A stretch of 64,000 nucleotides of DNA from an uncultured Alistipes sp. GTDB taxonomy: Bacteria > Bacteroidota > Bacteroidia > Bacteroidales > Muribaculaceae. The stretch lies in assembly GCA_964509345.1 (NCBI GenBank), contig CAZDWY010000009.1, forward strand, positions 3,119 through 67,118, in the 5' to 3' direction. The notes beneath the pieces were generated by a model. That model was given only the letters and a program-made list of their open reading frames with translations. It was not told where the DNA came from and ran no database searches. Positions 1 through 64,000 of this stretch are shown piece by piece. The first letter of the stretch is position 1. Every line of letters starts with the position of its first letter. The translations under genes were made by a program, and so were the position numbers.

Positions 1-103
1 ATTCTATATCATTTACTTCTACGTCGGCATCCTCAATAATAGGTTTTCTGCCAGCTTCTTCGCGGTCATAGTCGCGACATCTGTCGTTATTAATACGGTT
101 CAT
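1..103 (-). CDS. 5' end of an unidentified CDS running off the window edge (partial)
   Basis: An ATG at 103 on the minus strand opens a stop-free frame to position 1 (MNRINNDRCRDYDREEAGRKPIIEDADVEVNDIE...). It is too short to assign. Confidence 0.25.
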   Translation of the reverse strand, partial: MNRINNDRCRDYDREEAGRKPIIEDADVEVNDIE

Positions 104-233
104 ATGCTGTTATATTTTTGTCATTGTTTCTAAACAAAAGGAACATGCAAAAATTTTGCCAAATATTATTCTTCAAGTATATCGGCAACTTTTTGTCTGT
201 TTATAAAAACAACAAAAAAATACAGGTGAGTGT

Positions 234-1067
234 TTACAGAATTTTCGTGACGCATATGTCGCATCCCGAGAAATCTTCTGCCAATGAATCGGAAATATTG
301 TCAGTCATAAAAAATCCGTAAACAGCCGATCCACTTCCACTCATAGATGCATAAACCGCTCCTAATTCACAGAGTTTTTCCTTTATTTCAGCAACTTCAG
401 TAAAAGCGGGGAAAACTGACCGCTCGAAGTCGTTGACTATGTTCCGTTGCCATTTTTCTATGGGGAACTCTTTCAACCTGCTTTCAAGTGATTGGTGGGG
501 ACGTGTAGGGATAACGTTAGCGTAAGCCTCTCGCGTAGATACGTATACCGGCGGCTTTATTATTACTACGCGAAGAGATTCGGGCAGGTCAATATCCATA
601 GGTCTCATCTCTGTTCCAATACCTTCGCATAGCATGGGACGATTGTATATGAAGAATGGACAATCCGCTCCGATTGACGATGCTATGACGGCGATTTCTG
701 TGTCTGATGCAGTGGGAATATACATGTCGCGTATCATCTTTATTGTAAAGGCAGCATCTGCCGATCCCCCTCCCAGACCAGCACCATCGGGAATAATTTT
801 GTGAAGATACACTTCTAATGGGGGTAGAGGATATGACTTGCGCATTGCTATAATAGCTTTCATAACAAGATTGTTCTCCGGAGGGCAATTAACTGGGCGT
901 CCAGTCGTTGTCAGAATGTCTTCATAACCGGATTTGCGTGGTACTATTTCAAGAATGTCTGTCCAGCCGACCGGAGCCATCAGGGTCTGCAGATCGTGGT
1001 AACCGTCCGGTCTCTTTCTCAGTATATCGAGGCCGATATTTATTTTTGCGTTTGGGAAGGTTATCAT
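234..1067 (-). CDS. ispE: 4-diphosphocytidyl-2-C-methyl-D-erythritol kinase
   Basis: 277-aa ORF with the GHMP-kinase motif PDGAGLGGGSADAA. The N-terminus FPNAKINIGLDI and the length are typical of IspE. Confidence 0.9.
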   Translation of the reverse strand: MITFPNAKINIGLDILRKRPDGYHDLQTLMAPVGWTDILEIVPRKSGYEDILTTTGRPVNCPPENNLVMKAIIAMRKSYPLPPLEVYLHKIIPDGAGLGGGSADAAFTIKMIRDMYIPTASDTEIAVIASSIGADCPFFIYNRPMLCEGIGTEMRPMDIDLPESLRVVIIKPPVYVSTREAYANVIPTRPHQSLESRLKEFPIEKWQRNIVNDFERSVFPAFTEVAEIKEKLCELGAVYASMSGSGSAVYGFFMTDNISDSLAEDFSGCDICVTKIL

Positions 1068-1129
1068 TGATAGGTTGGTTGTGTTAAATGATCGGTTTAC
1101 AAAGTAACGCTAAAAAAATGAGAATAGGA

Positions 1130-1148
1130 AATGAAAAATTTTTTCATT
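1130..1148. repeat. 19-nt AT-rich perfect palindrome (aatgaaaaa-t-tttttcatt) just upstream of the ECF-type -35 element
   Basis: Read directly: 1130-1138 is the reverse complement of 1140-1148. It ends 5 nt before GCAAC at 1154. Its function (operator or weak hairpin) is unknown. Confidence 0.6.
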
Positions 1149-1153
1149 AACTT

Positions 1154-1183
1154 GCAACCTTTCCGGGGAGGGGATTCGTCTAA
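1154..1183 (+). promoter_or_regulatory. Candidate ECF-sigma-type promoter GCAAC-N18-CGTCTAA
   Basis: The AAC-containing -35 element and CGTC-containing -10 element resemble generic ECF promoters. It lies about 90 nt upstream of ATG 1274, the first gene of the operon that contains the ECF sigma gene. Near-identical motifs occur at 16022-16050 and 26971-26998. Confidence 0.4.
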
Positions 1184-1273
1184 GATGTGAATCTCTGACA
1201 AAGAGGATAAAACCACGGATAGAATCCGTTGAATATTTTAACTGATGAATATATAAATTTTACTTGCGACGAT

Positions 1274-2251
1274 ATGAAAAAAGTATTATTAACGATTGTA
1301 TGTGTGATTTTAGCGATTGTAGCATTTGCACAGGATCAAAATTCTGGTGGAAATGTTAATGTTACTTCTCCAGCAGTCTCGGTAGAGAGTCTGGATGGTG
1401 AGAATCTACATGTAACAGTTGATTCTGTTGCTGCTACTCTTCAAGTAGTTAATGCTGATCCTGTGGATTTTGATACTCCGATATTCGTTTCTGTGCCTGA
1501 CGACGGTGCTGAATTTATCCTCTATAAGGGAGCTGCATATAGCATTTCGGAAAATGTTCCGAATGGTTTCTTCGATCTTTTCAACCAGACGCAGGAGAAT
1601 AATTTCGACAAAGATAAAGTGCGCCAGATTACTAAGGTTATAGCTTTGGCTGTAGCATTTATAGTACCATGTTTTACAATAGTGATAGTGCTTATCTGTC
1701 TTCTCGTATTCTGGCTGAAGCGTTCAAAATCGAAAAACGCCATAATCGCCAAGGCAATAGAGGCGGGTTACGATTTGCCTGACGCGTTTTATACAGGTCA
1801 ATCTTCGCAGTCTTCGGTTTTTATGGACTCTAACGCTAATATGGGAAATAATAGTATGGACGTAGACAATGGTCAGTCTTCACGTGCTCCTTTTACTCCA
1901 ATTCCTGTAGGTGCACGCGATCCCAAGATGTTTACTTCTTCTGTTTCACTGGTTGCTGTCGGGTTGTCACTGCTTCTGTTCTTCTGTTCTAATGGTCATG
2001 AAGGGGTAGGATTTCTATGTGGAGGTATACCGCTCTTCCTCGGTATTGGACGACTGATTGCATATCTGTATATTCCTGGTGCACGCGACAACCGTTCGCG
2101 CAAAGGTCAGCCCATGCCTCCTCGGCCACCCTATGGAAATGCACAGCCGCAGAATTTCTCTCCCCGTCATTTCGACAACGTATGTCCGCCTCCCACTCCT
2201 GGTAATAATGGCTCTGCTCCGATGAATGATAATAATCACCCGGTCCAGTAA
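1274..2251 (+). CDS. Polytopic membrane protein with a signal peptide and a Pro-rich C-terminal tail (hypothetical)
   Basis: The tracked ORF 1229-2251 starts at TTG. The internal ATG at 1274 gives the signal-peptide-like start MKKVLLTIVCVILAIVAFAQ. Hydrophobic segments include IALAVAFIVPCFTIVIVLICLLVFWL and LVAVGLSLLLFF...GIPLFLGIGRLIAYLYI. The tail PMPPRPPYGNAQPQNFSP...PPPTPGNN is proline-rich. Confidence 0.6.
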   Translation: MKKVLLTIVCVILAIVAFAQDQNSGGNVNVTSPAVSVESLDGENLHVTVDSVAATLQVVNADPVDFDTPIFVSVPDDGAEFILYKGAAYSISENVPNGFFDLFNQTQENNFDKDKVRQITKVIALAVAFIVPCFTIVIVLICLLVFWLKRSKSKNAIIAKAIEAGYDLPDAFYTGQSSQSSVFMDSNANMGNNSMDVDNGQSSRAPFTPIPVGARDPKMFTSSVSLVAVGLSLLLFFCSNGHEGVGFLCGGIPLFLGIGRLIAYLYIPGARDNRSRKGQPMPPRPPYGNAQPQNFSPRHFDNVCPPPTPGNNGSAPMNDNNHPVQ

Positions 2252-2310
2252 GCTTCCCTTACCAAAGATAATTCAAGCTAAAACGTTCCGAACCACTAAA
2301 ATCATTCACA

Positions 2311-2847
2311 TTGACCAAGCTGGAAGAAATGAAGCTTTTGGCGCTCTGTGCAGCCGCTGATAACCGCGAAGCTTTTTCGCGGTTGGTGGCTGCATATGAG
2401 GATAATCTCAGGCGTTTTCTTTTGAACCTCTGCGGCGGCAATGTATCTTTGGTGGATGATCTTGCACAGGAGACTTTTATAAAGGCTTGGTTAGGTATCC
2501 GTGCCTTCAAAGGATTGTCCGGTTTTAAAACATGGCTTTTCAGAATTGCAGTCAACGAGTTTGTGAGTTATCGTCGCAAACAGTTTCCCGAACCGTTAAC
2601 TGACAGCAGTTATGGACATTCTGAGATGAGATGTGCATCAACTCATGTTCAAATTGAGAATAAGATGGATATTTCGATAGCTCTGTCATATCTTTCTGAA
2701 GATGAAAGGATCGTAGTATTACTTTTTTATCTCGAGGATCTGCCTATTAAAAAAATTTGTAATATTACTGGTATGCCTGAAGGCACAGTTAAGTCTCATC
2801 TCAGTCGTGGACGGGCACATCTCATACATTTTTTTAAGAATAATTGA
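2311..2847 (+). CDS. RNA polymerase ECF-type sigma-70 factor
   Basis: Region-2-like sequence DDLAQETFIKAWLGIRAFKG...FKTWLFRIAVNEF and region-4 sequence LSEDERIVVLLFYLEDLPIKKICNITGMPEGTVKSHLSRGRAHL. The tracked start is TTG at 2311, with an alternative ATG at 2329. Confidence 0.9.
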   Translation: MTKLEEMKLLALCAAADNREAFSRLVAAYEDNLRRFLLNLCGGNVSLVDDLAQETFIKAWLGIRAFKGLSGFKTWLFRIAVNEFVSYRRKQFPEPLTDSSYGHSEMRCASTHVQIENKMDISIALSYLSEDERIVVLLFYLEDLPIKKICNITGMPEGTVKSHLSRGRAHLIHFFKNN

Positions 2848-3179
2848 TAATGAAAAAGAATATAGATAAATTTACCGATGAGTACATTCGCGAACTGATG
2901 CATGCGAATGCCGACTCTGCTCCGGTTAATCCCTGGTTTGTAAGGAAGGTAATGAACCGCTTGCCTGATAAACCGTTTGGCAGGAAAAAATCAGCAGCGG
3001 AAATTATTTGTTATATATTAGGTATAATTGCATTGATTGGAGCATGGGCTTATTCTGTTAATATAACAGTGACGGATGGTTTAACAGTCTATACAATAGC
3101 AACTTCTGGTATTTTGACATTTCTTACTCTATTTTGTATTGGGGTTTTTGCTCTACCTGTGGTGAAACGTGGATTATGA
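2844..3179 (+). CDS. Small membrane protein, putative anti-sigma factor
   Basis: Its ATG overlaps the sigma stop codon (ATGA), indicating translational coupling. A cytoplasmic N-terminus of about 50 aa is followed by two hydrophobic helices. The role is assigned from position and topology only. Confidence 0.5.
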   Translation: MIMKKNIDKFTDEYIRELMHANADSAPVNPWFVRKVMNRLPDKPFGRKKSAAEIICYILGIIALIGAWAYSVNITVTDGLTVYTIATSGILTFLTLFCIGVFALPVVKRGL

Positions 3180-3215
3180 TGACAACGCTCATTTAATACG
3201 AGATGTTTAGGATTT

Positions 3216-3243
3216 AAATTCGTAAATTTGTACACGAATTTTT
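3216..3243 (+). terminator. Weak AT-rich hairpin plus T-run after the sigma/anti-sigma operon
   Basis: aaattcgt (3216-3223) pairs with acgaattt (3234-3241) and runs into ttttt. The stem has only 2 GC pairs, so this is weak. Confidence 0.3.
3223..3230 (+). promoter_or_regulatory. Bacteroidetes-type -7 box TAAATTTG
   Basis: Matches the TAnnTTTG consensus described for the Bacteroides primary sigma factor. It lies 36 nt upstream of the MATE gene ATG at 3266. Confidence 0.4.
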
Positions 3244-3265
3244 ATTACCTATACCTATATATATC

Positions 3266-4594
3266 ATGTTGCGACGTTGTCTGTCGATACTTCGGCTTGC
3301 CCTTCCTGTGCTTGTGTCTCAGGTGGGTCTTATTGTCGTTAGTTTTGCCGATAATATTATGGTGGGGCGTTATTCGACTGAGGCGCTTGCATCTGCATCT
3401 TTCGTTATAAATATGTTTAATGTACCCATGCTTTGTGGTATGGGTTTTTCATATGGTCTTACCCCCCTTATCGGGGCTTTATTTTCAAAAAGAGATTTGG
3501 CTGGGATTGGGTTGACCTTACGCGCCGGAGTGATAGCCAATCTTATCGCTGGAGTTATTCTAACTCTAATTATGGCAGGGCTTTATTTCTATCTGCCATA
3601 TATGGGTCAACCCCAGGAGCTGTTGCCGATTATCCGGCCTTTCTTTCTAATATATCTTGCATCGTTATTGCCCATGACGCTTTTTAATGCGTTTGCACAA
3701 TGGAGTTATGCAGTCAGAAATACTTCCATGCCTATGTGGATACTTCTTGCATGTAATGGTGTTAATGTTTTGGGGAACTATATTTTGATATTCGGTAATT
3801 GGGGGGCGCCCGAAATGGGATTAACGGGGGCTGGGCTTTCAACTCTCATAGCGAGAATTTTAGCTCCGGCAGTAATATTATATGTATTTTTGAGGGGTAA
3901 TAGCGGTGCGCCATATCGAAAGGATTTCTTGGTAGCACCCGTGCACGGAGAGATAAGTGGGGTTATCAGAAAGGTTGTTAAAACTTCATGGCCAGTAGCG
4001 TTACAGATGACCTTTGAGACATCTGCATTTTCATTATGTGCTGTTCTTGCAGGATGGCTTGGAACAATACCGTTGGCTGCATTTCAGATAATTGTGGTTA
4101 TTGGAACATTGGGCTTCTGTATATATTATAGCATCGGAACGGCAATAGCGGTTCTGGTTTCAAATGAGAGCGGTAATAATACTGAAAGCTTTCACAGTTG
4201 TAGGAGAGTAGCTTTTGATGGATATGTAGTAATGCTCTGTTTCGCGGTATTATCTTCTCTGATATTTGTGTTTGGAGGTAAAACGTTGATGGGTGTATTT
4301 ACTGAAGACATGGCTGTACTCACTTTGGCATCGACACTTATATTTCCACTTGTGCTTTATCAGTTGGGAGATGCAACTCAGGTAACGTTCGCTAATGCAC
4401 TTAGGGGTACATCGCATGTGATGCCGATGTTATGGATTGCATTTGTAAGTTATGCCATAGTCGGGATTACCTCTTCGTGGATTCTGGCATTTCCGTGCAG
4501 ATTGGGGGTATATGGTATTGTCTTAAGCTTTTCTGTGTCATTGTTTCTTGCTGCAGTTCTGTTCTTGAGGTCTTTTCTGAGAGTAACAAGATAA
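3266..4594 (+). CDS. MATE family efflux transporter
   Basis: 442 aa and about 12 hydrophobic helices. The N-terminus LALPVLVSQVGLIVVSFADNIMVGR is typical of the MatE domain. Confidence 0.85.
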   Translation: MLRRCLSILRLALPVLVSQVGLIVVSFADNIMVGRYSTEALASASFVINMFNVPMLCGMGFSYGLTPLIGALFSKRDLAGIGLTLRAGVIANLIAGVILTLIMAGLYFYLPYMGQPQELLPIIRPFFLIYLASLLPMTLFNAFAQWSYAVRNTSMPMWILLACNGVNVLGNYILIFGNWGAPEMGLTGAGLSTLIARILAPAVILYVFLRGNSGAPYRKDFLVAPVHGEISGVIRKVVKTSWPVALQMTFETSAFSLCAVLAGWLGTIPLAAFQIIVVIGTLGFCIYYSIGTAIAVLVSNESGNNTESFHSCRRVAFDGYVVMLCFAVLSSLIFVFGGKTLMGVFTEDMAVLTLASTLIFPLVLYQLGDATQVTFANALRGTSHVMPMLWIAFVSYAIVGITSSWILAFPCRLGVYGIVLSFSVSLFLAAVLFLRSFLRVTR

Positions 4595-4602
4595 AACGGT
4601 TA

Positions 4603-5595
4603 TCATGTAGGAAACTCGTTGCAGATAGAATCACACCAGTTGTCGAAATCTGGATCTATTATCTGCAGTTCACGATGTGTGAGAATGTGGTTTGTTGCTG
4701 CACTCAGACCTTGTGCCATGCTGACTGTACAAAGAAACTCCGGGACAGCATGTTTGATTTTTGTATTATCAAAAATGACAGAATTGGCTTTATCTCCTAA
4801 CAAAGTACCTCTGAAATCATAAGGTCCGGCATGGGCGGCAATGTAGTCGGTTGGAACATGGAGTGGGTGGAGTTCTTTTCCACAAGTACGAGCAATCACC
4901 GAGTATATCTGATTCCACGTCATAACCTCATCAGATGTAATATGATAAGCTTGTCCTATGGCATGGGGATTTCCCATCAATCCAACAAATCCTTTTGCAA
5001 AATCAGATGAGTGGGTTAGAGTCCAAAGTGAAGTTCCGTCGCCTGGAATTATTACAGGCTTGTCTTTTAGAATTCTTCGGACAGTTTGCCAAACGCCTTT
5101 GTTCCCATGGATAGCAAATACCGGTTTAGTCCCATCGTAAGTATGGCTCGGACGCACAATAGTGGCAGGAAAACCGTTTTCTCGGTATGCCTTTGTCAAT
5201 AATTCTTCAGCTTCAATCTTTTTGCGTGAATATTCCCAATACGGATTTTTAAGTGGCGTACTTTCTGTAATAGGATATCCGGAGAGTGGTTTCTGGTAGG
5301 CAGATGCACTGCTAATGAAAATATATTGATCAGTATGGTCAGAAAACATCCGGATGTCGCGTGTCACATCTTCTGGTCCATAGGCAATGAACTGTGCCAC
5401 AACATCAAATTTCATACCGCATATTGCTGATGCGACAGTTTCTTCATCATATATATCTGCGATAATACTGTTTATTCCAGATGGAAGCGGTCTTTTACCA
5501 CGATTCAATACATATAATTCCCATCCTTTGTTTAGCGCCAGTTTTACTACTGACGCGCTTATTGTTCCTGTACCTCCAATAACTAATGCTTTCAT
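4603..5595 (-). CDS. NAD-dependent epimerase/dehydratase family (SDR) protein
   Basis: Rossmann motif MKALVIGGTGTISASV at the N-terminus; 330 aa. The substrate cannot be assigned. Confidence 0.8.
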   Translation of the reverse strand: MKALVIGGTGTISASVVKLALNKGWELYVLNRGKRPLPSGINSIIADIYDEETVASAICGMKFDVVAQFIAYGPEDVTRDIRMFSDHTDQYIFISSASAYQKPLSGYPITESTPLKNPYWEYSRKKIEAEELLTKAYRENGFPATIVRPSHTYDGTKPVFAIHGNKGVWQTVRRILKDKPVIIPGDGTSLWTLTHSSDFAKGFVGLMGNPHAIGQAYHITSDEVMTWNQIYSVIARTCGKELHPLHVPTDYIAAHAGPYDFRGTLLGDKANSVIFDNTKIKHAVPEFLCTVSMAQGLSAATNHILTHRELQIIDPDFDNWCDSICNEFPT

Positions 5596-5713
5596 GTGTA
5601 GTGCATATTATGTATGAATAACGAGTAGTTATCATAATAAAGTGTATTCGGCAAGGTAAAAATTTCAGATAAAATTTTCTCCTTCATAGTCTCCCTAATA
5701 TAGAAAAACTGAC

Positions 5714-5721
5714 TATCTTTG
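5714..5721 (+). promoter_or_regulatory. -7 box TATCTTTG
   Basis: TAnnTTTG match 65 nt upstream of the glnS ATG. Confidence 0.45.
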
Positions 5722-5785
5722 TACATTAAATTTGTTGCGGCCGTAAGGGTTTGCAATTTGCAATGTCAATAAACAAACTGATAAT

Positions 5786-7504
5786 ATGGCAGAGATTATC
5801 GAGAAGGAGGAAACCAGAGAAAATTCAAAAGGTTTGAACTTCGTGGAACAGATTGTGGCAGACGATCTTGCCGCAGGAAAAAACGGTGGACGACTGAATA
5901 CCCGTTTCCCGCCGGAACCTAACGGCTATCTTCATATAGGTCATGCCAAGGCCATTTGCATGGACTTCGGGGTCGCTGAGAAGTTCGGCGGAACCTGTAA
6001 CCTGCGTTTTGATGATACCAATCCTATCAAAGAAGATACGGAATACGTAGATGCAATCCGCGAAGATATCCATTGGCTTGGATTTGACTGGGGTAATAGA
6101 GAATATTATGCATCAGATTACTTTCCTCAGCTGTATGATCTGGCAATCAAACTTATAAAGGAGGGCAAAGCATATGTTGACGATCAGACATCTGAACAGA
6201 TAGCCGCTCAGAAGGGTACGCCGACAACTCCGGGCACAGATAGCCCGTATCGTAGTCGCACACCCGAGGAAAACCTTGATCTGTTTGAACGTATGAATGC
6301 AGGTGAGTTTGAAGAGGGGAGTCGTGTGCTTCGTGCACGTATTGATATGGCATCGCCGAACATGCATTTCCGCGATCCTATTATGTACCGCATTATTAAA
6401 TATCCTCATCATCGGACAGGTACGACCTGGAATGTATATCCGATGTATGATTTCGCACATGGGCAAAGTGACTATTTCGAGGGCGTGACACACTCGATAT
6501 GTACGCTTGAATTTGTTCCTCATCGTCCGCTGTATGATTATTTCGTACGTGAGCTTGCTGATCCGGCTGTCTACTGCCCCCGTCAGATTGAGTTTAATCG
6601 GTTGAATCTTACCTATACAGTAATGAGCAAGCGAAAGCTGCTTCAGCTTGTAAAGGAAGGTCTTGTCGCCGGGTGGGATGATCCCCGTATGCCGACTATC
6701 TCCGGAATGCGTCGCCGAGGTTTTACTCCAAAATCTATACGCAATTTCATTGACCGTATCGGTTATACCAAGATAGAAGAGGCAATGATAAGTGTATCTC
6801 TTCTGGAGCATGCGGTGCGCGAAGATCTTAATGCCATTGCTACTCGAGCAATGGCTGTCATGAATCCTGTAAAGGTAATCATAACTAATTATCCTGAAGG
6901 GAAAACTGAGATGGTTGAGATGGAGAATAATCCAGAAGATCCGACAACAGGGACTCATGCAATGCCTTTCAGCCGTGAGCTCTATATAGAGCGTGACGAT
7001 TTTATGGAAAATCCTCCGAAGAAATTCTTCCGTCTTGCTCCTGACTCAGAGGTCCGTTTGAAAGGTGCCTATATAGTAAAATGCACCGGAGTAAAGAAGA
7101 ATGAAGAAACCGGTGAAATTGAAGAAATATACTGCACATATGATCCTGAAAGCCGAAGCGGTATGCCGGGCGCATCGCGTAAGGTAAAAGGAACTCTCCA
7201 TTGGGTATCAGCTCCTACGGCTAAAGATGCCACGGTTCGTTTGTATGATAGGTTGTTCTCAGTGGAAAATCCATCAGCTGAGGCTGATAAGGATTTCCGT
7301 GAGTTGCTAAATCCTGATTCGCTTGTAGAATTGCGAGGGGTAAAGGTAGAGCCTTTCATTGCAGAGATGGCATCTCAGGGTACTAAATTTCAGTTCCAGC
7401 GTGTGGGATATTTTACTCCTGATTATGATTCCACTTCAGACAATCTGATCTTTAACCGGACTATTGCTCTAAAAGACAGTTGGGAAAAAGCTCAGAAAAA
7501 ATAA
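5786..7504 (+). CDS. glnS: Glutamine--tRNA ligase
   Basis: Class I HIGH motif PEPNGYLHIGHAKA and KMSKS-type motif VMSKRKL. The 572-aa length and C-terminal anticodon-binding region are typical of GlnRS. Confidence 0.95.
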   Translation: MAEIIEKEETRENSKGLNFVEQIVADDLAAGKNGGRLNTRFPPEPNGYLHIGHAKAICMDFGVAEKFGGTCNLRFDDTNPIKEDTEYVDAIREDIHWLGFDWGNREYYASDYFPQLYDLAIKLIKEGKAYVDDQTSEQIAAQKGTPTTPGTDSPYRSRTPEENLDLFERMNAGEFEEGSRVLRARIDMASPNMHFRDPIMYRIIKYPHHRTGTTWNVYPMYDFAHGQSDYFEGVTHSICTLEFVPHRPLYDYFVRELADPAVYCPRQIEFNRLNLTYTVMSKRKLLQLVKEGLVAGWDDPRMPTISGMRRRGFTPKSIRNFIDRIGYTKIEEAMISVSLLEHAVREDLNAIATRAMAVMNPVKVIITNYPEGKTEMVEMENNPEDPTTGTHAMPFSRELYIERDDFMENPPKKFFRLAPDSEVRLKGAYIVKCTGVKKNEETGEIEEIYCTYDPESRSGMPGASRKVKGTLHWVSAPTAKDATVRLYDRLFSVENPSAEADKDFRELLNPDSLVELRGVKVEPFIAEMASQGTKFQFQRVGYFTPDYDSTSDNLIFNRTIALKDSWEKAQKK

Positions 7505-7535
7505 CATAAATCAGAGTAAATATTTATCTGTATAA

Positions 7536-7588
7536 CGACAGATGGATGCGGGATGATCCTGACATCCACCTGTCGCTTTTAAAATTTT
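7536..7588 (+). terminator. Intrinsic terminator after glnS
   Basis: cgacagatggatg (7536-7548) pairs with catccacctgtcg (7563-7575) with 1 mismatch, followed by cttttaaaatttt. Confidence 0.6.
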
Positions 7589-7628
7589 ATACGGTCAATA
7601 TAGACCGGGAATAATATAGCAACAATTC

Positions 7629-9104
7629 ATGCCCCAGAGCGACGAACAATACATGCGTGAACTTTATCGGCGGTTTCTTGCAGATGTAATGAACAATAAC
7701 AATTCGGAATTCTATGAAAAGGACGAATTGCTTGACATCTATGACTATGCACAAGATGAAGGCGATGATATGGTTCAGCTATATGTGCTCCTTGTGGGAG
7801 CCAGATTATATCCTGATAGTAATTTTCTTGATGAAAGGAAGGCCTTCTTTCTGTCGTCTGTAAACGATCAGTCAGCCCGAAGAATGTTTGATCGCAAAGG
7901 TAGAAAAGATAGCGCTTTGTGGGGAGTTCTGGATCTTGCTCTTAAAAACTATCCAGACGGAAATCCTGAAGAGGATCTGACAGAGCTTTTAGCTTCAGGT
8001 GAAAAATTCAGTTGCGAAGCAATTATCAGATTAATTGATACACTGCATGATTTAGGGCGTGATGATCTCATTGCTGAAAATGTACATATCATAGCAGAAA
8101 GAACTGATTTCCGGGAGCTTCTCTATTTTGAGGTTGTGGAAACTCTTCTGCATAATGACGATTATCTGGTGTTAGCCCGTGAACTAGCTGAAGAACTTAC
8201 CCGTGCGGAGCCTTTCAATGCTGACAATTGGGTGCAACTCTCCAAAGCTGAATTCGCGTTGGAACATTTTGGAGAAGCTGCGATGAGCGCTGATTATGCG
8301 TTAGCTATTGATCCAAAAGGATTACATGGGCGTCTTATGAAGGGGCTTGCGATGGGCGCGGACACAGAAACCCGTTCCGAAGCAATCGGGCTTTTATTGG
8401 ATGTATTGAAGGATGAGCCGGGTAACTCCCTTGCCGTAAAAGCGCTCGCTGAAGCATATAGAGCTATTGGGAAGACGGAAGCTGCACTTGAGGTTTTTCG
8501 TGAATTTATGGCTTCAGATGAGACCAATTCATATGTAATTCTCGATGTGCTAAAACTGCATCCAGATGATCCGGTCCCGTATATTGAAGTATTTGCACGT
8601 CATACCGGAACTGACGAGAGAAAATGGCTTGAGGTTGCAGCCCAGCTTGCAAACGAACAGGAACTGGAAGGTGCGCTTGATCTGCTTGATTATTATCATA
8701 CTTCATTCGTTCTAAAGGAGGGGATGGAGTATTATCTCAGACTAACGTATGAGGCTCGTCGATATGAAAGAGTGCTCGAGGTATTTGACTGGTGTCTGCA
8801 ACAGTCACAACTTCCAGGGGGAGCACACTATGGCTTTTCACCGCTTTGCTATCTGCTGGTGGCCGGAGCTAATCTGATGACCGGAAACTATCGCGATGCT
8901 GTAGAAATTTCTGATGCGCTTCTTGCTCAAGAGCCTCAAATAAGCGATTTTGATGATATTATGCGATGGCGTGGAATTAAGGTAACGTTCAAATATATTA
9001 GCGAACTTGCATCTCATCCCGATCGAATATCTCTTCTGAATCCACGCGATCCGTTAACAGATATTCTTCCCCGAGAATTTTTTACATCTTTAGGTGTTGA
9101 GTGA
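7629..9104 (+). CDS. Acidic TPR-like repeat protein (hypothetical)
   Basis: 491-aa helical, Asp/Glu-rich ORF with TPR-like stretches (e.g. AEFALEHFGEAAMSADYALAIDPKG). No catalytic motifs seen. Confidence 0.55.
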   Translation: MPQSDEQYMRELYRRFLADVMNNNNSEFYEKDELLDIYDYAQDEGDDMVQLYVLLVGARLYPDSNFLDERKAFFLSSVNDQSARRMFDRKGRKDSALWGVLDLALKNYPDGNPEEDLTELLASGEKFSCEAIIRLIDTLHDLGRDDLIAENVHIIAERTDFRELLYFEVVETLLHNDDYLVLARELAEELTRAEPFNADNWVQLSKAEFALEHFGEAAMSADYALAIDPKGLHGRLMKGLAMGADTETRSEAIGLLLDVLKDEPGNSLAVKALAEAYRAIGKTEAALEVFREFMASDETNSYVILDVLKLHPDDPVPYIEVFARHTGTDERKWLEVAAQLANEQELEGALDLLDYYHTSFVLKEGMEYYLRLTYEARRYERVLEVFDWCLQQSQLPGGAHYGFSPLCYLLVAGANLMTGNYRDAVEISDALLAQEPQISDFDDIMRWRGIKVTFKYISELASHPDRISLLNPRDPLTDILPREFFTSLGVE

Positions 9105-9146
9105 TAGTATTGATTTTTATTTGAGTAATAATTATAGTTTGCAATC

Positions 9147-10271
9147 GTGCGTTTTTCGGATATACCGGGCAATTTTGCTGCCAAAACTCGTTTGAGGGAG
9201 ATGGTCGATTCAGGCAGGATGCCTCATGCGATATTATTGGAAGGTCCGTCAGGTACTGGGAAGTTTGCTATTGCGCGTGCTTTGGCTCAGTATATTCACT
9301 GTGAGAATCGTACTCCCGATGGTGAACCTTGTGGAAGTTGCATGTCGTGTGTACAGCACCAGACTTTTAACCATGCCGATACAATCTTCTCTTTCCCAAT
9401 TCTTAAAAGTGTATCACCGGCTGGATTGAGCGATGATTTAGCTGGAGAGTGGGCTAAGTTTTTGCAGTCCTCTCCCTTAATGGATTTTGAGGAGTGGCAG
9501 AAATTTTTGGGTAATGCTAATGGTCAGCCGGTAATATATTCTGCCGAGGCGCTGAATATAGCGAGGAAGTTTGCTACTACATCATATTCGTCTCGGTATA
9601 AGATATTGCTTTTATGGCTTCCGGAGCGCATGCAGACAGAATGTGCCAACAAGCTTCTTAAGCTTATTGAAGAGCCCTATCAGGACTCACTGCTGATCTT
9701 TGTAAGCGATTCGTCCGGAGAAATTTTACCTACAGTGAAGTCGAGATTGCAATCAGTAAAGTTTAGTCGTATAAATGATAGGGATGCTGCGGATTATCTT
9801 GAAAGGGAATTCAACGCAGATCATGCTACGGCACTCTCGGTTTCACACATATCAGAGGGGAATCTGACGGCGGCCGTTAAAATGCTTTCCAAAGGGAAGG
9901 AGAATGCTTATTTTCTTGAGATGTTCATATTACTCATGCGGGCTGCATACAAACGTCAGGTTGGCGTTTTAAGAAAATGGAGCATAGATATTTCTGGGCT
10001 TGGACGTGAAAGCGCGATTCGTTTTCTTGTGTATTGTGAAAGGATGATGCGTGAAAACTTTATATCTAATCTGCATATCCCTGAAATGGTTTACCTTACT
10101 CCGGCAGAGAGTAGTTTCAGTGCAAGATTTTCACCGTTTATAAACGAACGAAATGTGGAACGTCTTCTTGATGAATTCAGAGAGGCACGAACTGATATAT
10201 CGGCTAATGCCAATGCGAAGATTGTGTTTTTCGATCTTGCAATTCATGTGATTCTGTTGCTTAAAGCCTAA
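9147..10271 (+). CDS. holB: DNA polymerase III subunit delta' (clamp-loader AAA+)
   Basis: GTG start. GRMPHAILLEGPSGTGKFAIARALAQYIHCE plus the zinc-module-like CGSCMSC are typical of delta'/tau-family clamp-loader subunits. Confidence 0.8.
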   Translation: MRFSDIPGNFAAKTRLREMVDSGRMPHAILLEGPSGTGKFAIARALAQYIHCENRTPDGEPCGSCMSCVQHQTFNHADTIFSFPILKSVSPAGLSDDLAGEWAKFLQSSPLMDFEEWQKFLGNANGQPVIYSAEALNIARKFATTSYSSRYKILLLWLPERMQTECANKLLKLIEEPYQDSLLIFVSDSSGEILPTVKSRLQSVKFSRINDRDAADYLEREFNADHATALSVSHISEGNLTAAVKMLSKGKENAYFLEMFILLMRAAYKRQVGVLRKWSIDISGLGRESAIRFLVYCERMMRENFISNLHIPEMVYLTPAESSFSARFSPFINERNVERLLDEFREARTDISANANAKIVFFDLAIHVILLLKA

Positions 10272-10294
10272 TAAACATAGTAAAATGAGAAAAT

Positions 10295-10350
10295 ATAACC
10301 GCGATGGGCTATTATAAATTATTTTCATAGCTACTCGCGGTTATCTTTTT
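10295..10350 (+). terminator. Hairpin plus T-run between convergent holB and the TolC-family gene
   Basis: ataaccgcga (10295-10304) pairs with tcgcggttat (10335-10344), with an inner gctat/atagc pairing, followed by cttttt. It could act in both directions. Confidence 0.5.
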
Positions 10351-10377
10351 AAATTTACTATAAAATCGTATATAGAT

Positions 10378-11685
10378 TCAGATAGAATTGTTTTGGTAAA
10401 AAATTAGAATTCGATATCGTAACAAATATTCATAATGTGCCTGAATAGATGAAACTTCTGTTCTGAAGAGATTATTTTTTGCCTGTTCGTATTCGCTTGG
10501 AGTAGCCCGCCCCATATTGTATTTTTCTCTGGTGGCTTCGTAGGATAGTGTTGTCTTTTCAAGTGTCTCTTTAGAGGCAAAATATTTATCTCGAGCTCCG
10601 CGTGCCTGATAATACGCTAACTGGATGGTTTTAAAAAGTTCAGATTCCTTGCGGTCTAATTCGAGTTCTGCAGATTGTTTCTGCAGTTTAGCTTTTCTGA
10701 TAGAGTTTCTAGTAGAGAAACCATCAAAAATTGGAATTGATAGACTGAAACCGAGATATGTAGAGTAATTATGGCGCATCTGTTCGCGGAATGTATCACT
10801 TTTATATCCTCCCACTGTATAGTAGCTTGAACCGAGACCTGCGTTGAAACTTAGACGAGGTATATATCCGCTTTGAGCGAGAGATATGTTGGTATCGGCA
10901 ACCTTAATTCCTTCTCGTGATGCCATAATGGAATTGTTATGTTGCAGAGCTGCATTGAAGACAGCATCCGATGTCGGAATAATAGGTTCATCTTCAGTAA
11001 GAGGACTTACATCAAATCCATTTGCTGTAGGGAGCTGGAGAAGATTTGCTAACTCTACAAGCGATACTTTTATGTCGTTCTCTGCAGTAACGACCTGAAG
11101 TTGATCCTGTGCCATCTGTGCCTCAGCATCGTATAAATCAGCTTCAGCAACTTTTCCTTCTTCAACGAGTGCACGCTGACGTTCCACCTCGAAAGTTGAG
11201 TGTTCGAGTTGACGTTCTGCTGATTTCATTACTTCTTTTGCATATAGTACTTGCAGATATTGTGATATGACATTCAGCGTAACATTATCCTTCGCCGCTT
11301 CGAATTCGTAAAGGAGACGGGAAAGGTTGTTTTTTGCCAGTTTCAGCTGACGGTATTCTGATAGTCCTTGAAACAATGGAAGATTCAATGATGCACCCCA
11401 CTGGAAATTTGTTGTATTTCTGTCAGCATAGGTATTTGACGCAGTCAGTCCACGACCGAAACTCAGGCTTTCAGAAATATTCGCGTTCAACGATGGAAGG
11501 AAACGGTCTTTTGCATCAGTAATGCTTTGCTCTCCATCAGCTATATTCAACTGGGCGTTCTTTACATTAAGATTATTCGTGATAGCGTAATCAACACACT
11601 GTTCGAGATTCCAGGTTTCTGCGAGAGCGCACACTGTGGTAAGCATTGCGCATGCGGTTATATATGATTTATGAAATATTTTCAT
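10378..11685 (-). CDS. TolC family outer-membrane efflux protein
   Basis: 435 aa with a signal peptide and two OEP-type repeats. It is the last gene of the efflux operon. Confidence 0.9.
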   Translation of the reverse strand: MKIFHKSYITACAMLTTVCALAETWNLEQCVDYAITNNLNVKNAQLNIADGEQSITDAKDRFLPSLNANISESLSFGRGLTASNTYADRNTTNFQWGASLNLPLFQGLSEYRQLKLAKNNLSRLLYEFEAAKDNVTLNVISQYLQVLYAKEVMKSAERQLEHSTFEVERQRALVEEGKVAEADLYDAEAQMAQDQLQVVTAENDIKVSLVELANLLQLPTANGFDVSPLTEDEPIIPTSDAVFNAALQHNNSIMASREGIKVADTNISLAQSGYIPRLSFNAGLGSSYYTVGGYKSDTFREQMRHNYSTYLGFSLSIPIFDGFSTRNSIRKAKLQKQSAELELDRKESELFKTIQLAYYQARGARDKYFASKETLEKTTLSYEATREKYNMGRATPSEYEQAKNNLFRTEVSSIQAHYEYLLRYRILIFYQNNSI

Positions 11686-11693
11686 TGTTCTGT

Positions 11694-12794
11694 TCAGTTA
11701 GTACGGTTGCCACGGAGTTGAATATCCTTGTCTATGAGTGGTGATTTCAGTTCTACTTGCAAGCCGTCGGATACTCCGGTTGTAATAGATGTACGGTCAA
11801 ACTGTTGGGAATTAGCTGCTGATTTTAAAACATAAACAAAAGCACTGTCACCTTTGTACTCTATTACCCTCTCCGGGATAGACAGGACATCCTCAGCTTT
11901 TTCCAATATCACAGTCGCATTTGCACTGTATCCTGCACGCAGTTTCATAGACAATGAATCTACATTAAGAGCTGCTTTTATCTCAAATGTATTTGTTCCG
12001 TTTTCATCGGTTGCGATGGGAGCGATTTTTTCTATGACTGCTGCAATATCTGAACCGACTACCGCTCCGATTGCAATTCGAGTCGACATACCTTCAGTAA
12101 GTAGATCCACTTCAGTCTCATCTACTTTACCCACAAATATCAGGTCTTTCATATCGGCTACTTTTGCTATGGTGGTTCCATCGTTGAAGGTGTTGGCTTG
12201 AATTACTGATGTGCCAACCTTTACAGGGACTTCAAGAACAACTCCGGTGACAGTTGAGCGCACAAGAGTATTGGATCCTTGAGCATTATTGGAGGAAACA
12301 CCATCACGAACAATAGCAAGTTGATCGTACGCCTGATCAAGTTCTGATTTTGCTTGATTGTAGGTTGCTTCATCTGTCTCGAATTTTTCCCGGCTTTCAA
12401 ATTTTTTCTCATACAGCGCTTTTGTTCGTTCATAAATAAGGCGCTGTTGTTCAAGATTGATTTCGGCAATCCGGACACGGTTTTGTGCAGATGAAAGTTG
12501 TGCTTCGTCTGGTATTACCTTAATTTTTGCGATGATGTCACCAGTATTGACATGGTCGCCTGCTTCTACTAAAACTTCATTGATAATTCCTGAGATCTGA
12601 GGTTTTATCTCAATTTCATCGCGTGGCTCGATTTTACCGGTAAGAACGGTGGTACGTTCGATAGTAGCTATCGATGGATTAACAAGTTCGTATTCAGGTT
12701 GTTTCTCGCGAGCATTCAGAATAAGATAGACAAAGGTGCCTACGAATATTGCTGCGATTAATACCCAGAGTGTAATCTTGAAAAACTTTTTCAT
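11694..12794 (-). CDS. Efflux periplasmic adaptor subunit (HlyD/MFP family)
   Basis: N-terminal TM anchor, a lipoyl-like motif (GDHVNTGDIIAKI), a coiled-coil hairpin and a beta-barrel domain. Confidence 0.9.
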   Translation of the reverse strand: MKKFFKITLWVLIAAIFVGTFVYLILNAREKQPEYELVNPSIATIERTTVLTGKIEPRDEIEIKPQISGIINEVLVEAGDHVNTGDIIAKIKVIPDEAQLSSAQNRVRIAEINLEQQRLIYERTKALYEKKFESREKFETDEATYNQAKSELDQAYDQLAIVRDGVSSNNAQGSNTLVRSTVTGVVLEVPVKVGTSVIQANTFNDGTTIAKVADMKDLIFVGKVDETEVDLLTEGMSTRIAIGAVVGSDIAAVIEKIAPIATDENGTNTFEIKAALNVDSLSMKLRAGYSANATVILEKAEDVLSIPERVIEYKGDSAFVYVLKSAANSQQFDRTSITTGVSDGLQVELKSPLIDKDIQLRGNRTN

Positions 12795-12836
12795 ATTTCA
12801 GTCATTTGTATGGTTTCAATAATTAGGGTGATACAG

Positions 12837-14087
12837 CTATTTATCGTTAATAGCCTCCACCGGTTTTATTTTCATGGCTTTGCTTGCAGGAATAAGTCCA
12901 GCTATAGTTCCAAGAACTATAAATGTGATCATGATTATCATCGCTTGCCCCGGATTCATTTGGAAACGTGGGGTAGATATTTCATTGGCAGTGAGATGTT
13001 GCGTTATGCCGAGGGCTATGGTAGCAAAGCATATTCCGGCAATACCTGCAATAGTGGTAAGTATAATGCCCTCAGAGAGAATCTGTACTATGATGTCAGA
13101 AGGTTTGGCTCCGAGTGCGCGCCGGATACCGATCTCCTGAGTACGTTCTTTTACAATTACCCACATAATGTTGCCTATACCGATTATGCCTGCCAGCAAA
13201 GTACTGAATCCAATGAAAAACGCAAGTAGTGAGACCCCCCTGAACAAGTTGTCAGCCATTTCGAATTGTTCAGATACATCGAAGATATCGCATGCGGAAA
13301 GATCATCTGGTGCTATTGTATGGCGGATGAACAGAAGACGTTTTATTTCAGGTATCAGATTTGCAATCTTGGTTCCATCCTTTGCAACTATCATAATAAC
13401 GTCAACATTGATACCACGATGAAAGGCCCGCCGGAAGGTTGAACTTGGAAGGATTACAGATTCATCTATACGTGCACCCATATTGATTTCGTTTCTCTGT
13501 CCGGCAACTCCTACAATATTGTAAGTAATACCATTTACAAGTATTTCTCTTCCTAATGGTGAGGGATCGTCGGGAAAAATCTCATTAACTATTTTCTGAC
13601 CTACAACCGCGACTTTACGTTCAAGTGCGACATCGGCCTGATTGACAAATCGTCCGCTGTAAATTGTCGGAGTCATCACATCTGTAAATTCTGGTGATGC
13701 GCCCATGACAGCTCCGGAATATGAATATTTACCGTTACGGAAACTTACACCATGTGATGAATACTGTTCTGTTACAGTTTCTAACGCTGGAAAAGATTCC
13801 TTGAGACGTTCCATATCGGTTATATCGAGTTCCCAATAACGCCCCTTCTGATGACCCTTATAAGGAATTGAAGTGCGTCCGGTGAATATGATTCCACTGT
13901 TTGTAGCAAAGCCGCTGAAATTGCGCATAAGTAGATCTTTGGCACCTCGCGCACCTCCAAGAAGAATTGCAAGCATCGCTGTTCCCCAGAATATTCCAAA
14001 GCCTGTCAGGAAGGTCCGCGTCTTGTTGCGCGCAAGTGTGGCACCGATTTCTTTCCAATTTTCTATGTCAAATAGTCTTATTCTCAT
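12837..14087 (-). CDS. ABC transporter permease, MacB/FtsX-like
   Basis: 416 aa with TM1, a periplasmic domain of about 230 aa and a C-terminal 3-TM FtsX domain (KERTQEIGIRRALGAKPSDI). Confidence 0.9.
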   Translation of the reverse strand: MRIRLFDIENWKEIGATLARNKTRTFLTGFGIFWGTAMLAILLGGARGAKDLLMRNFSGFATNSGIIFTGRTSIPYKGHQKGRYWELDITDMERLKESFPALETVTEQYSSHGVSFRNGKYSYSGAVMGASPEFTDVMTPTIYSGRFVNQADVALERKVAVVGQKIVNEIFPDDPSPLGREILVNGITYNIVGVAGQRNEINMGARIDESVILPSSTFRRAFHRGINVDVIMIVAKDGTKIANLIPEIKRLLFIRHTIAPDDLSACDIFDVSEQFEMADNLFRGVSLLAFFIGFSTLLAGIIGIGNIMWVIVKERTQEIGIRRALGAKPSDIIVQILSEGIILTTIAGIAGICFATIALGITQHLTANEISTPRFQMNPGQAMIIMITFIVLGTIAGLIPASKAMKIKPVEAINDK

Positions 14088-14101
14088 ATCACCATTTACA
14101 A

Positions 14102-15325
14102 TTATTCATCGCGGAGTGCCTCAACAGGTTTTATCTTTAGTGCTTTTAGTGCAGGGAAAAGGCCGGCGAGTGCTCCCGATATTATAAGTACGACTGTAAC
14201 CTGGATAGCAACAGATATGCTTACTCGTGGATTAGATATAAAATCTGTGTCACTGAATACTACATTTAGAATTTCAGTAACTATTGTTCCAAAAACGATT
14301 CCGATATAGCCGAACAGAGTTGTAATGGCTATACTCTCTGTGATTACTTGCATAAGAATACTTTTCGGACGTGCTCCGATTGCACGCCTGATACCTATCT
14401 CATGTGTTCTTTCTTTGACTGAAACGAACATAATATTGCCTATTCCGACAATTCCACTCAAAAGTGTCAGCAGACCTAATATCCATATTGAGGTATTCAA
14501 AATACTCATTGCAGCGAGACCTTTCATTCCGTCTGAAAATTGGTTCCAGATCCATACAGCACTCTCATCTTCAGGATTGAAATCGTGAGCGGCTGCAAGC
14601 GTAAGGCGTATATCTTTTTCCGCTGCATTACCCTCTTCTTCTGTTTTAAGGCCTTTTAAAATCACACTGATGCTTCCTAAATTATCATTATTTCCTGTTA
14701 AAAGACGGGCAGTAGTGAACGGGATGTAAGTTTCACGTCCCCAGCGAGCTGAATATACACCTATGACTTTGAAGGCCAAACCATTGATTGATATAATTTT
14801 GCCAAGACTTTCATCGTTGTCGAAAAGTTGTTTTTCAATACGTTCGGGCAGTACAATCACTTTTGCAGATGTTGCCATGTCGTTATCATTGATGAATCGT
14901 CCTTTTATCATTTTTTTATTTCCTCCGGACATTTCTATTTCTGAAGGAAATACACCCGTATATGACTGTGTTATCGAATTTTTACCTGCTTTAAATGTTG
15001 TTGAAATTCCATAAATTGTGGATATGGCATTGTCCGTAAAGCTCTGATGTTCCTGTTCGATACGCTCAATATCGGCTGATTTCAGATTTATGCCACGACC
15101 TTCGCGATATCCATGATAAGGTTTCGACGTACGTCCGCCCCAAAGATTAATTTTTTGAGAACCAGACGACATGGCATGCTCCATGAAGGAATTTGTCACT
15201 CCATTGCCCATTCCAAGTAAAACAATCAACATAAAAATCCCCCACGCTACTGAAAATCCCGTTAGAGCAGTGCGGAGTTTATTATGACGTAGAGTCTGTA
15301 TGATTTCGTTGAAAAGATCAAACAT
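14102..15325 (-). CDS. ABC transporter permease, MacB/FtsX-like (paralog)
   Basis: Same architecture as 12837-14087 (KERTHEIGIRRAIGARPKSI). The two genes form a tandem paralog pair. Confidence 0.9.
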   Translation of the reverse strand: MFDLFNEIIQTLRHNKLRTALTGFSVAWGIFMLIVLLGMGNGVTNSFMEHAMSSGSQKINLWGGRTSKPYHGYREGRGINLKSADIERIEQEHQSFTDNAISTIYGISTTFKAGKNSITQSYTGVFPSEIEMSGGNKKMIKGRFINDNDMATSAKVIVLPERIEKQLFDNDESLGKIISINGLAFKVIGVYSARWGRETYIPFTTARLLTGNNDNLGSISVILKGLKTEEEGNAAEKDIRLTLAAAHDFNPEDESAVWIWNQFSDGMKGLAAMSILNTSIWILGLLTLLSGIVGIGNIMFVSVKERTHEIGIRRAIGARPKSILMQVITESIAITTLFGYIGIVFGTIVTEILNVVFSDTDFISNPRVSISVAIQVTVVLIISGALAGLFPALKALKIKPVEALRDE

Positions 15326-15338
15326 CTTTGTCTTTGTA

Positions 15339-16001
15339 TTATCGACGTATTATACCGTCACAAATTCGTATGATTCTGTCAGTCCGCTCTCCAACTGTAG
15401 GATCGTGTGTTACGATTACCGTAGTCATTCCGTCGCGCCGGTTAAGCTCTTTGAAAAGTCCCATCACTTCGCGCGACGTAGTGCTGTCAAGTGCACCGGT
15501 TGGCTCATCGGCAAGAATGATAGATGGTTGGGTGATAAGTGCACGAGCAATTGCAACCCGCTGTTTTTGACCACCCGATAGTTCTCCCGGAAGATGATGT
15601 GCGCGATCGGCCAACCCAAGTTTATCAAGCTGCTCCATTGCGAGAATATTGCGTTTTTTTCTGCTTACACCTTGATAAAATAAGGGGAGGGCTACATTTT
15701 CTATAGCGTTTTTATAATTGATTAGGTTGAATGACTGAAATACAAATCCGATCATATGGTTGCGGTATTCGGCAGCTTTATTCTCTGAAAGATCTTTGAT
15801 TAGAGTACCGTCTAGCCAATATTCTCCAGAATCGTAATTATCAAGAATCCCGAGTATATTAAGTAATGTGGATTTACCAGATCCGGATGCCCCCATAATG
15901 GATACAAGCTCTCCTTTTTGTATTTCAAGGTTAATTCCTTTCAGCACATGTAGGGGGACTATACCCGGATATGTCTTGTTTACATCTTTTAAAGAAATCA
16001 T
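15339..16001 (-). CDS. ABC transporter ATP-binding protein (MacB/LolD-type, stand-alone NBD)
   Basis: Walker A GASGSGKST, signature LSGGQKQRVAIARAL and Walker B IILADEPTGALD are all canonical. Confidence 0.95.
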   Translation of the reverse strand: MISLKDVNKTYPGIVPLHVLKGINLEIQKGELVSIMGASGSGKSTLLNILGILDNYDSGEYWLDGTLIKDLSENKAAEYRNHMIGFVFQSFNLINYKNAIENVALPLFYQGVSRKKRNILAMEQLDKLGLADRAHHLPGELSGGQKQRVAIARALITQPSIILADEPTGALDSTTSREVMGLFKELNRRDGMTTVIVTHDPTVGERTDRIIRICDGIIRR

Positions 16002-16021
16002 ATCTGTTCTGTTTTCATGTG

Positions 16022-16050
16022 TTAGACGAACTGAGTTTCACCAAAGTTGC
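16022..16050 (-). promoter_or_regulatory. Candidate ECF-sigma-type promoter GCAAC-N17-CGTCTAA upstream of the efflux operon
   Basis: The minus strand reads atGCAACtttggtgaaactcagttCGTCTAAcac, ending 20 nt before the ATG at 16001. Both half-sites are identical to those at 1154-1183. Confidence 0.4.
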
Positions 16051-16102
16051 ATGGAGCGAATATTTTTTTAATTATCTTCTTGCATGGTTAAACCATAATG
16101 TG

Positions 16103-16110
16103 TAAATTTG
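16103..16110 (+). promoter_or_regulatory. Orphan -7 box TAAATTTG
   Basis: TAnnTTTG match with a TTG about 21 nt upstream. It points into a region with no ORF of 60 aa or longer. Confidence 0.35.
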
Positions 16111-16116
16111 CGTTAT

Positions 16117-16399
16117 AAGTTCGACAGGGACACAGAGGTGTACTTGTTTTAAATAATGAAAAATTGCCACACCAAAGTTGATTGGGAAACTCATCAAATT
16201 TATATGAAATACCGAGACAATCTATGTTATCTGATGGCGGGCTCCATTCTTCATTTATGAAGAAGTCATATGTTAGTGACCAGGCAGATTACAAAGGATA
16301 ACAAGAACTCAAAACCTGTCTTTCGGAGTTTCATCGCATCCTTTGATGTGGCACCTTATAGAGAGATCAGTGTAAATCATGCTGGTCTCTCATTTTTTT
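16117..16399 (+). ncRNA. Candidate small transcript (sRNA or micro-ORF mRNA), unverified
   Basis: Bounded by the -7 box at 16103-16110 and the intrinsic terminator at 16361-16399. I did not recognise any known RNA family. It contains two ATGA-overlapping micro-ORFs, 16156-16260 (34 aa) and 16257-16301 (14 aa). Confidence 0.3.
16361..16399 (+). terminator. Intrinsic terminator on the plus strand
   Basis: gagagatcag (16361-16370) pairs with ctggtctctc (16382-16391), giving 10 bp including one G-U pair, followed by attttttt. Confidence 0.55.
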
Positions 16400-16437
16400 C
16401 ATCCGATATATTGTAGTTGCCATCCGGATACAAATAA

Positions 16438-16466
16438 GGGCGTGTCAATAACTAACTGACACGCCC
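16438..16466 (-). terminator. Hairpin terminator after the last gene of the nine-gene cluster
   Basis: gggcgtgtca (16438-16447) pairs with tgacacgccc (16457-16466) in a 10-bp perfect stem. The minus-strand transcript continues with UUAUUUGUAU. Confidence 0.6.
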
Positions 16467-16506
16467 TCTCTCAATTATGTATTCGATTATATATCAGATG
16501 AAAGGC

Positions 16507-17121
16507 TTATTCTGGAAGAATCTCATATGAATAAGCTACAATGTAATATGAAGATAGGTAGGGTTTACCTTCTTTTTCAGCACGTTCTGCAATACGAGCA
16601 CGATAATCTGCGATTTGAGCTGCGAATGTATCAATCTCGCCCTGCCCTTGAGCCTTACGTTCAGTTTCACATCCGGTAGCTGCCTGATCGACAGCTGCAG
16701 CTTGTTCAGCTCCGGCTTGTTCAGCTATCATTTTTACCTGTTCTGCGTGCTGGGCTTCAATTTGCTTCACTTCCTCTTCACCAAGACGAGATTCAACAAG
16801 AATGCCGGTTACTTGCATCGGTTTGTGTACTGATTCCTGAGGAAATGCTCCACCCATTTCAGGAGTAGCCTCGCAACGGATCATTACATTCTCGTCAGAT
16901 CCAAGCAGAAATGCTTTTTTACCGCCATGAGCGCAAAGATGAGATACTACGCCTTCAACAGTGATAGTATCGCCCAGATATGCTTCGGGGTTTGCAACTA
17001 CAGAATCAATACTGACTACAACAGCATCTTCACTTGCATTGTTTTCAGCCTTGTTACCGCAAGAAGTGGCAATCGTCATTCCGATGAATGCAAGGGCTGA
17101 GATTAATACTGATTTTTTCAT
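16507..17121 (-). CDS. Lipoprotein, uncharacterised (Cys/His-containing N-domain, Ala/Glu/Gln-rich helical C-region)
   Basis: Lipobox MKKSVLISALAFIGMTIATSCG. The beta-rich segment is YLGDTITVEGVVSHLCAHGGKKAFLLG...MIRCE. AEQ-rich repeats follow. Confidence 0.6.
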   Translation of the reverse strand: MKKSVLISALAFIGMTIATSCGNKAENNASEDAVVVSIDSVVANPEAYLGDTITVEGVVSHLCAHGGKKAFLLGSDENVMIRCEATPEMGGAFPQESVHKPMQVTGILVESRLGEEEVKQIEAQHAEQVKMIAEQAGAEQAAAVDQAATGCETERKAQGQGEIDTFAAQIADYRARIAERAEKEGKPYLSSYYIVAYSYEILPE

Positions 17122-17156
17122 AATAGTTTGGAAATAGGATATTTTAAAATGTTATT

Positions 17157-18410
17157 TCAGTCTTTTAGTAGCATGAAAGGAATAAATGAGAAGATCCCGC
17201 AAATTAATGTGCTTGAGGCACCTGCGTATGTCCATATGTTCCGTCCCTTATTCTGCGCGAAGATCAATATCAAGGATAACAGCAGATTGAGATAGATTGC
17301 GTGCCAGCTTATGCGGGCAAAACGTGGATAAGCCAACGAGTCGCTTGTCGACACGAATGATAGGGTATATGGAAAGATATAGTCGGCTATCTTTGAGGCG
17401 GCATTACGAGGCTTCTCATAGTCGTAAGATCCTGCAAGCTTATACCCGTCTGGGGTACGCTCCACAGCTCTCCATCGCGAAACGCCATCACCAGTGAAAC
17501 GGAAAGTGAGGTTGAATAGATTTCCCATGCACATCAGATTTTCTTTTCTCGGATTGACTTTTCCGACCGGAAGCGGGAACACTTTGTATCCTTCCTTTTC
17601 TATAATATAGAAATTATTGTCGGTGTCAGATACGAATCCGAGGATGCTTTGGTTCGACTCTTCAAGGATGAATGCTTTATCTGCAGCTGCACTATGCGGC
17701 AATGGAATAGCTGCTACATAAGGGCGACCGGCACGCTGTTTTACGTGAAACAGTTTTCCATTATTGTCAATCATGAGATAGCCTTCATCATATTGTTTTC
17801 TTGAAGTGATATTAGCGGACAAATCTGCTGCAGGAAATGCAAACCCACGTTGCTTCATAGTTTCAGTGAATCTTTTTCCACGGTCTGGAACAACTGAATT
17901 TGTTGCCATATCGATGAATTCTATTTCACCGTTGTCAGTAAAACGGAACACTTCGGTTGGGTCTGATAATTCCACACGTACAGGCATTGACTCCATCATC
18001 ATCCATACACCGGGCTCGCGTTTTACAATGTCGCGTGGTGAACTTGAAAACATAAGTTCATGTGACCGAAGTTCATGAGCGTTTACCGCTTTGCCATGAA
18101 TGGAATCCGGGAGGCGGTCATGAGCCAGCAGTTCTTTATAAAAAAGCTGCGGAACGAGCGAATCACGTTCGTTGCGGGTTATAAAACTTATTGTCGGTCC
18201 ATCTGTAGCTCCTTCATTTTCAAGTATCATAATCTTAGGTTTCTCGCCTGGAGATGCCTGAGAGATTATCCATTTCTCATTAACCGGTGAAAAACTACAG
18301 AAAGGTTCACCGGATGAGGCAGGAAACATCAACGCATATATCCACGGTAGGAACCAACTGAGAACGGCTATCGCGACAATATAAAGAACTATTTTTGAGA
18401 AACTTTTCAT
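17157..18410 (-). CDS. Membrane-anchored protein with a large extracytoplasmic domain (DUF4857-like from memory)
   Basis: An N-terminal TM helix (IVLYIVAIAVLSWFLPWIYALMF), a soluble region of about 330 aa and two C-terminal TM helices. The ATG lies 2 nt after the upstream gene's stop codon. Confidence 0.6.
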   Translation of the reverse strand: MKSFSKIVLYIVAIAVLSWFLPWIYALMFPASSGEPFCSFSPVNEKWIISQASPGEKPKIMILENEGATDGPTISFITRNERDSLVPQLFYKELLAHDRLPDSIHGKAVNAHELRSHELMFSSSPRDIVKREPGVWMMMESMPVRVELSDPTEVFRFTDNGEIEFIDMATNSVVPDRGKRFTETMKQRGFAFPAADLSANITSRKQYDEGYLMIDNNGKLFHVKQRAGRPYVAAIPLPHSAAADKAFILEESNQSILGFVSDTDNNFYIIEKEGYKVFPLPVGKVNPRKENLMCMGNLFNLTFRFTGDGVSRWRAVERTPDGYKLAGSYDYEKPRNAASKIADYIFPYTLSFVSTSDSLAYPRFARISWHAIYLNLLLSLILIFAQNKGRNIWTYAGASSTLICGIFSFIPFMLLKD

Positions 18411-18412
18411 AA

Positions 18413-19084
18413 TCAGTCAATGAGCCCCTCCTTAAAGCGATTTACAGAGTATAATGAGAGTAGCATAAGAAGAAGTGTGAAAATTATAGCGCCACATATG
18501 ATGCCGTTGTAGGCTTGCGGTACGCTTTGCATATAGTAGACAGCCAATACTCCCAAAGCTATAAGACCTAAAACTATGCGCCTGCGCCATGTGCCTTCCA
18601 GACATATGGCAGCAGTGAACAGATAGGCATTCAGACCAGCTATATACCAGGGGATGGTAGTCAGCATCACATGTAATGTCATTTCCGCAGTAACTACCCC
18701 ATAATAATAGATGCCTATAATCAGTGCCTGAACAATGTATATCAGCAGACACTGAATCAATCCGGCACAGATCATTGTAAATATTAGTTTATTTTGCGGA
18801 TAGGGGAGATGCAGTGTCAGTTTGAGCCTCTTCTGCTGGGTTTCGGGGCTCATCTGTGCAACTCCAAGCGCAAGACCTATGACGGGAGGCAGATATTTGA
18901 TGGCATCTATGAAGGTCTGATCCTTCATAAGCATTATCAACCATATGTGCTCAACGCCGTGGGAGGTACCAACACGTCGGATACACATAATGGCGTATAT
19001 AGCGAATATGATCGCTACAAGAAGACTTACCCAGAATACACGCCTTGTCTTGATAAGCTCCTTGAAAAATATAGCTTGTGTCAT
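18413..19084 (-). CDS. Six-TM membrane protein, putative ABC-2-type permease
   Basis: 223 aa and about 6 hydrophobic helices, immediately downstream of the ABC ATPase. The role is assigned from topology and context only. Confidence 0.55.
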   Translation of the reverse strand: MTQAIFFKELIKTRRVFWVSLLVAIIFAIYAIMCIRRVGTSHGVEHIWLIMLMKDQTFIDAIKYLPPVIGLALGVAQMSPETQQKRLKLTLHLPYPQNKLIFTMICAGLIQCLLIYIVQALIIGIYYYGVVTAEMTLHVMLTTIPWYIAGLNAYLFTAAICLEGTWRRRIVLGLIALGVLAVYYMQSVPQAYNGIICGAIIFTLLLMLLSLYSVNRFKEGLID

Positions 19085-19136
19085 ATAAATCTGTTGTAGG
19101 GATTGGTGTTTTTGAATTGATTTTTCATTTGCTGGG

Positions 19137-20033
19137 TTAGTACCTACCTGTAAGTCCTATAAAAGCGTCTTCAAGTGAGGCCGGAGCCTCGCTTCTAAGA
19201 TCAGTAGGTCTGATTCCTTGATTTTCAAGCAGCTGTAGCACATCGGTTTCAGGCAGAAATGAATAAAATTCATTTTCGTCACCAGTATGCCACGGACTGA
19301 ATATTCCTTCTCCTGAAGGAAGGGATCCATCGGAATATGAATACCGGCGTAATGTTGTCATGAGCTCGTTGACAGGCATTTGCGTAAGAATCCGTCCGTA
19401 ATCCATGATAATACAATCGTCAACCAGGCGTTCAAGATCCTGTATAATATGTGAAGTCATAAAGACTGTTTTACCTTCGTTTTTCACAAAATCACGGAGG
19501 TATTCGATGAACAGACGGCGATAACCCGGATCAAGACCGAGTGAAAAGTCATCAAGGACGAGCAGGTCGGCATTCTGAGCGAGAATCAATCCCAATGCTA
19601 CCTGGGAGCGTTGACCGTTTGACATTGAAGAGATTTTCTGCTCAGGAGTTACTTTCAACTTTTTCATCAGACCGTAATAGGCATCGCTGTTCCATTTGGG
19701 GTGAAATTGCGAATAGAAACGCTCAATCTGTCTGATTGTCATGAATGAATATTGAACATGACCTTCCAGCAGGAGTGCGATACGACTGCGGGTGGATGCA
19801 GATATTTTAGTGATATCTTCTCCGAATATTTTACATTCTCCACTTTGAGGTTTAAGAAAGCCCATCAAAATATTGATGGTGGTTGTTTTTCCAGTGCCGT
19901 TTTTTCCGAGAAGACCCAATATGCGTCCTCGAGGCACTTCAAACGACAGATTCTCATATATGATACGACCTTTCCCGTAACGTTGGGTAAGGTTTTTCAC
20001 TGAGATAACAGATGTTTCAGGCTGATTGCTCAT
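19137..20033 (-). CDS. ABC transporter ATP-binding protein (ABC-2/DrrA-like) with variant catalytic motifs
   Basis: Walker A GKNGTGKTT and H-loop TSHIIQD are present. The signature reads MSNGQRSQ and Walker B reads LLVLDDF, with Asp where the catalytic Glu normally sits. There is a C-terminal extension of about 70 aa. Confidence 0.85.
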   Translation of the reverse strand: MSNQPETSVISVKNLTQRYGKGRIIYENLSFEVPRGRILGLLGKNGTGKTTTINILMGFLKPQSGECKIFGEDITKISASTRSRIALLLEGHVQYSFMTIRQIERFYSQFHPKWNSDAYYGLMKKLKVTPEQKISSMSNGQRSQVALGLILAQNADLLVLDDFSLGLDPGYRRLFIEYLRDFVKNEGKTVFMTSHIIQDLERLVDDCIIMDYGRILTQMPVNELMTTLRRYSYSDGSLPSGEGIFSPWHTGDENEFYSFLPETDVLQLLENQGIRPTDLRSEAPASLEDAFIGLTGRY

Positions 20034-20054
20034 TTATTGGTTGATTATATTTTA

Positions 20055-20062
20055 CAAAAGTA
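20055..20062 (-). promoter_or_regulatory. -7 box TACTTTTG (minus strand) upstream of the ABC ATPase gene
   Basis: TAnnTTTG match 22 nt upstream of the ATG at 20033. It could be an internal promoter within the cluster. Confidence 0.35.
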
Positions 20063-20114
20063 AGCAACTTTTTCTTATTTAACTGCATGTATGCTTTTAA
20101 AATCGATCTTAGGG

Positions 20115-21665
20115 TTAGAATTTTAGCCCTGCGGTCAGTTCAGTAGCGATAGCATTTCCATAATTCTGATAATGGGTATTATGACATCTTATTCCGAAGT
20201 TCAATGCCATACCGGTTGTCAGGAGTATGTCTGTTTCAATCTGTCCGCCATATTGAGTTGCCGCGCTTGACAGCATTGAGAAGTTATGACTGACGGATGC
20301 TCCTATCATTGAATTAGGGTCTAATCCAGGGAGAGATTCATTCTTTTTTGTAATAAAGCTATGATTGCCATATATTTTAAGTGCAAGAAGCAACGATTTT
20401 GAAGTATTCCATTCAACCGACATCAAAAGTTGTGGAGTACAGAATGTTACATGCGTATATCTTCTGGGTTTCCGGTAGTTTTCGTGGTCATATGCCATTG
20501 AAACACTTGGAATGAGTTCCATACGTGTTCTTTTCCGGATACATACAGACAAGGGGATGTCTAAATTTGCCAAAGCCCGGTCGTGATAATAATTTCTGCG
20601 ATACCCGATTCTTGGATAATGATTACCGACTGCACTTCCGTAGAGATTCTCAAATCCGAGTTGTCTTCGGACATTTATCGTTAGCCGAGGAGAACATACG
20701 ATGTCCCTTATCCTTATCTTATATCCTAACCGAATGCCGGCAAAATAATTTCCGGCGCGGGTGAGTTCAAGATTGTTGAAATTCCGCAGTATTTGTTTCA
20801 CCGGGAGATAATGAAATGACATATTAATAAAGCCACCTCGCAGCGATGTGTCAAATAGATTGATCTCAGTGCCTATGCCGAATGCATTATATGCGGTGCT
20901 GTTATTGGTATTACCACTGAACCGTGGGTTATAGTTTCCCAGTCCGAGTAATGCGAAGGTTTTGATTTCATTATTAGGATTATAAAATGTGACATCACTT
21001 TCCTGATTATAGACTCTAATATCAGCTCCGATGCCTACAGAATATGTGGAAAACAGACATCGTGACGCTCCAAGTCTGACAGCCAGGTCAGATACAATGA
21101 TTTTATCGCGTGGATCCCGGTTCCTGTAATCAATGGAGGCAGCATAGCTTACAAATGCGCCCCAGGTCCAGCCGTTATTTTCTCCGGCGTAGCCACCTGA
21201 AAAACTATATCTCTGTGATGTTAAATCTCCTCCGACGGAATCAGCAAGAACATATGGACCTATCAAATCGAAGTCAGCGGAATTATTCCATCTGATATTC
21301 CGGAATGTGCCGCTTTTGAATTGAGCTGCCCCCCATACTACAGCCTTCGAATTCAGTCGCATATATGAGGATGCGTCGACATAGCCAAACATATGTCCGG
21401 TTCCGGTCTGAATCATGTACGCATTATCACTATTGAGGTATTCTCCGCGAAGTGAAAATCCTGATATAGAGTATGAGCGTGCATAAAACATTGCTGAGGG
21501 ATTATTACCCACGGAGATATTGGCAAACTTATTCTCCTCGGATCTATCTGCGGAGATTCGTTCCAGCAGGCTGTTCGCCATATAATCATCTGTTTTATCT
21601 GCCGCAGATAAAGATAACCCACTGCTAAGTAGTACAACAGCAACTGATATGTTTTTATAAGCCAT
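20115..21665 (-). CDS. Outer-membrane beta-barrel protein, uncharacterised (DUF6850-like from memory)
   Basis: Signal peptide MAYKNISVAVVLLSSGLSLSAAD, alternating beta-strand pattern rich in Gly/Tyr/Asn, and a C-terminal ...TAGLKF aromatic OMP signature. Confidence 0.6.
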   Translation of the reverse strand: MAYKNISVAVVLLSSGLSLSAADKTDDYMANSLLERISADRSEENKFANISVGNNPSAMFYARSYSISGFSLRGEYLNSDNAYMIQTGTGHMFGYVDASSYMRLNSKAVVWGAAQFKSGTFRNIRWNNSADFDLIGPYVLADSVGGDLTSQRYSFSGGYAGENNGWTWGAFVSYAASIDYRNRDPRDKIIVSDLAVRLGASRCLFSTYSVGIGADIRVYNQESDVTFYNPNNEIKTFALLGLGNYNPRFSGNTNNSTAYNAFGIGTEINLFDTSLRGGFINMSFHYLPVKQILRNFNNLELTRAGNYFAGIRLGYKIRIRDIVCSPRLTINVRRQLGFENLYGSAVGNHYPRIGYRRNYYHDRALANLDIPLSVCIRKRTRMELIPSVSMAYDHENYRKPRRYTHVTFCTPQLLMSVEWNTSKSLLLALKIYGNHSFITKKNESLPGLDPNSMIGASVSHNFSMLSSAATQYGGQIETDILLTTGMALNFGIRCHNTHYQNYGNAIATELTAGLKF

Positions 21666-21690
21666 ATTTCTCGTTTGAGACAGATAAACT

Positions 21691-22929
21691 TTAATCGGTC
21701 TGTGAGGATATCACGATGAAGTCAGCTTTAGAGTCGTTCGTATCTTGAAAAATCACACGGTCATCTGAAGTTGTGGTAGCGACTTTTCGGCGGAAAATGC
21801 GACCGAAACGGTTCGGATCTGAATTTCTGTCGGATATGCACGCATAGCTTATGTCGATATTGTTGCCGAGTGCTCCATATATATAGGCCTCCGAGTTTCC
21901 GAGATTTACACCGTCAATTATCCAGGAATTTGGGATGAGATATGCGCGGTCATTGTGCATCTGCGTACCAATAGTTGATATATAATCATATCCACCATGA
22001 TATTGGCTAAGGTACTCTTCGGAAGTCATGCCATCAGGGAATTTAACCAGTGCATATGACCTGTTACATTGATTCGACATTATCCAAATGGTATTGGAGT
22101 AACAATACCATTTGGATAAATTGGGAACAGAGGGACTGTCAGTGTCCTGCGCGTTGTCATCATACCATTCGAAATCGGCATCTCTATGATCAAAAGCGCC
22201 TGAGACCTGAGTGCTCCAGTCAATAGCCTGATCAACGATTTTTAGAGATTTACCAGGTTCAATTGGAAAATCGGTTCCACTGCCGGGAATTACCCATATA
22301 GTGGCAGCTGTGAAATTTTTCTGGCGATCGTTGGCTTCTGTCAGTATCTCGTAAGTACTTGCTTTTGCATTGACAAGAGCAGATTCGACTATGCCAAGCC
22401 CATCGGCGTATATAGTTTGATCAGTATTATTGTAAATTTTAAAGTAACTGTCGCGGATTCCTCCCGTTGCAGTCGCGTTTGGAGAACCTGTCGCATATAT
22501 TTCTGAAAAGATGAGGGTGCCACCAGGATTGGAGAAGAACCATTCCAGATGTAAAGAAATTGGGCTGGATATAGTAACAGATGTACCTGCTACACGGAGC
22601 GTTTTTTCTACAGAAGTGCCTGTCTCTTCATCATGTGAATCAAATCTGATGGTTCCTTCGTAATCATATATTCCGAGAGGTACGCTACCAAGTTCCTCGG
22701 CAAATGGATCAATACGGTAGACCGATCCCGTATTGAGTTCGGTCATGGTTATAACAGCCGATTTTATAGAGGGAACACCTTCTGGGAGCTTATTAATAAA
22801 CGCAATTGGTATGCTATCGGCAACATCATCATCTTTATCATCGATACATGATGACAGGAGCAGGGGTGCCGAAAGAACTAATAATATTCTTCTCAACGTA
22901 TTCTTTTGTATATTCATATTATTTGACAA
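21691..22929 (-). CDS. Surface lipoprotein with an LTD-like segment (DUF4876-like from memory)
   Basis: Lipobox LLLSSCIDDKDDD. Residues ~138-181, LIFSEIYATGSP...DSYFKIYNNTDQTIYADGLGI, resemble the lamin-tail-domain pattern I-x-E-I...E/Y-F-x-E/I-Y-N...V/Y-D/A-L/G. Confidence 0.6.
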   Translation of the reverse strand: MSNNMNIQKNTLRRILLVLSAPLLLSSCIDDKDDDVADSIPIAFINKLPEGVPSIKSAVITMTELNTGSVYRIDPFAEELGSVPLGIYDYEGTIRFDSHDEETGTSVEKTLRVAGTSVTISSPISLHLEWFFSNPGGTLIFSEIYATGSPNATATGGIRDSYFKIYNNTDQTIYADGLGIVESALVNAKASTYEILTEANDRQKNFTAATIWVIPGSGTDFPIEPGKSLKIVDQAIDWSTQVSGAFDHRDADFEWYDDNAQDTDSPSVPNLSKWYCYSNTIWIMSNQCNRSYALVKFPDGMTSEEYLSQYHGGYDYISTIGTQMHNDRAYLIPNSWIIDGVNLGNSEAYIYGALGNNIDISYACISDRNSDPNRFGRIFRRKVATTTSDDRVIFQDTNDSKADFIVISSQTD

Positions 22930-22934
22930 TCATA

Positions 22935-25715
22935 TTAAAATTTCAAGTTAAGTTCCATACCGAAATATGGCGAGGTGTACCTGCGTTGCAGGGTTCCATA
23001 CAGGTAATAATCCGGTGTTATGCTTAGGAGACGATTTACATATATGGCTATTCCGATGCGGTCGTTCCAGAGTTTTTTTGTAGCTTTTATATTAAATGTA
23101 GTGGCAACCGGTACCTTGCGTGCTTCAAATGCCGTAGCGGAATATTCGCGGATAAGCTGGCTGAGATAGGGGTCGTCTGCCATCCCAGGAGTGAAAGGAA
23201 TAACTTCACCATCTACACCCATATAGAATTCAGGAATCCCGTTCTTAAATAGAGTTTGCTGTGATGTAAACCACATGTTTTGGATTGCGATTGAAAAGTT
23301 CAGTCCAAGACGTGGAACATCGGTATCAAACATGAAGTTAGTATTAAATGACTGATACACGCTGCCTTCTTTATCATCGTAAAAACCTGCGAAAGGAAGT
23401 TCAACTCCGTTTACAATAGTGTTTGGTTTATACCATAATCCTACACTATTGGAAAGAGTTGTTCTGAACCAAGCACCACTGACAGTAGCACGCGTTCGTA
23501 TGACCGGTATACGGCATGAGGAGAATGTGAACTCAACCCCTTCTTTCTTTACCCGAGAGCTATTGGACGCATGACTTACAGATGCAAGCCGCTGTTCTAT
23601 CTGCCAAGGCAATTCCTCGATAACGGGTGCATGACCCGTTTCCTCGGGATTGTATCCGGATGCGTCGTAGCGACGATATTCATATATATGTATGAACGGT
23701 GCCTGTCGGAAAGCATCTTTCATGTCTTCCCGGAAATATGTGACTGACAGACGATTGTTGCGATATGTGATGTCGCCGCGAACTTCCCATTTGAAGTTGC
23801 GCGCTGCCCGTAGATTGTAATTGGTTATATCCTCCACAAACGTATATACATTCATGGCGCGGTATTCTTCTTCGTTGTGAAAATAATTGAGCTGCACATA
23901 ATCGGTATATCTCGTATCCGGAAACAGATAAGCTGCTACCGGCATTTTAGTATGCCATCCGAAGCCAGTTCCGATTTCCCAACCGATCGGATATTCTTTA
24001 ACGAAAAGTTGAGGAAGGGTCCATTTGGCATTGATGCGTGGGTCAAAATATGGTTTGTTGTTAAGGTAATACCGGTTTCCAAGGTTCAACAACTGAGTTT
24101 CCCGTACACCAAGCTGCAATTCAATAAAATGATCTTCAAAATGAAATTCCGATGTGTTTTCTGCATATAACGAAAGCTGATTCATGCCTGGAATGTCGCT
24201 GAAAGCGCGTGGACGGGTTATGTTGCCAGCCACTATCGGACGCATGACATCGTATATCTGTCCTTTACCGAAATTCTTTGAATAATTGTATTCGCCACCT
24301 ATTTTCAGCTGATTGGTAATATGAATGAAGTCATATCTAAACTGTGAGGCGGCCTTTAGAACAGATGTAAAAGGCTTCCCATCCACATCAAGAACGGCCG
24401 TATATACCATAGGGAGGTAACCTACATAGTTTGAGCCTGGTTTAGTAGAGATTGGCATAGGATACAGGCGTGAGGATGCAATAGTTTTATCCTGATGCAG
24501 TTTTTCGGTGCTGTAACTCAGTCCGGCTGTAATTACCAACGACTGAAAAAAACGCTTTTGGGGTGCGATAAATGAGAGTGTGTTATCCCATGTGAAATTA
24601 TTGTTGTCGGAGGTAAAATAGTCGATAGTTCCGTTTACGGTAAGATCGGGATCGTTCTTATCACGTTCGAATGTACCGGTGTAATTCAATGATGTATTCC
24701 ATGTGGTTTTTATCCGAGTTCCATTCCAAGTTTTGGAAGACCTGATGGATCCGGTTACACGTTTGAAGTTCTCGCGGGTATTGCGTGGGTCAATTTTACT
24801 GTCGAGATAGTCTGCTGAAACATTTGTTGTCCAATCTTTTCCCGGCATATTGAAACCTTTTCCAAGAAAAAACAGTTGGCTCTGCATATCGGCCTTGAAT
24901 CGGACGTTCAGCCCCGATGCGCCGGACTTACGCTTGATATTTACCAGCCCTGATGTTACTTCACCATATTCTGCCGACGCGATTCCCCTGACAACTTCCA
25001 CACTTTCGATGTCGTCAGTAGATATGGATCGCATATCTACACCCTTTCCTGTAGTTAGACGCGATGTTCTGTCTGCATCGGCAGTGACTTGCATATTTGC
25101 ATTAGTATTGACAGGAACACCGTCTACAACAAATGATGTTCCGAGCGAAGATGTATCGAAGCCATCATTGGATGCGTTGCCAGCCTGTCTTAGATTTGCG
25201 AGATTGGCTTTTCCCATTTCAGGATCCTTGCTTACAGATCCTGGAAGTAATTCCATGAGATCTGTAAAACTCGATGGTTGAAGATGCTCCATAGCTTTAC
25301 GGTCAATCAGCGACGAGCTTGATATGCCTCTTCCTTCTCGTGCAGTGATAACGACTTCACCAATCTGTGTATATGAAGGTTTGAGCCTAAAGGTAAACGT
25401 CTGATCAATGTTCTTGCTCTCTATTTCGGTAGCGATGGGAGTAAACCCAACTGAGGAAATAGATAGATGCCATTTCCCTAAAGAGAGGGATGATGTTGTA
25501 AATACACCTTCAATATCGGTAAGCCCCCCTATATTCTCATCGCCATGTGTGAAGGCGACGGCAACAAACTCCAGAGGGGTACCGGTGTCACTGTCCTCTA
25601 CTTTTATCGACAGTGTATAAGCCTGCGCGGGATAAGATAATAATAGAAACAGAATCAGACACACCAAGGATGTCGGGACGTGTACATCGCGATGTTGTGC
25701 ACATGATTTTCTCAT
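22935..25715 (-). CDS. TonB-dependent receptor with a carboxypeptidase-regulatory-like N-domain
   Basis: 926 aa. The N-terminal YTLSIKVEDSDTGTPLEFVAVAF is a CarboxypepD_reg-like domain. The plug motif is DIESVEVVRGIASAEYGEVTSGLVNI. The C-terminus ends ...ELNLKF. Confidence 0.85.
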   Translation of the reverse strand: MRKSCAQHRDVHVPTSLVCLILFLLLSYPAQAYTLSIKVEDSDTGTPLEFVAVAFTHGDENIGGLTDIEGVFTTSSLSLGKWHLSISSVGFTPIATEIESKNIDQTFTFRLKPSYTQIGEVVITAREGRGISSSSLIDRKAMEHLQPSSFTDLMELLPGSVSKDPEMGKANLANLRQAGNASNDGFDTSSLGTSFVVDGVPVNTNANMQVTADADRTSRLTTGKGVDMRSISTDDIESVEVVRGIASAEYGEVTSGLVNIKRKSGASGLNVRFKADMQSQLFFLGKGFNMPGKDWTTNVSADYLDSKIDPRNTRENFKRVTGSIRSSKTWNGTRIKTTWNTSLNYTGTFERDKNDPDLTVNGTIDYFTSDNNNFTWDNTLSFIAPQKRFFQSLVITAGLSYSTEKLHQDKTIASSRLYPMPISTKPGSNYVGYLPMVYTAVLDVDGKPFTSVLKAASQFRYDFIHITNQLKIGGEYNYSKNFGKGQIYDVMRPIVAGNITRPRAFSDIPGMNQLSLYAENTSEFHFEDHFIELQLGVRETQLLNLGNRYYLNNKPYFDPRINAKWTLPQLFVKEYPIGWEIGTGFGWHTKMPVAAYLFPDTRYTDYVQLNYFHNEEEYRAMNVYTFVEDITNYNLRAARNFKWEVRGDITYRNNRLSVTYFREDMKDAFRQAPFIHIYEYRRYDASGYNPEETGHAPVIEELPWQIEQRLASVSHASNSSRVKKEGVEFTFSSCRIPVIRTRATVSGAWFRTTLSNSVGLWYKPNTIVNGVELPFAGFYDDKEGSVYQSFNTNFMFDTDVPRLGLNFSIAIQNMWFTSQQTLFKNGIPEFYMGVDGEVIPFTPGMADDPYLSQLIREYSATAFEARKVPVATTFNIKATKKLWNDRIGIAIYVNRLLSITPDYYLYGTLQRRYTSPYFGMELNLKF

Positions 25716-25815
25716 ATATGAGGGGTTCCTTTATAAAATATAATATACTGGTTCTATAATTAACTAATAACGTGGATTGATTGAATTTTATTGTCCTTTA
25801 GAAGATTATATTGTT

Positions 25816-26382
25816 TCAATATTCTTCATTGCCAAGTATGGTCTCCATTGTTTTTAGATCATACCGGAACCGTCTGTCAATATAAAAACCTATTATTGCT
25901 CCAATCAATCCACCGATAATTCCTCCAATCACACAACTATGGTCACCAGTATCATAAAATGTCCATAATATCATCGAAATCAGCGGGACAGCAAGAATAA
26001 TCAGGAAAATCTTACATCTGTTGCGTAGCTTAACAAAATACCTGATGAAACTGATGGCATTTACTGTGGGAATTGTGGCAAAATCAGTTTTGCGAAGTTT
26101 AAAAAACATATAGAGATTCAGTGTAATTGTAAGGAGCATGAAAACTTCATATGATATAACAAGCCATATTGGGAAAGGAATATGTTCCATAATTGCGAGC
26201 AAATATATCATAAACGTAAATCCGGCTACCGCCAAAATAAAAAGTCTGCGCATTATGCGCTGTTTTTCAGAAGTCGGAAGATGATGTGGGCTTTCGGGGG
26301 CGCCCCCGAAAGCAGGCGCCTCTATCGAGAGGCGCCTCCAGTTTTTGCGCAGCTGCTCAATATTATATTTGTCTGTATTCAT
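25816..26382 (-). CDS. Multi-pass membrane protein downstream of the ECF sigma gene (possible anti-sigma or sensor)
   Basis: 188 aa with a cytoplasmic N-terminus of about 46 aa followed by about 4 TM helices; not FecR-like. An alternative start at 26253 (MRRLFILAV...) would place the GC-rich palindromes in the intergenic spacer. Confidence 0.5.
   Translation of the reverse strand: MNTDKYNIEQLRKNWRRLSIEAPAFGGAPESPHHLPTSEKQRIMRRLFILAVAGFTFMIYLLAIMEHIPFPIWLVISYEVFMLLTITLNLYMFFKLRKTDFATIPTVNAISFIRYFVKLRNRCKIFLIILAVPLISMILWTFYDTGDHSCVIGGIIGGLIGAIIGFYIDRRFRYDLKTMETILGNEEY
26290..26337. repeat. Two adjacent GC-rich perfect palindromes (24 nt and 24 nt) containing three GGCGCC sites
   Basis: 26290-26313, gctttcgggggcgcccccgaaagc, is self-complementary. 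At 26314-26337, aggcgcctct-atcg-agaggcgcct forms a 10-bp stem with a 4-nt loop. The local GC content is far above the surrounding AT-rich sequence. Confidence 0.8.
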
Positions 26383-26431
26383 TTTATATGTATTGGCGAT
26401 TCTATGTAATAGGATAAGTCCGACAGTATTC

Positions 26432-26944
26432 TTAACTATCGCTCATTTTCATTAGCTTTTGCTTGCACCGGTGTAGTCTGGCTGCCACATTATTCCGTTG
26501 TAGGCCTGTTACCTCTCCTATTTCCTGATAGCTCTTTTCATCAAGCCACATCAGAATTATAGCTTTATCCAAAGCCGGAAGACGGTTAATAAGATTGTAC
26601 ATCTCCCGTAGGCAACTTGCATGCTCATGATCTTCACATGCCATGTCTGCAAGATCCATCATTTCCGGAGAACTTATTGAGAGATTCTGATCATGTTTGC
26701 GCGAGCGTCGGAAGCAGCTGATACAAGTGTTGATGCATATCCGGTAAATCCAGGTTGTAGCGGAACTTTCTCCCCGGAATTTTTCAAGTGATTGCCACAA
26801 ATTGATGAGGGTTTCCTGATATAGGTCATTGAAATGATCCGGATCACGGGCATACATATAACAGACTTTGGTGAGAACCGCTTTATTGTCTCTCACCAGA
26901 TTTTCAAACTCGATTTCTTTTTGTCTGTCCCTATTGTTATGCAT
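26432..26944 (-). CDS. RNA polymerase ECF-type sigma-70 factor
   Basis: Region 2 DLYQETLINLWQSLEKFRGESSATTWIYRICINTCI and region 4 LPALDKAIILMWLDEKSYQEIGEVTGLQRNNVAARLHRCKQKL. Confidence 0.9.
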   Translation of the reverse strand: MHNNRDRQKEIEFENLVRDNKAVLTKVCYMYARDPDHFNDLYQETLINLWQSLEKFRGESSATTWIYRICINTCISCFRRSRKHDQNLSISSPEMMDLADMACEDHEHASCLREMYNLINRLPALDKAIILMWLDEKSYQEIGEVTGLQRNNVAARLHRCKQKLMKMSDS

Positions 26945-26970
26945 GTATATCCCAGGACGCTACACTTACG

Positions 26971-26998
26971 TTAGTCGTACAAAGCCATGAAAAGTTGC
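26971..26998 (-). promoter_or_regulatory. Candidate ECF-sigma-type promoter GCAAC-N16-CGACTAA
   Basis: The minus strand reads atGCAACttttcatggctttgtaCGACTAAc, ending 26 nt upstream of the sigma gene ATG at 26944. It resembles the motifs at 1154-1183 and 16022-16050. Confidence 0.35.
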
Positions 26999-27052
26999 AT
27001 TACTGTCAATAAAATTATGAGAAATGGATTCATACATAATTATATAACACAT

Positions 27053-28171
27053 TTAGCGAGCGGCTTTGAAATAAAGCAATACGGCAATGATAGTATATAT
27101 AAAATTGGGAATCCACATTGCTATGACCGGTGAAGTTAGACCGGATATGGCAAAAGAAGATGTGACGGTCATAAAGAGTATATAGCTGAAACTAAGCACC
27201 AGGCCGAGACCAATGTTGACCCCCATTCCGCCTTTGACTTTTTTCGAGGATAGTGACATGCCTATAACAGTAAGAATAAATGCAGCGGCGCACATGGCAA
27301 TACGTTTCTCATACTCAATCTCAAAGGTTTTGATGTTGGCGACACCGCGTTCTTTTTGCCGTGATATATATTCCCTTAGAGCCGGTGAGGTAAGCATGTC
27401 TTGATCTTTACTTGAGATAAGAAAGTCACGTGGCTCAAACGGTATAACGGTATCAAGCCTTTGTCCGCGAGTTATGAGTTCACGGTTATCCTTAAAATCG
27501 CGTATGACATAGTCGCGCACCTGCCATTGATAGAGGGTATCCCATTTGATAGACATGGATGTCAATCGAGAAATGAGTTTTTTGTCTTTGAATTGTTCAA
27601 GTGAGAATCTGAAGCCAGTATGTGTGGTATTATCGAATCTGCTCATATATGCAATAGTGCCGGGGGCTACCTGCAGCATTATATTATCACCATAATCCAC
27701 ACGTTTGTTCTTAACATATGTGTTTTCATAGTTAATACGTTTTATGTTGGCGGGGGGAATAATATATGCCCCGAGCAAAAATGTTCCAATTGCTATAATT
27801 GCCGCGGATATGAGATATGGACGCAGCAGGCGCCGGAAACTCATACCGCTAGAAAGCATGGCAATTATTTCTGAATTGTCGGCAAGTTTTGAGGTGAAAA
27901 AGATTACAGCGATGAAAGTAAACAGTGGCGAAAACTGATTTGCAAAATATGGGAGAAAATTAACGAAATACTCGAGTATAGTGGCCTTGAGCGGTGCTTT
28001 TAGAAATGCATCGAGTTTTTCATTTATGTCGAACATAACTGTAATCGCCAGAATGAGTATAATGGCGAATACGTATGTACCAAGAAATTTGCGTATGATG
28101 TACCAGTCGAGCAGACTCACTGGAGCTTTCCGCCAGAAAGCAGTCATTGCTGCGATTGATTCTCTTTTCAT
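27053..28171 (-). CDS. LptF/LptG family LPS export permease
   Basis: 372 aa with YjgP/YjgQ topology: 3 TM helices, a periplasmic beta-jellyroll and 3 TM helices. The N-terminus is LLDWYIIRKFLGTYVFAIILILAI. Confidence 0.85.
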   Translation of the reverse strand: MKRESIAAMTAFWRKAPVSLLDWYIIRKFLGTYVFAIILILAITVMFDINEKLDAFLKAPLKATILEYFVNFLPYFANQFSPLFTFIAVIFFTSKLADNSEIIAMLSSGMSFRRLLRPYLISAAIIAIGTFLLGAYIIPPANIKRINYENTYVKNKRVDYGDNIMLQVAPGTIAYMSRFDNTTHTGFRFSLEQFKDKKLISRLTSMSIKWDTLYQWQVRDYVIRDFKDNRELITRGQRLDTVIPFEPRDFLISSKDQDMLTSPALREYISRQKERGVANIKTFEIEYEKRIAMCAAAFILTVIGMSLSSKKVKGGMGVNIGLGLVLSFSYILFMTVTSSFAISGLTSPVIAMWIPNFIYTIIAVLLYFKAAR

Positions 28172-28215
28172 TTGAATTTAGAGTGATTAAATATAAATGT
28201 ACCGGTAATTGTCTG

Positions 28216-29346
28216 TCAAAGACGTTGTGTTACCTGTATCACCATTTTAGATTTCCAATCCGGGAAATCTCCTGCTAATATGTGCTTTCTTGCTTCTTTC
28301 ACAAGCCATAGGTAGAATGCAAGATTATGTATAGAAGCGATTTGCATGGCAAGAAGCTCCTGACTTATGAAAAGATGGCGAAGATAGGCCTTTGAATATA
28401 CTTGATCTACAAAGCAATCACTATCAGGCTGAATTGGTGAGAAATCATCAGCCCATTTTTTATTACGCATATTCATTATGCCATATGGTGTGAAGAGCAT
28501 TCCGTTTCTACCGTTTCTTGTAGGCATTACGCAATCCATCATATCTACACCACGGTCTATGGCTTCAAGAATATTAGCAGGTGTGCCTACTCCCATGAGA
28601 TAACGTGGGCGATCTTTTGGAAGTACATCATTAACTACCTCAATCATTTCATACATTGTCTCCGCGGGCTCCCCGACTGCCAGCCCACCGATTGCATTTC
28701 CGTCAGCTCCAAGCTCTGCGACTCTTTCTGCAGCTTCACGACGAAGGTCTTGGTACGTGCACCCCTGTACTATTGGAAAGAAACTTTGCGAATGACCGTA
28801 AAGAGGTGATGTTGTAGTGAAATGATCCCATCCTCGTTTGAGCCATCTCATGGTGAGATCAAGGGATTTCCTGGCATAATTCTTATCAGCAGTTCCTGGC
28901 GTGCACTCATCAAGAGCCATCATAATGTCAGATCCTATGATACGTTGTATATCAACAGTCTTTTCCGGTGTGAAAAGATGTTTAGAACCGTCGATATGAC
29001 TACGGAAGCAAACACCTTCTTCTGTAAGTTTTCGGTTGTCAGACAATGAAAAGACTTGAAATCCACCGCTATCGGTTAATATAGGTCTTTCCCAACCTCC
29101 GAATTTATGTAAACCACCGGCTTTTTCAAGTATTTCTGTACCTGGACGTAAATACAGATGATAGGTGTTTCCTAATATAATCTGTGCCATGATATCGTCA
29201 CGTAATTCACGCATGTGAACGCCTTTCATGGCACCGCATGTTCCTACCGGCATAAAGATTGGCGTTTCGATATCACCGTGATCTGTATGTATTACACCTG
29301 CACGCGCAGCCGTGCCTGCAGGAGTTGCTATCAGTTCAAATTCCAT
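28216..29346 (-). CDS. tgt: tRNA-guanine transglycosylase (queuine tRNA-ribosyltransferase)
   Basis: MEFELIATPAGTAARAGVIHTDHGDIETPIFMPVGT, LTDSGGFQVFS and a zinc-site region are typical of Tgt. The tracked ORF extends to 29385, but the ATG at 29346 matches the usual Tgt N-terminus. Confidence 0.95.
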   Translation of the reverse strand: MEFELIATPAGTAARAGVIHTDHGDIETPIFMPVGTCGAMKGVHMRELRDDIMAQIILGNTYHLYLRPGTEILEKAGGLHKFGGWERPILTDSGGFQVFSLSDNRKLTEEGVCFRSHIDGSKHLFTPEKTVDIQRIIGSDIMMALDECTPGTADKNYARKSLDLTMRWLKRGWDHFTTTSPLYGHSQSFFPIVQGCTYQDLRREAAERVAELGADGNAIGGLAVGEPAETMYEMIEVVNDVLPKDRPRYLMGVGTPANILEAIDRGVDMMDCVMPTRNGRNGMLFTPYGIMNMRNKKWADDFSPIQPDSDCFVDQVYSKAYLRHLFISQELLAMQIASIHNLAFYLWLVKEARKHILAGDFPDWKSKMVIQVTQRL

Positions 29347-29412
29347 ATCAGTTGCAAAGTTACAATTTTCCCGATATTTAGGCAATTGTTACAGAGTGGC
29401 TATCTATGTAGG

Positions 29413-29997
29413 CTATTGAATTTTTCCCTTAATATTTGCGAAAAATATATTCGCTTCCGATTGAGTATGGAATGCGGAGATTGGTATGAGAAGTTGTTTT
29501 AGTGGAAGACCTGGTCTAAACATAAGGCGTATATGGTTATTCCATTCGTCGCATGTTATTATATCTTTCGCACAGCACGTGTATGGAGCAGGAAGACGCG
29601 ATATTTTATCCTTGATATCTTCACTTTCTGTTTTACGATTCTCATCTGGAAGTTTGTCCTCCTCTTTTGATGGTAAATGATTATAGCTTAACCTGATTTT
29701 TGATGTTTCTGGATCGTAAAATATTGTAGTAGGGAATGCGGCTTCGCATATACCGGGTTGCGCCAGAAGACATATCCATGCGAACATCATCACTGTAGGG
29801 ATAGCAATAAATATGATCGCTCCAGCCACAATGAGCCATCGCCAGTCAACTGTCATGCCATAACATATTGGAACCAATGTAGATACAAAAGGTATCCACC
29901 AGTATTTACTCGCGAAACGTGATGCCGTTTCGCGAGCATAAACATGTGCCGGTACAATGAAATAGTCAGTCGATATTATACTTGATGAGGAATTCAT
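29413..29997 (-). CDS. Membrane protein, hypothetical
   Basis: 194 aa with two or three N-terminal TM helices and a soluble C-terminal domain. No recognisable motifs. Confidence 0.5.
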   Translation of the reverse strand: MNSSSSIISTDYFIVPAHVYARETASRFASKYWWIPFVSTLVPICYGMTVDWRWLIVAGAIIFIAIPTVMMFAWICLLAQPGICEAAFPTTIFYDPETSKIRLSYNHLPSKEEDKLPDENRKTESEDIKDKISRLPAPYTCCAKDIITCDEWNNHIRLMFRPGLPLKQLLIPISAFHTQSEANIFFANIKGKIQ

Positions 29998-30028
29998 GAA
30001 TTTTACGATGTAAGTCTGTCCGTCAGTA

Positions 30029-30724
30029 TCAGCTGGAAATGTGGCGAAAAAGTGATTTATAGTCTTTTCTGGTTCCTATGCATGTGAACTGATCTCCAAC
30101 CATTACAGTCTCATCATCATTATTGTTGTGTATTAAGGGGCGCATAGAAGCGCTTTCGATTCCGAGAATGTTAGTCTCTTTGTGCGGGCGTGACACGGCT
30201 ATTAATGTGAGCCCTAACATATTCTGCGGTGTAAGGCTGGAATAATTCATTCCATGGAAATATTCGGGTGCTATGAATTTCATTACCAGCGTATCATTGT
30301 CGATAGTGAGTGTTTCTACTGTATGGCCAAGAAGCATTTCGTTTACCAGATCTGAAGCTGCACGTTGTTCCGGATTAAGAATTCTGTCAACCTTGAGACC
30401 TTCTAAAATAGCTTTATGCAGTTCATCTATGGCTCTGGCATAAATTTTTCTTACACCGGTTTTTCTAAGCAACGCTACGGTCTTTATACTTGCCCCGAAA
30501 TTTTCTCCGATTGTGACTATGACAAGATCAACATTTTTGAGAGGGAGTACTCCTATGGCAGTTTCTTCTGTTGAATCTATAATATATGCGGTTGCGATAT
30601 AGTCTTTTATTGAGTCAACCTTCGAGGCTTTTATGTCAGCACCAATTACTTCATGACCAAGATCAGTAAGATCCTTTGCAAGATTTGTCCCGTATATACC
30701 GAGACCTATAATAAGGTAGCGCAT
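30029..30724 (-). CDS. trkA: Potassium uptake protein TrkA (RCK/NAD-binding)
   Basis: MRYLIIGLGIYGTNLAKDLTDLGHEVIGADI is a Rossmann/TrkA_N motif. The gene is adjacent to trkH. Confidence 0.85.
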   Translation of the reverse strand: MRYLIIGLGIYGTNLAKDLTDLGHEVIGADIKASKVDSIKDYIATAYIIDSTEETAIGVLPLKNVDLVIVTIGENFGASIKTVALLRKTGVRKIYARAIDELHKAILEGLKVDRILNPEQRAASDLVNEMLLGHTVETLTIDNDTLVMKFIAPEYFHGMNYSSLTPQNMLGLTLIAVSRPHKETNILGIESASMRPLIHNNNDDETVMVGDQFTCIGTRKDYKSLFRHISS

Positions 30725-30743
30725 AATAAATATTTTTGGGGGA

Positions 30744-32609
30744 TTAATTTATGATTATATTGTCTGCCGGGAAACGTGCCGGAGATGATTTATGTTCTCC
30801 TACTAAACCCGCAAGGAGCGATATGATACCTACACGTCCTAAAAACATCGCTGTACATAAAAGCATTTTAGAAGAGTTTTCAAGCATAGGAGTAATTCCA
30901 AGAGAGCTTCCCACAGTGAATAAAGCTGAGGCCGATTCATATAGCAGAGCCTTAACACTTAATTCTGGTTCCAGCCAGAGTAATATCATCGAATATAGTG
31001 CATATGTAACTATTGAGATTGCGATGACTGCGTGAGCACGGCGGAGTGATTGAACAGAGATTGTTCGTTTGAATACAGTGACACTGTCTTTTCCAAGGAT
31101 CACAGTCTTTAAATTTAACATCATAATTGCAAAGGTATTCACCTTTACACCTCCTGCAGTTGATTGAGAAGCTCCTCCTATCCACATGAGGATTATGAAC
31201 ATGACAAGTGTAATATTCATAAATCCAGTAGGGCTGACGGAGGAAAACCCGGATGACCGTGGAACCCATGAATTAAAAATGCTTTGCACAATCTTATCGT
31301 AAATTGACAAACCTGCAAGTGAATTGTTATATTCGAACAGTAAAAATAATAGTGTACTGGTGATAAATATTATTCCAGTAGTAAAAACAACAATTTTTGT
31401 ATTGAGATCATAGATATGAGAGGTATATCGTCTATGTTTCTGTCGTGAGAGATCATCCCAAATTCTTCTCAGATATCTTGCGGCAGCGGTTTTGAAATTA
31501 ACGAGAATAGGAAAACCGATTCCTCCTGCTAATACAAGTATACTGATTATTATATAAACAGATTGATTTGAGTGAAGTAGGACTGGATTGGATAGTCCTC
31601 CCTCAATATTAGAAAAACCAGCATTGCAGAATGCTGATAAAGAATGAAATGCAGAAAATATTATTTCGTCTTCCATCGGTATTCCGAGGGTATTGTGAAT
31701 TGACAGGAATATCGCGAGAGCTCCTAAAGTTTCTACAGCTATAGTGAAACATAGAATATAAAGAAGTGTCGGGATAAGTGTGTTGAATGTTTTGGAATAT
31801 ACCATATCTTTAACCATAAGTTGGCTATAAATAGAAGTATTTCCACTGAAGAATAGTGCGAAGAAGCTTGTAAAGGTCATAACTCCAAGTCCGCCAGTCT
31901 GAATGAGTATGGCAAGAACGAGAAGACCGGTGGGCGTGAACGTTTGCGCTACATCTACTGGCGTAAGGCCTGTAATGCATACTGCTGATGTTGAAATGAA
32001 TAGGGCATCTGTATAGTTCAGACTTCCGCTTGTACATTTGGGCATCATAAGTAGTAACGACCCAATCAAGATAAGAAATATAAAACTTGCCGAAAGAAGT
32101 AATGATGGATTTGTCCTTTTACCAATGGCAGCTAACATACCATATGATAATTCCATTGTAGCATACGCAGACAGTACTGACACTACAAATGCTCGGCTAT
32201 ATAGAATTTTTTCGAGAATTGGAATCCATGGGTGAATTGGGTGAGGATACAACAATGGCAAGAAGCTGATTAGCATTGCGGCATCTACAATCCATTTTAT
32301 TATGCGCGTCTGGCGGAATGTCTGACGGGCATTAATGATAAAATTATAAAGTACATTTATGATAAAAATGATATGACATCCTCTGAGAATTTGGAAAAGC
32401 AGTTTCGCGTCTTCCGGTTTATGATCGAATCCTCCGTATACAATAAGTGATGTCAGGCATATCAGGGATGTAATTGCAGTTACGATGTTAAGAGCTGAGG
32501 CGATGGTAATAATTGGACGCATAAAATGGCTCGTCAGCTGCAGATAGTTCTTTTTTATTTTCTGCCACTGACGAGTCATTATATTATATATGTCGGTAAT
32601 ACCGATCAT
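30744..32609 (-). CDS. trkH: TrkH/KtrB family potassium transporter
   Basis: 621-aa polytopic protein with selector-like motifs (TGGLGVMTF, FCNAGFS, GASQSTAGGVK). It carries an N-terminal extension relative to typical TrkH. Confidence 0.85.
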   Translation of the reverse strand: MIGITDIYNIMTRQWQKIKKNYLQLTSHFMRPIITIASALNIVTAITSLICLTSLIVYGGFDHKPEDAKLLFQILRGCHIIFIINVLYNFIINARQTFRQTRIIKWIVDAAMLISFLPLLYPHPIHPWIPILEKILYSRAFVVSVLSAYATMELSYGMLAAIGKRTNPSLLLSASFIFLILIGSLLLMMPKCTSGSLNYTDALFISTSAVCITGLTPVDVAQTFTPTGLLVLAILIQTGGLGVMTFTSFFALFFSGNTSIYSQLMVKDMVYSKTFNTLIPTLLYILCFTIAVETLGALAIFLSIHNTLGIPMEDEIIFSAFHSLSAFCNAGFSNIEGGLSNPVLLHSNQSVYIIISILVLAGGIGFPILVNFKTAAARYLRRIWDDLSRQKHRRYTSHIYDLNTKIVVFTTGIIFITSTLLFLLFEYNNSLAGLSIYDKIVQSIFNSWVPRSSGFSSVSPTGFMNITLVMFIILMWIGGASQSTAGGVKVNTFAIMMLNLKTVILGKDSVTVFKRTISVQSLRRAHAVIAISIVTYALYSMILLWLEPELSVKALLYESASALFTVGSSLGITPMLENSSKMLLCTAMFLGRVGIISLLAGLVGEHKSSPARFPADNIIIN

Positions 32610-32622
32610 ATGGTGATGAATA

Positions 32623-33306
32623 TTACTTCAACGGTGTGAGTTCAAAACCACAGTTCAGACCATCGTAGGAGTTAAGCATTGATGCGACTGTTTTTAATGT
32701 AGACTGACCACTGATGGACGCAATAGTATTAACTAATGTGATCAGTTTAGAAGCATCGAAGGTGATGGTTAACTTTGATCCTACCTTTTCAACGTGGCTT
32801 TTAAAATGTCCCAAAGGTATTTTTCCACCGGCGTTGAATTTGAAAATAAAATCGCCAGTCTCAGAATCAATGTCTTTTTCAAATGTGCCAGTGAGCTTTA
32901 TTTTTTTTATTGTGAATTGAAAAGTCTTGTCTTTATTGAATGTAGCTTTAAGCTGGTTGATACCGACCTTTTCATAATAAGGAGCAAGTTTAGAAGTTAT
33001 TACACCAGATGCAGCCGCTCCACCAGCTTTTTGGAGAAGGTTGCTACTTTGGAATGCTACGGCTGGAGCGGAATATTGATAATTACCGACAAGGTCTTCC
33101 TCAGTAAGATTACTTTTGGATATAAGCCCTTCCACCAGACCCTGAAGTCCGGATAAGACATCGCTGCTCCCGGATTTGGTATCGGAACTTCCACTTCCCA
33201 ATGATGATGCAGCTCCTTTTAAAAGGTCTTTGAGATCGGGCGATGCATAAGATGATGGTACAATTAATGCACCCAGAAGAATCATAAAAATGGTAATTCG
33301 TTTCAT
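32623..33306 (-). CDS. Secreted lipocalin-like protein (DUF4923-like from memory)
   Basis: The ATG at 33306 gives the signal peptide MKRITIFMILLGALIVPSSYA. A Ser/Gly-rich linker follows, then a beta-rich domain (GNYQYSAPAVAFQSSNLLQKAGG...). Confidence 0.55.
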   Translation of the reverse strand: MKRITIFMILLGALIVPSSYASPDLKDLLKGAASSLGSGSSDTKSGSSDVLSGLQGLVEGLISKSNLTEEDLVGNYQYSAPAVAFQSSNLLQKAGGAAASGVITSKLAPYYEKVGINQLKATFNKDKTFQFTIKKIKLTGTFEKDIDSETGDFIFKFNAGGKIPLGHFKSHVEKVGSKLTITFDASKLITLVNTIASISGQSTLKTVASMLNSYDGLNCGFELTPLK

Positions 33307-33429
33307 AAATAAACAGTTAATAAAAAGTTCGGGAGGCGAGTCATCCATATCTGGGACAGTCGACCTCTTTTCGATAAAACAAATTCACTTCCGAGAAGGT
33401 TGATATATACTGCAAAAAGTGATTTCATG

Positions 33430-33437
33430 CAAAAGTA
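33430..33437 (-). promoter_or_regulatory. -7 box TACTTTTG (minus strand)
   Basis: TAnnTTTG match upstream of the minus-strand gene run that starts at 33306. Confidence 0.35.
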
Positions 33438-33510
33438 ATAAAAAATATTGGTAAATCATAGTTTTATTTCCAGTTGCGATTTATGGTGAAAAATGTAGTG
33501 CACTAATCTT

Positions 33511-33542
33511 TTTGGAAAATGGGAAATTAATGATTAACTTTA
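33511..33542 (+). promoter_or_regulatory. Candidate promoter TTTG-N20-TAACTTTA for the beta-barrel/PCMD cluster
   Basis: A -33-like TTTG at 33511-33514 and a one-mismatch -7 box at 33535-33542, about 100 nt upstream of the ATG at 33646. Confidence 0.3.
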
Positions 33543-33645
33543 CAAAAAATTTACAAATACTTTATAGTTGAGTGTCCAAGATCTGCTTAGGCAGTATCAT
33601 TTAATGGCATTAATTTAGACGGTTAGCCGCTATTTGCATCTCGTT

Positions 33646-34380
33646 ATGATAAAACGAATATTGATATGTCTGTTTGTGCTCTGCGGGACTGCTGTGCAGG
33701 GAAATGCCCAGGTCGAGTTTAAGCGTGGGTTGGAGCAAATATCATTTATTCCCAAAGGTCAGTGGATTACCGGTGTGAGTGTAAGTTTCTCCCAATCGAA
33801 TCAAGATAAATATCAGTTTTTAATTATTGAGAATATCGGGGGAGATGCATATACTTTCAAAATAAGTCCGATGCTAATGTATTGTTTTCAGGACAATATG
33901 GCAGCGGGTGGAAAATTTGCTTATACCCGAACACGAACCCGACTGGACAACGCAAGTGTGAAGATTGATAGTGAAACAGATTATAATATAGAAAATTTAT
34001 ATTCTATTTCCCATAATTATTCTGTAATGGGAGCATTCCGAAACTATGTCAGTCTGGGTCGAAGCCGTCGGTTTGCATTCTTCAATGAAGTGCAGTTGCA
34101 GGTCGGTGGAGGACAGTCGAAAATTGCTAATGGTAAGGGTACAGATTTTTCCGGGACATTTCAAAATTCCTGGAATGTTAATGTTGGTCTGGCTCCTGGA
34201 ATGGTTATGTTTCTCAACAATTATTCTGCAATAGAGGTAAATGTAGGAGTATTGGGTTTTTCTTATAATCATACCACTGCCACTACAGACCGCATATATG
34301 AGGCATCATATAATACGAAGGAAGCTCGTTTTAAAATAAATCTGTTTTCCATTACATTCGGTGTTGCATTTTATCTGTAA
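33646..34380 (+). CDS. Outer-membrane beta-barrel protein (paralog A)
   Basis: The ATG at 33646 gives the signal peptide MIKRILICLFVLCGTAVQGNAQ. It shares the motifs FIPKGQW, FRNYVSLGRSRRFAFFNEVQL and the C-terminus FKINLFSITFGVAFYL with the next gene. Confidence 0.6.
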   Translation: MIKRILICLFVLCGTAVQGNAQVEFKRGLEQISFIPKGQWITGVSVSFSQSNQDKYQFLIIENIGGDAYTFKISPMLMYCFQDNMAAGGKFAYTRTRTRLDNASVKIDSETDYNIENLYSISHNYSVMGAFRNYVSLGRSRRFAFFNEVQLQVGGGQSKIANGKGTDFSGTFQNSWNVNVGLAPGMVMFLNNYSAIEVNVGVLGFSYNHTTATTDRIYEASYNTKEARFKINLFSITFGVAFYL

Positions 34381-34402
34381 CGTTTATGCTTTATCCCGAA
34401 AT

Positions 34403-35290
34403 ATGAGTAGATTCATAAAAAGAACGGTTCTATTAGTGATAACCATGCTCATGGCATCGGCAAGCTTTGGTAAAGTATTGCCTTTTAATATTCTCGATAA
34501 ATTAGCTCATTCGAATAAAATTCCTCTGGATTCCGTAGCTATGCAAGATGGCGCGGATGATGAGCTGGTTATAATCAAAGGTGACACAGTCAGTGTAATT
34601 TTACCTCAAAAGAACTACGGACGATATGATCGAGGACTGTTTAATTATCTTTTTATTCCCAAGGGTCAATGGTCTTTTGGAATGTTAGCTTCGTATGGCG
34701 AATTTAACAGTGATGATGTTCAGTTACTTTCGATGTTGAAAAATTTCAATATCAAGGTAAAAGCGTATTCATTACAACCGTCTGTCGCATATTTTTTTGA
34801 TAATAATCAGTCGATCGGGGTAAATTTTAAATATACCCGCATGTATGCCGATCTTGCTGGATTGACTTTTGATTTTAGCGATGATATGAACTTTTCACTA
34901 TCTAATGTAAGCTATTATTCAAAAAGTTATTCATCTGCGGTAGCATACCGGAATTATATAGGACTAGGGCGTGACAGACGTTTTGGAGTATTTAACGAAG
35001 TTGAATTGGCTTTTGGGGCCGGATCGTCACGTTTTATGCGCTATTATAACGATGAACTGTTTGATACACGAACAAGTTCGGTCTCAGCCGCAATGAATTT
35101 TTCGCCAGGTGTATGCGTGTTCATCATGGATTATGTCAGTTTCAATGTTTCGTTTGGAGTGTTCGGAGTGAATTTCCATCACGAAAAACAAAGTACAAAT
35201 GGAGTTGACGAAGGGCGCCGTTTTTCATCTGGTGCGAATTTCCGGTTCAATATATTCAATATTAATTTCGGCATGGCAGTATATATATGA
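34403..35290 (+). CDS. Outer-membrane beta-barrel protein (paralog B)
   Basis: The ATG at 34403 gives MSRFIKRTVLLVITMLMASASFG. Motifs FIPKGQW, YRNYIGLGRDRRFGVFNEVEL and the C-terminus FRFNIFNINFGMAVYI parallel paralog A. Confidence 0.6.
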   Translation: MSRFIKRTVLLVITMLMASASFGKVLPFNILDKLAHSNKIPLDSVAMQDGADDELVIIKGDTVSVILPQKNYGRYDRGLFNYLFIPKGQWSFGMLASYGEFNSDDVQLLSMLKNFNIKVKAYSLQPSVAYFFDNNQSIGVNFKYTRMYADLAGLTFDFSDDMNFSLSNVSYYSKSYSSAVAYRNYIGLGRDRRFGVFNEVELAFGAGSSRFMRYYNDELFDTRTSSVSAAMNFSPGVCVFIMDYVSFNVSFGVFGVNFHHEKQSTNGVDEGRRFSSGANFRFNIFNINFGMAVYI

Positions 35291-35302
35291 GGTAGATTTA
35301 TT

Positions 35303-36886
35303 ATGGAAAAGTTTTGCAAAGTGAGCGCCGGAATGCAGTTATTTGCGTTCGCGATATTGATGATACTTTTGAGCGGGTGTCTAAAAAATGATATTCCGTA
35401 CCCTCGTATTCAGCCTGATTTCACTGAAATATCAGCAGATGGGCTTACAAAAGATGCTGAGATTGACACAGAGAACCGTCTGATAACTCTTTCGTTTGAT
35501 GAAAGTGTCGATATCAGTAATGTTCAGATCACGTCATACGCTTTAACGCCGGGTGCATGGATTGTTTCTGGGAATCTTGATCAGCCTATTGATTTGTCTA
35601 AATTTTATATAACGACTTTACGTCTGTATCAGAACTATGATTGGGTGATACAGGGCAAACAGAATATTGAAAGATATTTTACTGTTGAAAATCAAGTCGG
35701 AGGTACAATTATTGATGTGATTGGTCGAAGAGTGGTTGTAACTGTTTCAGGTCGTGAATCATTAAAATCTGTAAAAGTACTGACTATGAAACTTGGTCCT
35801 GAAAATGCAGTTCAGACACCGGATCTTACGGGAGAAACTATTAGCCTTGAACGCCCGGTTCAGGTTGTAGTCAGTGCCTTTGGGAAAAATGAAGAATGGA
35901 CAATTTATGGTGAATTTGTAGAAAGTTCCGTATCAACAGTGAGTGCCGACGCTTGGTCGCAGGTTGCTTGGGTGTATGGTTCTGGAGTCGCCGGTAAAGA
36001 TAACGGTGTTGAATATCGCGTTGTCGGAGCCAACGATTGGGAGAAGGTTCCTAAGGAATGGGTAACTCATACAGGAGGCACATTCTGTGCTCGAATTATA
36101 AATCTTAATCCTCTGACTGAATATGAGGCGCGTGCATATTCTGATACAGAGTATGGCGAAGTTGTTAAATTTACCACAGGGGGAGTTGTACAAGTACCAA
36201 ATACTACATTGAGTGAATGGAGTAAAGATGGGAAAGTATGGAATCCTTGGGCAGAAGGTGATGAACCTTATTGGGGTACCGGAAATAAAGGGGCTACTAC
36301 ATTAGGTGAGAGCAATACAGTACCGACAGAAGATACATCATCAGGAAACGGACTTGCTGCCAAACTTGAGACACGGTTTATCGGCATAGGTATAATAGGT
36401 AAACTTGCTGCTGGAAATATTTTCGTCGGTTCATATGTCAGGACTGATGGAACCAACGGAGTTCTCAGTATGGGACGACCATTTAATGAGAGACCTACGA
36501 AATTACGTGGATATTTAAAATATGAATGTAAACCGATCAGCCATACTAACAATGAATATACTCATCTTAAAGGTGAGCCGGATACATGCATTGTCTGGTG
36601 TGCTTTGATCGACTCTGCTGAACCGTTGGAAATCCGTACGAATCCGGCTAACCGTAATCTTTTCGAGCCAGCAGCTGATTATGTAGTGGCCTATGGAAAG
36701 TTTCAAAGCGGTCAGTCTATTCCGGAATATATTCCATTTGAATTTGATCTTGAGTATAGATCCACTTCCCGTATCCCTAAATACATTCTAATTACAGCGA
36801 GTGCAAGTAAATATGGTGACTTCTTTACAGGAGGAGCTGGAAGCGTGTTATATATCGATGATCTTGAACTCCTTTATGATTATTGA
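35303..36886 (+). CDS. Lipoprotein with a C-terminal PCMD-like (putative carbohydrate metabolism) domain
   Basis: Lipobox ILLSGCLKND and Ig-like N-terminal repeats. The C-terminal YWGTGNKGATTLGESNTVPTEDTSSGNGLAAKLETRFIGIGIIGKLAAGNIFVGSY...ASKYGDFFTGGAGSVLYIDDLEL matches my memory of the PCMD family. Confidence 0.65.
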   Translation: MEKFCKVSAGMQLFAFAILMILLSGCLKNDIPYPRIQPDFTEISADGLTKDAEIDTENRLITLSFDESVDISNVQITSYALTPGAWIVSGNLDQPIDLSKFYITTLRLYQNYDWVIQGKQNIERYFTVENQVGGTIIDVIGRRVVVTVSGRESLKSVKVLTMKLGPENAVQTPDLTGETISLERPVQVVVSAFGKNEEWTIYGEFVESSVSTVSADAWSQVAWVYGSGVAGKDNGVEYRVVGANDWEKVPKEWVTHTGGTFCARIINLNPLTEYEARAYSDTEYGEVVKFTTGGVVQVPNTTLSEWSKDGKVWNPWAEGDEPYWGTGNKGATTLGESNTVPTEDTSSGNGLAAKLETRFIGIGIIGKLAAGNIFVGSYVRTDGTNGVLSMGRPFNERPTKLRGYLKYECKPISHTNNEYTHLKGEPDTCIVWCALIDSAEPLEIRTNPANRNLFEPAADYVVAYGKFQSGQSIPEYIPFEFDLEYRSTSRIPKYILITASASKYGDFFTGGAGSVLYIDDLELLYDY

Positions 36887-36937
36887 GTGATACGATGATA
36901 GTGAGAAATTAATTGGTAATAGCTTGATAATTTTGTT

Positions 36938-37654
36938 ATGAATATATTGAAATTGATTGTTGCGGGATGCGCAATGTGTGTATGTAGCGATGCTGTTGCT
37001 GATACGAGCTACATGTTTGACAATCCTGAAAACCGAACTTATTTTGGTGCGAGAGTTGGGGTGGATATAACGACTGCCGCCAATGGAGGAGGCAATTATA
37101 GCAGTAATACGGGATTTTCAGCAGGAGCAATATACAATATTCCGCTTTACAAGAATCTTTATTTTGAGCCAGGTCTATCATTTTTCTACAATACCTTCGG
37201 CACGAGCAAGTGGAATTCTTTCGTCCCTGAAAGTAGTATTAATCCTGAAACGGGAGAAGGTATAGATGTGTATTATCAGGTAAACGGCTCGATGCGAAAT
37301 TTCGGTTTTCGTGTACCACTCCTTATTGGATATCACTTCGATTTTTCAGATAATGTGAAAGTTGGAGTATTTACAGGACCACAGGTAAATATGAATTTAT
37401 ACGCAAAGTATTTCGTTAGTGAGTTACTCGGGAATGATAAGGACGCTCTGGATCACGATTGTTCGCTTTTCGGTACTGAGGGATTCAAACATTTGGATTT
37501 TCAGTGGAATTTAGGTATCGGCGTAACATATGAGAAATATTACGCCTCAATAAACGGTGCTTGGGGGCTTTCAACGATGAAAAGTTCTACTCTTATGTTG
37601 CCTCGTGATCTTCACCGGAATCTCTTTACAATAACTTTGGGTTATAATTTTTGA
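36938..37654 (+). CDS. Small outer-membrane beta-barrel (porin-family/OMP_b-brl-like) protein
   Basis: Signal peptide MNILKLIVAGCAMCVCSDAVA, an alternating strand pattern and the C-terminus ...FTITLGYNF. Confidence 0.6.
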   Translation: MNILKLIVAGCAMCVCSDAVADTSYMFDNPENRTYFGARVGVDITTAANGGGNYSSNTGFSAGAIYNIPLYKNLYFEPGLSFFYNTFGTSKWNSFVPESSINPETGEGIDVYYQVNGSMRNFGFRVPLLIGYHFDFSDNVKVGVFTGPQVNMNLYAKYFVSELLGNDKDALDHDCSLFGTEGFKHLDFQWNLGIGVTYEKYYASINGAWGLSTMKSSTLMLPRDLHRNLFTITLGYNF

Positions 37655-37655
37655 A

Positions 37656-38396
37656 TCAGAGACGTCCATTATCGCAATAGGAAAAATAGCCTGTCGGACC
37701 GATAATAAGATGGTCCTGTACTTTTACATCAATAATTTTACATATATCAATAATTCGTCGGGTAAGGGCATCGTCCTGTCCCGACGGTTTCATATTTCCC
37801 GATGGATGGTTGTGAACCAATATAATTCCTGATGACAGATTGTCAATGGCACTTTTGGCGATGAGTTTAATGTCTACAGCTGTACCAGCAATTCCTCCTT
37901 TACTAATAAGTTCTTTGGTTATGACCATATTGGCACGATTCAGATGAATTATCCAGAATTCCTCGTAGTTGAGCCGTTCAAGCATAGGGCGCATATAATT
38001 GTAAACCTTAGTACTGCTGACCATTTGCTCGTCAATCACAGATAAACTTTTTTGCACACGTGCTCCAAATGTCATGGCGGCAGCTAATAGAGTTGCTTTA
38101 GCGGTGCCGACACCTTTATATTTTTTTTTAAGTTCCGCGATCGACATTCGTGAAAGCCTACTGAGTTTATTATCGTTGTCCTGTAATATTTCGCGTGAAA
38201 GGTCAAGCACCGATTTTCCAGACATACCGGATCCCAGTAAGAGGGCAAGCAATTCCACATCAGTAAGCGATTCAAGACCGAGTCTGCCAGCTTTTTCACG
38301 TGGTTTTTCATCATTGTTAAGATCGCGTATAAGTAAAGTAGTCTGTCCAGGTGGTAATACCTGGTTATTATCTTGATAATAATCTGAAGCGTTCAT
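37656..38396 (-). CDS. radC: RadC-family JAB/MPN domain protein
   Basis: N-terminal HhH region (LGLESLTDVELLALLLGSG) and the JAMM motif LVHNHPSGNMKPSGQD. Confidence 0.85.
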   Translation of the reverse strand: MNASDYYQDNNQVLPPGQTTLLIRDLNNDEKPREKAGRLGLESLTDVELLALLLGSGMSGKSVLDLSREILQDNDNKLSRLSRMSIAELKKKYKGVGTAKATLLAAAMTFGARVQKSLSVIDEQMVSSTKVYNYMRPMLERLNYEEFWIIHLNRANMVITKELISKGGIAGTAVDIKLIAKSAIDNLSSGIILVHNHPSGNMKPSGQDDALTRRIIDICKIIDVKVQDHLIIGPTGYFSYCDNGRL

Positions 38397-38452
38397 AATT
38401 ATGATGATGTGACATTATAATGGATAACAATGGTTTTTTGAAGCGAACAAGT

Positions 38453-39451
38453 CTATTTACCCTTACGCAATCTTATTTCTTCCTGCTCGTCACGACCTCG
38501 ACCAAGTAATATTTTTTCTACGAAAGCCTTTATGAAGCCGCATCCGTAGCCTGTCAGTTGTATCAGAGATGCCGGAATCGCTAATATAGCTATTTTGAAT
38601 GATCCTGTGGATACAAACGCACTGATAAATAAAGCTATTATATATATACTAAGTGGAAGAAGCCACCACGGACTAAGAAAAATTCCGAGAATTATCAGTG
38701 TCATAACTCCTATAACAAAGAGTGAAGGTAACCAATGAACAACTTTTAGGCTATCAGGATATAAAAGTTTGAGTGTTATGCGTGACATTCCGAAAACATA
38801 TACTTGCCTAAGAAATTTTCGAAAATCGGTACGCCGCTTATGGTATACGTAGAGACCTGGATATAGTCCAATCGAGAAACCGGCCAACCGTATCCGTGTA
38901 CTCATATCGATATCTTCTGAAAACATCTCACGGAAACCTCCTACGCGGTTGTATACCTCCCGTGAGAATCCCATGTTGAATGTACGGGGAACAAATTTTT
39001 CAAGTCTTATCTTACCTCCACGTATACCTCCGGTAGTTAAAAATGAGGTCATGGAATGGTTAATGGCTTTCTGAGTATCAGTAAAAGATTTGTCAGCAGC
39101 ATCTGGTCCGCCAAAGCAGTCGAATCTATGTTGTCCCAATTCATGATTTAATTTTTCAAAATAGTCGTTGGGGATAACACAATCAGAATCAAAAAATATA
39201 AAATATGTTCCCGAAGCCTTACTCATTCCATAATTTCGCGCAATAGATCTTCCTTCGTTTGATTTGAAATAATAGTTGACATCAAGGATATTGGAATAAT
39301 GCTGTATGATATTTTCACATCTGTCTGGCGATCCATCTTCTACAATTATGACTTCAAAATTTGAAGCTGTTTGATATGATAAACTGTCTAATAGATCGCG
39401 AATCTCATCAGTACGGTTGTATACTGGTATTATGACAGAGAAATTTTCCAT
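38453..39451 (-). CDS. Glycosyltransferase family 2 with C-terminal TM helices
   Basis: FSVIIPVYNRTDEIRDLLDSL...FFDSDC is a GT-A DxD-type motif. The C-terminal third is hydrophobic. Confidence 0.8.
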   Translation of the reverse strand: MENFSVIIPVYNRTDEIRDLLDSLSYQTASNFEVIIVEDGSPDRCENIIQHYSNILDVNYYFKSNEGRSIARNYGMSKASGTYFIFFDSDCVIPNDYFEKLNHELGQHRFDCFGGPDAADKSFTDTQKAINHSMTSFLTTGGIRGGKIRLEKFVPRTFNMGFSREVYNRVGGFREMFSEDIDMSTRIRLAGFSIGLYPGLYVYHKRRTDFRKFLRQVYVFGMSRITLKLLYPDSLKVVHWLPSLFVIGVMTLIILGIFLSPWWLLPLSIYIIALFISAFVSTGSFKIAILAIPASLIQLTGYGCGFIKAFVEKILLGRGRDEQEEIRLRKGK

Positions 39452-39495
39452 GTGATCCTTGGCGTTTGGGAATATCTATGTTTTATATAATTCAT

Positions 39496-40656
39496 TCAGG
39501 ACATTCTGTGTTTGTAATCCTGATAGTCGAAACTACGAAGAACGTATTCCTTTCCTTTAGAGTTTACGAAAGTGATTGCCGGATGTTGAATGCCGTTGAA
39601 CATGTTAGTCTTCACGGTTGTGTAGTGATTCATATCCTCAAATGTAAGTCGATCACCTGGCTTAAGAGGAGATTTAAAATGCCAATCTCCCATATAATCA
39701 CCACTAAGACAGGAATTACCGCCAAAACGATATACATATGTACTTCCTGGAGGTAAAGCGTTAATCTCATTGTCAGTTAAGGCTTCTGATACTGTGGGCT
39801 TGTATGGCATTTCAAGACAATCTGGCATATGACATGCGAATGATACATCGAGGATTGCTGTTTTTATACCATCGTTTTCCACTATATCAACAACAGATGC
39901 GTGGAGATCGCCACTCCGCCATGTAAATGCGCTCCCTGGTTCCAGAATCACTTCTATATGGGGATGCCGCATCTTAAATGTCCGGATAAGATTGATAAGT
40001 AAATCAATATCATAACCTTCTCGTGTCATAAGATGACCACCACCCATATTTACCCATTTAATAAATGGGAGCAGATGACCGAATTGCTGTTCAAAAGCCT
40101 CGAGAACTTTTTTTAAATCAGCACTGGATGATTCGCATAAGGCATGAAAATGGAGACCTTCCAACCCTTCCGGGAGTCCATCTGCGAGCTGGTGTGCATC
40201 AACTCCGAATCGGCTTCCAGGCAACGCCGGATTGTATATGTCAGTTTCTACCACCGAGCATCTGGGGTTTACTCTCAGACCTGGAGATACCAGGCGATCA
40301 GCATGTTCGGAATTATATTTGTAAACTTCGTCTTTAAATTGTTGCCATTGGCTGATGGAATTGAATGTAATATGTGAACTACCACTAAGATATTGCTTAA
40401 TAGTAGTCGGTGTGTAAGCCGGACAGTAAGTGTGTACACGTGTGTTCAGTTCTTCCAAACCGAGTTGAAGCTCATTTAGTGATGAAGCAGTACATTGGAT
40501 CCCATACTCCCGGAATATGGGGAATGTCCGCCATAAAGCGTTAGCCTTGAAAGCCATTATGATTTTAGCTCCGGATTTACGGCTGACCTCAGTAATGAGA
40601 TTGAGATTTGAGCGTAGACGATCCTCGTATACGACATAGCAGGGAGTTTCTGTCAC
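39496..40656 (-). CDS. nspC: Carboxynorspermidine decarboxylase
   Basis: 386-aa PLP-dependent decarboxylase fold (TPCYVVYEDRLRSNL..., GGGH, NMFNG). The length and termini are typical of NspC. Confidence 0.8.
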   Translation of the reverse strand: MTETPCYVVYEDRLRSNLNLITEVSRKSGAKIIMAFKANALWRTFPIFREYGIQCTASSLNELQLGLEELNTRVHTYCPAYTPTTIKQYLSGSSHITFNSISQWQQFKDEVYKYNSEHADRLVSPGLRVNPRCSVVETDIYNPALPGSRFGVDAHQLADGLPEGLEGLHFHALCESSSADLKKVLEAFEQQFGHLLPFIKWVNMGGGHLMTREGYDIDLLINLIRTFKMRHPHIEVILEPGSAFTWRSGDLHASVVDIVENDGIKTAILDVSFACHMPDCLEMPYKPTVSEALTDNEINALPPGSTYVYRFGGNSCLSGDYMGDWHFKSPLKPGDRLTFEDMNHYTTVKTNMFNGIQHPAITFVNSKGKEYVLRSFDYQDYKHRMS

Positions 40657-40701
40657 AGTTATATTGTTTTAAAATTTATTATTTTATATATGTGCGAGAA
40701 A

Positions 40702-43074
40702 TCAGTCGGAGATTTTGAAGCGGGCATATTTAAGCATCAGAGTTCTTTGTGCGACATTCGGAAAGAGTACTGTGATTTTTTCGCCAGTAGGATCTGAGAT
40801 CAGCCTCACTATTTTACCCGCTCCGAATCGCTCATGGATTATTTTCATCCCTTCAGACAGTTCATTGAGTGTGTGAAGTCCGAAACCGGATCCATCAGGT
40901 TTCACCGCAGAAGATGTCGGATGGAGGGATGTGGAGATCGGATTGCTTATCGCTTTTTCGTTCCAACGTCGTGACGCTCCTGAGGGAACAGGTGCCGATT
41001 GTGGCAGGGGAGCAATGATTGATGACATTGTGGTGGAGCTGTGAAAGGAAGAGCGATAATTTTCAATAGGATTAATAGCGGCATAACTAGTTCCGATCTC
41101 TGTCCCCTGTATCATTTTGAGATATTTTGGATCCAAATCGTGAAGGAATCGTGAAGGCTGAGAAAGCTTCGTCTGCCCGTTGCGGAAACGCGAGGAGGCG
41201 TATGAAATCATGCAGAATTTTCGGGCGCGTGTTATAGCGACATATAGTAACCTGCGTTCCTCCTCTATTTCGCTGAGTGATGATGAAGCCATAGCTGACG
41301 GAAACAATTCCTCTTCTACACCAACAATAATAACATTATTAAATTCAAGACCTTTTGCGGCATGGACGGTCATTAATGTAACACGTTGTTCTGATGTATC
41401 TTTTTCGTCCTGATCAGTAGCAAGTGAGACTTCCGCAAGGAAGTGTACCATACCGGTACGATCAGTTTCACCGGCTTCGTTGTGCTCATCGACGAAATCC
41501 TTTACATTTGTAAGAATCTCCTGTAAGTTTTCCTGTTTGGAGATACTTTCCGGCGTATTGTCAGTAATTAGTGACGAGAGTAGTCGGGTTTTGCTAATAA
41601 TCGTTGTTGCGAGTTCATATGCGTCTGTTCCAGAATTATTTGAAACAATAAAACTTCCAATTAACTCTCTAAATCCGGTAATTTTTTTTAATGTACCACT
41701 ATTTACCGGTAGATGGAATTTATCCGGTTCACATATGACTTGCCACATACTTACATTGTTTTCAATGGCAGCATGTGCGATCTTGTTTATTGTTGTATCA
41801 CCGATTCCGCGTGCTGGGTAATTTATTATCCTTCTTAGAGCTTCATCATCGCTGGGATTTGTTGCCAGTCTAAAATAAGCGATGGCATCTTTTACCTCTT
41901 TGCGTTGATAGAAACTCAATCCACCGTAAATACGATAAGATATATTTCTTTTTCTGAGAGACTCTTCAAGTCTTCGGCTTTGGGCATTTGTTCGGTAAAG
42001 CACAGCAAATTCATTGAGACTATCGTGGGTAGAACGATGGAGCTGGGAAATACGGTTCGCTACGATATATGCTTCCTCAAAATCCGTAGAGCTATTTATA
42101 ATTTCAATTTTCCCTCCCGTTTCGTTTTCAGAAAAAATTTCTTTTTTTATCTGTTCTCGGTTCTTTGCTATTAACGAATTGGCAGCATTGACTATATTAC
42201 GGGTGGAGCGGTAGTTCTGTTCGAGCTTGAAAATTCGTAGATTTGGATATGCATTCTTTAGATTTAGAATATTCTTTATATTCGCCCCCCTGAAAGAATA
42301 GATGCTCTGAGCATCATCTCCGACCATTGTGAGGTTATTACTGTCGCGACATAATTCGGTGATAATGCAATGTTGGGCGAAATTTGTATCCTGATACTCA
42401 TCTACAAGTATAAATCTGAAAAATTCCTGAAGATGATGACACACATCCGGATTATCACGTAGAAGTATGTTGGTATAGTATAACAGGTCGTCGAAGTCCA
42501 TTGCTCCCGATACTTTACATCTGTTACTATATATCCGGTATATTTCACCAGTCATGGGACGTTTGGCTCGGCGATCAGCTTCAGTTATATCGGTGTCTGT
42601 CATATAGCGTGCCGGACTTATTAGTGAATTTTTGGCTGCTGAGATCACACTTTGAACTACAGATGGTTTATAAATCTTGTCGTCAAGCTGGAAATCATGT
42701 ATAACCTGTTTTATCAGATTCTTAGAGTCTGATGTATCATAAATAGTGAAGGATGGCTTGAAACCGATGCGGTCGGCATATGTCCTTAATATACGAGCAA
42801 AAATACTATGAAATGTACCCATCCACAGTCGTTTTGCTGTAGATTCACCGACAAGATCCTCTATTCGTTCACGCATCTCGCGGGCAGCTTTATTAGTAAA
42901 GGTAAGAGCCATGATTCTGTATGGCTCAAAACCATGTGCAAGAAGATGCACTATTTTGTATGTAAGTACGCGGGTTTTTCCAGACCCGGCACCTGCTATA
43001 ACGAGCTGTGGTCCGTCAAGATATGTAACCGCCTCTTTTTGCTGGTCGTTGAGTAGCGACAGGTAATTCTGCAT
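40702..43074 (-). CDS. uvrD: UvrD/PcrA-type ATP-dependent DNA helicase
   Basis: Walker A AGAGSGKTRVLTYK, motif II DEYQDTN and motifs V/VI (TVHAAKGLEF, LLYVAITRAR). A C-terminal Tudor-like tail (GMKIIHERFGAGKIV) is present. Confidence 0.9.
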   Translation of the reverse strand: MQNYLSLLNDQQKEAVTYLDGPQLVIAGAGSGKTRVLTYKIVHLLAHGFEPYRIMALTFTNKAAREMRERIEDLVGESTAKRLWMGTFHSIFARILRTYADRIGFKPSFTIYDTSDSKNLIKQVIHDFQLDDKIYKPSVVQSVISAAKNSLISPARYMTDTDITEADRRAKRPMTGEIYRIYSNRCKVSGAMDFDDLLYYTNILLRDNPDVCHHLQEFFRFILVDEYQDTNFAQHCIITELCRDSNNLTMVGDDAQSIYSFRGANIKNILNLKNAYPNLRIFKLEQNYRSTRNIVNAANSLIAKNREQIKKEIFSENETGGKIEIINSSTDFEEAYIVANRISQLHRSTHDSLNEFAVLYRTNAQSRRLEESLRKRNISYRIYGGLSFYQRKEVKDAIAYFRLATNPSDDEALRRIINYPARGIGDTTINKIAHAAIENNVSMWQVICEPDKFHLPVNSGTLKKITGFRELIGSFIVSNNSGTDAYELATTIISKTRLLSSLITDNTPESISKQENLQEILTNVKDFVDEHNEAGETDRTGMVHFLAEVSLATDQDEKDTSEQRVTLMTVHAAKGLEFNNVIIVGVEEELFPSAMASSSLSEIEEERRLLYVAITRARKFCMISYASSRFRNGQTKLSQPSRFLHDLDPKYLKMIQGTEIGTSYAAINPIENYRSSFHSSTTMSSIIAPLPQSAPVPSGASRRWNEKAISNPISTSLHPTSSAVKPDGSGFGLHTLNELSEGMKIIHERFGAGKIVRLISDPTGEKITVLFPNVAQRTLMLKYARFKISD

Positions 43075-43092
43075 TTTTGCTCAGGTGTTTTT

Positions 43093-43278
43093 TTACACGA
43101 ATTTGTTCAGCGCCGGATCATAGACATATCCAATCGAAGCAAGCCGTGTCTGAATCTCAGATACATTAACATTCATATCATCACATAATTTCTGAAGCGA
43201 AGGATAATAATCACGTAACTTAGTATTTATTAGGCTTAAAAGTATTACGGGATCTTGTGGTAAATTATCAAATGTCAT
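43093..43278 (-). CDS. Small DUF4250-like protein
   Basis: MTFDNLPQDPVILLSLINTKLRDYYPSLQKLCDDMNV... resembles DUF4250 from memory. The tracked ORF extends to 43329. Confidence 0.55.
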   Translation of the reverse strand: MTFDNLPQDPVILLSLINTKLRDYYPSLQKLCDDMNVNVSEIQTRLASIGYVYDPALNKFV

Positions 43279-43384
43279 AAATAGTTTATGTTGATATTTA
43301 ATAAAATAGAATATTTGTTCAGCTGACACTGACTGTGTCTCTTGTCGGTTTCATAAGATAATGTTCAACTGATATAATAAAGCG

Positions 43385-43392
43385 CAAATTTA
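43385..43392 (-). promoter_or_regulatory. -7 box TAAATTTG (minus strand)
   Basis: TAnnTTTG match upstream of the DUF4250/uvrD gene run. Confidence 0.4.
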
Positions 43393-43414
43393 GCCATAAT
43401 TCGGGAAAGATGCG

Positions 43415-43422
43415 TAACTTTG
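43415..43422 (+). promoter_or_regulatory. -7 box TAACTTTG
   Basis: TAnnTTTG match 63 nt upstream of the polyprenyl synthase ATG. It is divergent from the box at 43385-43392. Confidence 0.45.
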
Positions 43423-43484
43423 CAGTAAATAAGTTCGTACTTGTGGTAGCACAATGACTGTTAAACAAGCATTATCTTAAATAT

Positions 43485-44444
43485 ATGCATTCTCCAGAAT
43501 ATTATTCCGACTTAATTGAAAACGCAATATCAGCAATCAAATATCCCGCTTATCCTGATGGGTTGTATTCTCCTGTAAGATATACTCTTGAAGGAGGTGG
43601 GAAGAGAATACGTCCGATGCTTTTGATGGCTACAGCTGATGCTTTTGGATGTAATCCAGAGAAAGTGGTCAGTCAGGCAGTGGGACTCGAAATGTTTCAT
43701 AACTTCACTTTATTACATGACGACGTCATGGATAAAGCTGTTGTCAGACGTGGTCGCCCTACTGTACATAAGAGATGGAATGAATGTACAGCAATTTTAT
43801 CAGGTGATGCAATGTTGACGATGGCGACTCAGCTGATAGCAGATTGCTCTCCGGAGGTTCTTCCAATTATTCTCAAGCTGTTTAATAAAACCGCAATGGA
43901 GATATATGAGGGACAGCAGTATGATATGGATTTTGAGAATTCAAATGGCGTAGCGGTAGAGGAATATTTGGAGATGATTCGGTTGAAAACCTCTGTCCTT
44001 CTTGCCTGCGGATGTAAGATGGGTGCTATATTAGCTGGCGCATCTGTAAAGTCACAGGATTCGATGTATAGATATGGCGAACTTTTGGGTCTGGCATTTC
44101 AGCTTCAAGATGATTATCTCGACACTTATGGTGATCCGGCTCTCTTTGGTAAAGAAATTGGAGGGGATATAATAAACGAGAAAAAGACATGGCTCTGGAT
44201 TATGGCTATGACAGAGTGTAAAAATAAGATGGAGAATGTGATAGACCGGAAGCTGACTGACTATCTCAAGGTAAAAGAAATCAAGGATATATATGATAGT
44301 CTTGGATTGGATGAACGTTCACATGAATTGATAGATCTATATGCATCAATGGCTATTAAAGCTTTAGAGGATGCGAATCTTACCGAGGAAGGTATGGCTT
44401 TTTTTACGAATCTTGCAGCTAAATTATCAAGTCGGACTAATTAA
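43485..44444 (+). CDS. Polyprenyl diphosphate synthase (FPP/GGPP/long-chain; product length unknown)
   Basis: First Asp-rich motif LLHDDVMD and second Asp-rich motif QLQDDYLD. Confidence 0.9.
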   Translation: MHSPEYYSDLIENAISAIKYPAYPDGLYSPVRYTLEGGGKRIRPMLLMATADAFGCNPEKVVSQAVGLEMFHNFTLLHDDVMDKAVVRRGRPTVHKRWNECTAILSGDAMLTMATQLIADCSPEVLPIILKLFNKTAMEIYEGQQYDMDFENSNGVAVEEYLEMIRLKTSVLLACGCKMGAILAGASVKSQDSMYRYGELLGLAFQLQDDYLDTYGDPALFGKEIGGDIINEKKTWLWIMAMTECKNKMENVIDRKLTDYLKVKEIKDIYDSLGLDERSHELIDLYASMAIKALEDANLTEEGMAFFTNLAAKLSSRTN

Positions 44445-44445
44445 T

Positions 44446-45219
44446 ATGGCATTCATAGATACTCATACACATCTTAATGATGAGGTATATTCCAACGGGG
44501 GGGCGGATATGGTACGTAAGGCGGTAGAAGCTGGAGTAGAAATTATGATTTTGCCAGGGACCTCTCTGTGTGAAATAGAGACAATGAAGACACTTGCTGC
44601 TAGATTTCCTGACAGAATCAGGCTTTTTGCAGGATTGCATCCCACTGAATTAACTTCAGATGTCGATGCGGCCTTAGAGATCATTCGGAATGAGCTTGAT
44701 AATAAGAAATATCCTTATGTTGGAGTAGGAGAAATCGGTATAGACCTGCATGAAGGCGATGTGGATGTTGAGAAACAGATGTATGCCTTCGATATGCAGT
44801 GCCGCGTGGCATTGGAAAGAGGTCTGCCCATCAATATTCATTGTCGTGATGGGCTTGAACAAACGCTTGAAGTACTTAGAGGACTGCCGGAAATTCCTCG
44901 TGGTGCCTTCCATTGCTTCGGGGGGAGCCCACAGGATGTGGCGCGTATTCGTGAAGTGGGGGATTTTTATTTCGGTATAAATGGGATAGTCACATTTAAA
45001 AATTCCGGACTGCGTGACACCTTACCATCTATAGGACTTGATAGAATAATTCTTGAAACAGACTCCCCATATTTAGCGCCTGTGCCATTCAGAGGTAAAT
45101 TGAATGACAGTAGCTATATTCCCTTGATAGCTCAATGTATCGCCCAAACTTTAGGTGTTCCATTAGAGACAGTTGCAGAAATAACTACTGCCTCTGCCAG
45201 AAGTCTATACGCTATATAG
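44446..45219 (+). CDS. tatD: TatD family metal-dependent hydrolase
   Basis: The ATG at 44446 gives MAFIDTHTHLNDE, the HxH motif. The gene abuts the upstream stop codon. Confidence 0.9.
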   Translation: MAFIDTHTHLNDEVYSNGGADMVRKAVEAGVEIMILPGTSLCEIETMKTLAARFPDRIRLFAGLHPTELTSDVDAALEIIRNELDNKKYPYVGVGEIGIDLHEGDVDVEKQMYAFDMQCRVALERGLPINIHCRDGLEQTLEVLRGLPEIPRGAFHCFGGSPQDVARIREVGDFYFGINGIVTFKNSGLRDTLPSIGLDRIILETDSPYLAPVPFRGKLNDSSYIPLIAQCIAQTLGVPLETVAEITTASARSLYAI

Positions 45220-45380
45220 CGTTGTTAACAATTATTCACATTCGTAGCTCATGGTTTTATTAAAAACAATGCCGTATATAATCTTTATTGCAATGTACGA
45301 GGGAAAGTTGACTGTGAATATGTGCTTTTATCAGAAAGGGTAATTAAATATATTTCACATATAAAGTCGTTCAAATTATG

Positions 45381-45388
45381 TAACTTTG
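45381..45388 (+). promoter_or_regulatory. -7 box TAACTTTG
   Basis: TAnnTTTG match 108 nt upstream of the pfp ATG, followed by the short hairpin gtcttat...ataagac. Confidence 0.45.
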
Positions 45389-45495
45389 TAGTGTGTCTTA
45401 TTGGAATATGCTTTCTGATAAGACATGTGTAAAAACCTCTTTATCTCCAGAAATTAAAGATTATATTATTATCTCTTTATAAAACTTTAAAATCT

Positions 45496-47145
45496 ATGAA
45501 GAAGAGTGCCTTGCAGAAAGCTCGTGCGGCGTATCAGCCTAAATTACCTATTGTTCTTTCAGGTGCAGTACGTGCAGTTGAAGGACACGCTACTAACTCA
45601 GTAGCAGATCAGGAAGATATCAAGAATCTTTTCCCTAACACTTATGGTCTACCAGAACTGAAGTTTGAGAAGAACTCTGCTCCCACCCCCTCCAAGCCTA
45701 TCAATGTAGGAGTGATTCTTTCTGGTGGACAGGCTCCAGGTGGACATAATGTTATCTGTGGTCTTTTTGATGGAATCAAAAAGATTCATCGTGACAGTAA
45801 ACTCTATGGATTCCTTATGGGGCCCGGTGGTTTTGTTGATCATAAATATATTGAACTTACCACGGAATTCATCAGTGATTATCGTAATACCGGTGGCTTT
45901 GATATCATCGGCTCCGGGCGTACTAAGCTTGAAACTAAAGAGCAGTTTGATAAGGGACTTGAAATTCTCAAGGAACTGGATATTCAGGCTTTAGTGATAA
46001 TCGGTGGTGACGATTCCAATACTAATGCAGCTGTGCTTGCCGAATACTATAAGAGTATAGGTGCAGGTGTCCAAGTAATTGGGTGTCCAAAGACTATTGA
46101 TGGTGACTTAAAGAATGATGTTATTGAAACTTCCTTCGGTTTCGATACCGCGACAAAAGTTTATTCGGAAGTTATCGGAAATATCCAGCGCGATTGCAAT
46201 TCGGCGAAGAAGTATTATCATTTTATTAAGTTGATGGGGCGCTCAGCAAGCCATATTGCTCTCGAATGTGCGCTTCAGTGTCAACCGAATGTGTGCATCA
46301 TCTCTGAAGAGGTTGAACACAAGGATATGACTCTTGATCAGGTTGTCGACTATATTGCCGGCATAGTTGCAGAACGAGCACGGCTTGGGATGAACTTTGG
46401 TACAGTACTTATTCCCGAAGGTCTTATTGAATTCATTCCTGCGATGAAACGCCTTATAGCCGAACTAAATGATCTTCTTGCTAAGAATGCTGAAGAGTTT
46501 GCAGCAGTCGCTGCAACCGAACAGCGCTCTTATATCATCGGCCATCTGTCGGCTGAAAATGCAGCTGTCTATGCATCGCTTCCTGAAGGTGTTGCCCGTC
46601 AGCTCAGCCTTGATCGTGATCCCCACGGTAACGTACAGGTGTCGCTTATTGAAACAGAGAAACTTCTGTCGGAAATGGTTGCAAAGCGCCTTGAAGTGAT
46701 GCGTAAAGAGGGTAATTATAATGGGAAGTTCTCACCTCTTCACCATTTCTTCGGCTATGAAGGTCGTTGTGCCGATCCCTCTAATTTTGATGCTGATTAT
46801 TGCTATGCACTTGGCTATAACGCAGCCTGTCTTATCCGCTGTGGCGTTACTGGCTACATGTCGTCGGTGCGCAATCTTACCAAACCGGCCGTCCAGTGGG
46901 TAGCCGGTGGTATCCCCATTACCATGATGATGAATATGGAGCGTCGCCATGGTCAGATGAAGCCAGTTATTCAGAAAGCACTTGTTAAGCTTGATGGAGC
47001 GCCTTTCCTCAAATTCGCGTCTATGCGTGATGATTGGGCGTTCAATACATGTTATATCTATCCGGGTCCGATTCAGTATTTTGGTCCGTCGGAAGTGTGC
47101 GATCAGCCTACTCTGACACTTAAATACGAACATCAGGGTAAATAA
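45496..47145 (+). CDS. pfp: Diphosphate--fructose-6-phosphate 1-phosphotransferase (PPi-PFK)
   Basis: 549 aa with [31 protein letters not shown] and [13 protein letters not shown], typical of long-form PPi-dependent PFK. Confidence 0.9.
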
Positions 47146-47150
47146 TTAAT

Positions 47151-47171
47151 ATGTCAGCATTAGTCTGACAT
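47151..47171 (+). terminator. Short hairpin after pfp
   Basis: atgtcag (47151-47157) pairs with ctgacat (47165-47171). There is no clear T-run, so this is weak. Confidence 0.25.
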
Positions 47172-47309
47172 AACACTGCAAGGGTGTCCGCGTATCTGGT
47201 AAAAAAGATTAATCGTATTTCTGTAGATAGACGCTTATCTTTTTTATGCTATCAGCGGATGCCCTTGTAGCGCTTTAGATAAGTTCATCATATAATAATT
47301 TTCAAAAAC

Positions 47310-48383
47310 GTGCGAATAAAGCAATTTTGCGTTAGTATTACGTTGCTGTATCTCTTAGGGATCAGATTCTCATCCGCTGAAGATAGATTGCTTCCACCTT
47401 CTGAATGGTCTGATTTGGGTGGTAATGATCTTTCTGCGGCACTTGCTAAATCTAATTCCCCTGTTAATTATGCAACTCAATATGATGGCTCAAATGGTTT
47501 ATATGAAATTTTTAAATTAACAGACGGAAATACTGAAAGGGATTGTTATATTAATTATTTTTCTTCTACGACTATTACTTATGGAGTTGAGGGCGGTGCT
47601 CCCGATAATTTTGAACTACTCACTATAGTCTCTCCTCATTGGTGGAATGCAGTCACACCGAATTATACGTCAGTCTCACGTGATTTATATAATCTAATAC
47701 CATCACCTGAAGGAATATCGTCTGTAATAGGGGATGCACCTCCAGGAATTGTAGAGACAGAAGAGGCATCTCCTTTATCAGGGATTAAATGGAAGGCCGG
47801 TATCGGTCGTATAGGTCTTACCCAGATTAGACTATGGGAACCTCCAGAGGAATTGAAAGGAGATGTTGCCAGATGCTTGATGTACTTGGCAACCATATAC
47901 CCGGAGGGCATAAGGCGTTACGAAACTGGAGGGGGAGTGGTTTGGGCAGAGAACCCAGAGGATGGTTTTACTTCCGCATATGCGGCTCAACTTATGGTAT
48001 GGCACCGATCAGATCCTCCATCTATAAGTGAATTGAGGCGTAATGAAATATATTCTATGATCCAAGGCAATCGTAATCCTTTTGTTGATTTTCCCGAAGT
48101 GGCGGAGTATTTATGGGGAACTCGGATAGGGGAGACTTATTTGGGAAATACTACAGGTATCTCTTCAACAGATGATACTACTCCGCTTAAAGCGATTTAT
48201 TTATTGACCGAGAGTATAATAAATCTTCGTTCGCCATCCATTCCAGATGATGCGGAATGGACTGTTGACGGAATTGTAGTAGAAGGCGATTTTCTCCTGC
48301 CGAAAGAGTTGGGAATCGGGTTGCATACGTTACGATTCTATTCAAAAGATTGTCATGGTGTGGTTAAAATTGAAATTAAATGA
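47310..48383 (+). CDS. Secreted endonuclease-I-like protein (possibly catalytically degenerate)
   Basis: GTG start and signal peptide. Family-like motifs GDVARCLMYLATIYPE and QGNRNPFVDFPE are present. The positions I expect for the EH and N..RSN catalytic motifs read FELLTIVSPHWW and SSVIGDAPPG. Confidence 0.65.
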   Translation: MRIKQFCVSITLLYLLGIRFSSAEDRLLPPSEWSDLGGNDLSAALAKSNSPVNYATQYDGSNGLYEIFKLTDGNTERDCYINYFSSTTITYGVEGGAPDNFELLTIVSPHWWNAVTPNYTSVSRDLYNLIPSPEGISSVIGDAPPGIVETEEASPLSGIKWKAGIGRIGLTQIRLWEPPEELKGDVARCLMYLATIYPEGIRRYETGGGVVWAENPEDGFTSAYAAQLMVWHRSDPPSISELRRNEIYSMIQGNRNPFVDFPEVAEYLWGTRIGETYLGNTTGISSTDDTTPLKAIYLLTESIINLRSPSIPDDAEWTVDGIVVEGDFLLPKELGIGLHTLRFYSKDCHGVVKIEIK

Positions 48384-49108
48384 ATAAATCGGTGCCTATA
48401 TTTCCCTTATCAGTGATAAGTTTAATTATCGCTATGGCTATCGGAATTTGTTCGTGTGAGAAGAGCCATGAATATCCAGAGACTATTCGTCCATCTTTAT
48501 CACAGTACCAAGTGGAAATTCCTCTTGGGGAAACTGTAGAGATCGAGGTATATGGAGCGGAGATTATTAGTATAGAAGGGTCATCACATTTTGTTGATAT
48601 AACAATTGATGGCTCGCACGTTATATTCCGGGGTAAGACTATTGGTTCGGGAGAGGTAATCATACGTGGCGATGGCACCCCGTTAAGGTGTTGTTATGAG
48701 GTGTATGGTGGTGTGGATAGCTCTGGAGATTCTGACATTATTGAGGAAGGGTATAATACCGAAGGTTTTGCACGGGATCTTGCAAATGACGAGATTAGAT
48801 TTGCTTATGCAAATCAGATATTAAAATTGGAAACTCCGGGAAATATCTTTTCAATTTCTACGGATAATCGAATATTAACCGCAACCTCACTTATAAATGG
48901 TGTGGAAGCAAAATTATTATCACAAATTCCATTTACAGAAAATATGTCATCTTCCAATATGTCGGATCATTGTAATCTGTTGATCAACGGAGACAATATT
49001 GGACTTAGGGAATTAAGGGTCGCAAATATTACAATTGACAGAATCTGGATATATGGCAGAAGTACAGATGGTTCTGTTTTATGGTTTGTGATGGAAATAG
49101 CATCATGA
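48380..49108 (+). CDS. Lipoprotein with an N-terminal Ig-like (Big_2-like) domain, hypothetical
   Basis: The ATG overlaps the upstream stop codon (ATGA). Lipobox AIGICSCEK. The beta-sandwich-like segment is VEIPLGETVEIEVYG...GKTIGSGEVIIRG. Confidence 0.55.
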   Translation: MNKSVPIFPLSVISLIIAMAIGICSCEKSHEYPETIRPSLSQYQVEIPLGETVEIEVYGAEIISIEGSSHFVDITIDGSHVIFRGKTIGSGEVIIRGDGTPLRCCYEVYGGVDSSGDSDIIEEGYNTEGFARDLANDEIRFAYANQILKLETPGNIFSISTDNRILTATSLINGVEAKLLSQIPFTENMSSSNMSDHCNLLINGDNIGLRELRVANITIDRIWIYGRSTDGSVLWFVMEIAS

Positions 49109-49120
49109 TAATATAATATT

Positions 49121-49777
49121 ATGGATTTGGATACATCTTGTATATTCAGGTATTTTCCTGAATTCTCAGATATTCAGAGAAAAAGAATTATAAGACTTGG
49201 GGAGCTTTATCCTGAGTGGAATGAAAAAATTAATGTCATTTCCCGAAAGGATATTCAGAATCTCTACCCCAATCATGTATTGCATTCACTCGCGATTGCA
49301 AAGTTTTTGAAAGGATTGCCGGAGGGAACTTCGTTGCTTGACATGGGAACCGGTGGAGGTTTTCCCGGAATACCGCTGGCAATTGCTATGCCTCAATGTC
49401 GTTTTCATCTTATTGATCGTATAGGTAAAAAAATCAAGGTCGCCAGTGAAGTCGCAATGGCGTTGAATTTGGATAATGTAACTTTCCAGCATGGCGATAT
49501 TGGAGAATGTCACGATAAATATGATTTCGTGGTATCACGTGCGGTTATGACTTTGGATAGTTTGATACCGCTTGTGAGAAAAAATATAATACATGAAAAA
49601 ACAGTTAAACCGTATTCTTTGCCAAACGGGCTCGTATGCTTGAAAGGAGGTGATCTCAAAGAAGAGTTGCGTGCAGCGGCGAAGATTGCGTGTGAACCAC
49701 TAGTGGAAGATCTTGCAAACTATTTTCCTGAAGATCCGTTTTTTGAGACAAAGAAACTTGTTTATCTACCGATTTGA
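49121..49777 (+). CDS. rsmG: 16S rRNA (guanine527-N7)-methyltransferase
   Basis: SAM motif LLDMGTGGGFPGIPLAI; the GidB-like length and layout fit. Confidence 0.85.
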   Translation: MDLDTSCIFRYFPEFSDIQRKRIIRLGELYPEWNEKINVISRKDIQNLYPNHVLHSLAIAKFLKGLPEGTSLLDMGTGGGFPGIPLAIAMPQCRFHLIDRIGKKIKVASEVAMALNLDNVTFQHGDIGECHDKYDFVVSRAVMTLDSLIPLVRKNIIHEKTVKPYSLPNGLVCLKGGDLKEELRAAAKIACEPLVEDLANYFPEDPFFETKKLVYLPI

Positions 49778-49806
49778 GGTGAAGTAATTTTTTCAAATGT
49801 ACAATT

Positions 49807-50454
49807 ATGAAAATTAAACGATTTGAGTTCAATCTTTTTGGAGAAAATACTTATCTGATATGGGATGAAGTCTCTAAAGAAGCGGCAGTAATTGACCCGG
49901 GTATGGCTGACAGAGCTGAAGTGAGGGCTTTTATGGATATTGTGGAGGATCAATCACTTTATTTGAAATTCATACTCCTCACACATGTACATATAGATCA
50001 CACATTTGGGATTGACGCATTGAAAGAGTTGTTGCCATTACTCCCAGTATTAGCTAATAAAGGTGATAACGGTTTGGCTCTGACAAGGGGACAACAGGCA
50101 CAAATGTTCCATCTCCCTTATAAGGTGAAACCGTTGGAGATTGACCGGTTTGTGGATGATAGTACGGTTCTGAAGTTAGGAAAGGAAGAAATAAGAGCAA
50201 TCGGTACCCCAGGACATTCTCCCGGAGGAGTCTGCTATTATATTCCCTCATCTGAAGTGTTGTTTAGCGGAGATACACTTTTCGCTGGATCTATTGGCCG
50301 CACTGATTTACCTGGTGGCAATGGTAGAATATTGATTTCCTCTATACAGAAAAATTTGATGTGTTTACCTGATAATACAATGGTTTTTCCTGGACACGGG
50401 GCTCCAACGACTATTTCCCGTGAAAGGCATTCAAACCCATATTTGAGCGCGTGA
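49807..50454 (+). CDS. MBL-fold metallo-hydrolase
   Basis: HxHxDH motif THVHIDHT, downstream GHSPG, and 215 aa. Confidence 0.85.
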   Translation: MKIKRFEFNLFGENTYLIWDEVSKEAAVIDPGMADRAEVRAFMDIVEDQSLYLKFILLTHVHIDHTFGIDALKELLPLLPVLANKGDNGLALTRGQQAQMFHLPYKVKPLEIDRFVDDSTVLKLGKEEIRAIGTPGHSPGGVCYYIPSSEVLFSGDTLFAGSIGRTDLPGGNGRILISSIQKNLMCLPDNTMVFPGHGAPTTISRERHSNPYLSA

Positions 50455-50459
50455 AATCG

Positions 50460-51245
50460 TTATTGATAAGAATTTACCCATGCAGAAATAGAATCCCGCA
50501 GAATTGAATCAGAGGGTGACAGAAGCCATCCGTGAAATTGATTGAAGGATATGGCGACTGATGCGTCCAACGTTGGATAGCGTTTCAGCAATGGCAGAGC
50601 TACATGTTCGCTGACTACCACTCGCGACAGTTCTCCAAGTGCAGTCAGAATTACAAGCTGTTCGGATGAGTATTCGTCATCTTCCTCAATGTATATAGTA
50701 TCACCTATTTCACGAGAAAGGTTCTGTAAACGGGAAATAAATGGAGAGCCTTTGGGAACGGTTATATGTTTTCCACCAAGATCAAGCTGTGATTTTATTT
50801 CTGTTTCACCAGTGATAGAATCACGGTGTTGAACAAGCATTTGTCGGTCAATTCGGATTGGATCGACAAACAGATAGTCATTTTTTAGTTCTGCGGTAAT
50901 TGGTATATCGCTTACAACAAGTTGGTAGCGACCGTCACCAAGCCCTTTTAATGCAGTTGATAACATTGTAAATGGATGGAAAATGACTGGTATGCCATGT
51001 TTTTTTGCTTCTTTAGAAAGCATGGTATAATATACTCCTCCGAGTGTATCACCAATCATTGCTATTCCCATAGGCGAAATCTCAATGGCTATGTTTATAG
51101 TGTCTCCGCCTGCGATGCGTTCAGTTTTAAGAGGCAATTGTTTCCCGGAACACTCTTTTAGCATAATCATCGTTGCTACAGATAGAAGCAACAAAATCAG
51201 GTAAAGTGAAGCACTTCCTTTTTTAGGGGGTATATGGCGGAGCAT
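50460..51245 (-). CDS. Membrane-anchored type-2 periplasmic-binding-fold (SBP_bac_3-like) protein
   Basis: An N-terminal hydrophobic anchor followed by an alternating alpha/beta pattern (INIAIEISPMG...QLVVSDIPITAE...). The call is made by pattern only. Confidence 0.5.
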   Translation of the reverse strand: MLRHIPPKKGSASLYLILLLLSVATMIMLKECSGKQLPLKTERIAGGDTINIAIEISPMGIAMIGDTLGGVYYTMLSKEAKKHGIPVIFHPFTMLSTALKGLGDGRYQLVVSDIPITAELKNDYLFVDPIRIDRQMLVQHRDSITGETEIKSQLDLGGKHITVPKGSPFISRLQNLSREIGDTIYIEEDDEYSSEQLVILTALGELSRVVVSEHVALPLLKRYPTLDASVAISFNQFHGWLLSPSDSILRDSISAWVNSYQ

Positions 51246-51260
51246 TTGTATGCGTTTGAA

Positions 51261-53225
51261 TTAGTTTGCGAAGTCGATACTTAGACCCATTTGTAAGCGG
51301 CGAGGGTTCATGGGATAATGAGGCATTGAGAAATACATACTTCCTGTCATGCCTTGATTTACATGGGACATCATTACGTAAAAACGACACTTCGATAGTT
51401 TGCAATTCGCATATATACTTACGAATGGGTAGTCGCCAATATCTATCAGATTCTGATTGTAAAATCCCATGGTCGCTGGTTGATAATTAACTCCTTTATA
51501 TTTCGTAAAGTAATCACAGTTTAGTCCTAATTGTACGTGAAGGGTTGCTATGTGGAACAGAAGATACATGTTCGAATAAACTGTCAGATTTGGCAAAGGG
51601 ATCACCTCATTTTCACTTGACGTCTGATATGTAATGGTGTTATCCCAATGGAATGGACCGAATTTGAAATTCTGCCGTAGAGTAGCACTTATTATCTGTG
51701 CGCTTCCTCCATATTGCCTTGGAAGCCCATTTGTACCAAAATAGATTGAATTTTGGAGATTTTCTACGTTTAGAGATAGAGATGTACGTGTCCATGGAAT
51801 AATAAGTTCACCTCCGAAACGCAAAGAACGTGTTTTAGCGAAATTGTTATCCCATATGAAATGATTAGATTTCATATGCTGCATGAGCCAAGGAGCAGTA
51901 AGATTTGTAAAATGCCCATTTGCATTAATTTGTACCGTATCTCCAAATAGCGGAATGCGAGTTGAGATCTCTCCATTCACTTTAATTTCTCCAGCTGCTG
52001 CTCCGAGAACACCAATTTCCCCTGTAGCAGTATAATTGAATATCCGTCCTTGCTGTTTCGTGAGTTGAGCGCCTATCCATGCGAGATTCTGCGTTTCAGA
52101 CGTTATCATACTGGGATATGGATCTGGGGTCAAGATTTTCGCTTGTGCTTGATCCGATTCATTAAACTCTGTTCTAAGTTTATAAGATCGCACTTGGTGT
52201 GTAATAAAAGCGCTTAGCCCAGCTTTTGCATATTTATTGAAACCTTCGAGTAGAGAGAGACCAACAGTATTCTGTAATTTCCAAAATTCTTGAGTGTCTT
52301 TTGTAAAGTCTGGTGAAAAATATGTGTTTTCCCAGAATGATGTGTTCTGGGGCGCATTGTTATTTATAAATCGATGAGTTCCATCTGAATAATTAAGGGT
52401 CCAAATTATACTGGTTACGGGTATCAATGTTCGGGTAACGGTGGTGTCATTAATTTGTTCCTCTTTCCAGAAGCCCATTTTATATCGGCTGTTAAGGTAA
52501 AGGTCTGTTCCACGTACGCGGTTAAAGGCTCCTGTAAGGTTGACAGGGATATCCTTACAGTTTACGGAAGTATTTCCACCTTGCACTGAGGCTGGATCAC
52601 GGATATAAGCATCGTCAGTGATTCCGCCATTTTCTTTCTGCAAAAGATTGTAATGGTAAAAATTACCTTGAAGTTCGAATCGCTCCCCAATATATGATCC
52701 GGAGAATCCCCAGGTGAAATCTTTCGCGGCCTGATAGTCGTAACTACCTTTTGAATAGATATAATCAATTAATGCCCCAATCTGCACACGCTTGTTAGCA
52801 TTTGCTGTGAAAATGGTCTTAAATCGATCCTGACCGTCTTGCTTCCCACCACCAAAATTGTAACTGAGCAATGTCATCGGAATGCGCGTATTATACCATT
52901 TTATGGTTTGTGTGGATGGCAACCAATGACTTACAGCGTCTCTGAAATAAAAATCGCTCATTATAGGACGCTCCATAAAAATCATGTTTTGTCCTGAACC
53001 GCAATAATTACCAGTCGTAGCATAAGCGCGGGATACTTCCTGAGGAATAAACTCGAGGGAATAATTCTGATATAAGGTATCAATGGTTGCCTGTTCGCGA
53101 AGTCCTAGAGGGGGGACATCGATCCATGCGTACGAAGGTTCAAGTATGGTCTTTCTTGCCATCAGGAGAAATGGCATACTACCAACAACGGTGAATAATA
53201 TTATGCGAGTAAGTTTCTGTATCAT
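51261..53225 (-). CDS. Large outer-membrane beta-barrel protein (putative porin family)
   Basis: The ATG at 53225 gives MIQKLTRIILFTVVGSMPFLLMA. The rest is rich in Tyr/Asn/Gly beta-strand pattern. The tracked ORF starts at 53240. Confidence 0.55.
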   Translation of the reverse strand: MIQKLTRIILFTVVGSMPFLLMARKTILEPSYAWIDVPPLGLREQATIDTLYQNYSLEFIPQEVSRAYATTGNYCGSGQNMIFMERPIMSDFYFRDAVSHWLPSTQTIKWYNTRIPMTLLSYNFGGGKQDGQDRFKTIFTANANKRVQIGALIDYIYSKGSYDYQAAKDFTWGFSGSYIGERFELQGNFYHYNLLQKENGGITDDAYIRDPASVQGGNTSVNCKDIPVNLTGAFNRVRGTDLYLNSRYKMGFWKEEQINDTTVTRTLIPVTSIIWTLNYSDGTHRFINNNAPQNTSFWENTYFSPDFTKDTQEFWKLQNTVGLSLLEGFNKYAKAGLSAFITHQVRSYKLRTEFNESDQAQAKILTPDPYPSMITSETQNLAWIGAQLTKQQGRIFNYTATGEIGVLGAAAGEIKVNGEISTRIPLFGDTVQINANGHFTNLTAPWLMQHMKSNHFIWDNNFAKTRSLRFGGELIIPWTRTSLSLNVENLQNSIYFGTNGLPRQYGGSAQIISATLRQNFKFGPFHWDNTITYQTSSENEVIPLPNLTVYSNMYLLFHIATLHVQLGLNCDYFTKYKGVNYQPATMGFYNQNLIDIGDYPFVSIYANCKLSKCRFYVMMSHVNQGMTGSMYFSMPHYPMNPRRLQMGLSIDFAN

Positions 53226-53237
53226 GATTTTAAACCA

Positions 53238-53245
53238 CAAATTTA
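53238..53245 (-). promoter_or_regulatory. -7 box TAAATTTG (minus strand) abutting the porin gene start
   Basis: TAnnTTTG match only 12 nt upstream of the ATG at 53225, implying a very short leader. Confidence 0.3.
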
Positions 53246-53357
53246 GCGAAAAAACTGATAACAGGAAATAGTTAGTGATAACTTACCGCGAACTGTGTGA
53301 TATGGACTATATGGTGCAGATTGTCGTGGGAAGTAACTTGTCACTGATGAGAGAGTT

Positions 53358-53888
53358 CTATATCTGTAAAAGTTCCGTCGGGCGGATGCTCTCAAGTTGT
53401 TCACGCAAATATCTTCGGAAATATCGGGTACCCGTGGCATTATCGTCAAGTAATGTTGTGAGATCAGATATAACCTTGTCTGCAACCAGATTTGCGTCAC
53501 TTAAAAGTACAAGTTCTTTTAATAAAGACCCTATTCCACGCATCATCGTTTCAGAAAAGTTAAAGACTCGTTCGCTTCTTAGTGCAATAATGATTATATG
53601 CATAAGTAATTCTATCTCTTTGTCGAATCCGGCATGGAAAGCCTTGAATTCTTTATATAGTCTGCGCAGGTTTGTAATTCTTGCTTTGGAATATCCGCGT
53701 TTATTTCGATTAAACTCTTTAGTAACTTCTATATTATAACGGTCGATTAACTTTTCAACATCAGGATTGAGAAAGAAATCAAAATATATTTTGATTTCTT
53801 TACGAGCATCGTATGCCTCAATGATCATTTGTTCGAGTTGCTCACGTGGCAATGACTTGATCTCTTTTTTTAGCTGTGTCTTACTCAT
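53358..53888 (-). CDS. Helical cytoplasmic protein (DUF6155-like from memory)
   Basis: MSKTQLKKEIKSLPREQLEQMIIEAYDARKEIKIYFDFFLNPD... with no TM helix or signal peptide. I prefer it to the antisense ORF 53275-53739. Confidence 0.55.
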   Translation of the reverse strand: MSKTQLKKEIKSLPREQLEQMIIEAYDARKEIKIYFDFFLNPDVEKLIDRYNIEVTKEFNRNKRGYSKARITNLRRLYKEFKAFHAGFDKEIELLMHIIIIALRSERVFNFSETMMRGIGSLLKELVLLSDANLVADKVISDLTTLLDDNATGTRYFRRYLREQLESIRPTELLQI

Positions 53889-53899
53889 AGAGTGATGTT

Positions 53900-56329
53900 T
53901 TAGAAATCAAACGTCAGACGTACATTAAACTGTCTACGTGTCAGATAGTTTGGCACTGCATATTGAATATCGTTGACATCTGTTACCCAGTAGTAGCTTG
54001 AGACATTGGAAATATCAAGGAGATTAAACACATCAACCCCTAGCCAGATACTTTTGAACCAGCGGTGCATACCAGTTCTATGACCACCATCTTTCGATGG
54101 TGATAGGAGAGCATAGCTTAGCCCTATATCAACGCGTTTATATGCTGGAGCCCGGAAATATCCTTTATCACGAGATGAATGTGGCGCAGTGGTAGGAAGA
54201 CCATCTGAGAAAATACCTCGCAAAGAAAACTTTAATTTGGGAAACTTTGGAAAATAATCGGTAAAAAACAGTGCCATAGAATATCGCTGATCTGTGGGGC
54301 GAGGAACAACAATACCATTTAATTTCTCACCTGTTTTCATTAATGAAAAACTGATCCAAGAGTCTGTTCCAGGTACAAACTGCCCGAAAAGTTTCATATC
54401 CAGACCAGCTGTGTAACCATTAGTAGTGTTTTCGCCGGAATAAACGATTTTCAAATTATCTATTTCGTATGGAATAAGATTGTTTAGTTTCTTGTAGTAT
54501 GCTTCTCCTGACAGTTTGAATGGACGGTCGAACATACGGAATGTATAATCGGCTCCTAATATAAAATGAACACTCTGTTGAGACTTAATATCAGAATTTA
54601 GGTGTACGACAGTGTTTCCGTTCTGATCCTCTAATGGCTGGCGGAATTCTTTGTAAAATGGTTGTTGATAGTAAAGACCTGTCGCAAAACGGAGTGTCAC
54701 GGAATTGTTGCGTTCGGGCACAAAAGCTACATTCGCTCTTGGTGATACTAAAAATTCCTTGTTATAGTCCCAGTATGAAACTCTAAGCCCTGCATTCAGG
54801 GCAAAATAACCGGCAGAAGTATTTAAACGGTATGAATCAGCTATATATAGGGACATTCGATTGGTTGATATATTCTGATTTGATATTAGATTGTATATCA
54901 TGTGTATATTTTGTCCATCAGATGGCAGTGTGTATCCAGCGGAATCGCGTAATTCCCATTCACGGGTGCGCTCCATCATTGTCTGATGGTTAAAGTTTAT
55001 GCCATAAATAAGATTATGGTGATTAAGTGAAGTACGACCTTGTACTCCGAGTGAGAACACTCCTATTTTAAGTCGATTTCTTGCATGCTCATGATAGCGT
55101 CCTACACCAAGTTCACCTCCAATTGCATTATCTGGGTTGCCCTCACCTGTGGTTCCGGCTTGATCCAGCCAATATTCACCACTGATATCATATGACACAA
55201 GCTCATTCGTTAAATATCCAGAAGCCAGCAGGGAAAATTGTGTACTTTTGGAATGATTGTATGATAGATTCAGTGCCCCGAAATATGTTTCAAACCGGTC
55301 TTTCTCATGTCCATCAAAATAGACTTTAAATTGTTTCGCGTCATTTGAGGTACCGAAGTTTGTCTCACGGTTAACAGGAGTGAATTTGTAATTATTGATC
55401 GCAATATTCCCAAGGAATGAAATTTTTATGCGGTTAGTGAGCTTGAGGTTTAAATTAGTCTGATAGTCAAAAAAGTTTGGATCATATTCCCCTTTAGTTT
55501 CCAATGAACTCAGTAGTGACGAATTCCGTTTATACCGTATTCCATGAAGTTGGGAAAATTTTTTGGAACTTTGACCGATTGATAAGGATGCGCCCATAAG
55601 GCTTGCGCTTATTGCGCCCTCGAAAGTCTCAGGCTCACGATATGTGATATCAAGAGCCGATGACATTTTATCGCCATATTCTACTCCAAAGCCTCCGGTG
55701 GAGAAACTGACCGCTCCTACCATATCTGGATTTATGACGCTTAATCCTTCCTGTTGTCCGGAAGAAATCAACTGTGGACGATAGACCTCTATTCCGTTGA
55801 TGTATACAGAGTTTTCATCATATGTGCCTCCACGAACAGAATACTGGCTTGACATTTCGTTGTTGGAATTCACACCTGCAAGAGTAGACAGCATTGATTC
55901 TATACTGCCTCCCGTAGCATCTGCTGCAAGTTTATAACTGTCAGTGTCAAGCGTTTGCATCTGATTCGTCTGCTTGCGGAAATCAGTGACTTCAATTTCT
56001 TTGAGGTCAGTACTTTTTTGATGCATGCGAACATTAAGTGCGAGGTCTCCTTTAGGGGCGATAAGTGTACGCCTTAACTCTTCATATCCTATACATGAAA
56101 ACACTACAACTAAAGTGTCATTAGCCGGTGAAGGGCACGATAGTTGGTATGTCCCGTCCAGACCAGTGTTGGTTCCGATTGCGGTTCCATCAATTCTGAC
56201 TGTAACAAACTCAAGTGGGGAGTCATCATACTCTATCACTTTTCCGTGAATTTTGACTTGAGCATCAGAATAAATTGCTGATGTAAATAAGAGAATTATG
56301 GTATATAATATTTTAATGTATATCTTCAT
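53900..56329 (-). CDS. TonB-dependent receptor with a carboxypeptidase-regulatory-like N-domain
   Basis: The ATG at 56329 gives the signal peptide MKIYIKILYTIILLFTSAIYSDAQ. VKIHGKVIEYDDSPLEFVTVRI is a CarboxypepD_reg-like domain. The plug motif is VYINGIEVYRP and the C-terminus ends ...VRLTFDF. Confidence 0.85.
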   Translation of the reverse strand: MKIYIKILYTIILLFTSAIYSDAQVKIHGKVIEYDDSPLEFVTVRIDGTAIGTNTGLDGTYQLSCPSPANDTLVVVFSCIGYEELRRTLIAPKGDLALNVRMHQKSTDLKEIEVTDFRKQTNQMQTLDTDSYKLAADATGGSIESMLSTLAGVNSNNEMSSQYSVRGGTYDENSVYINGIEVYRPQLISSGQQEGLSVINPDMVGAVSFSTGGFGVEYGDKMSSALDITYREPETFEGAISASLMGASLSIGQSSKKFSQLHGIRYKRNSSLLSSLETKGEYDPNFFDYQTNLNLKLTNRIKISFLGNIAINNYKFTPVNRETNFGTSNDAKQFKVYFDGHEKDRFETYFGALNLSYNHSKSTQFSLLASGYLTNELVSYDISGEYWLDQAGTTGEGNPDNAIGGELGVGRYHEHARNRLKIGVFSLGVQGRTSLNHHNLIYGINFNHQTMMERTREWELRDSAGYTLPSDGQNIHMIYNLISNQNISTNRMSLYIADSYRLNTSAGYFALNAGLRVSYWDYNKEFLVSPRANVAFVPERNNSVTLRFATGLYYQQPFYKEFRQPLEDQNGNTVVHLNSDIKSQQSVHFILGADYTFRMFDRPFKLSGEAYYKKLNNLIPYEIDNLKIVYSGENTTNGYTAGLDMKLFGQFVPGTDSWISFSLMKTGEKLNGIVVPRPTDQRYSMALFFTDYFPKFPKLKFSLRGIFSDGLPTTAPHSSRDKGYFRAPAYKRVDIGLSYALLSPSKDGGHRTGMHRWFKSIWLGVDVFNLLDISNVSSYYWVTDVNDIQYAVPNYLTRRQFNVRLTFDF

Positions 56330-56579
56330 ACGGGTTATCCGGTGTTTAGGGGTATGAGATGTTTGTCCAGATGATATATTAACGTACATTTTAACCGGAA
56401 ATTATGAGTTCTTATGACAGGGAAGTAATTTTCTTCAATGAACATAAATCTATCAATACTGTACTAGTGGATAAATAGTGGTCAGATAGAACTCTATTAT
56501 GTAATTATTTGTTAAAATAATATAGTGTTAAACGGTCACCAATCATTCATCTGATGGTGTGTTAATATGATGTACAGTT

Positions 56580-57923
56580 ATGAAAGAGGATCAAAAATAT
56601 GGAGAGACAAAAAAAAGAATTGTTGTTATCGGAGGTGGATTCGCCGGTCTTAATTTTGTGAAACATATTGACGCAAATAAATATGATATCACAGTAGTTG
56701 ACAAAGATAATTATCATTGTTTCCCTCCTCTCTTTTATCAAGTGGCATCTGCCGGTCTGGATCCAGCAAGTATCTGTTTCCCTCTGCGCAGAGAATTGCG
56801 TAAACGAAAGAAAAATAATATAACCTTCCATATGGGTGAGGTTAAAACTATTGATACGGCATCTAAACGTATTTATACAGACGAAGAGGTCTTGCCATAT
56901 GATATTCTATTGATGTGCTGTGGTACAACAAATAACTTTTTCAATATGCCGGAGTTGGAAAAGACTGTCTATACGCTAAAATCAACGGCAGAGGCATTAA
57001 GATGTAGAAATGACATTCTAGATATTCTTGAACATGCATCAATAGAAAAAGATCCGGAAAAGCAGAAAAAAATGCTTGATTTTGTAGTAGTCGGTGGCGG
57101 ACCTACAGGTGTGGAGATGGCCGGTGCAATAGGTGAGATGAAACGTTATGTACTGCCACGGGAGTATCCCTCGATTCCTCAGGAAAATCTTAATGTAACC
57201 ATTGTAGAAGGGAATGCACGGCTTCTTGGAACGATGAGTGAAAAGTCTTCTGCGAGAGCTTTACACGATCTGGAATCGCTCATGGTCGATGTAAAGCTTG
57301 GCGTGAATATGAAGGGGTACGAAGACGGGAAGGTAACTTTATCTGATGGCAGTATCATGGAATGCTCATTGTTGATATGGACAGCAGGTGTAACCGGTGT
57401 TGATTTTACAATAAAAGGGGAGAATGGAAATAATCTGTCATCTGATATTCTTGGACGTGGACGCCGCTGGTTGATTGACGGTTATTGTAAAGTTATTGGT
57501 TTAGATGATGTGTATGCTCTTGGGGATATTTCGTTAATGGAAGGTGTGGATCCTGAATTTCCTCAGGGTCACCCTCAATTGGCACAGGTCGCTATTCAGC
57601 AAGGAAGACTTGTCGCATCTAATCTGAATCAGTCAGATATATCTGGGAATCGGAGATTAAAGGAATTCAGATATAACGACAAGGGCTCTATGGCTACAAT
57701 CGGAAGAAACCGAGCTGTAGTAGACCTTAAAAACGGACATATAAGTGGGATAGTGGCGTGGTTGGTATGGATGTTCGTTCACTTGATCTCCCTACTTGGA
57801 ATGCGTAATAAGATTACAGTACTAATCAATTGGATATGGGCATACTTTAACTATAGCACCTCACTACGCCTGTTAATTCATCCATGTCGTTTCCCTATAA
57901 GAAAACGATGGGAAAGGGATTAG
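56580..57923 (+). CDS. ndh: Type II NADH dehydrogenase-like FAD-dependent oxidoreductase
   Basis: Two dinucleotide-binding motifs, RIVVIGGGFAGLNF and FVVVGGGPTGVEMAG, plus a C-terminal membrane-association helix. Confidence 0.85.
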   Translation: MKEDQKYGETKKRIVVIGGGFAGLNFVKHIDANKYDITVVDKDNYHCFPPLFYQVASAGLDPASICFPLRRELRKRKKNNITFHMGEVKTIDTASKRIYTDEEVLPYDILLMCCGTTNNFFNMPELEKTVYTLKSTAEALRCRNDILDILEHASIEKDPEKQKKMLDFVVVGGGPTGVEMAGAIGEMKRYVLPREYPSIPQENLNVTIVEGNARLLGTMSEKSSARALHDLESLMVDVKLGVNMKGYEDGKVTLSDGSIMECSLLIWTAGVTGVDFTIKGENGNNLSSDILGRGRRWLIDGYCKVIGLDDVYALGDISLMEGVDPEFPQGHPQLAQVAIQQGRLVASNLNQSDISGNRRLKEFRYNDKGSMATIGRNRAVVDLKNGHISGIVAWLVWMFVHLISLLGMRNKITVLINWIWAYFNYSTSLRLLIHPCRFPIRKRWERD

Positions 57924-59482
57924 AACGGTGCATCATTGTCTGATCCCAGATCTGCCGTTCCTCCTGACAACGGGTTTTCAGCAGCGAATGGGTCGTCGAT
58001 ATCATTTCCTTCGGAATTCAGGCGTGATGGGACAACAGTATGTGTGGATAGATCATTTTCATCCCAGTTCTGAAATCTGGCAAATTGATTGACAAAACGC
58101 ATCTTTACATCATCAACCTTACCACTTCGATGTTTTGCAACTATAAATAGTGCAAGTCCTCGGATGTCGTTGCCTTCCATATCTTGAGCTGAATGTAGGT
58201 AATATTCAGGTCTATGTATGAAGCATACGATATCCGCGTCTTGCTCTATTGCTCCAGACTCACGAAGATCGCTCAACTGCGGGCGCTTGGACTGGCTGTC
58301 TGTTCCACGGCTTTCTACAGAGCGATTAAGCTGGGAGAGTGCTATTATAGGTATGTTTAGTTCTTTGGCAAGTTGTTTTAAGTTGCGAGAAATCATGGAG
58401 ACTTCTTGTTCGCGGGAGCCGAACTTCATTCCAGATGCATTCATCAACTGGAGGTAGTCGATAACCAGAATTCTAACATGATGCTCTCTGACAAGACGAC
58501 GAGCTTTGGTGCGAAGCTCAAATATCGATAGGGAAGGGGTGTCATCTACAAACAAAGGAGCGTCATACAGTTTTTTTACCCCTGCCTGAAGTTTCTCCCA
58601 ATCACGTTGATCGAGACGTCCGCTTTTTATTTTTTCGCCTTCAATTTCGCACGCGTTGCTTATCAATCGGTTTACAAGTTGTACATTGCTCATCTCAAGC
58701 GAGAATATGGCAACTGGAGTATTGTTGTCAACAGCCATGTTTTTAGCCATAGACAGTACAAAGGCCGTTTTTCCCATAGCCGGACGTGCGGCAATAATGA
58801 TCAAATCGGAATTCTGCCACCCAGATGTAAGTTTGTCCAATTCGTGGAAATTTGTAGCAAGACCAGATAGACCTGTTTCGCGGTTGGAAGCGGCTTGAAT
58901 CTGTTCAATCGCCTGTTTAATAACAGGGTTAATCTGAGTAACATCCTTTTTAACATTACGCTGCGATATCTCGAAAAGTTTACCTTCTGCCTCTTGAAGA
59001 AGATCATCGACGTCATTGCTTTCATCATAAGCCTTCCCTTCTATTGTAGAGGAGAAATTTATAAGTTCACGTGCGAGATATTTCTGTGCAACAATACGTG
59101 CGTGGAATTCAACATGTGCACCGGAAGCGACCTTTGAGGTGAGAGCCGATATATACACAGGACCACCAACTTCATCAAGTGTCTTATTTGCTCTGAGCCG
59201 TTCTGTGACAGTAAGCATGTCGATTGGTTGCTGAGATGCTCCAAGCTGCTGAACAGCGACGTAAATCAGTTGATGGCGGGGATCATAGAAACTCTCAGGC
59301 TTGAGAAGGTCGCATATTATGGTATATGCATCCTTTTCCAGCATTAAAGCTCCTAAAACGGCTTCTTCAACTTCAATATCGCGTGGTGGAATACGTCCCG
59401 GTACGTCACCAGTATTGTTATTTGCTCCGGTACGGGTACCGTTTCCGCTTCTTTGAGACCTATTATTACTGTTCTGCTCCAT
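57920..59482 (-). CDS. dnaB: Replicative DNA helicase
   Basis: DnaB N-domain (PPRDIEVEEAVLGALMLE), Walker A ARPAMGKTAF, LVIDYLQLM and SQLNRSVE. Low-complexity N- and C-terminal extensions are present. Confidence 0.95.
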   Translation of the reverse strand: MEQNSNNRSQRSGNGTRTGANNNTGDVPGRIPPRDIEVEEAVLGALMLEKDAYTIICDLLKPESFYDPRHQLIYVAVQQLGASQQPIDMLTVTERLRANKTLDEVGGPVYISALTSKVASGAHVEFHARIVAQKYLARELINFSSTIEGKAYDESNDVDDLLQEAEGKLFEISQRNVKKDVTQINPVIKQAIEQIQAASNRETGLSGLATNFHELDKLTSGWQNSDLIIIAARPAMGKTAFVLSMAKNMAVDNNTPVAIFSLEMSNVQLVNRLISNACEIEGEKIKSGRLDQRDWEKLQAGVKKLYDAPLFVDDTPSLSIFELRTKARRLVREHHVRILVIDYLQLMNASGMKFGSREQEVSMISRNLKQLAKELNIPIIALSQLNRSVESRGTDSQSKRPQLSDLRESGAIEQDADIVCFIHRPEYYLHSAQDMEGNDIRGLALFIVAKHRSGKVDDVKMRFVNQFARFQNWDENDLSTHTVVPSRLNSEGNDIDDPFAAENPLSGGTADLGSDNDAPF

Positions 59483-59486
59483 TTTG

Positions 59487-59494
59487 CAAATTTA
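59487..59494 (-). promoter_or_regulatory. -7 box TAAATTTG (minus strand) abutting the dnaB start
   Basis: TAnnTTTG match ending 4 nt upstream of the ATG at 59482. This implies either a leaderless mRNA or a chance match. Confidence 0.25.
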
Positions 59495-59590
59495 CGAATT
59501 GTTTGCCAAAAAGATATAGAATCCGTGTATAGTTTTTGATGAAAAATTGAGATGTCGTGGGCGTGGAGTGAAGCGTTTTGGTATGAGATT

Positions 59591-59644
59591 AATAAAACAA
59601 ACAGCAGGCTCCCACATAGTCGGGAGCCTGCTGTTTGTTTTATT
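59591..59644 (-). terminator. Strong hairpin terminator after the TPR gene
   Basis: A 23-bp perfect stem: aataaaacaaacagcaggctccc (59591-59613) pairs with gggagcctgctgtttgttttatt (59622-59644), with an 8-nt loop. A/T-rich flanks on both sides suggest it may work in both directions. Confidence 0.75.
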
Positions 59645-59652
59645 ATGACGGA

Positions 59653-61281
59653 TTATTCTGCTTGTAATCCGTCAATGAATGTCCGTAGATCATCAGAGGG
59701 ACTCAATTGGTAGAACTTCTCGAAATATGCCTTAGCTTTGGAAACATCTTTTCCGGCACCGTTAAGATAATAGTTGCCGAGACGTCCGTAAATACTGGTG
59801 TAGATATTTTTTCTACGTTCAAGGTTTGCCGGGTCTGCATCAAGTACACCGAGGGTTGCTTCATCTGCAAGCACAACTTCAGGTGTTACAATACCCATAG
59901 ATTTAACACGGATAATATCACTTTTGGTGTTGAGTACAAGAGGGTTATCGGGAATGCGGGCAATAACCTTATCTATGGTTACAAGTGCTTTATCTGCTGC
60001 TGACTGCGAAGCGACAGTATCAGTCTCCATATATGATATTGCGAGATTCTGATATCGGCGAGCCAAAGCTAAGATATCATTAGGATTCGCTTCATCTCCT
60101 TCAGAATCAATAAATTTGGACATCGTATCAGCTGCTTTATCGTACATTTTTGCTGTAGAATATGCGCTGCTTAGGTCTTTGAGGAGGGCTGTTTTCTCAG
60201 GGGTGATCTCTACTGCTTTTTCATACATATCAACGGCGAGCGTATCCTTACCCATTGTTTGAAGTAATTCTCCATACTGAATGTAGTCCTGAGAGTTTAA
60301 TTCTGCTTTGGGATTTGAGAATAGTCGCTGAGCAGCTTGCTGAGCAGCTTCGTTCTGTTCAAGAGCTTTTTTATTGTAGAATTGTAAGCGCTGCATATAG
60401 AAATTGGCAGGATCTTCTGCGAGGAGTTCTGAAGCAAGATCGTAGCTTTCGTCATATCTTTTTGCAAAGAAGAGAAGACCCACCAGACGTTGTTTGTCCT
60501 TTTTGAAACTATTGGGATTTTTGATATATTTTTCGTATTGTTCTGCAGCCATTGTCAGCTGGTTGTTATCGTAATATTTTTCGGCTAACTCTCGCTGTGC
60601 AAGTGCAGAATTAGGCTGTAGTTTCAAAAGGTCTTGAAGCTTTTGGATTGCATACTGCGGATTTACGGGGAAATATGTACGTGCATATTTCACATATGCT
60701 TCTGGATGTTCCAAAGCTGTATCGAATTGAGCTGCCATCTCATACATGCCGGCAGCTTCTCCAACATTTGTTTTGGCAAGGCGGTCTCCTTCCAAAATGA
60801 ACGGTGCGGGTGCATTTTTTTTAACTTTTTTAGCCTCAGCCAGAGCCTTATCAATATCATCGGCATAACTTGATGGATCAGCAACAAAATAGATTCGAGC
60901 AATCTCAGTTAGCACGTCTGGGTTCTTTTTCGCATGACTTCTTGCGTTCTTCAAGTGTCCGTTAGCTTCAGATGGAGAGCCGTTAGCTAGTGCTAATGAT
61001 GCCAGCCCGATATAATTATAAGGGTTTTCAGCATTAGCAGCAATACCCTTGTTGAAAAAATCTTGAGCAGCAGATTTATCGCCATTCTTAAGCGCGATCT
61101 GACCGAGATAATAATATGCTGTTGCTTGATCTGTTCCGGGGTCATTCATCGTATTGGTGAGAATTATGGCCGCCTCTTCAGGCTGGTCAGCACGATAATA
61201 TTCTACGCCATCTTTGAAACCTTGGGCAGACATTCCCAAAGCGGATCCCAGAAGTAGGGATAACACAAATTTATTTTTCAT
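59653..61281 (-). CDS. Secreted tetratricopeptide repeat protein
   Basis: Signal peptide MKNKFVLSLLLGSALGMSAQG followed by many TPR-like units (AYYYLGQIALKNGDKSAAQDFFNKGI...). Confidence 0.7.
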   Translation of the reverse strand: MKNKFVLSLLLGSALGMSAQGFKDGVEYYRADQPEEAAIILTNTMNDPGTDQATAYYYLGQIALKNGDKSAAQDFFNKGIAANAENPYNYIGLASLALANGSPSEANGHLKNARSHAKKNPDVLTEIARIYFVADPSSYADDIDKALAEAKKVKKNAPAPFILEGDRLAKTNVGEAAGMYEMAAQFDTALEHPEAYVKYARTYFPVNPQYAIQKLQDLLKLQPNSALAQRELAEKYYDNNQLTMAAEQYEKYIKNPNSFKKDKQRLVGLLFFAKRYDESYDLASELLAEDPANFYMQRLQFYNKKALEQNEAAQQAAQRLFSNPKAELNSQDYIQYGELLQTMGKDTLAVDMYEKAVEITPEKTALLKDLSSAYSTAKMYDKAADTMSKFIDSEGDEANPNDILALARRYQNLAISYMETDTVASQSAADKALVTIDKVIARIPDNPLVLNTKSDIIRVKSMGIVTPEVVLADEATLGVLDADPANLERRKNIYTSIYGRLGNYYLNGAGKDVSKAKAYFEKFYQLSPSDDLRTFIDGLQAE

Positions 61282-61324
61282 GTATCTAAAATGTTTTAAT
61301 TTATATTCAGTGTAATTATATCTA

Positions 61325-62308
61325 TTAGTCTACTGATACCATACGGCGATGGACTGTGGCTGGCAATACGCCTGTACTCATCATAAGTTTCTGTCCTCGA
61401 AATGATGTTACGAATACGAAGAATCCGTTGGCTAATGAACCAGCTCCTCCGGTATTTATCATATATATGGGTCTGAACAGTGGGTAACTCCCGTCAAATA
61501 TATATGCCTGATAGGGCTTATATGCTATTGGTGAGTCGTTTCTATTTATACCGAGTACTTTTACGTCATTAGAGAATATTGTAGCAGTAGTGTCGTTCGC
61601 TTCCAGTGTCTTGACACGTTCGGCTGCGGGCATATCGGCAGTTTTAAGATCTGCTGAAATCCAACTTACACCTACGAAGCCTATTGCATTTTTTCGCTCT
61701 TTGACAGCATCGAAAACTCCTTGCATGGTCTCTGCAGAATATACGTTTTCAGCGAATTGTTTTCCATTGAGGAGGCTGTCGGTCATGTATTTTACTATCG
61801 ATGATCCATTGTGATCGAACACGACTTGGATGTTGCCGAGTTGTGTAGGATATAGGTCGTTCCAGGTTGAAATTTCGCCTGTAAGGATATCTGTTATGTC
61901 GTTAAGTGAAAGATTATCGATGGGGTTATCTGGATTTACAATCACGGCAACCGCGTCTACGGCTATCTGTTGAGTTCTAACAGACCGTTTCTTTGATGTC
62001 AGGTATTTTAATTGATCTTTTGTTAGTTCATGAGATACCACTGCCAACCGAGCTTTGCCGAATAATAAAGAGTCAATGCAAGCTTTTTCGTCTATGTAAT
62101 AAGACAAAACATTAGCTTGAGAATATATATACTCAAAAACTTCAATTTCTTGTTCCAAGATGTTCTCAAAAGAAGCGTCACAGGCCATAATGACGACTCC
62201 TGAAGTAGAAGTATTTCCTTTTGAAATCTCGGTATTGCTTTTGTTTTTGCAGGCTGAAAAGCATCCGATACAAAGAATTGTTGTGAGCAACAAATGAATT
62301 GTTTTCAT
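61325..62308 (-). CDS. PstS-family (PBP-like) substrate-binding lipoprotein
   Basis: The ATG at 62308 gives the lipobox MKTIHLLLTTILCIGCFSAC. The PBP-like fold pattern includes GSSIVKYM and IGFVGVSW. No pstCAB genes are nearby. Confidence 0.7.
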   Translation of the reverse strand: MKTIHLLLTTILCIGCFSACKNKSNTEISKGNTSTSGVVIMACDASFENILEQEIEVFEYIYSQANVLSYYIDEKACIDSLLFGKARLAVVSHELTKDQLKYLTSKKRSVRTQQIAVDAVAVIVNPDNPIDNLSLNDITDILTGEISTWNDLYPTQLGNIQVVFDHNGSSIVKYMTDSLLNGKQFAENVYSAETMQGVFDAVKERKNAIGFVGVSWISADLKTADMPAAERVKTLEANDTTATIFSNDVKVLGINRNDSPIAYKPYQAYIFDGSYPLFRPIYMINTGGAGSLANGFFVFVTSFRGQKLMMSTGVLPATVHRRMVSVD

Positions 62309-62357
62309 ATTCTGACTTATGTTATCATGCATCTGCCAAATGTGGCCAGATATTATG

Positions 62358-62365
62358 CAAAGATA
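62358..62365 (-). promoter_or_regulatory. -7 box TATCTTTG (minus strand)
   Basis: TAnnTTTG match 50 nt upstream of the ATG at 62308. A second match, TAACTTTG, lies at 62402-62409. Confidence 0.4.
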
Positions 62366-62436
62366 GTGAAAGTTAAATTATCATTGGTAAATTTGCCTCG
62401 TCAAAGTTATAGTTTTTTTGTTTTTTTTGCAATAGT

Positions 62437-62477
62437 AACAGCGCCGCTGACTCAAAATAAAGTTCAGCGGCGCTGTT
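62437..62477 (-). terminator. Hairpin after the small membrane protein gene
   Basis: aacagcgccgctga (62437-62450) pairs with tcagcggcgctgtt (62464-62477) in a 14-bp perfect stem. There is no U-tract on the minus-strand transcript. Confidence 0.45.
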
Positions 62478-62495
62478 ATGATATAACAAATTATG

Positions 62496-62726
62496 TCAGA
62501 TACTACTGTCAATTCCCCAAAATTGGCGGATGGCACGCCAAATGCCATATACAATAAACATTATACCTGCAATCCATCTAAGCCAGAGTAGAACTTCACC
62601 GTGCCAATCGAAAAAATTAATCAATAGCAGAATTCCCATTCCTACATAAATTATAATCATTATGATTCCAAACACTACCCTCATGGCAGAGGGTACCTGG
62701 ACTCTGTTACTGTTTTCTCGTGCCAT
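62496..62726 (-). CDS. Small two-TM membrane protein, hypothetical
   Basis: The ATG at 62726 (MARENSNRVQVPSAMRVVFGIIMIIIYVGMGILLLINFF...) gives two hydrophobic helices. The tracked ORF extends to 62768. Confidence 0.45.
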   Translation of the reverse strand: MARENSNRVQVPSAMRVVFGIIMIIIYVGMGILLLINFFDWHGEVLLWLRWIAGIMFIVYGIWRAIRQFWGIDSSI

Positions 62727-62861
62727 ACATTCTGTCTTATAGTTGAACGGTTCTATTAAATAAATCATACCTCAGACTTATAGGAGAGGATTTTATACCT
62801 TAAACGTTTAACGATGTCGCTAAGTTCGTCTGAACTAATCTAAATAAGGTATGTGGAAGTA

Positions 62862-62869
62862 CAAAATTA
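62862..62869 (-). promoter_or_regulatory. -7 box TAATTTTG (minus strand)
   Basis: TAnnTTTG match upstream of the small membrane protein gene. Confidence 0.35.
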
Positions 62870-62946
62870 GTGTTTTTAGAATGTTTTTTTGTGAATATCT
62901 GCAAAAAAAATGCCATGAATGACACCGCCATTTGCTGAATTTATGC

Positions 62947-62954
62947 TAACTTTG
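62947..62954 (+). promoter_or_regulatory. -7 box TAACTTTG
   Basis: TAnnTTTG match 164 nt upstream of the hppA ATG, implying a long leader. Confidence 0.45.
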
Positions 62955-63117
62955 CACTCATTGTTATAGAGCGCAACGAATTTTATAGTTTTGTGATTTT
63001 CATAAATTTCATGGAATGAGAATTGCGGATATGGAGATGTTTCGCGTAATATAAAAACGTCTTTCTCCCGATACTTAGTTTAAATAATATTTAATTAAAA
63101 ATTTTAATATTAATATC

Positions 63118-64000
63118 ATGGAAAAATTGCTATTTTGGATTGTGCCTGCCGCATCCGTGTTAGCCCTTCTGCTCGCTTGGTTTTTCTATCGGCAGATGAT
63201 GCGTGAAAGCGAGGGTACTCCTACCATGCAGAAAATTGCTTCATATGTGCGTCAGGGAGCCATGTCGTATTTGAAGCAGCAGTACAAAATTGTAGGGCTC
63301 GTATTTTTGGGTTTGGTTATCTTGTTTTCCATAATGGCCTATGGATTCCAACTCCAGAATCCTTGGGTTCCAGTTGCGTTTCTGACTGGTGGTTTCTTCT
63401 CGGGGTTGTCTGGATTTATGGGGATGAAAACGGCGACCTATGCGTCTGCACGTACTGCTAATGCCGCTCGTAAATCATTGAATTCCGGTTTGCGTGTCGC
63501 ATTCCGAAGCGGAGCGGTAATGGGGCTTGTCGTTGTGGGCCTTGGATTATTTGACATCTCTTTCTGGTATCTGGTGTTGGATTGGTTCGTTCCTGAAGAT
63601 CCTTATACTCCGACAGCTAAATTGTGCATGATAACAACTACGATGCTGACTTTCGGCATGGGCGCGTCGACACAGGCCTTATTTGCACGTGTTGGTGGCG
63701 GTATATATACAAAAGCTGCTGATGTCGGTGCTGATCTTGTTGGCAAAGTAGAAGCAGGTATTCCTGAGGATGATCCGCGTAATCCCGCAACTATTGCGGA
63801 CAATGTAGGCGATAATGTAGGTGATGTAGCAGGTATGGGCGCAGACCTTTATGAGTCGTATTGCGGATCAATTCTTGCGACATCCGCACTTGGAGCTGCT
63901 GCATATATGGCAAGTGATGATACTGTAATGCAGTTTAAAGCTGTTTTGGCTCCTATGCTTATTGCAGCTGTTGGTATAGTTCTGTCAATAATCGGTATTT
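63118..64000 (+). CDS. hppA: Membrane-bound ion-translocating pyrophosphatase (partial, 3' end outside the window)
   Basis: My own translation from the ATG at 63118 gives MEKLLFWIVPAASVLALLLAWFFYRQM...GGFFSGLSGFMGMKTATYASARTANAA...RVGGGIYTKAADVGADLVGKVEAGIPEDDPRNPATIADNVGDNVGDVAGMGADLYESY, which are hallmark H+/Na+-PPase motifs. The frame stays open to the window end, so it is absent from the ORF track. Confidence 0.9.
   Translation, partial: MEKLLFWIVPAASVLALLLAWFFYRQMMRESEGTPTMQKIASYVRQGAMSYLKQQYKIVGLVFLGLVILFSIMAYGFQLQNPWVPVAFLTGGFFSGLSGFMGMKTATYASARTANAARKSLNSGLRVAFRSGAVMGLVVVGLGLFDISFWYLVLDWFVPEDPYTPTAKLCMITTTMLTFGMGASTQALFARVGGGIYTKAADVGADLVGKVEAGIPEDDPRNPATIADNVGDNVGDVAGMGADLYESYCGSILATSALGAAAYMASDDTVMQFKAVLAPMLIAAVGIVLSIIGI

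Follow-up and report, generated by a model that had tools for sequence, protein, structure and literature searches.

A conserved seven-gene unit that combines a TonB-dependent receptor with an ABC system, probably for iron acquisition in Bacteroidales

Among the described systems, BT3625-BT3633 of B. thetaiotaomicron comes closest to the locus analysed here. It encodes the same protein families and was 37- to 128-fold upregulated in iron depletion, as found by RNA-seq (PMC10434189). In the published annotations, its families and their order (receptor, DUF4876, PepSY_TM, ABC ATPase, and DUF4857, the place of the permease being taken by a hypothetical protein) match the Bacteroides-type loci retrieved in this study, the likeness being one of shared Pfam families and of the paper's annotations. 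BT3633 and BT3632 are a predicted receptor-lid pair, like the receptor and DUF4876 lipoprotein in the window (the whole stretch of 64,000 nucleotides that was analysed), whereas, in place of the window's DUF6850 protein and OB-fold lipoprotein, the annotation lists another DUF4876-like gene and BT3630, a 'fimbrillin family' lipoprotein described as a surface/OMV lipoprotein (PMC11554821). As annotated, the B. thetaiotaomicron locus further contains two PepSY_TM genes, against none in the window, and no ECF sigma factor, unlike the window. AlphaFold-Multimer, together with a conserved location close to the receptor, has led to the prediction that DUF4876 proteins act as lids on TonB transporters of the non-SusC kind (bioRxiv 10.1101/2023.03.17.533168). 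The same lid family occurs beside a non-SusC receptor in the iron- or hemin-responsive loci BT1938-39 and P. gingivalis PG1019-20, for which, unlike the window, an ABC half is unreported in the papers. Induction of PG1019-22 was 20- to 214-fold (PMC10434189) and the P. gingivalis DUF4876 gene displayed an LFC of -5.4 in excess hemin (PMC10470040), the DUF4876/receptor pair of this species being responsive to iron in the former study and to hemin in the latter. In view of the predicted lids and the reported induction of BT3625-33, the initial annotation went too far in stating that the locus had no assignable function and its families no experimental role.

A second related system, the Bacteroides xenosiderophore system XusABC, shares with the window a TonB-dependent transporter and a surface lipoprotein, has a PepSY-type inner-membrane protein with a counterpart in the window's relatives, and belongs to the iron-limitation biology of the same organisms (PMC13142918). 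However, its lid XusB is a DUF4374 protein instead of a DUF4876 protein, and Xus is without DUF6850, ABC ATPase/permease, DUF4857, and OB-fold lipoprotein, the step after reduction being stated to be unknown (PMC13142918). Thirdly, NosDFYL, involved in copper delivery to nitrous oxide reductase, likewise encodes an ABC ATPase of exporter fold together with an ABC-2 permease of six TM helices, a Cys/His lipoprotein, and a large partner in the periplasm, making it a plausible functional analogy for an ATP-driven periplasmic metal hand-off. It differs in that the cluster has no NosD, NosL, or NosY family match and no NosZ client, that the cluster's periplasmic partner models as propeller-like instead of a beta-helix and its lipoprotein as an OB fold, and that the window system is coupled to a TonB receptor. 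Fourthly, GldAFG resembles the window in its ABC-2 ATPase, the window's ATPase being weakly GldA-like, and in an accessory protein with TM helices at both ends of a periplasmic domain; yet the GldA model scored 119 bits, short of its cutoff of 402.6, no GldG/ABC_transp_aux match was found in the cluster, the genomic context is unlike, and the Bacteroides-type DUF4857 proteins are without C-terminal helices. Lastly, FecIRA has an ECF sigma gene directly upstream of a TonB-dependent receptor, as in the window, but the window receptor is without an STN domain, the adjacent membrane protein is without a FecR or DUF4974 domain, and the cluster sigma is missing from most orthologous loci. The earlier claim that this is not a FecIR locus holds, as neither an STN domain nor FecR was found.

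An ORF recheck of the window recovered all nine minus-strand ORFs of the initial annotation at the same coordinates, with a spacing of 2-100 nt, and independent gene calls on identical DNA (a public assembly, L081) returned the same nine genes. The cluster end is marked by an intrinsic terminator (16436-16468, minus strand; 14-bp stem, 7 GC pairs, T-rich tail), as had been proposed. HMM matches to Pfam bore out the three family assignments suggested earlier, namely DUF4876, DUF6850, and DUF4857.

Comparison with 80 related loci revealed that the conserved unit consists of seven genes, not nine. In the great majority of these loci, the genes for a TonB-dependent receptor, a DUF4876 lipoprotein, a DUF6850 protein, an ABC ATPase, a permease, a DUF4857 protein, and a small lipoprotein are collinear in this order on one strand, with a median gap of 6 nt between the permease and DUF4857 genes and of 13 nt between the DUF4876 and DUF6850 genes. 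Loci with this core span Muribaculaceae, Bacteroides, Phocaeicola vulgatus, and Parabacteroides, with DUF4857 identities among collinear loci down to 33-38%, and independent gene calls on relatives agree with the seven-gene synteny. The layout of an outer-membrane half followed by an ABC half is real, and both halves travel together, with L056 as the clear exception. Within the cluster, a PepSY_TM_like_2 gene was present in 21 loci, and in Bacteroides-type loci the lipoprotein gene shifts position between the two halves. By contrast, the nine-gene, sigma-headed unit that had been described is not conserved, since the genes for the sigma factor and the 4-TM protein were found only in L002, L005, and L007, which are close relatives.

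In 36 of 56 relatives, the receptor gene is preceded by a palindrome, ATACCTA-N4-TAGGTAT, that scores beyond the 99th percentile of a null distribution. With up to one mismatch allowed, the 12.75 kb preceding receptor genes contained it 19 times, compared with twice in 833 kb elsewhere. In L062, the lipoprotein gene is inverted and carries its own operator copy upstream. A metagenome scan placed 105 of 121 perfect palindromes outside long ORFs, and the commonest families among 87 flanking ORFs were FeoA (6), CarbopepD_reg_2 (6), and FeoB domains (5), followed by Plug (4), TonB barrel (3), hemerythrin (3), and Fe-S biosynthesis (2); the palindrome also precedes TBDR-DUF4876 pairs in the metagenome contigs L101 and L136. 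Being mostly intergenic, with feoAB and TonB receptor genes as its commonest neighbours, the palindrome therefore marks an iron regulon, and the seven-gene unit, which in relatives lies behind an operator common to iron-transport genes, is therefore most likely iron-scavenging. In the window, an operator scan found no copy upstream of the sigma, receptor, or ABC gene, which counts against this reading, and the nearest relatives likewise have none; the evidence for iron control thus comes from relatives only.

The outer-membrane half starts with a TonB-dependent receptor of 926 aa (22935-25715; CarbopepD_reg_2 and Plug in Pfam), which is non-SusC, no SusC model being among its NCBIfam matches at E 0.01, and whose orthologues in the loci score 680-1900 bits. 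The DUF4876 lipoprotein (21691-22929, 412 aa; PF16215, 1.5e-40) matches PDB 4q1z, a 'putative lipoprotein', at 2.7e-10. It continues after the lipid-bearing cysteine in CIDDKDD, and two or more acidic residues occupy +2 to +6 in 65 of 68 homologues, a surface sorting signal that agrees with a predicted role as surface-exposed lid of the receptor. The DUF6850 protein (20115-21665, 516 aa; PF21012 over its full length, 2.8e-72) carries a signal peptide, ends in Phe, and is collinear in related loci; it is presumably a second outer-membrane barrel. A profile search of the PDB returned no relative of it.

The ABC ATPase (19137-20033; ABC_tran in Pfam) is of the ABC-2/ABCA-like class. Its best NCBIfam matches were PmtA, DrrA, and GldA, each below its own cutoff, and its best PDB matches the NBDs of ABCA7, ABCA3, and ABCA1. 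In the alignment, E90 stands opposite the Q-loop Gln and D162 (Walker B) opposite the catalytic Glu, and both substitutions are invariant in all 76 cluster homologues. The permease (18413-19084, 223 aa), always located between the ATPase and DUF4857 genes, showed weak matches to ABC2_membrane_2 and ABC2_membrane_4 and no further Pfam family; its invariant residues are H46, W48, H92, C161, and E163. The DUF4857 protein (17157-18410, 417 aa; PF16149, 1.1e-78) has the proposed topology of one N-terminal and two C-terminal TM segments, according to a hydropathy scan. Its AF2 model (pLDDT 82, pTM 0.75) retrieved only beta-propellers with Foldseek, at weak TM-scores of 0.2-0.3, suggesting a beta-rich, propeller-like periplasmic domain. 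Finally, the small lipoprotein (16507-17121, 204 aa), for which Pfam and NCBIfam returned no family, belongs to a family of 973 representative clusters and models as an OB fold with a helical hairpin (AF2, pLDDT 85), with generic OB folds as its only Foldseek matches. H61-x-C63-x-H65 and C151 are invariant in its alignment across loci, H61 and C63 each being conserved in 117 of 122 representative clusters, and the acidic export signal is absent in 64 of 72 homologues. Judged from these sequence features, it is predicted to face the periplasm and is a candidate metal or ligand carrier.

The conserved unit is probably a two-membrane iron-acquisition system of Bacteroidales. At the surface, the DUF4876 lipoprotein would cap the receptor and aid the capture of an iron-bearing ligand, for which a ferric chelate is the likeliest candidate. 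Once in the periplasm, the metal or ligand may be taken over by the OB-fold lipoprotein through its 2-His/2-Cys motif, and a PepSY_TM-like reductase encoded in the cluster of many relatives may serve the periplasmic step. The exporter-fold ATPase with its unusual catalytic residues, the small His/Cys permease, and the propeller-like DUF4857 protein may form an inner-membrane complex in which ATP powers either onward transfer of the cargo or removal of the spent carrier. Against iron acquisition, ATPase and permease are of an exporter class, through which import would be unusual, and no clear phenotype emerged for BT3632 and BT3633 across 519 fitness experiments (bioRxiv 10.1101/2023.03.17.533168).

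That the same architecture handles zinc, copper, nickel, cobalt, or heme in place of a ferric chelate is possible, although unlikely. Sites with two His and two Cys are characteristic of Zn, Cu, or Ni no less than of Fe(II), and the Pseudomonas copper receptor OprC is also accompanied by PepSY_TM genes. Against such a cargo, the operator is common to feoAB, hemerythrin, and Fe-S biogenesis genes, and copper enzymes are, to our knowledge, few in gut Bacteroidales. The iron-depletion paper mentions dipyridyl and a chelator (PMC10434189), and if a chelator was used for depletion, the response could be to some other metal; the DUF4876 gene of P. gingivalis, moreover, is hemin-responsive (PMC10470040). 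PepSY_TM proteins of Bacteroides, however, are linked to ferric-siderophore reduction (PMC13142918).

In most relatives, the iron-acquisition operon would be repressed via the iron-regulon operator, whereas in the lineage of the window the operator is gone and the ECF sigma factor (26432-26944, 170 aa; Sigma70_r2, Sigma70_r4_2, TIGR02937) and its 4-TM partner, encoded immediately upstream, may drive or modulate expression. The sigma factor, of the stress type, is a lineage-specific addition outside the conserved core. The 4-TM protein (25816-26382, 188 aa; four TM segments in a hydropathy scan), encoded with it in L002, L005, and L007 and always paired with it, matched no Pfam or NCBIfam family and is not PepSY-like; it is a possible non-canonical anti-sigma factor. 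It is rather improbable that the cluster serves, in this lineage, as an envelope-stress or export machine under ECF-sigma control, whose ABC-2 pump expels or remodels an envelope component or toxic compound and in which the receptor is secondary. Such a machine would agree with the missing iron operator, with an ATPase closest to the exporter families PmtA, DrrA, and ABCA, and with the proposed ECF-type promoter 5' of the sigma gene (TGCAAC-N16-CGACTAA; 26971-26999, minus strand), which is kept in L002 and L005. The same motif type occurs at 1153 (plus strand) and at 16051 (minus strand), the latter upstream of the adjacent MacB-type efflux operon and conserved in L002. A second ECF sigma within the window shares this type of promoter, and hence the motif is not specific to the cluster sigma. 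Furthermore, the receptor gene has no ECF-type motif immediately before it, an ordinary -7 box preceding it in L005 and L007, and the sigma and 4-TM genes are missing from 77 of the 80 loci although the seven genes stay together.

It is highly improbable that three outer-membrane uptake genes and four inner-membrane ABC genes are merely unrelated neighbours. L056 has the ABC, permease, DUF4857, and lipoprotein genes without outer-membrane genes, DUF4876/receptor pairs without an ABC half occur in B. thetaiotaomicron (BT1938/39) and P. gingivalis (PMC10434189), and the suggested -7 box before the window's ABC gene (20055-20062, TACTTTTG) is present, albeit as a short motif of low significance. 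Nevertheless, nearly all other loci have the two halves side by side in one orientation, even in different families and at identities as low as 33-38%, the DUF6850-ABC gap is at most 30 nt in 31 of 70 loci, and in Bacteroides-type loci the lipoprotein gene shifts between the two, its inverted copy in L062 having its own operator. A polysaccharide-utilisation-type nutrient locus, for which the receptor's N-terminal CarboxypepD_reg-like domain, common in Bacteroidota receptors, could speak, is scarcely credible, as no SusD-like protein (SusD being absent among the domain matches, in line with the earlier view that this is not a PUL), SusC model match, or glycoside hydrolase was found in the cluster and an ABC system and a PepSY_TM gene make up the conserved neighbourhood.

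All nine minus-strand open reading frames (ORFs) of the cluster (16507-26998) were recovered exactly at the positions first assigned to them, with gaps of 2 to 100 nt, and the gene calls of the public assembly independently gave the same nine. Pfam searches confirmed the presence of an ECF sigma factor (Sigma70_r2 and r4_2), a TonB-dependent receptor (CarbopepD_reg_2 and Plug, the latter at 1.9e-11) and an ABC ATPase (ABC_tran). In addition, the identities that the initial annotation had suggested for three further proteins were borne out, namely DUF4876 (21691-22929; 1.5e-40; 139.7 bits versus a gathering cutoff of 27.9), DUF6850 (20115-21665; 2.8e-72 over the full length; 244.8 versus 27 bits) and DUF4857 (1.1e-78; 264.7 versus 25 bits). 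The TonB barrel model gave no match on the receptor of the window and was matched in its orthologues in L070 and L082. No Pfam family was found for the 4-TM protein, the permease or the last lipoprotein, the permease giving weak ABC-2 matches. Similarly, PDB searches with the sequences of DUF4857 and the receptor, and with profiles of DUF6850, the permease and the lipoprotein, were negative, and PADLOC returned no defence-system match among the cluster proteins, the ATPase alone giving generic P-loop matches. The terminator closing the cluster (16468-16436, minus strand) was real, with a 14-bp stem containing 7 GC pairs and a T tail. The neighbouring genes were unrelated, comprising an LptF/G-type permease gene and tgt upstream and a MacB-type efflux operon downstream. 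In the public gene calls, the start of DUF6850 is placed 28 codons further downstream (488 aa), so that the signal peptide would be lost; the longer start agrees with the homologue alignment. For DUF4876, they use an ATG four codons past the TTG (408 aa).

A DUF4857 profile scan of one genome per species retrieved 207 relatives, from which 80 loci with 10-kb flanks were taken and their ORFs searched with the nine proteins of the window. The genes for the receptor, DUF4876, DUF6850, the ABC ATPase, the permease, DUF4857 and the lipoprotein occurred on the same strand and in the same order in 39 of these 80 loci, and most of the others displayed the same arrangement, interrupted by a contig end or by the start-site filter. 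Local variations concerned the small lipoprotein gene, which lies between the DUF6850 and ABC genes in Bacteroides, Phocaeicola vulgatus and Parabacteroides and is inverted and located downstream in three loci (L060-L062), and the B. intestinalis loci, which at first seemed incomplete and turned out to possess diverged DUF4876 and DUF6850 genes. The sigma and 4-TM genes were found in only three of the 80 loci (L002, L005 and L007; DUF4857 identity of 61-83%) and were missing from the equally close loci L003 and L004. Hence, the initial view of a nine-gene unit headed by a sigma factor had to be abandoned: the conserved unit, collinear across loci, consists of seven genes, and the sigma pair is a lineage-specific addition.

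Upstream of the receptor genes of the relatives (L008-L080), an 18-bp palindrome, ATACCTA-N4-TAGGTAT, was repeatedly present 55-220 nt before the start codon and immediately 5' of the Bacteroidetes -7 box TAnnTTTG. Allowing at most one mismatch, the 12.75 kb of upstream DNA contained 19 occurrences, and the 833 kb of remaining locus sequence two. A weight matrix placed 36 of 56 loci above the 99th percentile of the null distribution (threshold of 6.9), and about a dozen further loci contained a weaker variant with the right half-site kept. In L062, a copy precedes the inverted lipoprotein gene. A scan of metagenome contigs for the perfect palindrome yielded at least 120 stretches, with 121 sites among the matches listed, of which 105 were located outside ORFs of at least 150 aa. 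Also among the matches listed, 87 ORFs started at most 350 nt from a palindrome and pointed away from it; their commonest families were FeoA (6), four FeoB domains (5 each), CarbopepD_reg_2 (6), Plug (4), TetR (4), TonB barrel (3), hemerythrin (3) and Fe-S biosynthesis (2). Indeed, sites checked singly adjoined FeoA-FeoB fusions (L094, L133 and L156) and receptors (L086, L107 and L162), and palindromes preceded receptor-DUF4876 pairs in L101 and L136. The feoAB, TonB receptor, hemerythrin and Fe-S genes flanking it indicate that the palindrome marks an iron regulon of Bacteroidota, probably serving as the binding site of an iron-responsive regulator. Judged by this motif, the seven-gene cluster is a member of the regulon in most relatives. 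No description of the palindrome was found in the literature searched, which covered a possible Bacteroides Fur box; as a defined putative operator, it offers a tool for mapping the Bacteroidota iron regulon.

Gut Bacteroidales compete for iron with the host and with pathogens, and the best-supported reading of the cluster is that of a two-membrane iron-acquisition system. Twenty-one loci, in Bacteroides, Phocaeicola, Parabacteroides and some others, carried an extra PepSY_TM_like_2 gene (about 190 aa) inside the cluster (located in L053, L060-L080 and L082, e.g. L076:7783-8358 in P. vulgatus), which was absent from the window. In the xenosiderophore system Xus of Bacteroides, the PepSY protein is a ferric-siderophore reductase (PMC13142918). 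Furthermore, a published RNA-seq study reports that BT3625-BT3633 of B. thetaiotaomicron, annotated as DUF4857, a hypothetical protein, an ABC ATPase, two PepSY_TM proteins, a fimbrillin-family lipoprotein, DUF4876 proteins and a TonB receptor, were upregulated 37- to 128-fold on iron depletion, as were PG1019-22 of P. gingivalis (DUF4876, a receptor and hypothetical proteins; 20- to 214-fold) (PMC10434189). The P. gingivalis DUF4876 gene, in turn, fell in excess hemin (LFC of -5.4; PMC10470040). The cluster is linked to BT3625-BT3633 by the annotations given in the RNA-seq paper; the B. thetaiotaomicron DUF4857 was not among the 120 matches listed in the Bacteroides-type profile search. The cluster type is already known as this iron-induced B. 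thetaiotaomicron locus; literature on the BT36xx locus tags also includes a secretion-tool paper on BT_3630. That the cargo is another metal or heme ranks first among four alternative explanations: the hemin response of the P. gingivalis DUF4876 gene speaks for it, and the feoAB genes next to the palindrome speak against it.

In the window itself, the operator was absent upstream of the cluster genes (best matrix scores of 0.9 for the sigma gene, 0.2 for the receptor gene and -6.6 for the ABC gene versus the threshold of 6.9). Across the whole window, near-matches were intragenic only, among the higher-scoring sites checked, and the operator scores of L002-L005 equalled the null median. The ECF-type promoter proposed for the sigma gene was supported, as TG(C/T)AAC-N16/17-CG(A/T)C(T/A)AA was kept in the window, L002 and L005. 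The same motif recurred at 16051 and 1153 and is therefore not assignable to one sigma factor. The copy at 1153-1183 (plus strand) lies ahead of genes for a DUF6249 membrane protein (1229-2251) and a second ECF sigma factor (2311-2847), the promoter specificity of which may overlap with that of the cluster sigma factor. The other copy (TGCAAC-N17-CGTCTAA; 16022-16051, minus strand) precedes the MacB-type efflux operon by about 20 nt. This operon encodes an ATPase (15339-16001), a pair of MacB_PCD/FtsX permeases, HlyD (11694-12794) and OEP (10378-11685), and, since the motif is kept in the closest relative (L002:11936), it may belong to an ECF sigma regulon. The 100-nt gap preceding the receptor gene of the window did not contain the motif, and L005 and L007 carry an ordinary -7 box before that gene. 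A FecIR system had been excluded from the outset, and rightly so: the receptor has no STN domain (only CarbopepD_reg and Plug are N-terminal to the barrel) and the 4-TM protein no FecR or DUF4974 domain. The latter protein gave no family match even at an E-value of 1; as a diverged PepSY_TM reductase it was rejected, as no similarity was found and its orthologues do not retain the conserved PepSY histidines. Second among the alternatives is a role in export or stress under ECF control in the window's lineage, with the motif before the efflux operon on its side and, on the other, the absence of the motif before the receptor gene and the rarity of the sigma pair alongside the seven genes. The operator loss in the window's lineage is new, as is the ECF sigma pair alongside the cluster in part of it. 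The window represents a natural regulatory swap: an operator has been lost and an ECF sigma factor with a membrane partner acquired, a case that could shed light on the re-wiring of such systems.

A third alternative, ranking below the former two, holds that the outer-membrane and ABC halves are independent units. It could draw on the -7 box suspected to drive the ABC half, which is indeed present as TACTTTTG (20055-20062, minus strand) in the gap of 81 nt preceding the ABC gene and matches TAnnTTTG. Since no more than 30 nt separate the DUF6850 and ABC genes in 31 of the 70 relatives, a promoter inside the cluster is not common to the relatives in general. The expectation that both halves travel together held for nearly all of the 80 loci, the sole clear exception being L056, with an ABC half without an outer-membrane half. 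In this locus (L056:1-8300), the ABC, permease, DUF4857 and lipoprotein genes occur without those for the receptor, DUF4876 and DUF6850, and the genes further upstream are encoded on the other strand.

The weakest alternative, a polysaccharide utilization locus (PUL), was dismissed, as the initial annotation had already done, because the NCBIfam matches included no SusC model (TIGR04056) and the lipoprotein is DUF4876 instead of SusD. For the iron-acquisition system, the best-supported reading has the outer-membrane half functioning in the manner of other Bacteroides TonB transporters of the lidded, non-SusC kind. The DUF4876 lid family has been discussed in print: AlphaFold-Multimer places BT1938 and BT3632 on the outer face of their receptors, proximity to a receptor is conserved in 59-81 genera, and no fitness phenotype was recorded in 519 experiments (bioRxiv 10.1101/2023.03.17.533168). 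In 65 of 68 DUF4876 homologues, at least two of the five positions after the lipid cysteine were acidic (CIDDKDD in the window), whereas this signal was absent from 64 of 72 homologues of the last lipoprotein. As such residues constitute the Bacteroidetes surface-export signal, DUF4876 should face outward and the last lipoprotein the periplasm.

The inner-membrane half has no characterised counterpart. Its ATPase (19137-20033, minus strand) was nearest to ABCA-type nucleotide-binding domains and to the PmtA, DrrA and GldA models, none of the cutoffs being reached. It retains the Walker A, signature (S-N/C-GQR), Walker B Asp and H-loop motifs; however, Glu90 takes the place of the Q-loop Gln and Asp162 that of the catalytic Glu after Walker B, without exception among the 76 cluster homologues. 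The window also encodes a canonical ABC ATPase (15339-16001). The permease (18413-19084, minus strand; 223 aa) matched ABC2_membrane_2 at an E-value of 0.13 and ABC2_membrane_4 weakly, without a PDB relative in a profile search. Its His46, Trp48, His92, Cys161 and Glu163 were invariant across 22 homologues and are possibly metal ligands in or near the membrane. The last lipoprotein, all named database homologues of which are called hypothetical, belongs to a family of 973 representative clusters (50% identity clusters; E <= 1e-3). Its H61, C63, H65 and C151 were invariant across loci, down to 38% identity, and were kept in 117, 117, 97 and 76 of 122 representatives, respectively, C151 falling in a gapped column in 33 more; a metal site is a reasonable inference from this pattern. 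Its model (pLDDT of 85) showed an OB fold followed by a helical hairpin, and that of DUF4857 (pLDDT of 82, pTM of 0.75) an N-terminal TM helix, a beta-rich domain and C-terminal helices. Foldseek gave no functional lead for either model, retrieving generic OB folds only for the former and, for the beta-rich domain of the latter, generic beta-propellers only (TM-scores of 0.2-0.3). The C-terminal TM helices occur in DUF4857 proteins of 402-417 aa (Muribaculaceae-type and the 'Alistipes'-labelled L060 and L062), and Bacteroides-type proteins of 342-362 aa (L063-L080, e.g. L076:10001-11029) are without them. Compared with known systems, the cluster differs from the Xus type by the absence from the window of the DUF4374 surface lipoprotein and the PepSY_TM reductase, and from GldAFG by an ATPase score of 119.2 bits versus a cutoff of 402.6 (TIGR03522) and a DUF4857 without an ABC_transp_aux (GldG) match. 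The nearest functional analogy is NosDFYL, in which an ABC complex of exporter fold transfers metal from a lipoprotein to a partner in the periplasm. This is an analogy and not membership, since no NosD or NosL match was found in the cluster, DUF4857 models as propeller-like instead of as the NosD beta-helix, and the lipoprotein models as an OB fold.

For Xus, the best-studied iron system of gut Bacteroidales, what follows uptake across the outer membrane and reduction is explicitly described as unknown (PMC13142918). A tentative and rather doubtful proposal is that the exporter-fold ATPase with its invariant Glu-to-Asp and Gln-to-Glu changes, the His/Cys permease of 223 aa, the propeller-like DUF4857 and the periplasmic 2-His/2-Cys OB-fold lipoprotein would form a new kind of ATP-driven machine for periplasmic iron hand-off or import, NosDFYL-like in principle with unrelated parts, that supplies the step missing after TonB-dependent uptake and reduction, iron-repressor control having given way in the window's lineage to an ECF sigma factor and an unclassified 4-TM anti-sigma factor. 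The cluster is widespread (207 species-level DUF4857 matches; about 970 lipoprotein clusters at 50% identity), and its coupling of a lidded TonB receptor to an unusual ABC complex and a candidate periplasmic metal carrier provides concrete, testable candidates for the missing step. New are the definition of the cluster as seven genes and the extent of its occurrence, the operator with its feoAB link, the OB-fold H-x-C-x-H…C lipoprotein family and the invariant non-canonical ATPase residues. Lastly, a database protein of 585 aa (P0363) consists of DUF4857 fused to the OB-fold lipoprotein, including the latter's own signal peptide; the fusion is probably a read-through or gene-calling artefact and shows that the DUF4857 and lipoprotein genes are adjacent in another genome.
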